In this document: positions 1 through 45,418 of the stretch, in pieces
Numbering within the stretch: position 1 is the stretch's first letter
Layout of the letters: each line of letters starts with the position of its first letter
Origin: Gemmatimonadota bacterium
Lineage (GTDB): Bacteria > Latescibacterota > UBA2968 > UBA8231
Length of the DNA stretch: 45,418 nt
Reading direction: 5' to 3'
NCBI GenBank assembly: GCA_038128265.1
Contig: JAYPJE010000034.1
Coordinates: 1 to 45,418, forward strand
Translations under genes and position numbers: made by a program
Notes under the pieces: model-generated
Seen by the model: only the letters and a program-made list of their open reading frames with translations
Database searches by the model: none
What the model was told of the DNA's origin: nothing

Positions 1-268
1 TGTTGAGCACCGGTCCGTTGCGCCAGTAGCTGTTGACCATCGACATCTGCCAGATCTCTTCAATGCGATCGACGTCGCGGCCGATGAGAAAGGGCTTGAG
101 ATGCTCATCAATCGCGGTTTTCACCGCCATAAAACGCTGCGTAAAGGTCGCACAGCCCAACCCGTACAGCCCATCGTCAGAAGTAATGATCTTGACGATA
201 ACTAGCTTTGAGCCGGCTGGCTGCGTTAAAATGGTCTGCACGTCCTTGATCGTTACTGTTTCTGCCAT
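1..268 (-). CDS. Enolase-superfamily acid-sugar dehydratase (RspA/ManD mannonate/gluconate dehydratase-like), N-terminal part; runs off the window start
   Basis: Not in the ORF track. Hand translation from ATG 268 (GGAG upstream): MAETVTIKDVQTILTQPAGSKLVIVKIITSDDGLYGLGCATFTQR...IGRDVDRIEEIWQMSMVNSYWRNGPVLN. GLGCATFTQR and YWRNGPVL match the RspA/ManD capping domain. Confidence 0.88.
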   Translation of the reverse strand, partial: MAETVTIKDVQTILTQPAGSKLVIVKIITSDDGLYGLGCATFTQRFMAVKTAIDEHLKPFLIGRDVDRIEEIWQMSMVNSYWRNGPVLN

Positions 269-578
269 GATATGCTCCAGTAGTTAGATATATAACTGTT
301 GTTTGCTAAGGCGATTCTTCGCACCACGCTCCTTTGCGCATTGCAGTTCCTGACACGCGCGTGGACGCCCGCACAACGTGCGTCTGGGCAGCAGCGCGAC
401 CAAGCCATTGCAGCGCACCGCGGCACTCGCTGGTGTGAACACGCCAGCCGCTCCCAACTATCCGTTCAAAGCCCCTGCGTGCACGCCCGGTTAAGCAGAT
501 ACTGTCAACGAGAGTAAAGTAGTCGATCGGACTCGTTCCATCAATCGACACGCCGCTCAAACAGGTCCTTTTGCCAAC

Positions 579-607
579 TTGCCGTGGACCCTTTACCTGC
601 TTAGTTT
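579..607 (+). promoter_or_regulatory. Possible sigma70 promoter for uppP
   Basis: TTGCCG(579-584)-N17-TAGTTT(602-607), 27 nt before the uppP ATG; imperfect consensus match. Confidence 0.35.
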
Positions 608-634
608 GGCTCAAACGTTAAATGGATCGATCTC

Positions 635-1456
635 ATGACCTGGCTGCAAGCACTCGTCCTCGGCGTCGTTCAGGGCCTAACCGAATTCCTACCCATCAGC
701 AGCACGGCGCATCTGCGCATCGTACCGCACTACCTAGGCTGGGGCGATCCCGGCATCGCCTTTTCGGCCGTTATCCAGCTAGGCACTCTCTTTGCCGTCT
801 TTGCCTACTTTGCCGGCGATGTGAAAATGCTCGTCGTAGCGGCGTTTGACGGGCTACGCCACCGCGACTTCAAGCGCAGTCCGGAGACGCTGTTGGCTTT
901 TTCTATTGCAGCGGGCACCGTGCCCATAGCCGTGCTCGGCCTCGGCTTTAAAGACCTCATTGAGACGGAGGCCCGCGGTCTGCATATCATTGGCAGTGCA
1001 CTGATTGCGCTGGCCCTCGCCCTGATGGCATCCGAGCGCCTAGGCAAGCGCCGACTCGATATGCAGCAGCTCGGTTTCTGGCAGATTCAGTGCATCGGTC
1101 TATGCCAGGCCCTCGCCCTTATTCCCGGCTGTTCGCGCTCCGGGTCGACGATTATGGGCGGGCTCTTTATCGGCCTCAAGCGGAGCGAAGCGGCGCGCTT
1201 TTCCTTTCTGCTGGGCCTACCGGCTATCGGCGCCAGCGGTCTGCTCGAATTCTTAGACCTGCTCGAAGGGGGCTTGGGCGAAGAAGGCCTGATCAATATC
1301 GGCGTCGGCATTCTGGCCGCAGCCATCAGCGGCTACGCCTCCATTGGTTTTCTCCTGCGCTTTTTGCAGCGCTACGGAACCGACGTCTTTTCCATCTATC
1401 GCATTATCCTCGGCAGCCTCATCCTCTACGGCCTCAGCGCAGGGAGCACGCCATGA
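635..1456 (+). CDS. uppP: Undecaprenyl-diphosphate phosphatase (BacA family)
   Basis: Motifs GVVQGLTEFLPISSTAHL and QALALIPGCSRSGSTI, plus AARFSFLL; 273-aa hydrophobic protein. Confidence 0.97.
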   Translation: MTWLQALVLGVVQGLTEFLPISSTAHLRIVPHYLGWGDPGIAFSAVIQLGTLFAVFAYFAGDVKMLVVAAFDGLRHRDFKRSPETLLAFSIAAGTVPIAVLGLGFKDLIETEARGLHIIGSALIALALALMASERLGKRRLDMQQLGFWQIQCIGLCQALALIPGCSRSGSTIMGGLFIGLKRSEAARFSFLLGLPAIGASGLLEFLDLLEGGLGEEGLINIGVGILAAAISGYASIGFLLRFLQRYGTDVFSIYRIILGSLILYGLSAGSTP

Positions 1457-2232
1457 CGTATCCCAACCCACTCAAAAAGCGCCTGCAAAATGGCGAAATT
1501 ATCTTCGGTTCGGGCCTGCCCGCCTTCACGCCGCACGTGGCTGGGGCCATTTTGAGCACAGAGCCCGACTTTCTGTGGATCGATACCGAGCACATGCCCT
1601 ACGGCATGGAGTCGTTGGACTACCTGCCCGTGCTGGCGCGCATGCGCGGCGTTGCACCGATGATCCGCGTGGCCTGGAACGATCCGGCGCTTATAAAAAA
1701 AGCGTACGACGTCGGCGCCGTCGCCGTTATGGTGCCCCAAATTGATACCGCAGAGGACGCCGAACGCGCCGTGCAATACGCGCGCTATGCCCCCGAAGGA
1801 CAGCGCGGTCTATCGCCGATGTGGACGCGCATAGCCGGCGCCGACTGGGATACCGTCATCAAGACGGCCAACGAGGAGACGCTGCTCGTCGTGCAAATGG
1901 AAAGCCAAAAGGCCTACGAAAACCTCGATGAGATCAAGCAGGTGCCCGGCATCGACGTGCTTATGGTGGGACCGCTCGACCTGTCGGCCACCGTCGGCAC
2001 CATGTGCCAGACCAACTCGCCGCAGGTTCAGGAGATTATGGAAGACGTGCCTAAGCGCTTGGAGGGAAGCGGCCTAGTGGCGGCTACGACGCTGATGGAT
2101 GTAGCTGAAATCCAGCAGAAGGTGCGCTGGGGCTATCGCTTTCTCAACGTGGGCAGCGCGCTCGGCTACGGAACCGAGGTGCTGACCGAACACTTTCAAA
2201 CGCTGCGCGCCAATCCAAACGGAACGCAGTAG
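1453..2232 (+). CDS. HpcH/HpaI family class II aldolase (2-keto-3-deoxy-sugar-acid aldolase-like), 259 aa
   Basis: Motifs WIDTEH, YAPEGQRG, VQMES and VGPLDLS. Start placed at ATG 1453, overlapping the uppP TGA (ATGA), rather than the track's 1090. Confidence 0.9.
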   Translation: MTYPNPLKKRLQNGEIIFGSGLPAFTPHVAGAILSTEPDFLWIDTEHMPYGMESLDYLPVLARMRGVAPMIRVAWNDPALIKKAYDVGAVAVMVPQIDTAEDAERAVQYARYAPEGQRGLSPMWTRIAGADWDTVIKTANEETLLVVQMESQKAYENLDEIKQVPGIDVLMVGPLDLSATVGTMCQTNSPQVQEIMEDVPKRLEGSGLVAATTLMDVAEIQQKVRWGYRFLNVGSALGYGTEVLTEHFQTLRANPNGTQ

Positions 2233-2254
2233 CGCACACGAATAGGTTCTTGCC

Positions 2255-5200
2255 ATGGGTACACTCGCCATTCCTTGGTCGCCGCGCCGGCTGTTGGCAG
2301 GTCGCACCTTTCGGCTCCCCGTGCAATCGCAGGACGGCACTGCACTCGACGTAGACGCGGCTTCTTTCGCTCTGCTCGACCGGCGCTACAGTGCACGCGA
2401 CGGTGCTTGGTATCTCTATTTGCGCGCACCCAACCACAGCACAGAAGGCCACATCATCGTGCGCCAGGGCGGAGCATCGGCTTCGACGCGCATCGAGGTG
2501 CACACGCTCAACGAGCTGAGACAGCACGGTGCGCACGGCGCAGCCCAGTGGCCGCGCCGCTGGCCGCTAGGTCAAGCACTCGTTTCGCGCAAAACGCGTC
2601 AAACGCTCACACAAGAACCGCTGGCCGCAGCCGACGGGGAGGCTGTGCGCTTTTGGCTCGACCTCGACGACGACGTGCTCTGGCGCCAGTTGCCCAATGC
2701 CGAAATGCCGCGCGCCCACTTTGCCAACGTGCACCAGGGATGCCCCCAGTGCGGCACGGCAATCTTTACCCACGGCGGCTTTTACCCGTGGCTGCGCTCG
2801 CACACGCCCATCGATTATCGGTCTACCTGTCCCAGCTGCCGCGCTGTATTTCCCAGCAACGACTTGGCCAACGGCGATTTTACCACCGGTGCCTTTCCCG
2901 ACGACGGCTACGGCTATTTCGACGCGGATGGACACCTATTCCTCTTCGCTGCGACGTACGCGCGCGATCAGGTGCGCGCATTTGGCGCGGGCATAGGGCA
3001 CCTGACATCGGCTCTACACGCACAGCCCGATACGACGACCGCGCGCACGCTGGCCCTCATGCTGCTGCGCTACGCCGTAGAAATCGTCTACTTGGGCGCC
3101 GTGCCGCAGTTCCGCTACGGACCTTCAGAAGGCGTAGAAAAACCGTGGAACTGGGGTCAGCCGGATTGGTCCGGTGAGGAGCTCGGCGCCAAGGGCATGC
3201 TGCGCTACTGCATTGACGTGCCCTATATCAGCGAGGCGCTAGCGCTGGCCTACGACGCCGTCTGGCCGCTGCTGCGAGAGGATCGCGCGCTAGTCGAACG
3301 CGCCCAGTTGCTGGGCATAGAAGCCAACACACCGGACGACCTGCTCGCCCTAGTCGAAGAGATGCTAGCCTGTCAGCTGCAGTGCTGCCTAGACGGCGGC
3401 GCGCGCAGCAACCTACCGCGCGTCAGTCAAGCCGTGCTCGTGCTGCTGCGCGCACTCGACCGCGACGACGGGCAGGATGCGCTCGCCTGGCTTTACGACC
3501 GTGGACCGGACCGCCTGCGCACTTTTGGCGTCAATAACTTCTTTCCCGACGGCACACCGCCCGAAGCAACGGGCGGCTACAACAGCATTCACATCGATGG
3601 CCTCTTTGACCTGGAACACCACCTGCGCCAGCTGCGCCAGCTGCACCCTGATGCCTATCCGGAGGATCATTTCCCCTCGCTACTGGCCGATCCACGCGCT
3701 GTGCGCGTGGCGCGCGCGCCCATAGAGATTGCCACAATAGGCCGCTCCTGGCTGCAGTTTGGCGATGGATCCGCGCCCGGCTCGGCCGCACAGCTGGGCA
3801 AAGATGTGGACGAAGCCAAGCGGCTTACGCAGCCCGTCTTTTACGCCTCGATGCACCGCGAAACGCTGGGACGAGCCGCCGAGTACACCGGCGATCCCGT
3901 GCTGCGTTCCATGCGCGATGCCATTGCTTCCGGCGCACATCCACATCTCGGCAGCACCGTTCACGACGGCGTCGGCCTAGCCGTTCTGCGCACCGCCGAA
4001 GCGCCGGAGCGCGCCGCCGTTGGCGTGTGCTACGGCGACGCCACGGGCCATCGTCACATGGATCTGTTGGACACCCAGCTCTTTGCCTACGACCGCGTCT
4101 TTCTCGGCGATCTGGGCTATCCACAATCCTGGGCCAGCATCCAGCACTGGGAGGCACACTGGGCGACGCACAACAGCGGCTGGGGCATCGTAGATGGGCT
4201 CGACGAACGTCGCGTTGCCGGGCGCGGACGCCTGCTGCACGTAGTGCAGAGGCCCGGCCTGCAGATGCTCGATATCGCAGCCGAGCGCTGGGCGTGGGAC
4301 GCAGAAAAGAGCGCCTGGTACCGGCCCGGCGTCCAGCTGCGCCGCCTGTTGGCCCTAGTGGAGACCGACGAGGACGGCGTAGCGCTGATCGACCTGATGC
4401 GCATAGAAGGTGGGCGCGAGCACTGGCGTCTGTGCCGGGGCTGTGGCCCGGTGTTCTCTACGGATGTCGACCAGCAGCACCAGGGCGGCACGCTGGCCGG
4501 AGTTGCCATACAACGGGGCGACCTCAGCGCACTGCCCCATCCCGACTACGCCGCGCTGGCCTATATGGACGACGTGCAGCAGCTGGCCACCCCCGCGTCT
4601 TGGCGCGGCACGTGGACCATGGATAGCGAGGCGCACCTGGACATCTACCAGCTCCATGCCAGTGCCGGCGTCGCCGTTCGCAGCGCGCGCGCCACGGCGA
4701 TCATGGGCACGCCGGAAGAGTCGACCTACGCGTTTCGCACCTTGTCCTGGCGGCGCGACGCCCGCGACGGCGAACCGACCTGCGTCGATCTGATCTACGA
4801 GCCGCGCGTCGGTGCGAGCAACCTCGCCAGCGTGCATCATATCGCCGCCCAAGACACGGCCGCTGGCGTCTCAATAGAAACACGCTCGGGCAAACGCATA
4901 CGCCTCTATTGGGCACCCGACTCAAACGGCGAAGTAACGTTTGCCGACGGCACGCGCCTGCGCGGTGCCCTCGCCGCCGTTGTCGACGACCAGGTAACCA
5001 GCTGTGCGGCCACAGAAATATTCTTTGAGGGCCGTCGGCGCGCGCTGGCCAGTGGCACCCAGCAGGCCACCGTATGCGGCGTAGACGAAGCGGCCTGCAC
5101 GGTCGACGTCGAAGGGCTCGACCGCGCGACACCGGGCATGCGCGTGCGCACCGCTGCGCGCGGACGCAATTACCGAGTTGAACAGGTCGAACATTTGGGC

Positions 5201-5503
5201 GGCAATCGATGGCGCCTGACGCTCGACGTGACGACGATGCTGGGCAGGGGACGCGTGCTCTCGGCGTCGGCTAACGCCATCGAACTGGACTTTTGTATTA
5301 TGGCGCGCACCGGCTACCTACACGAAGCCTATCTGCGCAACCCTGCAGGTGACAGTGCACCCATTGCCTCGGCCTACAACCGCGACCACGAGAGCACATC
5401 GATCCAGCTGCACACCGCGCTGGCGAATGTAGAAGAAGGAATGTGGTTGGAAGCGGTCGACTGCGTGCCGGGCGACAGCGTCCTCGTAAACACTACCGGG
5501 TGA
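2255..5503 (+). CDS. Heparinase II/III-like (polysaccharide-lyase fold) protein, 1082 aa, with an N-terminal CxxC...CxxC segment and no signal peptide
   Basis: Helical middle region with FPDGTPPEATGGYN, then GHRHMDLLDTQLFAYDRVFLGDLGYP...HN, resembling the GHxHxD...DxGY...HN heparinase II/III signature. Confidence 0.65.
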   Translation: MGTLAIPWSPRRLLAGRTFRLPVQSQDGTALDVDAASFALLDRRYSARDGAWYLYLRAPNHSTEGHIIVRQGGASASTRIEVHTLNELRQHGAHGAAQWPRRWPLGQALVSRKTRQTLTQEPLAAADGEAVRFWLDLDDDVLWRQLPNAEMPRAHFANVHQGCPQCGTAIFTHGGFYPWLRSHTPIDYRSTCPSCRAVFPSNDLANGDFTTGAFPDDGYGYFDADGHLFLFAATYARDQVRAFGAGIGHLTSALHAQPDTTTARTLALMLLRYAVEIVYLGAVPQFRYGPSEGVEKPWNWGQPDWSGEELGAKGMLRYCIDVPYISEALALAYDAVWPLLREDRALVERAQLLGIEANTPDDLLALVEEMLACQLQCCLDGGARSNLPRVSQAVLVLLRALDRDDGQDALAWLYDRGPDRLRTFGVNNFFPDGTPPEATGGYNSIHIDGLFDLEHHLRQLRQLHPDAYPEDHFPSLLADPRAVRVARAPIEIATIGRSWLQFGDGSAPGSAAQLGKDVDEAKRLTQPVFYASMHRETLGRAAEYTGDPVLRSMRDAIASGAHPHLGSTVHDGVGLAVLRTAEAPERAAVGVCYGDATGHRHMDLLDTQLFAYDRVFLGDLGYPQSWASIQHWEAHWATHNSGWGIVDGLDERRVAGRGRLLHVVQRPGLQMLDIAAERWAWDAEKSAWYRPGVQLRRLLALVETDEDGVALIDLMRIEGGREHWRLCRGCGPVFSTDVDQQHQGGTLAGVAIQRGDLSALPHPDYAALAYMDDVQQLATPASWRGTWTMDSEAHLDIYQLHASAGVAVRSARATAIMGTPEESTYAFRTLSWRRDARDGEPTCVDLIYEPRVGASNLASVHHIAAQDTAAGVSIETRSGKRIRLYWAPDSNGEVTFADGTRLRGALAAVVDDQVTSCAATEIFFEGRRRALASGTQQATVCGVDEAACTVDVEGLDRATPGMRVRTAARGRNYRVEQVEHLGGNRWRLTLDVTTMLGRGRVLSASANAIELDFCIMARTGYLHEAYLRNPAGDSAPIASAYNRDHESTSIQLHTALANVEEGMWLEAVDCVPGDSVLVNTTG

Positions 5504-5690
5504 CGCGCCCGCGTGCCTTTTGTGCACGGCGCACCAAAAATTCCCACGTTTGCCAGCAGCGCGTGCCGCTAGCCCACTCTGCGCCAACTGCGGCGATTTT
5601 TTATACACTTCTGACGCTGCGCCAAAGCCAGCGCGTAGCAGTTGCTTGCATCGCATCGTATTTGTGTGGCTGAATGCGGCGGTTGGCACC

Positions 5691-5696
5691 TATAAT
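5691..5696 (+). promoter_or_regulatory. Possible -10 box upstream of the DUF6785-like gene
   Basis: Perfect TATAAT 30 nt before ATG 5727; no convincing -35. Confidence 0.35.
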
Positions 5697-5726
5697 AGCA
5701 TATTCTCCATCAACGAAACGCCCCCA

Positions 5727-7694
5727 ATGGCAGCTGATCTCACACAGCACCGACCCCACATCGATCCCGATTCCGCTTCCGCCTACAGCGTCCGAGCCAT
5801 CTTGGTTGGCTGCGCAGGTGCCTTCTGCGTTTCAGCGGGTGCGGCCTACGGCACGCTCTATCTGCACGGCTCTTTTATGGCCCTGGGCACCAGCATGCCC
5901 GGCGCGGTATTTATTCTCTTCATACTGTGTCTATTTGCAAATCCTACCCTCAGGTGGCTCTATCCGCGCGCAGCTCTGCATCGCCGTGAATTGCTTGTCG
6001 TCTACATCATGATGGTAATGGCCTCGCCCATTCCAACGCTTTTCGTCGGCAAATTTTTGAGCGCTATCAGTTACCCGTTCTATTACGCTACAGTGGAGAA
6101 CGAGTGGCGAGCCCTGCTCCACCCCTATATACCGGGTTGGCTGATTGTAAATGATCTAGAAGTGGTGCGCGCCTTTTACGAGGGAGGTGAGCGCGATAGC
6201 CCACTGCCATGGGAAGTTTGGCGCTCCGTTTTCTGGGTGTGGACACCCTTTGTCTGTGCACTCTTCATGCTCATGATTTCGTCTATGTCGATCATGCGCA
6301 AGCAGTGGGTCTCACACGAGCGCCTAATCTACCCGCTGATGCAAGTGCCCTTGGCGATGACCAGCGAAGGCGCAGCGAACGAGCGCCTGAGCCCTTTTTT
6401 TAAAAACCCCGTCATGTGGGCCGGTTTCGCGCTGCCTGCCATGTGGGGTACTCTGCACGGTCTTTACAACTACTTTCCCGACGTTATGCCCATCGCCCGC
6501 GACGTGGATCCACTGCGCATGAGTATAGGTGTTTTTGAGGGCACGCCCGACCTCTTTATCGCGCTGCGCTTTAACATCATCGGCTTCTTTTACTTTCTCA
6601 AGACAGATATCGCCTTCAGCCTGTGGTTTTTCAACCTGCTCTCCTTTGTCGCCCGCGGTATCTTCGCCGCGTTGGGACTGGCTAGTAGCCACGCCGGAGG
6701 GGCCGGCCACGCAGTGCGCGACCCCTTCCTCGCCTTTCAGGCCATGGGAGCCGTACTAGTGCTCTGTGCCGGTGGTGTGTGGACCGCGCGCAACCACCTG
6801 CGCTCCGTCTGGCGCAAGGCAATCCACGGAGATTCTACCGTAGACGATAGCGCAGAAATTCTCTCCTACCGAGCCGCGCTTGTCTCCGTAGTCGTCTCCG
6901 TCACAATCCTCGTCGGTTGGCTGTGGCTGGCCGGACTGCCCCTGCTCTTCGGGGTGGCGATCCTCTTTCTTGGCTTCATAGTGATCTTCGCCTATGCGCG
7001 CGTGGTCGCCGAGGGCGGTCTATCGGACGGCGAACCGCCCGTCGTTCCCGCAGGTATGCTCGTATCGGCTGTGGGCTCGTCGGCCATTGGTCCGCAGGGG
7101 TTAGTCGTGTTGGCGACGACCTTTTTGTGGACTACTGGACGCAACTTTGTCATGGTCTCCTGCGCCAATAGCCTTCGTTTAGGGGAAGAATTGGGACCTC
7201 GGCGCCGACCGCTGTTCTGGGTAATGGTGCTGGCACTGTGCGTTGCCTTTGGCGCGGCGCTATGGGTCGTGCTGAGTCTGAGCCACCAACATGGCGCAAT
7301 CAATTTGTGGATCTGGCAGGGCGGCAATTACGCGTATGCAGAACAGCTCATCCGCAACCCGAGTGCACCGTACGGATGGGGTTGGTTTAATATGGGGATA
7401 GGCGCCGCCATTACGGGCGGCCTGATGATTGCTCGCTGGCTCTACGCTTGGTGGCCCCTGCATCCATTGGGCTACGTCATAGGCCCCATATGGATCATGG
7501 ATCACCTGTGGTTCAACATGTTAATCGCTTGGCTAATAAAGGTGTTGGTGCTCAAGTACGGCGGGGTAAAACTCTATTTAAAGACGCGCCCGTTTTTCAT
7601 TGGAATGATCCTGGGATACTTTACGCCGGGCGGCTTCTTCCTCGTCATCGATCACTTCACCGGCATGACGTGGAATATCATTTTCTGGGGCTAG
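5727..7694 (+). CDS. Polytopic membrane protein, DUF6785/DUF6784-like putative transporter, 655 aa
   Basis: Many hydrophobic segments. RKQWVSHERLIYPL, WWPLHPLGY and KYGG...RPFFIGMILG are motifs I recall from this uncharacterised family. Start placed at ATG 5727 (MAADL), downstream of the TATAAT. Confidence 0.7.
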   Translation: MAADLTQHRPHIDPDSASAYSVRAILVGCAGAFCVSAGAAYGTLYLHGSFMALGTSMPGAVFILFILCLFANPTLRWLYPRAALHRRELLVVYIMMVMASPIPTLFVGKFLSAISYPFYYATVENEWRALLHPYIPGWLIVNDLEVVRAFYEGGERDSPLPWEVWRSVFWVWTPFVCALFMLMISSMSIMRKQWVSHERLIYPLMQVPLAMTSEGAANERLSPFFKNPVMWAGFALPAMWGTLHGLYNYFPDVMPIARDVDPLRMSIGVFEGTPDLFIALRFNIIGFFYFLKTDIAFSLWFFNLLSFVARGIFAALGLASSHAGGAGHAVRDPFLAFQAMGAVLVLCAGGVWTARNHLRSVWRKAIHGDSTVDDSAEILSYRAALVSVVVSVTILVGWLWLAGLPLLFGVAILFLGFIVIFAYARVVAEGGLSDGEPPVVPAGMLVSAVGSSAIGPQGLVVLATTFLWTTGRNFVMVSCANSLRLGEELGPRRRPLFWVMVLALCVAFGAALWVVLSLSHQHGAINLWIWQGGNYAYAEQLIRNPSAPYGWGWFNMGIGAAITGGLMIARWLYAWWPLHPLGYVIGPIWIMDHLWFNMLIAWLIKVLVLKYGGVKLYLKTRPFFIGMILGYFTPGGFFLVIDHFTGMTWNIIFWG

Positions 7695-7702
7695 GTGTGG
7701 CG

Positions 7703-9160
7703 CTAGCGCGTGCTCTTGCCGGCCAGCACAAACCAGACTGTCTGAAACATGATTTTGATATCGAGCTTCAGCGACATGTTCTCGATGTAGTAGAGATCGT
7801 ACTCGAGACGCTCCCGTGCAATGCCCACTACATCGGTGGAATTTAGGTCAAATTCGTGCTTGGCCTGCGCCCAGCCCAACAGTCCGGGTTTGACGTTAAA
7901 CCGACGCATGTAAAGCGGAATCTGCTCGCGGAACTGGTCGACAAAAAACGGGCGCTCCGGCCGCGGCCCTACCAGCGACATATCTCCGCGCAAAAAGTTG
8001 ATGCACTGTGGGATTTCATCTAGGTGCAGCGTGCGCAAAATCTTGCCAATGCTAGTAACGCGCGGATCTTCGCCCTGTACCCAAACCGGTCCCGTCTTTT
8101 CCTCTGCATCTATGCGCATCGAGCGAAACTTGTACATCGTAAAGGGTTTGCCGCCAACGCCGACGCGCTCTTGGCGAAAGAGCACCGGCCCCTTGGACGT
8201 CAGCTTGATCACGGCAATGACCAGCAGCCAGAGCGGTGACAGCAGGCACAAAATACCGGTGGCCACCCCAACGTCGATCAGGCGCTTGGCCGACTGCTCC
8301 CACACCGACATCAGCTCGGGCTTGAGCTCCATCAGCGGCACGCCGTAGATCTGCGTCGTGCGCACGTGCCCGGTGACGATGTCGTAAAGGTCCGGCGTGA
8401 TGCTGAAGGCAACGGGCTGGCCCTCGGCCGCGGCGACGATACCGAGTATTTCCTCGTGTGAATTCGACTGTAGCGCGATGAGCACGACCTCGATCCGTTC
8501 CTTTAAAACAAGGCGAGCTAGGTCGTCAACTCCTCCCAGAACGGGCAGCCCACCCACTTCACCGCGTTCTTCTTCGCCGGCCGCGCGCACAAAACCAACG
8601 ATTTGAAACTCGCTATCGGGCACCATGCGCAAGTCGTGCAGGAGCCGCGCACCGCGCGCGTCGCTGCCGACAATAAGCGTCTTGCGACGACCGATGCCAC
8701 GCAGCAGCAGCTGGCGCTCAAAGCTGCGCACCAGCACGCGACCACCGGCGGTAAAACACAGCAAGCCCAGCCAATAGAAGAAGATCAGAAAGCGCGTGAT
8801 GCGTATATCCCCCTGATCAAAGGTGGCGACAAAGGCGAGCAACACGCCCAGCGTCACCACCTTTAATACCTCGAGTCCCTCGTCAAAACGCGAATGCGAG
8901 GGCGGCAGGCGATACAGACCAAAAAAGAAGAACAGCAGCAGCCAGCAGGCAGAAATCAACAGCAAAACGTCGGAATAATAGCTGAGGGTATACCAGACCG
9001 TCGGCCCGCCCTCGGCCTGCGGATAGAGCCGCTGCCAGCTCAGGTTAACGGTCTCGAGCGCGCCGCCGGCAAACTTCATCCACACGAAAATAATCGAGGC
9101 AATATTGACGGCCGCGATATCGACCAGCAGCAGGAGAACAATGCGTTGAAATAGAGACAT
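7703..9160 (-). CDS. Polyprenyl-phosphate priming glycosylphosphotransferase (WcaJ/WbaP family), 485 aa
   Basis: N-terminal TM helices, CoA-binding-like middle domain, and C-terminal KRLID, FRQERVG, KFRSM, DPRVT, LDEIPQ, GDMSLVGPRPERP, YDLYY. ATG 9160 overlaps the upstream TAA. Confidence 0.95.
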   Translation of the reverse strand: MSLFQRIVLLLLVDIAAVNIASIIFVWMKFAGGALETVNLSWQRLYPQAEGGPTVWYTLSYYSDVLLLISACWLLLFFFFGLYRLPPSHSRFDEGLEVLKVVTLGVLLAFVATFDQGDIRITRFLIFFYWLGLLCFTAGGRVLVRSFERQLLLRGIGRRKTLIVGSDARGARLLHDLRMVPDSEFQIVGFVRAAGEEERGEVGGLPVLGGVDDLARLVLKERIEVVLIALQSNSHEEILGIVAAAEGQPVAFSITPDLYDIVTGHVRTTQIYGVPLMELKPELMSVWEQSAKRLIDVGVATGILCLLSPLWLLVIAVIKLTSKGPVLFRQERVGVGGKPFTMYKFRSMRIDAEEKTGPVWVQGEDPRVTSIGKILRTLHLDEIPQCINFLRGDMSLVGPRPERPFFVDQFREQIPLYMRRFNVKPGLLGWAQAKHEFDLNSTDVVGIARERLEYDLYYIENMSLKLDIKIMFQTVWFVLAGKSTR

Positions 9161-10305
9161 TAGCCGCGACTCGTAGGTTGCCAGACGCGATAGCGACGCC
9201 CGCTGACAAAGCGAAGCAGACCGAGCAGCGCACCGGCGTTTATAGCGCAAAAATGTGCCGGCACGTAAAATAGGGCAAATCGACCGAGCTGGGCGGGCAG
9301 CAGGTTACCCAGCAAGGCTAAACCATACAGGACCAGTTGCACCCACAAGAGCGTGCGATATAGGGTGTGATCGACTAGTAGAGCACTGCTGACCAACGCG
9401 GCGATCAGCGCCAGCGGCACCATCCAGCGCATTAGCTTATGCGAAACCATCTGCACGGCGAATAGACCGTGGGCAAGGGGATTGAGCACGCCGCGCTCCG
9501 ACCACAAGCCGCGCAGCGAACGGGCAATAATGCGCGTGCGCCGGTTAAACTCGTCGGCAAAAGTGCCGCCGCTGCGCTCCTCGGCAACGGCACGGGGCTC
9601 GTAAACGACCCGAAAGCCGCGCCGCCACACGCGCACCGGCATAATAAAATCGCTAATTATATCGGCATCCAACTCTTCAAAGAGTTCGCGGCGCAGAGCG
9701 TAAATCGAACCGTTTGCTCCCAGCGCCGATGAGAGCAGGCTCTCGCGCCGCTTGAGAAACTGCTCGTAGCGCCAGTAAACGCCTTCGCCCTTGCCCGCCG
9801 CATCTCCCTGTGGATTGGTGTAGCGCAGTTCGCCGCACACGCAGCCGATCGCGCGATCGGCAAAGGGCAGGACGAGCTCTTTGAGCGCCTGCGCTTCGTA
9901 CATGCTATTGGCATCGGAAAAAACGAGGAATTCGCCTTCTGCCAGCCGCACCGCTTCGTTTTGCGCCTGCGTCTTGCCGCCGCGCTGCTCTACCCGGTGC
10001 AGCACCACGCCCCGATCGCCATAGGACGCCGCGATAGATTCGGTCGCATCTGTGGAACCGTCCGACGCGACGATGATCTGCACTTTTTCGCGCGGGTAGT
10101 CCAGCGCCAGCGAGTTGTCTAGCTTTTCCGCCAGCACCGCCTCTTCGTTGTGGGCGGCGATGATCAGCGATATCGAGGGCCACTCCTCGGGCGGAGCGGA
10201 CGGCGGGATGTGCCTGCCCGCCGACAGCAGCCACAGCACCAGCGGATACAGCAAATAGGCGTATACCACCCACAGTATGGCGATCCAAAAGACAGTGGCT
10301 AACAT
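9160..10305 (-). CDS. GT2 family membrane glycosyltransferase (CESA-like subfamily)
   Basis: Motifs IAAHNEE, SDGSTD, GKTQAQN, FSDAN, GANGSIYALR and RRTRI, with N- and C-terminal TM segments. Confidence 0.93.
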   Translation of the reverse strand: MLATVFWIAILWVVYAYLLYPLVLWLLSAGRHIPPSAPPEEWPSISLIIAAHNEEAVLAEKLDNSLALDYPREKVQIIVASDGSTDATESIAASYGDRGVVLHRVEQRGGKTQAQNEAVRLAEGEFLVFSDANSMYEAQALKELVLPFADRAIGCVCGELRYTNPQGDAAGKGEGVYWRYEQFLKRRESLLSSALGANGSIYALRRELFEELDADIISDFIMPVRVWRRGFRVVYEPRAVAEERSGGTFADEFNRRTRIIARSLRGLWSERGVLNPLAHGLFAVQMVSHKLMRWMVPLALIAALVSSALLVDHTLYRTLLWVQLVLYGLALLGNLLPAQLGRFALFYVPAHFCAINAGALLGLLRFVSGRRYRVWQPTSRG

Positions 10306-10473
10306 GCTAATTCAGATTGACCCACGACGCGTAATTTTTTTGTTTATCTATTTATATTTTCGTCATTTGTGATACTAAATGCAAATGGCCTTTGCCGACT
10401 TTACTGCTCCGTTTTACGCGCGGGTAGGGCACCTATTCACGGATCGTACACCGCCCATTATTGCATCGAAGAT

Positions 10474-11583
10474 ATGCCGCCAATCGTCCACATAACCACC
10501 GTGCATTCGCCCTTTGACAACCGCATTTTCCACCGCGAGTGCAAAACGCTGGCCGAGGCCGGCTACGACGTCGTGCTGGTCGCCGCACACGAGCGCGACG
10601 AAACGGTTGAGGGCGTGCGCATTTGCGCGTTCCAGCGTCCCACAGGACGGTGGGCGCGCATGAGCATAGGGGTTTGGCGCGCGTTCCGCACGGCACTGCG
10701 TCAGCGCGGTCGAATCTACCACTTTCACGATCCCGAGTTTATACCCGCCGCGCTCCTCTTACGCCTGCTGGGCAAACGCGTGATCTACGATATACACGAG
10801 GACAATAGCACGGCTCTATTAGAAAGAGAATATCTCCCCCGCGCCGTGCGCACGCTGGTGGCCCGCACGCTCTCCCTGCTCGAACGCGTCGCCGCACGGC
10901 CCTTTCAGCAGGTGCTAGCCGAGCGCTACTACGCCGAGCGCTTTCCCCGCGGATGCACCGTGCTCAACTATGCGCGCCTGCCCGCCGTCGACGACGAGCA
11001 GCTTGCACAGCGTCCCCAGCTGGGGTGCGCACGGCTGCTCTACACCGGCAACGTCAAGGCGTTTCGCGGCGCCCTCCACCACGTGCGTATCCTACACCAG
11101 CTCCCAGAGGCAGAGGTCTTTCTCGTCGGGCGCTGCGATGCGCCGCTAGCCGATGAACTGGAGCAGCTAGCTGCATCCCACTGCAAACGCCTGCATATAG
11201 ACGGCGTGGGCCACTTCGTGGCACACGAGCGCATAGTAGAATACTACCTGCGCGAGCACTGGACGGCCGGTCTGGCCATTTTTCCCGCCGGTCGTCATAC
11301 GCTGCGCAAAGAGCTGACCAAAATCTTCGAGTATATGGCCTACGGCCTGCCTATCGTCTGCTCGGATTTTCCCAACCTGCGCCGCCTTGTCGAAGAGAAC
11401 GACTGCGGGCTCTGCGTGGACCCGCAGGACGAAGCGCGCATCGCCGAGGCCGTGCGCTATCTCAGTGAACACCCGGACGAGGCGCGGCGAATGGGAAACA
11501 ACGGCCGGCGCGCGGCGCGTGCCCATTACCATTGGGGTACGCAGGCCGAACAGCTGCTACAGCTATATGGGCGTCTGTCCTAA
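10474..11583 (+). CDS. GT4 family glycosyltransferase, 369 aa
   Basis: Motifs ITTVHSPFDNRIFHRE, YHFHDPE, IYDIHED and KIFEYMAYGLPIVCSDFP; start placed at ATG 10474. Confidence 0.92.
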   Translation: MPPIVHITTVHSPFDNRIFHRECKTLAEAGYDVVLVAAHERDETVEGVRICAFQRPTGRWARMSIGVWRAFRTALRQRGRIYHFHDPEFIPAALLLRLLGKRVIYDIHEDNSTALLEREYLPRAVRTLVARTLSLLERVAARPFQQVLAERYYAERFPRGCTVLNYARLPAVDDEQLAQRPQLGCARLLYTGNVKAFRGALHHVRILHQLPEAEVFLVGRCDAPLADELEQLAASHCKRLHIDGVGHFVAHERIVEYYLREHWTAGLAIFPAGRHTLRKELTKIFEYMAYGLPIVCSDFPNLRRLVEENDCGLCVDPQDEARIAEAVRYLSEHPDEARRMGNNGRRAARAHYHWGTQAEQLLQLYGRLS

Positions 11584-11609
11584 GAAGACGCAGCCGGCGC
11601 GCAAACGGG

Positions 11610-12779
11610 CTAGCTCTTTTTAAGCACACTCTCATAAAGCGCCAGCGTGCGTTCGGCTACCTGGCGATAGTCGAATGCCTCAGCGCGGCGACGCAGTGTG
11701 TCTGGCTCAAAATCGGCGTAGTGTGTTAGCACATCCTCTATCGCGGCGGCCAGCGACGCGGCATCACCCACCTCGGCTAGACGCCCCACTCCATCGTCGA
11801 CTAGCTGCTCGGGCCCCCCGCAGCGCGTGGCTACCACGGGCACGCCGCAGGCCATGGCTTCGATGAGCACAATGCCGAAACTGTCGTAAAAACTCGGCAA
11901 CACAAACACATCGGGCTCGGCCATGACGGTCGGCATTTCGGACCACGGCCGAGCCGGGCAAAATTCGACGCGCTCGGCCAAGCCCAGTCGCTCTGCCTGC
12001 TGGCGAAAAGCCTCGCCGTTGCCGCTGTCCGAGCTAGCGCCGACCAACTTCAGCGAAACATCGCCTCGATGCTGGCAGAGCAGGTGCAGCGCATCGAGCA
12101 AGACCGCTATACCTTTTTTAGCGTCAAAGCGACCGGCATACAGCAGGCGCCACCCACCCTTGCCGCCGCGGCGCACCGCCGGAGGTGCAAAGCGCGCGCA
12201 GTCCACGCCCTGAGGAATGTCCCATATCCGCTGCGGCGCCACGCCCAGTTCCAGCACGCGTGTGCGCACGTCGCGACTGCTGGCGACAACGGCATCGGCG
12301 CGCGTCAGCGCTTCGGCAACAAGGGTGCGCCAGCGCGGATTGGCCTGCGGTATCTCGCGCACGTCGTGGCCGTGCACCGATATGACGACGGGAATACCGA
12401 GCCGCGCGCCGTACTCAACGGCGGCCCGCCCATCTGGATAGGCGAGGTGGGCATGCAGCACATCGGGCCGCGGCCGCAAAGCCGCCCCGTCTTCCAAGGC
12501 GCGCAAATAGGCGCGCCACGCGCGCGCAAACAGCAGACGGCGCGGCGGGGAAAAATAGCGCGGATACTGCACGCTTAATCCATCCCGCTCTTCTACATCG
12601 GCCACGCCGGCCAACGCACTCCAACGACCAAAGCCTGGTATACGAGGGAAATAGGGCAGCGGAGCCAGTACTTCCACTTCGCACAGCTCGCTCAAAAAAC
12701 GCGCCTGGTTGTGCACAAACGTTCCGCGCGCCGGATAAGCCGAGCTTGGATAGAGGCGCGATGTGAGCAACACTTTCAA
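11610..12779 (-). CDS. GT4 family glycosyltransferase (TuaC-like), 389 aa
   Basis: Motifs [22 protein letters not shown] and [34 protein letters not shown] 12779 overlaps the flippase stop and has GGAG upstream. Confidence 0.92.
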
Positions 12780-14035
12780 CGGCGGTCCACTCCTTCCGGG
12801 CGATGGGGCGGCAACCCCACCAACGCGCGCCAATCCAGCCGTTCGTGCCGCATATAGGCCTGTGCAACACACAGGGTCCACAGCGCATAGGACAGCGACG
12901 TGGCCAGAGCGGCGCCCTCCAGTCCCATGCGCGGAATAAGGTAGGCGTTGAGCAGCAGGTTGGCGACAAAGGCCACGCCCGGAGCCCACTGCGTTATGGG
13001 CGGGTAGCCCAAACCGGCCAATTTCGTGTTGAAAACGGAGCCAATGCCCAGAAAAATCAGCCCGGGCAGCATCCATAGCAGGGGCGCATAGGCGGCTGTG
13101 TAGTCCGGAAACAGCAGCGCTATAAGCCACTCGCCGAGCCCCCATAATCCCAGTGCGGCCAGCAGTGAAAAAGCCAATATACCGCGCGCCACGCGCAGGC
13201 TTAAACGACCGGCGTCCTCGTCGCGCACGACCTTGGCCAACAGCACGGCGCCAGCTACGTCGGGCAAGCGCTGCATCATATCGGCAAAATTAACCGCCAC
13301 GCGATAGGTGCCTACCGCCGCCTCGTCAATGAAATATTGGATTAGAAATAGGTCGCTTTTGAGCAGCAAAAAAACCAGCACGACCGATACGGTACCGCGG
13401 CTACCCACTGACCACGTGCGCCCCAGCAGCGCGCGGTCGCCCCAGTGAAATGGTCCCGCACGGCGCAAGCAGGCAAAGGCGACGAACGCCGCCAGCGCCG
13501 CCGCCGCAACAAAAGCGTAGAGGGCACGGACCATATCCAGCTCACCACCGAGCCACTGGACGCCGTTGGCCGTCGCGTAGACTGCTATAAATACAATGGG
13601 CACCAGCGCATAGGGCCGCACGCGATCCTGCCCCAACAAAATGGCCTGACCGCAGCGCTGCAAGACGATGCCCGTCGTCAACAGCGCCCACAGGGGCCAG
13701 TAGCGCATGATCTCCTCGCCTAGCGCATCGACCAACAGCGCACGCCCCGCCCAGGCGAAAAGCGAGGTCGCACAGAACAGCACCAGCGCATAGAGCAGCG
13801 CGTTATTGCGCGCCGATCCAGCAGCGGCTTCCCTTCCCACTACGTAGGTGCTGCCGCGCCGCATCCACTCGCCCAGCACCAGAGCGGCTATGAGAGCGGC
13901 GTTGGTCCACAGCGCCAACCGACCGTAGCTCGCGCTGCCCAACGCGTGGGCCAACAGCATTTGGTTGAGCAGGCCGAGGGAAAAGACCAGCCCCGTGCTG
14001 AGGGCGTTCAGGGAAAAATTGCGAAGAAATGCCAT
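12776..14035 (-). CDS. Wzx-type oligosaccharide flippase (MOP superfamily)
   Basis: 419 aa with about 12 hydrophobic segments; LGSASYG, KSDLFLI...VGTYRVA and NLLLNAYLIPRMGLEGAALATSLSY patterns. Confidence 0.88.
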   Translation of the reverse strand: MAFLRNFSLNALSTGLVFSLGLLNQMLLAHALGSASYGRLALWTNAALIAALVLGEWMRRGSTYVVGREAAAGSARNNALLYALVLFCATSLFAWAGRALLVDALGEEIMRYWPLWALLTTGIVLQRCGQAILLGQDRVRPYALVPIVFIAVYATANGVQWLGGELDMVRALYAFVAAAALAAFVAFACLRRAGPFHWGDRALLGRTWSVGSRGTVSVVLVFLLLKSDLFLIQYFIDEAAVGTYRVAVNFADMMQRLPDVAGAVLLAKVVRDEDAGRLSLRVARGILAFSLLAALGLWGLGEWLIALLFPDYTAAYAPLLWMLPGLIFLGIGSVFNTKLAGLGYPPITQWAPGVAFVANLLLNAYLIPRMGLEGAALATSLSYALWTLCVAQAYMRHERLDWRALVGLPPHRPEGVDRR

Positions 14036-14040
14036 CTACG

Positions 14041-14070
14041 AAAAAACCCCTGTCGACATACCGACAGAGG
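14041..14070 (-). terminator. Intrinsic-terminator-like hairpin between PMM and wzx
   Basis: Minus strand reads CCTCTGTCG-GTATGT-CGACAGGGG followed by TTTTTT. Confidence 0.7.
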
Positions 14071-14098
14071 CCCTATGTGCGCGCGCGAACAAAGGAGT

Positions 14099-15439
14099 TT
14101 ACGCGCGGATGAACGCGAGCACCTCGTCGCGTTTCGCACACATCGCGTCCGCATCCAACGCCTCCAGATTAAGGCGCAGCAGCGGTTCGGTATTTGAAGC
14201 GCGCACGTTGAAATGCCAGTCGTCATAGCTGACGGAAATGCCGTCTATATGCTCAATGTGACCATCGGCATAGCGCTCGGCAAGGGCGGCGATCTTAGCC
14301 TGCGGATCGTCGACGCGCGAGTTGATTTCCGACGACAGAAAGTAGCGCGAGGCCAGCGGATCGAGCAGTTCGGACAGCTTGACGCCGCGCCGCGAGAGCA
14401 TTTCCAGCATCAGCAGCGCCGGCACCAGACCCGAATCGGCGCCGAAAAAGTCGCTGAAGTAGTAGTGACCGCTCAGTTCACCAGCGTAGACGGCGCCTTC
14501 TTCAAACATGCGCGGCTTGATAAAGGAGTGTCCCACGCGCTCGATGAGCGCCGTGCCTCCGGCCGCTGTGATCATATCGCGCACCGCCCACGAACAGCGC
14601 ACGTCGTAGACAATCTTGCCGCCGGGATATTTCTCCAGCATATAGCATCCCATCAGCGCGGTGATAAAATCGCCGGGGACAAAATCGCCGCGATCGTCAA
14701 TGACGAAAAAGCGGTCGCCGTCCCCGTCAAACGCAAAGCCGATATCGGCCCCCTCATCCCTGACGCGCTGCTGCAGTTCGGCGCGGTTTTCAGGCTGCAT
14801 CGGATCGAGACCGTGGTTGGGCAGACTGCCGTCCGGATCGAGATAGAGACCTGTCAATTGGACCGGCAGCTTCTCGAACACGCGCTGGAGGCTCGGTCCA
14901 ACCATGCCGTTGCCGGTATCGGCAATCACCTTCAGCGGCTTGAGCTCGACCGGATCGACCACGCTGAGGACCTTGTCGACAAAGCCGGCGCTCACATCCT
15001 GTCTGCGCACCGTTCCCGTGCGGCTGGGCTCGCCGTAGCGCTCGTCTTCGACGATGCGGCGCAGATCCTGTATGCCCGAATCACCGCTGAGCAGGTAGGG
15101 CATATCGCGCACCATTTTAAAGCCACAGTACTGCGGTGGATTGTGCGACGCCGTCACCATGAGGCCCGGACGCTGCAGGGTCGCACAGGCATAGTAGTAT
15201 TGGTCTGTGCTAACCATGCCGATGTCGATGACGTCGGCGCCCTGCTCCGTAAGACCGTGCAGCAGCTGTTCCTTAATGGCGGGACTGGACAGGCGCATAT
15301 CGCGCCCGACGATCACCTCTGCGGGTTTTAGGAGGTCGACAAACGCGCGTCCAACGGCGCGCGCCACGCGCTCATCGAGCTGCTCCGGATAGATACCGCG
15401 AATGTCGTAGGCTTTGAATATAGACGGGTCAATGTGCAT
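14099..15439 (-). CDS. manB: Phosphomannomutase/phosphoglucomutase
   Basis: Motifs FKAYDIRG, catalytic TASHNP, metal loop FDGDGDR, GELSGHYYF and VRASNTEPLLRLN. Confidence 0.95.
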   Translation of the reverse strand: MHIDPSIFKAYDIRGIYPEQLDERVARAVGRAFVDLLKPAEVIVGRDMRLSSPAIKEQLLHGLTEQGADVIDIGMVSTDQYYYACATLQRPGLMVTASHNPPQYCGFKMVRDMPYLLSGDSGIQDLRRIVEDERYGEPSRTGTVRRQDVSAGFVDKVLSVVDPVELKPLKVIADTGNGMVGPSLQRVFEKLPVQLTGLYLDPDGSLPNHGLDPMQPENRAELQQRVRDEGADIGFAFDGDGDRFFVIDDRGDFVPGDFITALMGCYMLEKYPGGKIVYDVRCSWAVRDMITAAGGTALIERVGHSFIKPRMFEEGAVYAGELSGHYYFSDFFGADSGLVPALLMLEMLSRRGVKLSELLDPLASRYFLSSEINSRVDDPQAKIAALAERYADGHIEHIDGISVSYDDWHFNVRASNTEPLLRLNLEALDADAMCAKRDEVLAFIRA

Positions 15440-15442
15440 GAA

Positions 15443-16513
15443 TCAGGCGAATCTCCGCAGCGTAACATCTAGGTAGCGCACGCCATCAGTCGCCGGGTGG
15501 TGCTGAACGAGAATGGGGCTTTGATACTGACCCTGCACAATACTGCCCGGGCCCGTCTCCTTGCTGTCGGACACCAGCAGGGATACGTGGCGTTTGAGGC
15601 GCAGAATGCGCTTGGCCGGACTCGACAGCACGGAGAGAATGCGGTCGATGACCGAACGCCCCACTGGCACGTTGTCCATAAGGTCGTTGTAGAGGTGGAT
15701 CAGGTCGTAGGCGGCGTAGTCACGCGTCTTGCCGGGAATGGATGACGGATGACGCAGCAGGCTCTTGCCGCGCTGTACCATGTAGCGCAGCGGGTCGCGC
15801 AGGACCTGAGGCAGATCGTTGCGCATCAGCAAGGTCTCGTACTCGTTGACCGTCAGTCCGACATGGCGATCTTCGGGCACCAGTCGCAGGTCAAAACGGC
15901 CCTTGTCGACGCCATAGCGCTGCAGCCAATCCTCCAATTCGGCAAACAGTCCGTAGCGCTCATCGCGGAGGTTAAACGAATCGATCGCATGCCCGGCGTC
16001 GACGGGAATGGCGATGCGCCCTCGGTGCACCACCTCGGCCTGATCGTAGGCGATAACCGTCGTGTGGCGCTCGCGCACGTGGTCTTTATAGACGCCATCC
16101 AACTCGATAAAGTACACCGACTCGTCCGGGCGATTGATGTAGGTGACGCAGTTTTTAAGCCCTGCGCTCATAAACGTAAGATGCGAATCGGCATTGACCG
16201 GCTCGCGCTCCTTCTGGCTTTCGCTCAGTTCGTCGCGCAGCTGCATGCGGTCGTGGTAGTAGCCGGCGTCGTGCGGAAAGATCTTCTGAACGGCACGAAT
16301 AAAGGGATCGAGTTGCTTGTAGCCTTGACCCAAATGCCTGCACGCGCCCTGTTCCAGATAGCCGGCCGTGGTGTGCAGCGAGCAGTAGGCCGTCTTGCGA
16401 AAGGACGTCAGGGCATCGCCTACTTCGTCACGCACCCGCTGATTCACGTCGATCAGTTCGTAGCGCTGCTGTGGGCGTATTACCAAGTTGACTTCTACAG
16501 GGGCCGTCGCCAT
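15443..16513 (-). CDS. Hypothetical protein with two tandem YjbQ (UPF0047)-like domains, 356 aa
   Basis: N-half has HTTAG, YYHD, NADSHL and FIELDG. C-half has GLTVNE..ND and SLLV...GQYQ, which parallel the YjbQ GITINE and LGTWQ segments. Confidence 0.7.
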   Translation of the reverse strand: MATAPVEVNLVIRPQQRYELIDVNQRVRDEVGDALTSFRKTAYCSLHTTAGYLEQGACRHLGQGYKQLDPFIRAVQKIFPHDAGYYHDRMQLRDELSESQKEREPVNADSHLTFMSAGLKNCVTYINRPDESVYFIELDGVYKDHVRERHTTVIAYDQAEVVHRGRIAIPVDAGHAIDSFNLRDERYGLFAELEDWLQRYGVDKGRFDLRLVPEDRHVGLTVNEYETLLMRNDLPQVLRDPLRYMVQRGKSLLRHPSSIPGKTRDYAAYDLIHLYNDLMDNVPVGRSVIDRILSVLSSPAKRILRLKRHVSLLVSDSKETGPGSIVQGQYQSPILVQHHPATDGVRYLDVTLRRFA

Positions 16514-16659
16514 ACTCTGTTTCTTCCCCGGGGAGAGAATTGTCAGGGGGTCGTCAAACGCATATTTTCAGGGCGTATCAGGTTAAAAATAGTACGCCCC
16601 CTGCGCTCGCGCAACTTTAAAGACGTGCCCTTTTTCACTACAGAAAGTGTAAAAATCGC

Positions 16660-17163
16660 GTGAAAACAATCTTGGCCATGCGCCATGCCGAATCAGACTA
16701 TCCGCATGGCGTGGAGAGCGACTACGAACGGACGCTCAGCGAGCGCGGTCAGAGCGACCTTCCGCGCATGGCCGCTCTGCTGCGTCGGTGCGAGACCATG
16801 CCTGAATACGTGCTCTCATCGTCGGCGCAGCGCGCGCGCCAGACGGCCGCAGGCCTGGTCGAATATTTGGACCTATCGCCCGACGTGCTGCAGTTGGAAG
16901 ACGCGCTGTATCTGGCTTCGCCCAGCACCCTGCTGGCACATATCCAGCGGGTGCCGGACCGCGTCGAAACCCTCCTCGTCGTAGCGCACAACCCCGGCAT
17001 GGAAGAGCTGATTTGCCTACTTTCCGGAGCGCGCGTCGCCTTGCCCTCCGCCGGGCTGGCATCCATCGCGATGGGAGTATCGCAGTGGTCGGCGACTGCA
17101 CCTGCTCATGGCAGACTATCGTACTTTGTTACGCCACGCATCGCACAACGGCTAAGTTCATAA
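16660..17163 (+). CDS. sixA: SixA-like phosphohistidine phosphatase
   Basis: Motifs RHAES, D.ERTLSERG, SSSAQRARQT, LYLA and VVAHNPGME. Confidence 0.9.
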   Translation: MKTILAMRHAESDYPHGVESDYERTLSERGQSDLPRMAALLRRCETMPEYVLSSSAQRARQTAAGLVEYLDLSPDVLQLEDALYLASPSTLLAHIQRVPDRVETLLVVAHNPGMEELICLLSGARVALPSAGLASIAMGVSQWSATAPAHGRLSYFVTPRIAQRLSS

Positions 17164-17189
17164 AATTCACCGGTTTGGCAACAAGTCTA

Positions 17190-17249
17190 TTGTCTTTCTG
17201 GTCGCCATCATATTATATTTGTTCTCTGTAGCACCATCCTCGGCTACAG
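17190..17249 (+). promoter_or_regulatory. Possible promoter and 5' inverted repeat upstream of the giant surface protein
   Basis: TTGTCT(17190-17195) followed by TATTATATT(17211-17219), then a perfect inverted repeat CTGTAGC-N10-GCTACAG (17226-17249). Confidence 0.35.
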
Positions 17250-17304
17250 CGCAGCACCCCCGACTGACGGCGTTTTCCCCTTTGTTTTAAACCGACTGGT
17301 TCTT

Positions 17305-20300
17305 ATGCCTTTTGGCGCCTTTTTGGCGTTTTGTGCGGTCGTTCTGTTGGCGGCGTCGGCGCCCGTGCAAGCGACAATCGTCATATTCGGCCATCACCAG
17401 GGTCTCAGCGGACAGAGCATTGCGCGCCCCGGTGCCGAAGTGCCCGTCTACTCCGTGCGGCTTGTAAACGACGGCAATTCTACGCTCCAATCGATCGCCC
17501 TCACTCTATCCGATCTGAGCACGCCGACCGGGATTGGCGCCAGTGCCTTTGCCCAACTGCGCCTATACCGCAGTGCCGACGCAACCTTCGACGCCGGCAG
17601 TGACAGCCTGTTGGGCACCCAAAACAGCGTGGCGCTCGGCAGTCCCAGCACGATTTCTCTCGACGCACCGCTCAACTGGAATTCGTCTTTCCCCTATTTT
17701 ATCGCCACGCTGACGCTCAGCACAACCCACGTCGACGAAGTGGGGACCAATAAAGATGCCTTTCGCGTCGGCTCGGCCGCCGGCGCCATTGCCACCAGCA
17801 GCGGAGCCATTGGCGGCGAAATTGTCGCCGATAATGCCAATAGCGTTTCCATAGACGTGGTGGCCACGCAGGTGGCCTTTGCCACCCAGCCCGTCGACGC
17901 GACCGCCAGCAACGGCGACGTCGTTTCGGGACGGGCCTTTGCCACCCAGCCCGTGCTCGAAGCGCGCGATGCCTATGGCAACGTCGACGTCGACGCCAGC
18001 GGCAGTGCAAGCATCGGCGTCGGCAGCGGCAGCGGCAGCGTATCGCTATCGGGATCGACAGGCGTCAATTGGACCGCGGGACGGGCCCCCTTTACCAACT
18101 TGGCCGTTACCACCGCCAGCGATGCGGCGTCCTTTACCCTATCGGCTACGAGCAGTGGTCTAACCAGCGCCACCAGCCGCAGCTTGGTAGCCGATATCGT
18201 CGCCACGCAGATGGTCTTCACCGCTCAGCCCACCCACGGCGGCGTGGCCAACGGTGACGTGCTGTCGGGCGTGGCCTTCCAGACCCAGCCCGTCGTCAGC
18301 GCACAGGATGCCGACGGGCGCGTCGATACCGATTTCAACGACGCGATAACGCTGACTACGAGCGCACCCGGCACGCTCTCGGGCACGACCACTCGGTCCG
18401 CTTCCAGCGGGGTAGCAACCTTTACCGACATCACCTACACCGCCACGGTAGACCAACAATCTTTTGCGCTGCTAGCTGACGACCTGCCCGGCGGCTCCGG
18501 CGGCGACTTACCCAGCGCTAGCACCGCCAGCCGCACTGCTGACATCGTCGCCACCAAGATCGTCTTTGCCACGCTGCCCTCCGACGCGGCCGCCACCAAC
18601 GGCAACGTCGTTTCGGGACGGGCCTTTACTACCCAGCCCGTACTCGAAGCGCGCAACGAAAGCGGACAGCGCGACCTCAACTTTACCGGCAGTGTGTCCC
18701 TGTCGCTGCCGCCGGGTAATCCCAGCCTGAGCGGCACGCTTAGCAAAACGTGGATCAGCGGCCGGGCCGACTTTGCCGGCAGCGGCCTGCGCGTTACCGC
18801 AACGAGCGATGCAACAACTTTTGCACTGAGCGCGACCAGCGGTTCCATCAGCGGCCAGAGCACTACGCTAACGGCCGACATCATCGCTACGCAAATGGCT
18901 TTCGCCACCCAGCCAGCCGATGCACGCGCGCCTAACGGCGACGTGGTCTCCGGCATTGCATTCCAAACACAGCCCACGATCGAAGCGCGCAACGACGATG
19001 GCGTGGTAGACATACACTATGCTGGCAACCCGCCAGCCCTAACCGTCCAATCGGGCGATGTCACTCTAACGGGTACAACCAGCGCAAATTGGAGCAACGG
19101 ACGAGCATCTTTCTCCAATCTAGCCGTCGATGCGGCGAGCGAGGGACAGAGCTTCGCGCTGGCGGCGGCCAACGACGGCGGCTTGACGCCCGTCACCACC
19201 AACGCGTTGGTCGCCGATATCGTCGCTACCCAGATGGTATTCACCGCTCAGCCCACTCACAGCGGCGTGTCCAATGGCGACGTGCTATCGGGAGTTCCCT
19301 TCCAGACCCAACCCATTGTTAGCGCCCAGGATGCCGGTGGCCGCATCGACACCCACTTTAATGACACCATCGCGCTGACGACGAGCGCGCCCGGCACGCT
19401 CTCGGGTGCGACCAGCCAGCAGGCCACTAGCGGCGTGGCGACCTTTACCAACATCGCCTACACTGCCACGGCTGATCAGCAGTCCTTTGCCCTGCTAGCA
19501 GACGATCTGCCCGGTGGCTCCGGCGGCGACTTGCCCAGCGCCAGTACCAACAGCCGCACTGCCGATATCGTCGCTACGAAAATCGTCTTCACTACCCTCC
19601 CGTCCGACGCAGCCGCCACCAACGGCGATGTCGTTTCCGGACGCGCATTCGCCACCCAACCCATACTCGAAGCCGTCAACGAGAGCGGACAGCGGGACCT
19701 CAACTTTACCGGCAATGCGACGATAGCCCTGGCCTCCGGCAGCGCTACGCTGCTGGGTACGACGAGCGTTGCATGGAGTGCCGGGCGCGCGCTCTTTGAC
19801 GCCAGCGGCCTCGGCATTTCGACTTCCGGCGACGGCGTGACTTTCGCGCTACGCGCTTCTGCAACAGGCCTGGCCGACGCCACGACAAGCACGCTGACTG
19901 CCGATATCGTCGCTACGAAAATTGCCTTTACCACGCAGCCCTCCGATCCTGCCGCCAGCAACGGCAGCGTCGTCTCCGGACGGGTCTTTGCCACCCAGCC
20001 CGTCCTCGAAGCCGTCAACGAGAGCGGACAAAAGGATCTGCACCTATCGAACGTGCCCGTTACACTGGCCGTTCAGTCAGATGCCGTAACTCTATTGGGC
20101 ACCGCAACGACCAACTGGGTCAGCGGCCGCGCAGCTTTTGCCAATCTATCGGCCAGCGCGACCGGCGATGCCGCGCCTTTCACCCTGTCGGCCACGAGTG
20201 CCGGACTCATTAGCGCCGACAGCAATGCGCTCGTGGCCGACATCGTTGCCACACAGATGGTCTTTACAACGCAACCCGCTCACGGCGGCCTGGCCACTGA

Positions 20301-23300
20301 CGACGTGCTGTCAGGGGCCCCCTTCCAGACCCAGCCCACCCTACAGGCTCGGGATGCCGATGGACGCGTTGACACGCACTTTGCCGACATAATTACGCTG
20401 ACGACCAGCGCGCCAGGCACCCTCTCCGGCACCACCGCCCGCCAGGCCATAGCCGGCATCGCCGTTTTTGATGACGTCGCCTACGCCGCGACGGAAGACC
20501 ATCAGTCCTTTGCGCTGACAGCCGATGATCAACCCGATGGTTCAGGCGGTGACCTACCCAGCGTCAGCACCGCAAACCTCAGCGCCGATATCGTTGCCAC
20601 GCGCCTGGTATTCGCGCAGGCGCCGCGCACTAGCGCAGGTGTCGGTGCTGAGTTGCTCGACCCGGAGTTAACCGTGCGGGCCGTCCACCAGGATGGCGGC
20701 ATCGACGGCGAATTTACCGGACCCATATCCCTCAACGCGGTGGCCGTTGGCCAGTCGGTTCCGCTCCTGGGGTTTTCAGCGAGCCCAGCGCACACGCTAA
20801 CTCCGAGCAACGGACAGGTCACCTTCACGTCGGCCTCCTACGACAGCGCCGGACAGCTACAGCTCTTAGCCACTAGCGTCGGTTTAGAATCGGCGCGCAG
20901 TGCCACCATTTCTCAAGTGGGCACACTCGAACTGCGCGCTCCCCTCGAGCAAGTCCCCAACCAGTTAGCCTTTCAACGCGACGCAACACCGCGGCAGGTC
21001 GCCCTGATGTCCTTCGGTGCCGCTGCACGAGGCGAGGCACTTGCCTTAACCCATCTGAGCGCGCACCTGTCTTTTGGAAGCGGCATGTCGCCGACACACG
21101 TCGATACGCTGCACCTGTGGCGCGACAGCGGCTCGCTCAGCCTGCTGGATCCAGGCGATCGGCTGCTGGGCACTGCGGCGGTCGATGGCGATGGCGCGGC
21201 GCACTTTGCCAGCCTCCGCGATACATTGGATGGGCTCGGCACCTTTCTCATAACCTGGAGCGCGCGCAGCCCGCTGCAGGCGGGCTGGACTCTGCGCGCC
21301 GAACTCGAGGCAAACTCGATTCGCGCTATGAGCACGCGTATGAGTGGCGTTGCGGCATCAGCGTCCGGTGCCAGCATCGAAAGCGCCCTGCACGAAGTCG
21401 GTCTGGTAGGACAGCCACATCGACTGCTGCTTAGCGCCGCGCCGGATTCGCTAATAGCCGATAGCTTGTCGAGCACGACGCTTACCGCAACAATTGTCGA
21501 TGCCCAACAGCGTCCAATCACTACAGACAACCGCACGCTCGTCGCCTTTACAACAATCAGCGGTGATGTGTGGATTAGCGGCTCCCTATCGGCCCAGGCA
21601 CAAGGCGGCAGCGCCAGCACGGGGCTGCGCGCTGGCACGACGGCCGGCACGGCACGCGTCCGCGCCGGCGCCGCGGGCCTGCTGCCAGACACCATTGATG
21701 TCGCCCTGATCGCCGGTCCCGTAGCGAATATTGAACTGGTCGCTGATCCCCCGTCTATTTTGCTGGAGAACGGCGACCGCAGCGATGTGACCGCGCTTCT
21801 GCGCGATGCGTACGGCAACCTGACGGGCAACGGAGAAGAAGTCTCCTTTTCTCTAACTGGGTCTGGCCGCTTTGTGGACGATGCAAACAGCGCATACAGT
21901 TCCAACGGGCTCGCTAGCACGCAGGTGCAGGCGACCAACCCCGGCACGCTGCGCGTGGCGGCGGTTGCCCGGACGCTCCGCCGCGAAATGGACATTGCCG
22001 TCGTTGCCACACAGCCACCCTTTATATCGCTGAGCAGCTCCATCGCCGAACTACCCGCTAGCGGCACGCGCGCGGCCGACATCACTGCTTTTCTACGCGA
22101 TGCGCGCGGCGAACTGCTGAGTACGAACGATACGACGCGGGTGCGCTTCAGCATTGTTCAGGGACAGGCCACACTATCGCAGAGCGAAACCGTCGCCAAC
22201 AGCGGTTTGGCCAGCACACAGGTGCGCAGCTTAGGCCTAGCCGGACCGATTGTCGTGCGCGCCGAAGCCGAGCACTTGCAGGGCGCGGAAATCGAATTAC
22301 AGGCGCGCGCCGAAGCGGCCTACCGCCTCGACCTAGTCGTCGTACCCGCAACCATCGTAGCCGATCGGCAGTCCACGGCCGTGCTCTCTGCCGTAGTGCG
22401 CGACAGCTTGGGCAATATCGTCAGCGATGCGGCGGCTGATATCTCTTTCTCCATCGAGAGCGGCAATGCGGAAATCATCGGACCGCAAACAGCCATAACT
22501 CAGAACGGCACGGCACAGACCACCTTGCGCTCCTCTATCCGCGCCGAAGCGATTACGCTGCGCGCCGAAGCCCCGGGACTGCTATCCGGCAGCACGCAGC
22601 TGCAGCTCACAGCCGGTCCCGCAGCCAAAATCCAGCTGCGCGCCTCGCCGGCCGCACTGCCCGGAATTGATACGACGAGCGCAGAGCTCATCGCCGAAAT
22701 TCAAGACGTGCACGGCAATCGCATTTTGGCCGATTCGACAACCGTAGTCAGCTTTTCCATTTCCGGTGGCCCTGCCACCGTGCGGCCGCCGACGTTTTCA
22801 CGCGCCAGCGAAGGGCTCGCCCACGCGCGCCTGCTCTCCACGGGAGAAATAGGCAACATACTCGTGTTTGCCGGATCGTCCGGCCTAGCTCCGTCGACCT
22901 TTACTATTCCCGTACTCGAAACGCAACCACCGCGCTTTAATAGCGACGTAGTCCAGATCGAATTGGTAGAAGATGGACCCACTCAGCGCCTAGATCTTGG
23001 CTCCCTAGTGACCGATGTGGACTCGCCGATCGAACAACTCGTTTTTACCGTCTCTAACGCGGACATACCCCTGACGCTGCGGATTGATGGCCGACACCTC
23101 GTGGCGTCACCGACGACGCCCAACTTTGCCGACACCGTGCAAACCACGCTCGTCGTGCGCGATCCTAACGGCCTGGAGGATACGGCGGTGCTGCAAATCG
23201 CCGTTCTTCCGCAAAACGACCCGCCGCGCATTACGTCTGTTCCCGACACGGTTGCGACGGTCGACTCGCTCTACATATATGCGATAAGCAGCGTCGATGC

Positions 23301-24495
23301 CGACGGCGACGCCATGAGCTTTAACCTGCTTGAAGGGCCGCAGGGCATGCGCTTTGATCGCGCTATCGGCAGGGCGGCCTGGCGACCGGCCAGCGCCGGC
23401 ACGTATGAGGTGCGCATAGCCGTCAGCGATGGAACTGTCGCCAGCGAACAAACGTTTCGACTGCACGTTGTAGGCAGCACCGAGCGCATGGCCTTTGCCA
23501 GTGAACCCCCTCTGAGCGTGCGCCTCGGCAGGCTCTACAGATACCAGCCGCTGCTCTTAAATACACCTTCCACAGCGCCGCGCTTTTCCCTGCTTGCAGC
23601 CCCGCCGCGCATGCAGATCGACCCGGACACGGGTCTGATCAGCTGGATGCCAACCAGCGGCGATGCGACCCGTTCCGCGGTGACGCTGGTCGCATCGAGC
23701 GGCGTGCAGCAGGTCAGACAGCAATTCCAAATCGCGCTAACGGAGGGCAATACAGCACCGCAAATTACATCGACGCCGATCACTCAAACCCTAGTGGACT
23801 CACTCTATCTGTACCCGCTACGCGCCAGCGACGCAGACAGCGACACCTTGGTATTCACCATTGTGCGCGGTCCCACCACTATGCGCATCAACCCACTCAA
23901 CGGACTCATATCGTGGGTGCCCAAGCGGAGCGATATGGGCATCCATGACATCGCTGTGCGCACCTACGACGGCCAGTTTAACGACGAACAGGTCTTCCAG
24001 CTCAGCGTGCAGTCGCTCAACGCGCCGCCGCGCATAGTGCCACTCAAAGGCGTAACGGTTGAAGGCGGAACGGCCACGCTCCGCCTCATCGACCTGGTCA
24101 GCGATACCGATCACGCCTTTGCCGACCTCGAGTGGACGATTCGTCAGATAGACGGCGACCCCATCAACTACACCTATGCAGCAGGCGATGTGGCCGTTCT
24201 ATTTTCCGTTCCCAGTGCCTTTACCCAAGCCCGAATCCAACTTGAAGTGAACGATCCCGACGGCAATTCCGACCAGCACGCACTGCGCATAGCGCGTCGA
24301 CAGCAGAGCGATTTTAACGGCGATACCAGCATTGACCTGAGCGATTTCTTTGCGCTGGCCGACGCCTTTGGCGCGGCACCCAATGCAAAGAATTGGAATG
24401 AAAATGCCGACCTCAATCGCGACGGCATCATCAACCTCGACGACTTCTTCGCATTCATAGACAGCTTTAACCGAGCCAACCTACCCGAAAAGTAA
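17305..24495 (+). CDS. Giant secreted/surface Ig-repeat protein (2396 aa): signal peptide, 8-9 ~113-aa repeats, about 5 invasin/Big_1-like domains, about 5 cadherin/He_PIG-like domains, C-terminal dockerin/EF-hand-like pair
   Basis: Hydrophobic N-terminus ending VQA; DIVAT..F.TQP repeats; P..I.AD..ST..L.A.VRD..GN units at ~300-nt spacing (21409-22920); N.PP.ITS.P...LY.Y...D.DGD units; terminal DFNGDTSIDLSDFF and DLNRDGIINLDDFF. Confidence 0.88.
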   Translation: MPFGAFLAFCAVVLLAASAPVQATIVIFGHHQGLSGQSIARPGAEVPVYSVRLVNDGNSTLQSIALTLSDLSTPTGIGASAFAQLRLYRSADATFDAGSDSLLGTQNSVALGSPSTISLDAPLNWNSSFPYFIATLTLSTTHVDEVGTNKDAFRVGSAAGAIATSSGAIGGEIVADNANSVSIDVVATQVAFATQPVDATASNGDVVSGRAFATQPVLEARDAYGNVDVDASGSASIGVGSGSGSVSLSGSTGVNWTAGRAPFTNLAVTTASDAASFTLSATSSGLTSATSRSLVADIVATQMVFTAQPTHGGVANGDVLSGVAFQTQPVVSAQDADGRVDTDFNDAITLTTSAPGTLSGTTTRSASSGVATFTDITYTATVDQQSFALLADDLPGGSGGDLPSASTASRTADIVATKIVFATLPSDAAATNGNVVSGRAFTTQPVLEARNESGQRDLNFTGSVSLSLPPGNPSLSGTLSKTWISGRADFAGSGLRVTATSDATTFALSATSGSISGQSTTLTADIIATQMAFATQPADARAPNGDVVSGIAFQTQPTIEARNDDGVVDIHYAGNPPALTVQSGDVTLTGTTSANWSNGRASFSNLAVDAASEGQSFALAAANDGGLTPVTTNALVADIVATQMVFTAQPTHSGVSNGDVLSGVPFQTQPIVSAQDAGGRIDTHFNDTIALTTSAPGTLSGATSQQATSGVATFTNIAYTATADQQSFALLADDLPGGSGGDLPSASTNSRTADIVATKIVFTTLPSDAAATNGDVVSGRAFATQPILEAVNESGQRDLNFTGNATIALASGSATLLGTTSVAWSAGRALFDASGLGISTSGDGVTFALRASATGLADATTSTLTADIVATKIAFTTQPSDPAASNGSVVSGRVFATQPVLEAVNESGQKDLHLSNVPVTLAVQSDAVTLLGTATTNWVSGRAAFANLSASATGDAAPFTLSATSAGLISADSNALVADIVATQMVFTTQPAHGGLATDDVLSGAPFQTQPTLQARDADGRVDTHFADIITLTTSAPGTLSGTTARQAIAGIAVFDDVAYAATEDHQSFALTADDQPDGSGGDLPSVSTANLSADIVATRLVFAQAPRTSAGVGAELLDPELTVRAVHQDGGIDGEFTGPISLNAVAVGQSVPLLGFSASPAHTLTPSNGQVTFTSASYDSAGQLQLLATSVGLESARSATISQVGTLELRAPLEQVPNQLAFQRDATPRQVALMSFGAAARGEALALTHLSAHLSFGSGMSPTHVDTLHLWRDSGSLSLLDPGDRLLGTAAVDGDGAAHFASLRDTLDGLGTFLITWSARSPLQAGWTLRAELEANSIRAMSTRMSGVAASASGASIESALHEVGLVGQPHRLLLSAAPDSLIADSLSSTTLTATIVDAQQRPITTDNRTLVAFTTISGDVWISGSLSAQAQGGSASTGLRAGTTAGTARVRAGAAGLLPDTIDVALIAGPVANIELVADPPSILLENGDRSDVTALLRDAYGNLTGNGEEVSFSLTGSGRFVDDANSAYSSNGLASTQVQATNPGTLRVAAVARTLRREMDIAVVATQPPFISLSSSIAELPASGTRAADITAFLRDARGELLSTNDTTRVRFSIVQGQATLSQSETVANSGLASTQVRSLGLAGPIVVRAEAEHLQGAEIELQARAEAAYRLDLVVVPATIVADRQSTAVLSAVVRDSLGNIVSDAAADISFSIESGNAEIIGPQTAITQNGTAQTTLRSSIRAEAITLRAEAPGLLSGSTQLQLTAGPAAKIQLRASPAALPGIDTTSAELIAEIQDVHGNRILADSTTVVSFSISGGPATVRPPTFSRASEGLAHARLLSTGEIGNILVFAGSSGLAPSTFTIPVLETQPPRFNSDVVQIELVEDGPTQRLDLGSLVTDVDSPIEQLVFTVSNADIPLTLRIDGRHLVASPTTPNFADTVQTTLVVRDPNGLEDTAVLQIAVLPQNDPPRITSVPDTVATVDSLYIYAISSVDADGDAMSFNLLEGPQGMRFDRAIGRAAWRPASAGTYEVRIAVSDGTVASEQTFRLHVVGSTERMAFASEPPLSVRLGRLYRYQPLLLNTPSTAPRFSLLAAPPRMQIDPDTGLISWMPTSGDATRSAVTLVASSGVQQVRQQFQIALTEGNTAPQITSTPITQTLVDSLYLYPLRASDADSDTLVFTIVRGPTTMRINPLNGLISWVPKRSDMGIHDIAVRTYDGQFNDEQVFQLSVQSLNAPPRIVPLKGVTVEGGTATLRLIDLVSDTDHAFADLEWTIRQIDGDPINYTYAAGDVAVLFSVPSAFTQARIQLEVNDPDGNSDQHALRIARRQQSDFNGDTSIDLSDFFALADAFGAAPNAKNWNENADLNRDGIINLDDFFAFIDSFNRANLPEK
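17854..20586 (+). repeat. Eight tandem intragenic repeats (336-348 nt) arranged A-B-C-A-B-C-A-B
   Basis: Units start at the D of D(V/I)(V/I)AT at 17854, 18193, 18541, 18877, 19216, 19564, 19903 and 20239, with a degenerate ninth at 20587; super-period 1023-1026 nt. Confidence 0.92.
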
Positions 24496-24522
24496 AAGGG
24501 CGGTCACTCTATGTGACCGCCC
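24494..24522. terminator. Terminator hairpin between convergent genes
   Basis: Perfect 10-bp stem GGGCGGTCAC-TCTAT-GTGACCGCCC directly after the giant gene's stop; the AAAA on its left gives a U-tract on the minus strand. Confidence 0.75.
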
Positions 24523-24557
24523 CTATTCCCACCGCTGCCGTAGCGAAGCCCGGCGAT

Positions 24558-25523
24558 TTAGCGCTCGTAATATTTGATAATGTGGCGCAGCGCCTCCTCG
24601 AGACCAACGCCGGGGTTGTAGCCGACGCAGTTGCGGATCTTGGCCAAGTCGGGGGCGCGGTACATCAGGTCTTCGTACGTGCCCTTGGGCCAGGCCTGGT
24701 CGTAGGGCACAAATTCGATTTCGGAGCTGCTAGACGTTAACTCCTTGACCGTAAAAGCCAGGTCGCGAATGCTGGTTTCAAAGTGCGAGCCGAGATTGAA
24801 TATCTCGCCCACAGCAGCGTCGCTAGTAGCCAGCGCAATCAGTCCGTCGAGGGCGTCGTCGATATAGGTCCAGCAGCGCCGCTGCTCACCGTCGCCGTAC
24901 ACCGTGATGGGGTGGCCGAGCAGAGCCTGTTTTACAAAGCGCGGCACGACCATGCCATAGTGTCCCGACTGGCGCGGCCCAATCACATTAAAGGGACGCA
25001 CAATCACGCACGGCAGGCGCTTCTCGCGCCAGTAGGCCAGCGCAAACAGTTCGTCGACGGCTTTCGAGGTCGAATAATTCCAGCGGATCACCGTAGTCGG
25101 CCCCAGCATGCGGTCGCTGTTTTCGGCAAAGGGCACGTGCCCATTTTTCTTGCCGTAAATTTCCGACGTAGAGGCGATGACGACTTTTTTCTTTTTCTCG
25201 TTGGCCAGTTCGAGAATAATTTCCGTGCCGCGAATATTGGAAATAAGCGAGGTCAGCGGGTTTTCTATGATAAAGTTGACACCAACGGCTGCGGCCAGAT
25301 GGTAGATCATATCACAACCGTCGACCAACTCGCGCATGACGTCGACGTTGAGCACGTCGTCAATCACTACGCTGCAGTTCGAATTGTCTTCCAGGTGCTG
25401 TATGTTCTCGATGCTACCCGTGGACAGGTTGTCTATAATCGCCACGCTGTCACCCATATTGAGGTGACGCTCGGACAGGTGCGAACCAATAAACCCTGCA
25501 CCTCCGGTAATTAACACTCTCAT
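24558..25523 (-). CDS. NAD-dependent nucleotide-sugar epimerase/dehydratase (extended SDR)
   Basis: Motifs TGGAGFIGSH, HLAAAVGV, ASTSEIYGK, YSTSK (YxxxK) and RPFNVIGPRQ. Confidence 0.93.
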   Translation of the reverse strand: MRVLITGGAGFIGSHLSERHLNMGDSVAIIDNLSTGSIENIQHLEDNSNCSVVIDDVLNVDVMRELVDGCDMIYHLAAAVGVNFIIENPLTSLISNIRGTEIILELANEKKKKVVIASTSEIYGKKNGHVPFAENSDRMLGPTTVIRWNYSTSKAVDELFALAYWREKRLPCVIVRPFNVIGPRQSGHYGMVVPRFVKQALLGHPITVYGDGEQRRCWTYIDDALDGLIALATSDAAVGEIFNLGSHFETSIRDLAFTVKELTSSSSEIEFVPYDQAWPKGTYEDLMYRAPDLAKIRNCVGYNPGVGLEEALRHIIKYYER

Positions 25524-25556
25524 AGTTGCATGATCCCTATAAACATCTCCAGCCGG

Positions 25557-26216
25557 TCACGTAAGACGAGCATGGACCAGATAGTCTCGGCTCAAATGGT
25601 GTATATCGACGTGCTCCCAGCCGCTTTCCCGCAGCAGGCGCTCTACTTGCCCTGCGCTATAAAAATACACGGGACAGCCGTTTGCGTTTAACCGCAGCCA
25701 GCGAGGCAGGGTGCGCAAGGTCCAGCGTTTTGGAAAGCTAAAGATGCAGTCGGCCGCGTCAAGAGCACGCATGCGCTCCAAGAAGGCAGCGGGCGCTTCA
25801 ATATAGTCAAAAAAACCTATCGCCAAGCATATATCAAAGTGGTCTGAGTCAGACCAAGTGAGAAAATCGCACTGCTCAAAACGGCACTGCTCGGCCACCC
25901 CGGCGTCTCGAGCCGCCTCGTTTGCCAGATCGACCATGCCCTGGGCAAAGTCCAGGCCGACGATCTCCGCACCTCGGTGGGCCAATTCCACGCCATAGCG
26001 CGCCGATCCACAGCCGACGTCGAGAACGCGCTTGCCCTGCGGCGTTCCGAGCAGTTCGAGCGTAAGTTCAAAGCGCCGGTGAATTACGCCGCGGAACAGC
26101 CCGTCGACTATTTTCTGTCCAACGCCTTTATCGCTGCGATATATAGCGTCGAAGCGCTCTGCAGCACCGTCGAAATAGCGGCGAACCCGCTCTCCACCGG
26201 TCGTACCAACACTCAC
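25557..26216 (-). CDS. Class I SAM-dependent methyltransferase, 219 aa
   Basis: Motif I VLDVGCGSA and GLDFAQGM. GTG 26216 overlaps the deacetylase TGA and has GGGAG upstream. Confidence 0.88.
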   Translation of the reverse strand: MSVGTTGGERVRRYFDGAAERFDAIYRSDKGVGQKIVDGLFRGVIHRRFELTLELLGTPQGKRVLDVGCGSARYGVELAHRGAEIVGLDFAQGMVDLANEAARDAGVAEQCRFEQCDFLTWSDSDHFDICLAIGFFDYIEAPAAFLERMRALDAADCIFSFPKRWTLRTLPRWLRLNANGCPVYFYSAGQVERLLRESGWEHVDIHHLSRDYLVHARLT

Positions 26217-27049
26217 GTCGCGTCTCCCAAACCCAGCACTTCCACCATTGGGGCGAAGGAAAAGTCGCGCAATAGACGACGCAGGCGCGCCTCCGTCCGC
26301 TCGAGGTTCCAATAGTGCGTTAGGCTAATTCTACGAGGTAAATCCAGACGCGGATGGCCCGGATCTAATTCCCAGGGATGTATGTAAAAGGCCGCGGACC
26401 GCCCAGAAGCGTTGATGCTCTGCAGGGCGAGCCTGGTTAGATAATAAGGAAATATGCGGAAATAGGCACCCCCTGCGACCGGTATATTTCGACCGCCGAG
26501 GCGCCAAGTCGACGGTGGAAATTCGACAAAGCCGCTGCGCACTTCGTAGGGCCAACGCGGGGCATCTGGTATTCCATAGCGATAGTTTTGCACGGGAAAG
26601 ACACTGGAGTCGTATAGAAGTCCCTCTTCGCCCATGATATCAAAGGCCCACTCGGTGCCTTTGACGATCGAAAAAAAGGGCGCCCGGTGACCGCGCGCGC
26701 AGCGCTCCCCCAAAATGTCCTCGATCACTGCCAGCGAGCGCCGCAGTTCGCTGCGAAACTGGTCTGCACCCAGCTTGTATACAAAGCGGTGGCTGTATCC
26801 GTGCGTGCCGACTTCATGCCCCGCTTGACGAATTTGCCGCAGCAGGTCCGGCGCGCGCTCCGCCGCGTGGCCTAGCGCAAAAAACGTCGCGCGCACACCG
26901 GCTTCGTCAAACAGCGTCAGCAGGCGGTCGGTTCCCACGCGCAGGCGATCTTCAAACCCGTGCCACTCGTCGATATCGATTTCCAGACCCTGGTACCAGT
27001 CTTCCCAATCGACGGTAAATGCATTTTTAATCGACGCGGGCTCACTCAC
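26213..27049 (-). CDS. Polysaccharide deacetylase (CE4, DUF3473 / PEP-CTERM-locus-like subfamily)
   Basis: Motifs FTVDWEDWY, ATFFALG, GHEVGTHGYSH, HRAPFFSI, YDSSVFP, VAGGAYFR and FYIHPWELDP. Confidence 0.92.
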   Translation of the reverse strand: MSEPASIKNAFTVDWEDWYQGLEIDIDEWHGFEDRLRVGTDRLLTLFDEAGVRATFFALGHAAERAPDLLRQIRQAGHEVGTHGYSHRFVYKLGADQFRSELRRSLAVIEDILGERCARGHRAPFFSIVKGTEWAFDIMGEEGLLYDSSVFPVQNYRYGIPDAPRWPYEVRSGFVEFPPSTWRLGGRNIPVAGGAYFRIFPYYLTRLALQSINASGRSAAFYIHPWELDPGHPRLDLPRRISLTHYWNLERTEARLRRLLRDFSFAPMVEVLGLGDAT

Positions 27050-28143
27050 GGGGTCCCACTCGCCGTTTCGCCCATGAGTGCCAGCAGTTTTTCGCGCGCT
27101 TTTTCCAAAGAGTAAATGTCCTCCATTTTGGCGCGTCCGGCCTGACCCATTTGTCGCCGCAGCGGCGCGTCAGCAACGAGATCGGCCATGCGCTCCACCC
27201 ATTCGCCGTGCGCGCGCGCCCAAAAGCCGTCTTTGCCGTCTTCGACAATCTGGCAGTTTATCCCGACGGGACTGGTGATGACGGGCAGTCCAACGGCCAT
27301 ATATTGGAGCAGCTTATATCCGCCTTTGCCGCGCGTCCACACATCGTCGGGAATCGGCATAAGCCCAATGTCGAACAGACGTAAGTCACCCACTTCGCTA
27401 TCCAAACTCCACGCCTTTGTTTCGACTGGCATATTTGTCAGAGCAAATTCGCGTGCGCCCACCACGTGCAGGCATACGTGATCAAAGCGCTGGCCGATTT
27501 CTTCTAGGGCGGGGCACAGCGCTTCCAGATAGGGCAGCGTGCTGGCGCTGCCAATCCATCCTAGTACAACGGAATCGGCGCGGGTGCGCTCGGGCCCGGG
27601 CGCATAGCGCTGCGTATCAATCGGTCCCGTTATAATCTCTACGCGTCGGCAGTGCTCGCGGGCGAAGCGCTCGGTGTATTGATTTTCAACCAGCGCCAGG
27701 TCCGCCATGCGCAACATCGCCGGCATCCCGCGCGCGTTGCGCTCCTGTTTGCGCGCCGCCAACCAATTTGCTTGTCGCACTTCCGTAGTGAATATGGCAT
27801 CATCGAAATCGTATATGAACGGCGTCTTTACGCGGGCGAGCAGGCGGCGAATAACCGAGGGAAAGATGACCTTCTGCACAAAGACTAGATCGCTGCGTCG
27901 AGCGACGGCAAGGACGCGCAGTCCGCACAGCAGCGTGCGCCCAAAGGCCCACGCATAGTAGAGCAGCTTGCGCAGCACCTGGCGCGTCACGAGGATCTGC
28001 GAACCGCCAATCTGCGCATCGGGCAGGACGGTAATCACCTCGCACTCGTGTCCGGCCGCTCTTATCGAGGGTAAATAGTCGAAGACGCGCGTGCGACTGC
28101 TGGCTGCCAGCACGCCGTACTGCGTAACAAAGAGAATGCGCAA
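27046..28143 (-). CDS. GT4 family glycosyltransferase, about 365 aa
   Basis: Motifs AASSRTRV, IYDFDDAIF, GWIGS and DIGLMP..DD.WTRGKGGYKLLQYMAVGLPVITSPVG. Start uncertain; TTG 28143 chosen. Confidence 0.88.
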   Translation of the reverse strand: MRILFVTQYGVLAASSRTRVFDYLPSIRAAGHECEVITVLPDAQIGGSQILVTRQVLRKLLYYAWAFGRTLLCGLRVLAVARRSDLVFVQKVIFPSVIRRLLARVKTPFIYDFDDAIFTTEVRQANWLAARKQERNARGMPAMLRMADLALVENQYTERFAREHCRRVEIITGPIDTQRYAPGPERTRADSVVLGWIGSASTLPYLEALCPALEEIGQRFDHVCLHVVGAREFALTNMPVETKAWSLDSEVGDLRLFDIGLMPIPDDVWTRGKGGYKLLQYMAVGLPVITSPVGINCQIVEDGKDGFWARAHGEWVERMADLVADAPLRRQMGQAGRAKMEDIYSLEKAREKLLALMGETASGTP

Positions 28144-28165
28144 ACCCGAAACGGGAACGGGCGCC

Positions 28166-29338
28166 TCAGCCGCCGACGGCGCTTTGCGCAGCCACCACGT
28201 CGGCACCGCGGTGGCGCAGCGCAAATTCCGCGAGGCCCGCGATCACGCGCTCTTGCTGTTCGGCACGCAGGTGCGGTGCCAAGGGCAGCGTGAGTATGCG
28301 CAGCCACTCGCGCTCGACGACCGGCAGGGGCTCCGTTCGGTACGGCGCGTACACGGGGAGCAGGTGGTTGGGATAGAAGTGCACCGCCGACTCGATGCCC
28401 CGGGCCGCGAGAAAGTCGCACAACTCCTCGCGTTCGTCCAGGCGCACCACCATGCTATAGCAGGCGCTTTCACCGTATTCTTTCAGGACCAGCGGTTCGA
28501 TGCCGTCTATTTGGGACAGGGCCTCGTGATAGCGCCCGACGTGCTGACGACGCAGCGCATTGCCGCGCTCCAGTTTGTCCAACTGCACCAGCCCGAGCGC
28601 GGCGGCGATGTCGTTCATGCAGTATTTAAAACCCACTTCTTCGACGTCGTACTCCCAGGCGCGACCGACGTGTCCGTTGTTAAAGCGCGACCACGTATCG
28701 CGGGAAATGCCCATCCAGCGCAGCTTGCGCACGCGGTCAGCCAGCGCATCGTCGTCGGTGACCAGCATGCCGCCATCGCCGGTAGACAGATTCTTTTTTG
28801 ACTCAAAGCTGAAGCAGCCGATTTTGCCGAAGCTGCCGACCTTCTGCCCCCTGTACGTCGCCCCACAGGCCTGCGCCGCGTCTTCTATGAGCAGCAATCC
28901 GTGGCGGTCGGCCAGCGCGCGCAGCTCATCCATGCGGCAGGGATGACCACCGTAGTGCACGGCGAGAATAGCCTTGGTATTGGGCGTGATGCGGCGCTCG
29001 GCGTCCTCCACGTCCAGATTCATGGTGTCCGCTTCGATATCGCAAAATACCGGGCGAGCACACGACAGCAGAATGGCGTGATTGGAAGCGACAAAAGTCA
29101 TCGGCGTGGTGAGGACCTCGCCGCCGGCTACGTCGCTGACGAGAAAAGCAAGGTGCAGCGCAGCCGTGCAAGAGTTGAGGGCAATGGCGTGTTTGACGCC
29201 TATGTATTCGGCGAAGCGCTCCTCAAATTGGCGCGCCAGCGGCCCGTAGCCCAACCAGCCAGTTTGCAGAGGTTGGTGCAGCGCCTTGTGCTCTTCTTCG
29301 TCATACCAGGGTTTAAAAATCTGAATTGTATCCGCCAA
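28166..29338 (-). CDS. DegT/DnrJ/EryC1/StrS PLP-dependent sugar aminotransferase
   Basis: Motifs NSCTAALHLA, TFVAS, VHYGG, IEDAAQACG and FSFESKKNLSTGDGG; TTG start with GGAG upstream. Confidence 0.95.
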   Translation of the reverse strand: MADTIQIFKPWYDEEEHKALHQPLQTGWLGYGPLARQFEERFAEYIGVKHAIALNSCTAALHLAFLVSDVAGGEVLTTPMTFVASNHAILLSCARPVFCDIEADTMNLDVEDAERRITPNTKAILAVHYGGHPCRMDELRALADRHGLLLIEDAAQACGATYRGQKVGSFGKIGCFSFESKKNLSTGDGGMLVTDDDALADRVRKLRWMGISRDTWSRFNNGHVGRAWEYDVEEVGFKYCMNDIAAALGLVQLDKLERGNALRRQHVGRYHEALSQIDGIEPLVLKEYGESACYSMVVRLDEREELCDFLAARGIESAVHFYPNHLLPVYAPYRTEPLPVVEREWLRILTLPLAPHLRAEQQERVIAGLAEFALRHRGADVVAAQSAVGG

Positions 29339-29340
29339 AA

Positions 29341-30300
29341 TTATCTCCGAACTTCTTGGAAAGGGCCCGAGTCGGCAGCGTGCGTCCGGCAGAGGCTGCC
29401 GGCGGCAATCTTCCTATAAGCTCGCAGGCGCTGCCGCGCCTCGCTGCGGCGACCCGGACGAGCGATGTACAGCGCGCTCCAAACCAGCGATCGCAGCAGC
29501 ATTTCCACCGGGGTGAGCAGGCGTAAAACGCCTACTTCGAAGCCGTTGAAATGCTTGTCATACCAGTAGAATAAGCTATTGTGACTAATAATCAACATCT
29601 CGCCAAAATTCTGGCGCGTGCTCTGCCCTCCCAGGTGCACAACGCGGCTGAAGGCGTGGTAAAATATCTTCCAGCCCCCTTTGCGGATGCGCAGACACCA
29701 CTCCAGATCCTCGTAGAACATAAAAATGGCCGGATCGAGTCGGCCCACTTGGTTGGCCGCTTCACGCCGCACCAACAAACAGGCTCCCGTAACCCATCCG
29801 ACCTCGCGTATCTGGGCATGGTTCCAGCGACCTAATTTAAAGAAGGGAAATAGCTTATGCAATAATATTTTGTTGGCCATTTCGCTCCAAAACGTCGGCG
29901 CAACGCCGCACGATAGCTGCAGCGAACCGTCCCCATTCAACAGCTTGGCACCCACGGCTCCAGCCGCCGCATTGGCGTCCATAAAATCGACTAAAAGCCC
30001 CAGGGCACCGGGCTCTACGCGCGTGTCGGAATTGAGCAGAAGCCAGTAGGGCGCACGTGCTTGGGACATGGCCAAATTATTGGCCCCGACAAAGCCTTCG
30101 TTTACTTCACGCGGCACCAACAACGCATCGGGAAACGACTCTCGCACCATGGACGCACTGCCATCGGTAGAGGCATTATCGACGACAATAACCTGCCAAT
30201 CCTTCGAATCTGAGTCATCATAAATCGATTCTAAACAATCTCTTAAGAGAATTTTAGTATTCCAATTAACAATGCAAATGGACAGGCGCGGCTCGCTCAT
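29341..30300 (-). CDS. GT2 family glycosyltransferase (WbbL-like)
   Basis: Motifs IVNWNT, VVDNASTDGS, LLLNSDT, WVTGACLLVR, FMFYEDLEWC and VVHLGGQS. Confidence 0.93.
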   Translation of the reverse strand: MSEPRLSICIVNWNTKILLRDCLESIYDDSDSKDWQVIVVDNASTDGSASMVRESFPDALLVPREVNEGFVGANNLAMSQARAPYWLLLNSDTRVEPGALGLLVDFMDANAAAGAVGAKLLNGDGSLQLSCGVAPTFWSEMANKILLHKLFPFFKLGRWNHAQIREVGWVTGACLLVRREAANQVGRLDPAIFMFYEDLEWCLRIRKGGWKIFYHAFSRVVHLGGQSTRQNFGEMLIISHNSLFYWYDKHFNGFEVGVLRLLTPVEMLLRSLVWSALYIARPGRRSEARQRLRAYRKIAAGSLCRTHAADSGPFQEVRR

Positions 30301-31547
30301 CGCAGACCTAGACTGTTCAGACCGTGCAGCGCAGCGTGACGCAGATCATCCTGAGCCAGCCAAATGCTGACATTGACCAGCAAAACGCCGCCGACTACAC
30401 CGAGCCACCGCCGGCGCGACCAGCGCACCCAGACCTCGCTTAAGTAAATGGCCGCAAAAGCGATAAAGAGCGGTTCAAGGGGTAGGCGAAAGCGCGTCGA
30501 CCCGTATAACACGGTGCAGAATACCAGCGTAGAAAGGGCGATAAACGAGGAATACAAGAGCGAGGAACGCCGACGACCGTAGCGCCACATGCCCACAGCG
30601 GCAAAAGGCAGAACCAGCGCAAAAGCGAGGTTGTAGGACGGCCGAAAAGGATAGAAAAAGCGCAGCAGGCGTTCGAACACTAGGCGCGCATAGATCTGAG
30701 GGTGCGCTGCAATAAATTCGCGCCCCTGACGCCACCAGAAGCGGTCGCGTTCCACTTCGGTCGGCATGGCCTCAAAAACCTCTCGGTCAATGCCCCACCC
30801 GCGCTCCTGACGCCAGGCCGGTTCCAGCGCGTTGCTGCGCGCAACGATGAATCCACCGTGCGTGCTAAGCGGCACGAGCGCGCCGTGCACAGCATAGTTG
30901 CGCACCGTCCAAGGCGCGATGACGGTCACGGTTGCCAACGACGCCCACAGGAAGCGGCGCCACCCTGCACGGCCGTCTTGGAAAAGGGCGGTGATAAAAA
31001 GGGCCGGCAGCACCAGCAGCCCCACGGGACGCGCCATGGCCGCCAGGCCAACGGCCGCACCGCCAAGAACGAGCATCTGCCAGCGCCGCCGTTCGTCGCC
31101 TAGCGCCCACAGCGCCAGCAGCACCAAGAAAATAAATAGACACTCGCTCATGATCTCACTGCAAACAGAAACAAGCGGCTCGTAGAGTGTGGCGGCAAGA
31201 GCCGCCGGCCAAGCCGCCGCCGCATGCAGGCGACGGACTACGAGAAACAGCAACAGAACCGTTGCCGCACCGAGCACGGCTTGGGCAACCTGTACCGCGG
31301 CGTGGCTGTATCCCCACGTGCCGTAAACGGCAGCCAAAAAGAGCGGGTAGGTCGGTGGCCGCCATGAGCGCATCGGAAAGCCGTGCCAGTTGTCGTGCGA
31401 TACGTAGCCCTCGCCGTTGAGCACGTTGAGCGCCAGTTCATCGTAGTCGCGCGTATCTTGAGGAGGCACGGGAATGTCCAGTGCCGCATAGGCCAAGCGC
31501 AGGCAGCAGGCAATGATAAAGAGCGCCGAAAGCGGCTTTAGCTGCAT
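30297..31547 (-). CDS. ArnT/PMT-like GT-C membrane glycosyltransferase
   Basis: Multi-TM protein with an acidic loop after TM1 (QDTRDYDELA), RPPTYPLFLA, MSECLF, MARP, PWTVRNY and RFRLP. Confidence 0.8.
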   Translation of the reverse strand: MQLKPLSALFIIACCLRLAYAALDIPVPPQDTRDYDELALNVLNGEGYVSHDNWHGFPMRSWRPPTYPLFLAAVYGTWGYSHAAVQVAQAVLGAATVLLLFLVVRRLHAAAAWPAALAATLYEPLVSVCSEIMSECLFIFLVLLALWALGDERRRWQMLVLGGAAVGLAAMARPVGLLVLPALFITALFQDGRAGWRRFLWASLATVTVIAPWTVRNYAVHGALVPLSTHGGFIVARSNALEPAWRQERGWGIDREVFEAMPTEVERDRFWWRQGREFIAAHPQIYARLVFERLLRFFYPFRPSYNLAFALVLPFAAVGMWRYGRRRSSLLYSSFIALSTLVFCTVLYGSTRFRLPLEPLFIAFAAIYLSEVWVRWSRRRWLGVVGGVLLVNVSIWLAQDDLRHAALHGLNSLGLR

Positions 31548-32818
31548 GGCCCTGCGCTCTCAATCACCTCGTCAAAGCAGTTGGCCAGCACGCGCGTCAG
31601 CGCCCGTCGATGAAAGGGACGCAGAGCCTTTTCGTCGGCTCCCGTCGGCAGTTCACCGCGTTCATGGGCGTCGCATAGTTTGACGAGCGCAGCGCAGACC
31701 GCCTCCACGTCGTCGCCCAGCACGTGCATGCCCGCTTCCATTTCCGCGACCAAACGACCCACTGCACCGCTTCCACCCAGCGATAAAATGGGTCTTCGCA
31801 GCGCCAGGTACTCATACACTTTACTGGGTATATTCGTCGACGTCCATGGTCGCACGTGGTCCACTACCAGCAGCACGTGCGCCGTTTGCTGTATGGCGAG
31901 CGACTCGGCGCGCTCCACTACACCGGCAATATGCACCATACCGCTGTGCTGCAGCGGAGCAGCGGCGGCCTCTTCGTCAGCGCTCAGCGCACCCACCAGC
32001 ACGACGTTGATCCGTTTGGCCCAGCCCTCATCTTCGCGCTGTAGGCGTTCCAACGCGGCAAAGAGCACCTGCGGCGAGCGGCGGGGGTGGCTGTAAGAAA
32101 AAGATCCGGTATGCACCAGGCGCAGCGGGCCCGAAGGCGAGGGCTGCGCGTCCAGGTCGCTCCATTCCCCGTCAAATCCGTTGCTGACAACGCGCACTTT
32201 GTCCGCGTGCTGGGCATAGGTCGTGCGCAGGTAGTCGGCCGCCTCTTGCGAGGCGACGACAACGGCGCTGGCCGAGGCGACTACCCGCCGCTCGATGCGC
32301 GCTTCTACGGCTTTGCGCCTGGTATCTCGCTCCAAATGGGTGTCGAGAGGATCAAAGATCCACGAGTCGCGGAAGTCGGCAACCCACGGCAGGCCCGTTG
32401 CCCGCTGCAGCAGCAGCGCCAGCAGGTGGGCACTAGCGGGTGGAAACGAGCTGTAGATGAGATCGCAGCGATCCGCGCGCAGGTAGCGTAGCCCGCGCAC
32501 AAAGGCCGCGGGCATCCAGCTGACCTGCACGTCGGGCACCAGCAGCGCACGACCAAGTCGACTCAACGCGCCGCGCCGCGTGCGCACGGCCGAATGCGCC
32601 TGGCCCTCGCGCACCTGTCGATTAAATAACCAGCGATAGAGAGAGAGCGGCTCCCATGCGCGCAGGACGTCGCTCCCGCCGCCAAAAGCCGAGGTCGTCA
32701 ACACCTGACAGCAATATCCACAGTCGGGCAAGTAGCGAAGAAAGGCCGCCGTTCGCGCCACGCCGGCCGAACGCGCAGGAGGGTAGTGATAGGCTATGAA
32801 AAGAGCGGAGCGCGACGT
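31538..32818 (-). CDS. GT4 family glycosyltransferase; the N-terminus appears to begin at a non-canonical ACG
   Basis: Motifs PWVADFRDSW, VSNGFD, HTGSF and IPSKVYEYL. The frame extends past the track's GTG (32761) through SALFIAYHYPP to an ACG 8 nt after TAAGGAGG. Confidence 0.85.
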   Translation of the reverse strand, partial: TSRSALFIAYHYPPARSAGVARTAAFLRYLPDCGYCCQVLTTSAFGGGSDVLRAWEPLSLYRWLFNRQVREGQAHSAVRTRRGALSRLGRALLVPDVQVSWMPAAFVRGLRYLRADRCDLIYSSFPPASAHLLALLLQRATGLPWVADFRDSWIFDPLDTHLERDTRRKAVEARIERRVVASASAVVVASQEAADYLRTTYAQHADKVRVVSNGFDGEWSDLDAQPSPSGPLRLVHTGSFSYSHPRRSPQVLFAALERLQREDEGWAKRINVVLVGALSADEEAAAAPLQHSGMVHIAGVVERAESLAIQQTAHVLLVVDHVRPWTSTNIPSKVYEYLALRRPILSLGGSGAVGRLVAEMEAGMHVLGDDVEAVCAALVKLCDAHERGELPTGADEKALRPFHRRALTRVLANCFDEVIESAGPCS

Positions 32819-32875
32819 TGTCGTGCCCTCCTTATAAAAGCACCTGTCTCGCGCGGCCCGCTACCTACTTGATAA

Positions 32876-33067
32876 TCAGCTGCATCCTTCGGTAAACGCG
32901 AGGGATCGGTACGAATTTCTGAGGAAAAATGCCATTTCGGGATCCAGCACTTCTTCGACCAAGCGGTCGTATTCCTCCACGCCCAATTCGCGGGTATAAA
33001 CCGCGCGGAAAAGCGTACTGCTCCTGTCGGAAAGAAGTTGGTCTGTCCACAGCATTTGACGCTGCAT
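32876..33067 (-). CDS. Small hypothetical protein, 63 aa
   Basis: GGAGG-N4-ATG at 33067; MQRQMLWTDQLLSDRSSTLFRAVYTRELGVEEYDRLVEEVLDPEMAFFLRNSYRSLAFTEGCS; co-oriented at the head of the GT cluster. Confidence 0.6.
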   Translation of the reverse strand: MQRQMLWTDQLLSDRSSTLFRAVYTRELGVEEYDRLVEEVLDPEMAFFLRNSYRSLAFTEGCS

Positions 33068-33223
33068 ATCGCCTCCGATCACCAGATGTCCTACCTTCTG
33101 TATCGGTGCGCGCGGCATATCCTTTAAACAAAAGGATGGCGACAAACACCGTCCAATGTACTGAACGACTACAGGGCGTCAACCACAAAGTGCGGTCACC
33201 GCTGCAAATGCGCATTGCCCCTG

Positions 33224-33253
33224 TTGACTTATGTAGTTATGTGCGCTTATTTT
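33224..33253 (+). promoter_or_regulatory. Possible sigma70 promoter for the PTS EIIA gene
   Basis: TTGACT-N18-TATTTT about 30 nt before ATG 33283. Confidence 0.45.
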
Positions 33254-33282
33254 TGCTGAACAACCACTGTGGAGACGGATAC

Positions 33283-33756
33283 ATGACCCTCCTTGACATA
33301 CTTTCACCCGAGTCGACTACGGTTGATCTCAAGGGCGAGACCAAAGAAGAAATCATTGCCGAGCTCGTCGACTCGCTGGCGGTTGGCGACGCAATCAGCG
33401 ATCGGGACAAAGTCCTTCAAGCCGTTCTCGAGCGCGAAAAGATCATGAGCACCGGCATCGGTGATGGCATTGCCATTCCGCACGGCAAATCGGACTCCGT
33501 CGTCAAGCTCGTGGCCGCTCTCGGCACGCAGCGCCGCGGCGTCGACTTTGAGGCTCTCGACGGCGAACCGGCTTACGTATTCTTCCTGCTGGTTTCTCCA
33601 GCCAATGTATCCGGGCCGCACATCAAGGCCCTCGCCCGCATTTCGCGTCTGCTGAAAAATGACGAATTCAAGAAGAAGCTGATTTCAGCCTCTTCTTCCG
33701 CAGAAATTATCGCCGCTATCAAAAGCGAAGAAGAGAACCATCCGAGTTCTTCTTGA
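33283..33756 (+). CDS. PTS EIIA component (fructose/mannitol or PtsN-type, PTS_EIIA_2), 157 aa
   Basis: EREKIMSTGIGDGIAIPHGK with the phospho-His, GVDFEALDGEP and HIKALARISRLL; GGAG RBS before ATG 33283. Confidence 0.93.
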   Translation: MTLLDILSPESTTVDLKGETKEEIIAELVDSLAVGDAISDRDKVLQAVLEREKIMSTGIGDGIAIPHGKSDSVVKLVAALGTQRRGVDFEALDGEPAYVFFLLVSPANVSGPHIKALARISRLLKNDEFKKKLISASSSAEIIAAIKSEEENHPSSS

Positions 33757-33772
33757 TCGCTGAACCACCCCT

Positions 33773-35854
33773 TTGCAGTTTTTAAATCCAGCGGTACTGG
33801 CAGGGCTTGTTGCCGCCCTCATCCCCCTCGCCATACATCTTCTACACAGGGGCCACACGCGGCCCGTTCCCTTTAGCAACATTCAGTTTCTGCGCGCATT
33901 GCACCACGACCGCATGCAAAAGGTGCGCATGCGACAGTGGTTGTTGCTGCTGCTGCGCGTCTTGGCCATCGCACTAATCGTCGCCGCTTTTGCCCGCCCG
34001 ACCTACCACTCCGGTTCGGCTTGGGGAGGACGCGTTGTCCCCGCCGCCGCCGCCGTTCTCTTTGACCAATCCTACAGCACGGCGTACCGCATGCCGTCGG
34101 GCACTTTGGCTGACCAGCAGCGCCTCGCCGTCGGCCAGCTCGCCGAGGTATTTAACGAGCGCGATCGCGTGGCGCTCATTCCCTTTGCCACTACGCCCGT
34201 CGAAGGCCTACCGGCCTCTCCCGACGAGCTGCGCCAATTGGTCGCCGAGCTAACGCCTTCTCAGGAGGCTACCAATCTGACCGGTGCCCTGCGCCAAGCC
34301 GCTAACCATTTAGCGCAATATCCCGAGCTCGACGGCGAACTCTACCTATTTACAGACGGCGCGCGCCACGGATGGAGCGAAGTGCCCCCTGCGCGCGAAT
34401 CCATTGGCGACGCGCGCGTGTACCTGAGCATGCCCGAAGGCATCGAGCGCAGCAACGCCTACGTGGAAAACATCTACTTTTCTCCCTGGATGGCGTCTCC
34501 CAAAAGCGAAATGGTGCTGTATGTAGACGTGCGTAATGACGGCGACGCCCCGCTGCGCAACCACTCCATTGATCTCTTTGTCGATGGCGAGCGCGTGCGC
34601 CGGCGGTCCATCGACTTAGATGCGCAGGGCGCAACGCAGGTCGAACTCCGCTTCACGCCGCGCCGCAGCGGCCGTATCAGCGGCTTTGTCGAGCTTGCTG
34701 ACGACGATTTACCCATCGACAACAGGCGCTACTTCGCCTTTGATGCGCCCGCTGCCATCAACGTGCTCATCCTCGGCACGCAGCCATCGTCCACCTATTA
34801 CGCGCGCCGCGCGCTGGGCGCTGCGGCACTCACCGATGCCGCCCTGAGCATTCGTTCAGGCCAGATCGCCGACCTAAACACAGATGCGTTGGAAAGCGTA
34901 GATTTGCTGCTCCTGTGCGATCTGCAGCGCCTCGATCGAGCGCAGACGCTCACCCTGCGCGACTTTGTCTCCAGCGGCGGCGGCCTCGTCGCCTTTCCCG
35001 CAGTTGGGACGGACCTGAAGTATTTAAACCGCGATTTTCTGCCCGGCATGCTGCCCGTGCGCATGGGCGATATTATCGGCGATGCGGGAGACAAGACGCG
35101 GTTTCACGTCTTTGATACCGAGGCCTATGCGCGCCCGCTCTTCGCCAATTTGCTGACGCAAGAACGGGCCGATGTGGCCCACTTCTTCGCACACTTTTCC
35201 CTGAAAGCGGAAAGTCACCTCGATGCGCTCGCCTACTTTGACGACGGGCAAATCGCCCTTGCGTCGGGTTGGCGCGGTCGAGGGCGTGCCGTGTGGGCAG
35301 CGTTCCCGCTCGACATGCGCTGGAACGATCTGCCGCTACACGGCCTGTTCGCCCCCATGCTCCATCGCCTAGTGCGCGAATTCAGCCAGCGCCCCGGACA
35401 CTACGCGAGCTACGCCGTTGGCACGAGTGCCCATCGCTACCTGAGAGACGTTCCCCTAGACGCGGCCCTGAGCGCCCAATCACCCGACGGCGGAGTGCTG
35501 CGCCTACAGCCCGCTCTTGTCGGCGAACGCTATGTGTGGTCGGTGCCCGCATTGGGCGAGGCAGGCATTTGGCAGCTCAAAGAAAACGGCCGCACCGTCG
35601 ATAGCTTTCCCGTTAATATAGACCCGCGCGAATCCGACCTGCGCACCGTCGAACGGGCTGAGATCGAACGCGTTTTGGGAACCGATGTGCACGTCCTGCA
35701 GCAGGGCGACGAGCTGCGCCTGCAGGTGCTGGGCAATCGCTACGGCCGCGAGCTTTGGCGCGAGTTTGTCGCACTCGCCCTTGTCCTCCTGCTCATCGAA
35801 CTCTGGCTGGGCCGCGCGCCGCGCGCCGCAGCACCTGTGGCACAGACGGCATAA
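33773..35854 (+). CDS. BatA N-terminal TM + vWA domain membrane protein
   Basis: BatA-type start MQFLNP...IPLAIHLL...PF...FL and LLLLLR...AFARP; MIDAS DQSYS plus FTDG; DNRRY; PRESDL; C-terminal TM ELW...LLLIELWL. Confidence 0.88.
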   Translation: MQFLNPAVLAGLVAALIPLAIHLLHRGHTRPVPFSNIQFLRALHHDRMQKVRMRQWLLLLLRVLAIALIVAAFARPTYHSGSAWGGRVVPAAAAVLFDQSYSTAYRMPSGTLADQQRLAVGQLAEVFNERDRVALIPFATTPVEGLPASPDELRQLVAELTPSQEATNLTGALRQAANHLAQYPELDGELYLFTDGARHGWSEVPPARESIGDARVYLSMPEGIERSNAYVENIYFSPWMASPKSEMVLYVDVRNDGDAPLRNHSIDLFVDGERVRRRSIDLDAQGATQVELRFTPRRSGRISGFVELADDDLPIDNRRYFAFDAPAAINVLILGTQPSSTYYARRALGAAALTDAALSIRSGQIADLNTDALESVDLLLLCDLQRLDRAQTLTLRDFVSSGGGLVAFPAVGTDLKYLNRDFLPGMLPVRMGDIIGDAGDKTRFHVFDTEAYARPLFANLLTQERADVAHFFAHFSLKAESHLDALAYFDDGQIALASGWRGRGRAVWAAFPLDMRWNDLPLHGLFAPMLHRLVREFSQRPGHYASYAVGTSAHRYLRDVPLDAALSAQSPDGGVLRLQPALVGERYVWSVPALGEAGIWQLKENGRTVDSFPVNIDPRESDLRTVERAEIERVLGTDVHVLQQGDELRLQVLGNRYGRELWREFVALALVLLLIELWLGRAPRAAAPVAQTA

Positions 35855-35882
35855 AAAAAGCCCCTCTCTATGCGAGAGGGGC
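35853..35882 (-). terminator. Intrinsic terminator of the long minus-strand operon (between convergent genes)
   Basis: Stem GCCCCTCTC-TATGC-GAGAGGGGC (35860-35882) preceded by A7, i.e. a U-tract on the minus strand. Confidence 0.85.
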
Positions 35883-35901
35883 GCGCAAAACACCGGTGCT
35901 T

Positions 35902-36228
35902 TCAGCCAACGGTTTCATCCAGTTCGCGAAAGAAATCAAAGGTGTATATGCCGTGATCGTGCCCGTCGGCCCATTCAATGCGCAGTCCATAGCGCCCGAC
36001 AAAGTCGACGCGACGCGCCTCAGCCGTGGCCGAAGCGGCCTCGCCGCTGAGCAGGTTGAGCTCTTCGCTATTTTCACGTGCTTCGCGGCATACCGCACAC
36101 GGGCAGGAACGACGCAGTCCGTCCAAGTCGTAGCGACTCCGCGTGCCGTCGTTCCAGCGCACGCTGAGCATCCCCTCCTCGGCAAGCAGCTCGATACCGT
36201 GCGGCTTTTTCTTGCGCTTACCCAGCAT
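35902..36228 (-). CDS. DUF971 / gamma-butyrobetaine hydroxylase-like N-terminal metal-binding domain protein
   Basis: Motifs W.DG...Y, LRRSCPCAVC and VGRYGLRIEWADGHDHGIYTF. Confidence 0.9.
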   Translation of the reverse strand: MLGKRKKKPHGIELLAEEGMLSVRWNDGTRSRYDLDGLRRSCPCAVCREARENSEELNLLSGEAASATAEARRVDFVGRYGLRIEWADGHDHGIYTFDFFRELDETVG

Positions 36229-36230
36229 AC

Positions 36231-37550
36231 TCAGAAAGGCTCTCCGACAGCCTGTGCCTGCAGCTGGTAGGGATCGGCTCCGGTGATGTCCACTTCGACA
36301 AATCGACCCACCTCGGCGCGCCCTGCCTCAATGAGCACCTGGCCATCTATTTCGGGAGCGTCGCGCTCCATTCGTCCGTATGCGCCCTCGGCATCGCGCT
36401 CGTCGACCAGCACCACCTGTCGAGTGCCGATCAGCGCATCGTTATTCTCTGTCGCAATGCGCTCCTGCAGCTGCGTCAGGCGACTGTAGCGATACTCCTT
36501 TACCTCCTCGTCGACCTCTCCGTCCAAACCGTAAGCACTGGTGCCGTCTTCTGGCGAGTAAATAAAACCCGATACGTGGTCGAAGCGCGTCTCCTCGACA
36601 AATTCTAGCAGTTCCTCAAAATGCTCTTCCGTTTCGCCGGGAAAACCGACGATAAACGTCGAGCGCAGTCCCACGCCGGGCATGCGCGTGCGCAGTGCAC
36701 GCAGCAACTCGACCGTTTTTTTCTTGGTCGTCGCACGCTTCATGCGCTGTAGGACGGGATCGGCAATGTGCTGTAGGGGCATGTCGATATAGGCGCACAT
36801 CTTGGCCGACGATGCGTAAAAATCCATCATCTCCTCGGTCCAAAACGCCGGATAGGTATACATCAGGCGCATCCAGTCAACGCCCTCGACTCCTTCGAGC
36901 GCGCCCAATAGCTCGACGAGCTGTGCCCGTCCGTATAGATCAGCACCATAGCGCACGGAGTCCTGTGAGACGAGCACGAGTTCGCGTGCGCCCTGGGCCG
37001 CCAACTGTTCGGCCTCGGCCACCAGTGCTTCGATGGGCTCGCTCTTGTGGCGCCCCCGAATGGCCGGAATCGCACAGAATGCACACTTGTGGTCGCAGCC
37101 ATCCGATATGCGCAGATAAGCCCAGTGCGAAGGCGTCGTCGTCGCGCGCGGCATGGCCGCTACATGTCCTCGGCGCGATCGACCCAACACGCGATCGACC
37201 CGATGAACAATGTCCGTTTCTTCTGCAATGGTCAGTAGGTCGTCGGCTTCGACCAGTTCGCTGCGCAGTTCTTCTTCGTAGCGCGTGGCCAAACAGCCGG
37301 TCACAATAACGCCCTTGCACTTGCCCTGCTCTTTGAGGCGATGAGCAGCCATAATGGCTTCAATTGATTCTTCTTTGGCTGGCCCGATAAAGCCACACGT
37401 ATTGACGACGACGACATCGGCTTGGTCGGGCTCGTCGGTTATTTGGTAGGCATTGCCCTGCAACAGGCCCAACATGCGTTCGGAGTCGACCGTGTTCTTC
37501 GGACAGCCCAAGCTAACCAAGTGCACTTTTTGTGTGTCTTCGCGTTGCAT
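36231..37550 (-). CDS. rimO: Ribosomal protein S12 methylthiotransferase
   Basis: Motifs SLGCPKNTVDSE, NTCGFI..AKEESI, radical SAM CDHKCAFC and DAPEIDG in the TRAM domain. Confidence 0.96.
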   Translation of the reverse strand: MQREDTQKVHLVSLGCPKNTVDSERMLGLLQGNAYQITDEPDQADVVVVNTCGFIGPAKEESIEAIMAAHRLKEQGKCKGVIVTGCLATRYEEELRSELVEADDLLTIAEETDIVHRVDRVLGRSRRGHVAAMPRATTTPSHWAYLRISDGCDHKCAFCAIPAIRGRHKSEPIEALVAEAEQLAAQGARELVLVSQDSVRYGADLYGRAQLVELLGALEGVEGVDWMRLMYTYPAFWTEEMMDFYASSAKMCAYIDMPLQHIADPVLQRMKRATTKKKTVELLRALRTRMPGVGLRSTFIVGFPGETEEHFEELLEFVEETRFDHVSGFIYSPEDGTSAYGLDGEVDEEVKEYRYSRLTQLQERIATENNDALIGTRQVVLVDERDAEGAYGRMERDAPEIDGQVLIEAGRAEVGRFVEVDITGADPYQLQAQAVGEPF

Positions 37551-37553
37551 AGT

Positions 37554-38651
37554 TCAGTACTTCTGCTGCACGCAGTGAATCGCCGCCAGCGCTGCTTCGT
37601 CGCTGACGTCGTCGTATATATTTACCTGGCCAATGGCCTCGGCTAGAATATAGCGCACCGTGCCGTCGACGCGCTTCTTATCCGCCCTGGTGCGCTCGAG
37701 AATATCGCCGGCGGCAACTTCGGCTAAACCCTGCGGCACGCCTAAGCGCTCCCACAGTGCATCGTGCCGAGCCCGCTCTTGGTAGGGTAAGACGCCGCGC
37801 TCTGCCGCGATTTCGCCAACCGCTAGAGCACCCAAAATAACGGCCTCGCCGTGACGATACCGCTTGTAATTGGTGGCCGCTTCTATGGCGTGGCCAATTG
37901 TGTGCCCGTAGTTGAGAATGGCCCGCAGTCCTCCCTCTTTTTCGTCGGCACTCACCACGGCCGCTTTAATATCGGCGTTGCGTGCGATGAGCCAGTCGAG
38001 CGCATCGGCGCCAATGCGCATGTCGACGATATCTTCGACGTGGTCTTCCAGAAAGGCAAAGAGTTCGGGATCGCGAATAATACCGTGTTTAACCACTTCC
38101 GCCATACCGGCGACCAGTTCGCCGCGCGGCAGGGAGCGCAAGGTGTCAGTGTCAATAAAAACCAGCTTGGGCTGATGAAATGCGCCGATGAGATTCTTGC
38201 CTAGTGCGTGATTGACGCCCGTCTTGCCGCCAATGCTAGAGTCGACCTGTGCAACAATCGTCGTCGGCACCTGCACGCAGGGCACGCCGCGCAAATAACA
38301 CGCCGCGACAAAGCCCGCCATATCGCCGACGATGCCACCACCCAAGGCCAACACCCAAGCACCCCGATCTAAACCCGCCTCAATAAGCCGAGCGAAAATG
38401 CCTTCGGCACCGCTCAGATTCTTGTGCGCTTCGCCACCGGGATAGACGACTTCGAGCACGGCAAAACCCGCATTGTTCAAGCTGTCGGCAACGGGCTGCA
38501 GATAGTGAGCAGCGACCCGCTCGTCCGTTATCAGCGCCACCTGACGGCCCAACCCCAGCTCTCGGCATGCCTGACCGACGGTGTTCAACACGCCATGCCC
38601 CACGCAGATCTCGTACTGCGCTCCTTCAGTCCGTACGGTTGCGCTCCTCAC
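37554..38651 (-). CDS. aroB: 3-dehydroquinate synthase, 365 aa
   Basis: Motifs GGGIVGDMAGF, PTTIVAQVDSSIGGKTGVN, KNLIGAFHQP, LNYGHTIGHAIE and HGEAV; GTG start 38651. Confidence 0.97.
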   Translation of the reverse strand: MRSATVRTEGAQYEICVGHGVLNTVGQACRELGLGRQVALITDERVAAHYLQPVADSLNNAGFAVLEVVYPGGEAHKNLSGAEGIFARLIEAGLDRGAWVLALGGGIVGDMAGFVAACYLRGVPCVQVPTTIVAQVDSSIGGKTGVNHALGKNLIGAFHQPKLVFIDTDTLRSLPRGELVAGMAEVVKHGIIRDPELFAFLEDHVEDIVDMRIGADALDWLIARNADIKAAVVSADEKEGGLRAILNYGHTIGHAIEAATNYKRYRHGEAVILGALAVGEIAAERGVLPYQERARHDALWERLGVPQGLAEVAAGDILERTRADKKRVDGTVRYILAEAIGQVNIYDDVSDEAALAAIHCVQQKY

Positions 38652-39174
38652 TCCAATGCTCCAGTAAATCGATGAGTTTCTCCGCCGTCTGCTCGGGAGT
38701 AAACCCCTGACTAGACAGCATTTTAATGTGCGCCCGATCGTAGTACGGCGCGCGTTCGGCCAGCAAGTGCTCGACCTTTGCGCGCTTGCCCGCCTCATCC
38801 AACCCCGAAAGCAGCGGCCTATCGTCGCGGCGACCGACGCGTTCGAGAATGGTATCGATGTCCGCCTCTAAACAGACGAGAACCCCTGCACGACGCACCG
38901 CCTGCAGATTGCGATCCTGCACAATAGCGCCTCCACCCAGTGAAATTACCGCACCGCCGCGCCCGCAGGCATCCATCACGCATTCATGCTCCAACTGGCG
39001 GAAATGCGCCTCGCCCTCTTCGGCAAAGATTGACGAGATCGCCTTGCCGGCCCGCGCCTCGACCATTTCGTCCGTATCCAAAAATTCGCGCCCCAAGCGC
39101 CAGGCGAGAAAACTGCCGACCTTGCTCTTCCCCACCCCCATAAAGCCCGTCAGGAATATGGGACCTGTAAACAT
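38626..39174 (-). CDS. aroK: Shikimate kinase
   Basis: Motifs GFMGVGKS, DTD, EGEAHFRQLE, SLGGG, RPLL and R...Y; ATG 39174 overlaps the upstream TGA. Confidence 0.96.
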   Translation of the reverse strand: MFTGPIFLTGFMGVGKSKVGSFLAWRLGREFLDTDEMVEARAGKAISSIFAEEGEAHFRQLEHECVMDACGRGGAVISLGGGAIVQDRNLQAVRRAGVLVCLEADIDTILERVGRRDDRPLLSGLDEAGKRAKVEHLLAERAPYYDRAHIKMLSSQGFTPEQTAEKLIDLLEHWSEERNRTD

Positions 39175-39344
39175 CAACCAGCCTTGTTTTCCGCACCGCG
39201 GCGCGTGCGCTTTGCCTCATAGCATGCTTCGCAATTCCACAGCGGGGGTTTGTTGAAGGCATTGTAGCGATCGTCTAAGACATCGCGACGCAGGTGGTCG
39301 ACTTCAATGCCACAGGTATCGCAGCGCATTTTCTTCTTTGCCAT
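39174..39344 (-). CDS. 56-aa CxxC...CxxC putative zinc-finger microprotein (not in the ORF track)
   Basis: MAKKKMRCDTCGIEVDHLRRDVLDDRYNAFNKPPLWNCEACYEAKRTRRGAENKAG; starts 3 nt after the argS stop, and its TGA overlaps the aroK ATG. Confidence 0.8.
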   Translation of the reverse strand: MAKKKMRCDTCGIEVDHLRRDVLDDRYNAFNKPPLWNCEACYEAKRTRRGAENKAG

Positions 39345-39347
39345 CTC

Positions 39348-41081
39348 TCACATCCGTTCTACGGTACCAATACCCAATAGACCAAGACCGCGCGAAATCA
39401 CTTGCGCCGTTAGGCTGCACAGCTGCAGACGGCTATCGCGCACCCGATCTTCGGCGCGCAGTACCGGGCAGCTCTCGTAAAACTTCATGTACAATTCAGC
39501 CAGCTCGTAAAGGTAGTTGCACAGAGCATTCGGATAGCACTCGCGCGCAACGGCGTCTACCACTTCGCCGAATTGCACGATCTTGACGGCCAGCGCGCGC
39601 TCGGCCGGCTCGCCGATTTCAATAGTGCCGCTCAGCGCAGACTCGTCTAACTCAGCGCGGCGGAAAATGCTCTTCACCCTCGCGTACGAGTACTGCAGGT
39701 ACGGCGCCGTATTCCCTTCGAAGGAGAGCATCTTGTCCCAGTTAAAGATGTAGTCGGTCGTGCGGTTAAGCGATAGGTCGGCGTATTTAACGCTGCCAAT
39801 GCCCACGACGCGGGCTATTTCGCGCCGCTCCTCTTCGCTCAGTTCCGGATTCTTTTCGCCAACCAAGGCAAAGGCACGCTCTTCGGCTTCGCGCAGCAGG
39901 TCCATCAGCTTGACCGTGCCGCCCGTCCGCGTCTTAAACGGCTTGCCGTCGTCGCCAAGCATGGTGCCAAAGGAATGATGCTCGAGCGCACACGATTCCG
40001 GCGCATAATCGGCCGCGCGCGATACGGCAAACACCTGGCGCAGATGGAGCATCTGCCGCGCATCGACGATGTACAGCACGCGATTGGCGTGCAGCTCACC
40101 GGCGCGGTAGCGCACGGCGGCAAGGTCGGTCGTTGCGTATAGATACCCGCCGTCAGACTTTTGCACAATCACCGGCGTAATCTCACCATCTTTGCCTTTG
40201 AACTCTTCGAGAAATACGCACTGGGCACCGTCCGACTCGCGCAGCAGCCCCTGGGCGCGCAGATCGTCAATAATCTGGGGTAAGTCATCGTTGTAATCGC
40301 TCTCGGCGCGCACATCTTCGCGCCGCAGCGTCACACCCAGCGTTTCGTACACCTCTTCGCAGTGGCGCAGCGACTCTTCGATGAAACGCTGCCAAACTGC
40401 TCTCACGTGTGCGTCACCGCTCTGCAATTTGACGACATATTCGCGCGCCGTAGTGGCAAACGCCCCGTCGCTGTCAAACAGCTTGCGCGCCGATTGGTAG
40501 AATACCTCTAAGTCGGCCAATTCGGACGAAGTATCTTGCCCGGCCGCATCCAAACGGTCCATATAGGCGATAAGCATGCCAAACTGCGTGCCCCAATCAC
40601 CCACGTGATTGTGCCGCACGACTTCGTGGCCACAGAACTCCAGCACGCGCGCAATGGCATCTCCGATAATCGTGGTGCGCAAATGCCCCACGTGCATTTC
40701 TTTGGCCAGATTGGGATGCGAATAGTCGATTACAACCTTTTGGAGCGGCTGTGCCCGAGGAACGCCGAGTCGCTCATCCGCTAGCGCGGCGTTGAGATGG
40801 CCATCTAACCAAGCCGACTTGAGCTTCACGTTGATAAAGCCCGGCCCTGCAATATCGACTGACTCGGCTACGTCGCTCAGATCTAGGTGCTCCAAAACGG
40901 CTGCGGCCACCTCGCGCGGATTCTTCTTTAGCCCTTTAGCGACGGCCATGACGCCATTGGCCTGGTAGTCGCCAAACTCCGGTCGCGTCGCCGCACCAAC
41001 CAGCGCCTTGCTACCGGCTGGTGCACCCGCACCGACCAACGCGGCGGCGATGCGCTCTTCTAGCTCTTCTCTAATTGCCAT
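39348..41081 (-). CDS. argS: Arginine--tRNA ligase
   Basis: Motifs FGDYQAN, PNLAKEMHVGHLR (HIGH-like), NHVGDWGTQFGML, KPFKTRTG and GNTAPYLQY. Confidence 0.98.
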   Translation of the reverse strand: MAIREELEERIAAALVGAGAPAGSKALVGAATRPEFGDYQANGVMAVAKGLKKNPREVAAAVLEHLDLSDVAESVDIAGPGFINVKLKSAWLDGHLNAALADERLGVPRAQPLQKVVIDYSHPNLAKEMHVGHLRTTIIGDAIARVLEFCGHEVVRHNHVGDWGTQFGMLIAYMDRLDAAGQDTSSELADLEVFYQSARKLFDSDGAFATTAREYVVKLQSGDAHVRAVWQRFIEESLRHCEEVYETLGVTLRREDVRAESDYNDDLPQIIDDLRAQGLLRESDGAQCVFLEEFKGKDGEITPVIVQKSDGGYLYATTDLAAVRYRAGELHANRVLYIVDARQMLHLRQVFAVSRAADYAPESCALEHHSFGTMLGDDGKPFKTRTGGTVKLMDLLREAEERAFALVGEKNPELSEEERREIARVVGIGSVKYADLSLNRTTDYIFNWDKMLSFEGNTAPYLQYSYARVKSIFRRAELDESALSGTIEIGEPAERALAVKIVQFGEVVDAVARECYPNALCNYLYELAELYMKFYESCPVLRAEDRVRDSRLQLCSLTAQVISRGLGLLGIGTVERM

Positions 41082-41922
41082 CCTTAACCCGTTCTAGCGC
41101 CGCGGCGACCATGTGATCTACTGGCGGTGCAATGCCCGTCCATAGCTCGAAGGAACGCGCGCCCTGCCATGCGAGCATACCCAACCCGTTGATAGACCGA
41201 GCGCCGGCGGCTTCGGCCTGCTGCATCAAGCGCGTCTTCAGCGGCTTGTATACGATATCTGCGACCAGCATATCTGCGTGTAAAACCGATGCATCCACCA
41301 ACGGCGAGGCGTCGGCGTGCGGATGCATGCCAACCGACGTGGAATTGATCAGCAAATCCACGTTCCCAACCTCATTCGAATCCATCGCTGCCACGCGCAC
41401 TTTTTCACTGCGATCCAAATCGCTGGCCAGCGCTTCGGCTTTTGACAGCGTGCGGTTGAGCAGCCATATACGCTCGATTTGTGGGCACTGCAGCAGGGCG
41501 TAAAGGATGGCGCGCGCGGCGCCCCCAGCCCCCAGCAGCGCAACCTTTGACGGCAGCTCTGCCAGCCCGCCGTCGCGCTTCAGACTCTCCATAATGCCAA
41601 AGGCATCGGTATTGTAGCCGACCAGCCGTCCCTGCCGATTGACGATCGTATTGACCGCACCAATGGCCACAGCCTCGTCCGAAACTTCATCGATATGGTC
41701 CATGACGTTCTGCTTGTGCGGCACCGTCACGTTCAGTCCGGCCATATCCAACGCGCGCATTCCATCTATGGCACGGCCCAGCCCATCTGCCCGCACGTGA
41801 AAAGCGACGTAGGCGTAGTCTATGCCCAGCGCAGCGATCGCTGCGTTGTGCATAGCCGGCGACGACGTGTGGCCAATGGGATCGCCGATTACGCCGAGAA
41901 TGCGCGTCGTGCCCGATATCAC
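41071..41922 (-). CDS. aroE: Shikimate dehydrogenase, 283 aa
   Basis: Motifs GDPIGHTSSPAMHN, NVTVPHK, GAVNT, GYNTD, LGAGGAARA and NSTSVGM; GTG start 41922. Confidence 0.96.
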   Translation of the reverse strand: MISGTTRILGVIGDPIGHTSSPAMHNAAIAALGIDYAYVAFHVRADGLGRAIDGMRALDMAGLNVTVPHKQNVMDHIDEVSDEAVAIGAVNTIVNRQGRLVGYNTDAFGIMESLKRDGGLAELPSKVALLGAGGAARAILYALLQCPQIERIWLLNRTLSKAEALASDLDRSEKVRVAAMDSNEVGNVDLLINSTSVGMHPHADASPLVDASVLHADMLVADIVYKPLKTRLMQQAEAAGARSINGLGMLAWQGARSFELWTGIAPPVDHMVAAALERVKDGN

Positions 41923-42059
41923 GCCAGCAGGTCCTCGACAAATTGATCGGCGATCTCGACGGCCTCGCTCCACGAAACGTCATACAGCAAGCGAATGACG
42001 ACCACGCCACCGCAGAACAGCACGGCGGCAAGCGCGGCCAGGCGCAATAATGTCCTCAT
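41919..42059 (-). CDS. 46-aa single-TM microprotein (not in the ORF track)
   Basis: MRTLLRLAALAAVLFCGGVVVIRLLYDVSWSEAVEIADQFVEDLLA; ATGA overlap with the aroA-like stop and GTGA overlap with the aroE start. Confidence 0.75.
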   Translation of the reverse strand: MRTLLRLAALAAVLFCGGVVVIRLLYDVSWSEAVEIADQFVEDLLA

Positions 42060-43327
42060 CGTCTCTTCTCCTTCAGCGCGGCGAGCGCTGTGAAAAATTC
42101 GGGATGCACGTCCTCTATGCCCTGTGCATTGTCGACGACTACCTCACCTTCGGCCCACAGGCCCAACAGGGCAAAGGCCCGCGCCAAGTCGGCGTCGCCG
42201 CGCGCGTCGAGCTGACCGCCCATCACCGGAAAGCCGCCCTTAATTACAATACCCTCGGGAAACTCGCCGATACGCACCTGCAGCGCGCGCAGAGACTCAA
42301 ACAGGTGCTGCACTCTATCAAATGCTCCCTCGCGCAGCGTCTGCACGTCGCGAATGACAATCTCTCCCGGCACGCGCGTTGCCAGTGCGGCCAGCAGCGC
42401 GACCTGCTCCATCACGTTTTCAGCCCGCTGGCCGGCCACCCGCGTGGACTTTAGCTCGCTTGGATGAACGCTCAGATCGCAGGTCTCTTCGCCGCGATCT
42501 TCCATCTCAAATTCTCCGCCAATCTGGCGCAGTAACTCGAGAAAGTGTCGCTGGCCAGATCGCACAGCAACGCCCTTTATCACGACGTGCGACCCCTTCA
42601 ACGCAAGCGCGGGTAGCATCAACGGGTAGGCCAAATTCAAATCGCCGGCCACGTCCACGTCCAGCGGCTGCACGACCTGTCCACCCTGCGTAGAAACGAC
42701 GTATTCCTCACCGCTGCGCCGCCGTTCGACAACGACTTCGCGCTGGCGCAGAAAGCGCTCCATGCGGTTGCGGTTTTTGCTCGACTCGCGCATCTGCGTC
42801 ACGCCCTCGCAGTAGAGCGAGGCGACCAGCACGGCAAGCTTTTCGTCGGCATCTATATCGAGCAGCGCATGTTCGGCAGCGCTCGGCTGTGCCTTGCCAA
42901 GGGCGTACACGCTCCCCGTTTCGCGCTGTGCCCCCATGCCCATAGCTTCCAGCAGCGACAGCACGCCGTGTGCCCAGCCGCTCTCTTCGCCTAGCCTAAC
43001 TCTGCTGACAAAGCGCTGTCCGGCGAGAATGGCCAAGAGCAGCAAACCGCTCGCACCCCAGCCCTGCGCGTCCACTATATCGTCGGCGGGCGATAGCCCC
43101 GTCAGGCCCTTGCCGCGCACGACCAACCCATCGCGCTCCTGCTCAACCTCGACGCCAAAGGCGCGAAGGCACGCAGCTACGCGCAGCGCGCTGGGCGGCA
43201 CAAAACGCACGCGGCTCTCACCTTCGGCAATGGCGGCTAGGAGTAGGGCACACTCGGCGGGAACGCGCTCTCCGGGAACGCGCACTTCCCCCAACACTTT
43301 CTTTGTCGGCGTAATAGACTGGCGCAT
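42056..43327 (-). CDS. AroA/EPSP-synthase-fold protein with degenerate active site (candidate pseudoenzyme), 423 aa
   Basis: Collinear with class II AroA (GEVRVPG, GKGLTGL, GILAG-like AILAG, EGVT, VAGD, LLAALAT...G.IVI.D, PEFF), but the KS..HR, NSGT, RP, SAQ, IDE, KE and DHR motifs are substituted. Confidence 0.85.
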   Translation of the reverse strand: MRQSITPTKKVLGEVRVPGERVPAECALLLAAIAEGESRVRFVPPSALRVAACLRAFGVEVEQERDGLVVRGKGLTGLSPADDIVDAQGWGASGLLLLAILAGQRFVSRVRLGEESGWAHGVLSLLEAMGMGAQRETGSVYALGKAQPSAAEHALLDIDADEKLAVLVASLYCEGVTQMRESSKNRNRMERFLRQREVVVERRRSGEEYVVSTQGGQVVQPLDVDVAGDLNLAYPLMLPALALKGSHVVIKGVAVRSGQRHFLELLRQIGGEFEMEDRGEETCDLSVHPSELKSTRVAGQRAENVMEQVALLAALATRVPGEIVIRDVQTLREGAFDRVQHLFESLRALQVRIGEFPEGIVIKGGFPVMGGQLDARGDADLARAFALLGLWAEGEVVVDNAQGIEDVHPEFFTALAALKEKRR

Positions 43328-43481
43328 TATATCAACCGCATGGCATTGGAGTCACAGTAGAAGGCGAACGTCTGCTGTTGGATAGATGTTTTTTTACCGG
43401 CAATAGAGTGAGTGAAACCGTGGCCCAGTAAGCAGGTGAATGGCGCACGCGTTTACCAAGCATCGCATACCTTTCTGCTCG

Positions 43482-43508
43482 GCCCTGCGCAACAAACCCG
43501 CGCAGGGC
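43482..43508. other. 9-bp perfect hairpin downstream of tyrA, without a U-tract
   Basis: GCCCTGCGC-AACAAACCC-GCGCAGGGC. Confidence 0.5.
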
Positions 43509-43528
43509 GCGTGCGCGGCAAGGTCTAT

Positions 43529-44623
43529 TCACGGCCGGCGCGCCACATAGCCAATGCCTTCCAATACTTCCAGTGCCTTTGCCGCGGCTGAGTCGCTGTC
43601 AAATCCCAAGCGCAGCGTGCCCCCTTCACCCTCGCGCACCTTCATCACCTCTATATCGCTGATGTTGAGGTCGTGCTGCTGCATAGCAGCGGCAATTTCG
43701 GCAATCACACCGGGGCGATCCTCCGCCACTACGAGTATCTCGTAAAGAGCGTGAATAAAGCCTTTAGCATCGCGCGGTATCGAGCTCCGCACGCGGTTAG
43801 CGTAGGCGAAATCATCGGATAAGCTGCCGTCTTCCAAGCGATCGCGCGCGTCTTTTAGCACGGCGATGTAGCGATCGACCATGGCGCGCACACCGTCGGC
43901 ATTGGTCGCGTAAATATCCTGCCAAACCGGCGCAAACGGGCTCGAGGCAATGCGCGTCATATCGCGAAATCCGCCGGCGGCCAGCGGCAGAAAATGGTCG
44001 TTCTCTTCGTTGAGAAGCCCAACCATTTCTACCAGCGTCGTCGCCATGAGCTGCGGTAAGTGACTTATCGAAGCCACCGCCTGATCGTGCGCATCGGCGT
44101 CTAGCTCTAACACGCGCGCTCCCACGCCTCGCAAAAGATTGACGAGTGCTTCATAGCGCGCGCGCGGCACCCCCTCATCCGGCACGAGAATGTAAATGGC
44201 GTTCTGAAACAAAAATGGATCGGCCGCCGTCACGCCCGCTTTTTCCGATCCGGCCATTGGGTGGCCGCCGATAAAGTGGGTGCCCTCGCGGAAACACGCC
44301 CGGGCGCGCGCGACAATGCTGCGCTTGGTGCTGCCGACATCGGTGACCAGCGCGCCGTCTGGCACCAGCGAGGCGACTTCTTCCACCTGCTCTAGTATGC
44401 GCTGTATCGGCGTGCAGAGAAAGACGAGGTCTGCGCCGTCGAGGGCCTGCGCCATCTCATCGTAGCTCCAGCCCTCGTCGATCACGCCCATATCCAGCGC
44501 CGTCTGCACGGTCTCGCGCCGGCTGACGCCGACGATCTGTCCGGCAAAGTGACCGCGCTTGAGTGCCAGCCCCATAGAGCCGCCAATCAGGCCCACTCCG
44601 ACTAAAACGACTCGCTTAAAGAA
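43529..44623 (-). CDS. tyrA: Prephenate (cyclohexadienyl) dehydrogenase with C-terminal ACT domain; start codon ambiguous
   Basis: Rossmann motif FKRVVLVGVGLIGGS, TDVGSTK, GGHPMAGSE, HDQAVASISHLP, AAGGFRDMTRIA and ACT motif EDRPGVIAEI. The frame extends 5' of GTG 44596 with no canonical start. Confidence 0.93.
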   Translation of the reverse strand, partial: FFKRVVLVGVGLIGGSMGLALKRGHFAGQIVGVSRRETVQTALDMGVIDEGWSYDEMAQALDGADLVFLCTPIQRILEQVEEVASLVPDGALVTDVGSTKRSIVARARACFREGTHFIGGHPMAGSEKAGVTAADPFLFQNAIYILVPDEGVPRARYEALVNLLRGVGARVLELDADAHDQAVASISHLPQLMATTLVEMVGLLNEENDHFLPLAAGGFRDMTRIASSPFAPVWQDIYATNADGVRAMVDRYIAVLKDARDRLEDGSLSDDFAYANRVRSSIPRDAKGFIHALYEILVVAEDRPGVIAEIAAAMQQHDLNISDIEVMKVREGEGGTLRLGFDSDSAAAKALEVLEGIGYVARRP

Positions 44624-44625
44624 GG

Positions 44626-44898
44626 CTAGTCCTCCTCTTCCTCGAGGTGCACCGCCTCGGCGATAATGCGGCGAAAGATTTCCTCGATAGCCACATCGCG
44701 CATCGGTCCCTCATTGTACTCGCGCAGCTTCTGTAGCAATGCCCTTTCGCGCTCGGGGTCGCGGATGGGACGGCCGTGTTCCTTTTTGATATGACCGATT
44801 GCCAAGGCACAGCGCATGCGCTCGTTGAGGCGTTCCAGCAGCTCCCTATCGAGCTGGTCAATGCGCTCGCGCCACGCGCTGAGATCCATATCGCTCAT
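44626..44898 (-). CDS. Monofunctional AroQ-class chorismate mutase, 90 aa
   Basis: WRERIDQLDRELLERLNER...IGHIK...IRDPERE...IFRRII; ATG 44898 one nt after the trpS stop. Confidence 0.93.
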   Translation of the reverse strand: MSDMDLSAWRERIDQLDRELLERLNERMRCALAIGHIKKEHGRPIRDPERERALLQKLREYNEGPMRDVAIEEIFRRIIAEAVHLEEEED

Positions 44899-44899
44899 G

Positions 44900-45418
44900 C
44901 TAGCGCAGCCCCATGGCATGGCGCACATTGCGCATCGTCTCGTCGACGATGGGACGCAAATATTCAACGCTGTGAGCAAGCACGCCGTCGATATAGGATG
45001 GATCGGCGCTGATTTCGGCATAGCGCGTCTGGATGGGCTCAATCTCCGCCATCACTACGTCGAGCACGCCCTTTTTCAAGTCGCCATAGCCCTTGCCGGC
45101 AAAGTGCGATTCGATCTCCTCTTTGCCCTGCCCGCTCAGCGCCTGGTAGATGCCGAGTAGATTGTTAACGCCCGGACGATGCTCGTCAAAGACGATTTCG
45201 GTCTGCGAATCGGTAACGGCGCGCATGATGGTCTTCTTGATCTTGTTGGGCGGATCGAGCAGCTCGACGCTGTGGAACTGTCCCTCGCCCGACTTGGACA
45301 TCTTTTTGGTCGGATCGTCGAGCCCCATGATGCGCGCACCCACTTGGCGGATCACGGGCTCAGGCACGGTAAAGACCTCGCCGAATTTGCGATTAAAGCG
45401 CTCGGCAATATCGCGCGT
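44900..45418 (-). CDS. trpS: Tryptophan--tRNA ligase, C-terminal part (5' end outside the window)
   Basis: Motifs TRDIAERFN, RIMGLDDPTKKMSKS, RAVTDS, RPGVNNLL and GYGDLKK. Confidence 0.97.
   Translation of the reverse strand, partial: TRDIAERFNRKFGEVFTVPEPVIRQVGARIMGLDDPTKKMSKSGEGQFHSVELLDPPNKIKKTIMRAVTDSQTEIVFDEHRPGVNNLLGIYQALSGQGKEEIESHFAGKGYGDLKKGVLDVVMAEIEPIQTRYAEISADPSYIDGVLAHSVEYLRPIVDETMRNVRHAMGLR

Follow-up and report, generated by a model that had tools for sequence, protein, structure and literature searches.

A catalytically degenerate EPSP synthase homolog retained between tyrA and aroE in Latescibacterota

EPSP synthase (AroA, EC 2.5.1.19; PF00275/TIGR01356) forms its active site between two domains, as seen in AroA structures. 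The class II enzymes are represented by solved structures from Bacillus halodurans (3rmt), Coxiella burnetii (3roi/3slh), and Agrobacterium CP4 (2gg4). Elsewhere in amino-acid biosynthesis, the pseudoenzyme paralog HisZ works with HisG as a regulatory subunit, and both its partner and its role were shown experimentally.

An EPSP synthase domain that has discarded catalysis is described in Pseudomonas syringae, where a truncated AroF (EPSPS) domain is fused to TyrA (Song, Bonner, Wolinsky & Jensen 2005, BMC Biol 3:13; PMC1173090). According to that article, about 200 N-terminal residues of the AroF domain are deleted, and the loss of catalysis is coupled to the gain of a phylogenetically incongruent, laterally acquired stand-alone aroF. 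Its authors propose the remnant as a possible regulatory domain (PMC1173090).

The window is the whole 45,418-nucleotide stretch of Latescibacterota DNA analysed here. Its (-) strand carries, in order, trpS, chorismate mutase, tyrA with an ACT domain, a degenerate AroA homolog termed pAroA, a 46-aa ORF, aroE, argS, aroK, and aroB (Table 1). pAroA therefore occupies the usual post-tyrA position that the initial annotation had assigned to it. The chorismate mutase-tyrA-pAroA-aroE synteny holds at 19 of 20 loci, the twentieth ending at a contig edge, and tyrA adjoins pAroA in all 20 family loci. The aroE gene likely starts at the GTG at 41922 rather than as a longer ORF from 41973; its relatives align from residue 14 onward of that longer ORF. 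The true start of the chorismate mutase is probably near 44898, just past the trpS stop, and its relatives align from about residue 49. In other genomes the tyrA-pAroA spacer shrinks to as little as about 5-15 nt. The hairpin and the promoter-like match in the window's spacer come from a pattern scan whose counts do not rise above chance (4 promoter-like matches where 2.8 are expected, and 9 terminator-like matches where 8.0 are expected), and no Rfam family matched within the window.

Table 1. Features at the pAroA locus (positions in the window)
Feature	Position	Strand	Description
pAroA, catalytically degenerate class-II-derived EPSP synthase homolog, two-domain fold	42056..43327	(-)	423 aa
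46-aa ORF, predicted membrane microprotein	41919..42059	(-)	hydrophobic N-terminal helix, acidic C-terminal tail
tyrA (prephenate dehydrogenase, C-terminal ACT)	43529..44596	(-)	Pfam PDH_N, PDH_C, ACT; directly upstream of pAroA
aroE (shikimate dehydrogenase)	41071..41922	(-)	Pfam Shikimate_dh_N, SDH_C, Shikimate_DH
chorismate mutase (AroQ type)	44626..45042	(-)	Pfam CM_2, residues 57-135 of listed ORF
tyrA-pAroA spacer, 201 nt	43328..43528	(-)	terminator-like hairpin 43518-43498; promoter-like match 43355-43326

The pAroA ORF opens with ATG and has zero internal stops over its 423 codons. A Pfam search matches residues 6-414 to positions 2-416/417 of the PF00275 profile at 139.1 bits, and the first reading of the ORF as an intact, full-length AroA homolog is borne out. 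phmmer connects pAroA to 3rmt with an E-value of 5e-45. Its AF2 model has a pLDDT of 94.4 and a pTM of 0.91, and the top Foldseek matches of that model are class II AroA proteins with TM-scores of up to 0.82 (3roi_B). pAroA thus has the homology (PF00275) and the full-length enolpyruvyl-transferase fold (AF2/Foldseek) of an EPSP synthase. Its score on TIGR01356, the profile for functional AroA, is only 139.3 bits and lies under the curated equivalog cut-off of 287.25 bits. An assignment to MurA was rejected, with 34.3 bits on TIGR01072 against an equivalog value of 392.7 and two genuine MurA genes elsewhere in the genome. Some sources name relatives of pAroA "3-phosphoshikimate 1-carboxyvinyltransferase".

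The active-site motifs of class II AroA are replaced throughout. HMMER alignment of pAroA to solved class II AroA (3rmt, 3roi/3tr1) reproduces every substitution first listed by eye. PGDKSISHR becomes PGERVPAEC, GNSGTTTRL becomes QGWGASGLL, KRPM becomes AHGV, SAQMKSA becomes DADEKLA, and TRDHTERML becomes NRNRMERFL; further along, PGDISSA is replaced by AGDLNLA, IDE by MEQ, KVKETNR by REGAFDR, and GDHR by GDAD. Scored with the patterns PGDKSxSHR, GNxGT..R, RP, SAQxK, RDHxE, xxD, KExD, and DHR, pAroA has 0 of 8 S3P/PEP-binding and catalytic motifs, against 7 of 8 for a canonical control under the same patterns. Residue labels such as K22, R27, and R124 follow E. coli AroA numbering; the alignment here used class II structures and class II sequences.

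This loss is shared by the nearest relatives. In an alignment of 121 sequences (pAroA and 120 listed database clusters), none of the motifs occurs in pAroA or in the 89 clusters nearest to it among the 120 listed, while the remaining 31 have every motif wherever the sequence covers the site. A comparison of 28 canonical class II sequences with 81 full-length members of the window's family shows which positions persist. The canonical set has 97 sites conserved at 90% or more, of which the family keeps 29 (mostly Gly, Pro, or hydrophobic), switches 11, and loses 57. The Arg of the PGDKSISHR position is kept by 79% of the family and lost in the window protein (PAEC). By these replacements, pAroA has lost its shikimate-3-phosphate/PEP site. 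As an intact, well-folded two-domain protein under purifying selection, it is read as a pseudoenzyme, neither a working EPSP synthase nor a fresh pseudogene.

The initial annotation had suggested a genome search for a canonical aroA, and one is present. Contig C3 of the same genome, a different contig from that of pAroA, encodes a canonical 433-aa AroA that passes TIGR01356 with 352.4 bits. The EPSP synthase step in the window's lineage is, by sequence, carried by this other AroA of an unrelated subtype, and across the window's family the function comes from at least three AroA types. Across the phylum, the state of the locus tracks the presence of a second enzyme. The locus copy was judged canonical in families f5, f6, f7, f9, f11, and f12, with one genome read per family, and a second-type AroA occurs in 0 of 16 genomes of these families. 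In the degenerate-copy families (f1, f2, f3, f4, f10), it occurs in 134 of 144 genomes. The synteny that pAroA shares with the in-phylum canonical copies points to descent from them and suggests that pAroA is a vertical descendant of an ancestral Latescibacterota class II EPSP synthase located between tyrA and aroE. In a quick tree, all degenerate copies cluster together with an SH-aLRT of 99; long-branch attraction is possible there, and a single origin of the degenerate copies is therefore not claimed.

pAroA is under purifying selection. Of 75 related family genomes, 71 carry an intact, full-length ortholog (E<=1e-60), and the four that lack one are 58-86% complete. These orthologs share 36-88% identity and occupy the tyrA-aroE interval. 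Seven pairs have dS<0.6, and their dN/dS values are 0.12, 0.12, 0.22, 0.15, 0.20, 0.26, and 0.25, compared with 0.06-0.19 for TyrA and 0.06-0.28 for AroE. This range argues against recent decay, for which a value of about 1 had been anticipated at the outset. By domain, dN/dS is 0.07-0.27 for domain 1 and 0.10-0.44 for domain 2. Over the parts they cover, contigs from other studies differ from pAroA at 18 synonymous and 7 non-synonymous positions, with zero indels. Among RNA runs, none was listed as containing window positions 41000-44600. Across species, pAroA combines an intact ORF with purifying selection, and it also diverges faster than its neighbours, at 40-45% identity where TyrA retains about 66%.

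The protein is shortened or missing in sister lineages. Relatives in f2 genus g19 and in f3 consist of domain 1 only, at about 215-227 aa, in which the N-terminal strand is joined to residues ~224-423. One such relative has a single-domain predicted fold (pLDDT 93.7) that superposes onto a single AroA domain at 1.7-1.8 Å over 194 columns. Because the EPSP synthase site sits between two domains, these one-domain relatives are unable to form it. Genome G077 retains just a 174-aa open frame of pAroA. In G087, which is 95% complete, the gene is deleted and the locus reads tyrA-microprotein-aroE, and families f8, f13, and f14 have no pAroA remnant. Since sister lineages have trimmed or lost the protein, its role is dispensable in some backgrounds.

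No fused TyrA-pAroA was found among longer proteins in a weak search. P0020 (599 aa, PF00275 plus Shikimate_dh_N) was rejected as a pAroA-AroE fusion; it contains garbled stretches, reads through the microprotein ORF, and is taken as the product of a frameshifted long-read assembly. Frames of 656 aa (G019) and 796 aa (G008) were likewise rejected as fusions; in both, the upstream part is out-of-frame read-through across tyrA, in DNA of high GC content.

The 46-aa ORF is joined to both of its neighbours. The stop codon of pAroA overlaps the ATG of this ORF (ATGA), whose own stop in turn overlaps the aroE GTG start (GTGA). A comparable small ORF is present in 76 of 82 loci scanned, and 236 database clusters match the microprotein, mostly at 46 aa. 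No Pfam or NCBIfam family matches it, and an ESM Atlas search returned unnamed clusters only. By the positive-inside rule, its acidic tail may face outwards. The microprotein also stands next to canonical AroA in other classes of this phylum, including f5, f7, and f9, and outlives the loss of pAroA in G087; therefore, it is not a dedicated pAroA partner. It represents an unannotated, highly conserved microprotein family inside a core biosynthetic operon.

Several explanations for the retention of pAroA compete. A still active EPSP synthase that belongs to a highly divergent class insensitive to glyphosate would fit the full-length fold, the operon position of aroA, and the enzyme name that some sources give to its relatives. 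However, none of the eight substrate-contacting class II motifs fits, the score falls far under the equivalog cut-off, and the genome already holds a canonical AroA. Degeneration also occurs only in lineages with another AroA, and the one-domain versions have no means of forming an inter-domain active site, so that this explanation is extremely improbable. A neofunctionalised protein, in which the AroA scaffold binds another anionic metabolite as, for example, a sensor or a new-substrate transferase, is improbable to a lesser degree. In its favour, 29 sites are conserved at 90% or more in the window's family yet below 50% in canonical class II, several of them basic (R194, R196, R202, K244, R296, R301, R326, R352), and selection in that family preserves both domains and, with them, the inter-domain cleft. 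Many of these "gained" residues already exist in the phylum's canonical AroA (T295, R/K296, R326, K/R352), however, and the degenerate f2 and f4 copies do not conserve family-specific ones such as R188, R196, R301, and H341. The basic residues were rejected as a new site, being mostly inherited from in-phylum canonical AroA or unshared by other degenerate lineages, and the degenerate copies appear to carry no common signature of a new function. Relatives without domain 2 have no cleft, and the window protein itself has lost the Arg that most of its family holds. The initial annotation had offered a maintained pseudoenzyme or a neofunctionalised protein; intact ORFs, dN/dS, fold, and the second AroA favour the former, and no result speaks positively for neofunctionalisation into a new enzyme.

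It is also conceivable, but unlikely, that pAroA is a slowly eroding relic without a dedicated function, redundant since the second AroA arrived and lost piecemeal by individual lineages. Its frame and foldability would then persist only through mid-operon translation coupled to downstream genes and through the cost of abundant misfolded protein. The graded series from full length through domain 1 and a 174-aa frame to absence is consistent with erosion of this kind, as are the ATGA shared with the following ORF, the faster divergence of pAroA relative to its neighbours, and the absence of a lineage-independent signature of newly conserved residues. Yet a dN/dS of 0.12-0.26, near the values of working neighbours and with both domains constrained, is strikingly low for a sequence that merely fills space. 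The frame is intact and full length in nearly all related genomes despite their divergence, and trimming has left clean single domains that can fold, not truncations at random points. Deletion bias normally removes useless DNA from bacterial genomes and should have purged 1.3 kb of it over such divergence.

The preferred reading, with a probability of roughly 60%, is that a dead operon EPSP synthase is maintained as a pseudoenzyme, with a putative non-catalytic role that would be linked to the tyrA-aroE module. pAroA would be co-transcribed and translationally coupled with tyrA, the microprotein, and aroE; the ATGA and GTGA overlaps are the basis for coupling pAroA, the 46-aa ORF, and aroE. 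In a tentative extension, given clearly less than even odds, the retained role would lie mainly in domain 1, and pAroA would serve this module as a partner with a structural or regulatory function. Domain 1, comprising the N-terminal strand and the C-terminal half, would be the main seat of the residual role because it is the sole part kept in the trimmed relatives. Such a role would be analogous to that of the AroF remnant kept on TyrA in Pseudomonas syringae. A more speculative and rather doubtful proposal is that EPSP synthase domain 1 has a second, non-catalytic job, for instance as a subunit that stabilises TyrA and/or AroE or regulates them allosterically, with the 46-aa peptide possibly tethering the assembly.

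If domain 1 does moonlight in this way, it would explain the retention of a dead AroA beside tyrA in both Latescibacterota and P. syringae, and binding of domain 1 to TyrA or AroE would constitute an unrecognised organisational layer in the bacterial shikimate/tyrosine pathway. A single phylum presents a natural series at this locus, from canonical through dead full-length and one-domain forms to absence. With the state of the locus tracking the replacement enzyme, the persistence of dead enzymes and the part that carries the residual role are open to experiment. There is also a risk for annotation, as pathway reconstruction and EPSPS-class prediction of glyphosate sensitivity would read the wrong gene.

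Class II EPSP synthases share with pAroA the two-domain fold and the operon position after tyrA, but the motifs of pAroA are all replaced and the enzymatic role is carried by another gene. HisZ differs from pAroA in that its partner and regulatory role have been demonstrated experimentally, whereas pAroA is known from sequence and predicted structure. The two are alike in being dead homologs of a pathway-related enzyme that are under selection and encoded with pathway genes. Full-text literature searches found no paper describing an EPSPS pseudoenzyme, and an EPSPS classification preprint speaks only of "unclassified" EPSPS. The closest published precedent found for pAroA is the truncated AroF remnant of P. 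syringae, as presented in the 2005 article, and the earlier statement that no example had been described was too strong (PMC1173090). On that account, the two systems agree in that a second stand-alone aroA, phylogenetically incongruent, accompanies the dead copy; the N-terminal deletion of about 200 residues is shared with the f2 genus g19 and f3 relatives only. They differ in that the P. syringae domain is fused to TyrA, while pAroA is a separate ORF beyond a 201-nt spacer, full length in the window's family and with point-wise active-site loss. The P. syringae remnant belongs to one species (PMC1173090), whereas pAroA spans a phylum-level radiation, and its purifying selection was measured in the present analysis.

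pAroA, the homolog of EPSP synthase (AroA) encoded between tyrA and aroE, is a 423-aa protein whose ORF is uninterrupted, as the initial annotation had described, and begins with ATG. PF00275 (EPSP_synthase) spans residues 6-414 and nearly the whole profile (2-416/417; 139.1 bits, Pfam). The protein scores 139.3 bits on the AroA equivalog TIGR01356 (NCBIfam), against a curated cut-off of 287.25, and its top NCBIfam match, at 169 bits, is to the AroA portion of PRK14806, a model of bifunctional TyrA/AroA. Class II AroA enzymes rank first in a phmmer search of PDB sequences (3rmt, 5e-45; 3roi/3tr1, 5e-40), and every class II motif replacement listed in the initial annotation, including PGDKSISHR to PGERVPAEC and DHR to DAD, is seen in these alignments. 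In 28 canonical class II sequences, 97 positions reach a conservation of 90% or more; of these, the family's 81 full-length members retain 29, mostly Gly, Pro or hydrophobic, while 11 have switched to another conserved residue and 57 are lost. Judged by alignment, the AroA active site cannot be present. Two tested defining features of functional AroA are absent, which places pAroA outside that group, and it appears to behave like a pseudoenzyme.

The AlphaFold2 model of pAroA (pLDDT 94.4, pTM 0.91; 33-sequence alignment) shows strands and helices alternating as they do in both domains of AroA, and its top Foldseek matches are exclusively EPSP synthases. The highest TM-score is 0.82 (chain 3roi_B) versus 0.65 for 2ggd, a structure with bound S3P and glyphosate; the predicted conformation is not counted as evidence.

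Features of the window and of related loci
Feature	Position	Strand	Remarks
ORF, 1082 aa	2255-5503		neighbouring; no Pfam match
ORF with DUF6785/DUF6784	5520-7694		next after the 1082-aa ORF
Large polysaccharide-biosynthesis cluster	7703-32761		gene content given below
ORF, 2396 aa	17305-24495	+	Ig-like Big_1, Invasin_D3 and GH2_C5 domains
aroE, longest ORF	GTG at 41973 (41920-41973)	-	probably over-extended
Microprotein, 46 aa	41919..42059	-	hydrophobic N-terminal helix, acidic tail
pAroA	42056..43327	-	
Hairpin	43498-43518	-	GC-rich, weak T-tail; directly after tyrA stop
MurA paralogs (TIGR01072), contigs C99 and C24 of the window's genome G000	L001 1142-2494; L003 1462-2766	+; -	
Working AroA variants in family f1	G000:C3 (L002); G158:C28 (L119); G014:C15 (L120)		differing types
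ORF, 320 aa, genome G028	L028 2569-3531	+	between tyrA and one-domain remnant

The polysaccharide cluster encodes a sugar transferase, several GT2/GT4 glycosyltransferases, phosphomannomutase, a DegT aminotransferase, an NAD epimerase, a polysaccharide deacetylase and a methyltransferase.

The minus-strand gene order is trpS (partial), type II chorismate mutase, tyrA with an ACT domain, pAroA, aroE, argS, aroK and aroB. The post-tyrA position holds in the window and in family f1, to which the window's genome belongs: the order chorismate mutase-tyrA-pAroA is kept in 20/20 loci, and aroE follows in 19, the remaining locus ending at a contig edge. The tyrA-pAroA spacer, in which the hairpin lies, is unusually long at 201 nt, compared with about 5-130 nt in other family genomes.

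Between pAroA and aroE lies the microprotein ORF, whose ATG overlaps the pAroA TGA (ATGA) and whose own TGA overlaps a GTG at 41922 (GTGA), an arrangement that suggests translational coupling to both genes. This GTG is the likely aroE start; aroE relatives align only from residue 14 of the longest ORF. When 82 loci, with several genomes represented twice, were scanned for ORFs that start with ATG and encode a hydrophobic N-terminus, the microprotein was found in 76; two loci lack the gene pair, and one of four misses was recovered by tblastn. Nearly every copy is exactly 46 aa long, and W30, E32, I36 and F40 do not vary among 29 diverse copies. The ORF is unannotated, has matches in 236 database clusters and in no family of Pfam or NCBIfam, and is conserved across the phylum at the amino-acid level more strongly than pAroA. 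Because it also follows canonical AroA in families f5, f7 and f9 and persists without pAroA in genome G087, the microprotein is older than the degeneration and unspecific to the dead copy.

Among the best 120 of 173 database clusters with E<=0.001, canonical motifs are entirely missing from the first 89 (39-99% identity), which share recurrent motifs of their own (PGE.xPAER, NRNRME, LR.G.FD, GD(A/P)x). From cluster 90 onward all are canonical class II enzymes, and the score drops from 238 to 161 bits. Family members occur in Latescibacterota MAGs, some carrying the database labels Gemmatimonadota or Handelsmanbacteria. Of the other 75 f1 genomes, 71 contain an ortholog at E<=1e-60, and the four that lack one are 58-86% complete; a smaller initial survey found 23/24. 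A profile search over 1.84 billion representatives, with degenerate defined as <=2/8 motifs and canonical as >=6/8, classed the best 150 matches as 27 degenerate, 111 canonical and 12 partial or intermediate. Every one of these down to E 1e-101 is degenerate or a fragment thereof, and a small number of other proteins, partly degenerate and 454-474 aa long, occur among the canonical matches. A 599-aa database "pAroA-AroE fusion" (P0020, on a 1-Mb contig) runs through the 46-aa ORF and most likely reflects long-read frameshift errors.

The enzyme function is encoded by another gene. The whole assembly (4.29 Mb, 102 contigs, 84% complete; the window is C34) contains four PF00275 genes: pAroA, two MurA and a canonical AroA on contig C3, which has 433 aa, the usual motifs and 352.4 bits on TIGR01356, above the cut-off. 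Both MurA pass TIGR01072 (450 and 477 bits). One carries GGCTIGSRP, with Cys at the position that fosfomycin attacks; the other carries GGDRIGPRP, with Asp at that position, as in MurA of the naturally fosfomycin-insensitive type.

A search of 168 phylum genomes with pAroA and C3 AroA, with the locus copy read in representatives, places the degenerate state only in lineages with another AroA. In f5, f6, f7, f9, f11 and f12 (one genome read each) the locus holds canonical class II AroA with every motif intact, and none of their 16 genomes has the second-type (C3-like) AroA at E<=1e-40. Locus copies are degenerate in f1, f2, f3, f4 and f10, where 134/144 genomes carry the second type. Families f8, f13 and f14 have the second type and no pAroA remnant at E<=1e-15. 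Seven f1 genomes lack the second type, and five of them were examined for other AroA: G158 and G014 encode a third, class-I-like AroA (426-428 aa, motifs that look canonical), two carry PF00275 fragments where a contig ends, and no replacement was found in G012 (90% complete). C3-type AroA within f1 shares 60-93% identity in most genera and only about 35% in three. Because the working type differs among genera, more than one replacement of functional AroA has apparently taken place, with the dead copy left in position.

pAroA has been retained intact by purifying selection through a deep radiation, which bears out the earlier proposal that it is maintained rather than decaying. For the seven pairs in which dS is less than 0.6, Nei-Gojobori dN/dS is 0.12, 0.12, 0.22, 0.15, 0.20, 0.26 and 0.25; the same pairs give 0.06-0.19 for TyrA and 0.06-0.28 for AroE. 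Across eleven informative pairs (a twelfth is identical), dN/dS ranges over 0.10-0.44 in domain 2 (residues 22-225) and over 0.07-0.27 in domain 1 (residues 1-21 plus 226-423); both halves are constrained in f1, domain 2 somewhat less. Contigs from four runs of four other studies, aligned to 41900-43400 with incomplete coverage in two, show no insertions or deletions in the covered parts and 25 substitutions within the ORF, of which 18 are synonymous and 7 non-synonymous. pAroA nevertheless diverges more quickly than the genes beside it (about 40-45% identity versus about 66% for TyrA and about 61% for AroE).

Some lineages have shortened or lost the gene. It encodes only about 215-227 aa in genus g19 of f2 and in f3: about 16 N-terminal residues, corresponding to the first AroA strands, align joined directly to a segment that opens with the second (V/L)PGD motif, at about residue 224 of the window's pAroA. 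In effect, domain 2 has been cut out cleanly between two motifs that resemble each other, plausibly by recombination. The 227-aa protein of G028 is predicted to form a single compact domain (pLDDT 93.7) that superposes on one Coxiella AroA domain at 1.7-1.8 A over 194 columns, and the trimmed proteins retain the degenerate LR.G..D and GD.x motifs. The 320-aa ORF at the G028 locus resembles, by eye, an aminoglycoside/choline-kinase-type phosphotransferase. G077 has only a 174-aa open frame at the locus, and G087 (95% complete) reads tyrA-microprotein-aroE with the remnant absent; 14 of 15 genomes of its genus retain the full-length degenerate copy.

These patterns suggest that pAroA may keep a non-catalytic role centred on domain 1, one that would involve the co-expressed TyrA/microprotein/AroE module. 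Loss or trimming in some lineages weakens this reading, as does the lack of any neo-functional residue signature common to the degenerate lineages. The main alternative is that pAroA is a long-lived relic whose ability to fold is preserved by its translation within an essential operon; we regard this as improbable, at perhaps one chance in five.

The initial annotation knew of no described example. Within the openly available full texts searched, that holds for a family of EPSPS pseudoenzymes, of which no description was found; it does not hold for remnants. The TyrA-fused AroF (EPSPS) domain of P. syringae lost about 200 N-terminal residues, a loss that accompanied the lateral gain of a free-standing aroF, and the authors of that work suggest that what is left could turn into a regulatory domain (PMC1173090). 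This remnant is a published parallel to pAroA, which, unlike the P. syringae domain as described there, is full length, has a gene of its own and is conserved across a phylum.
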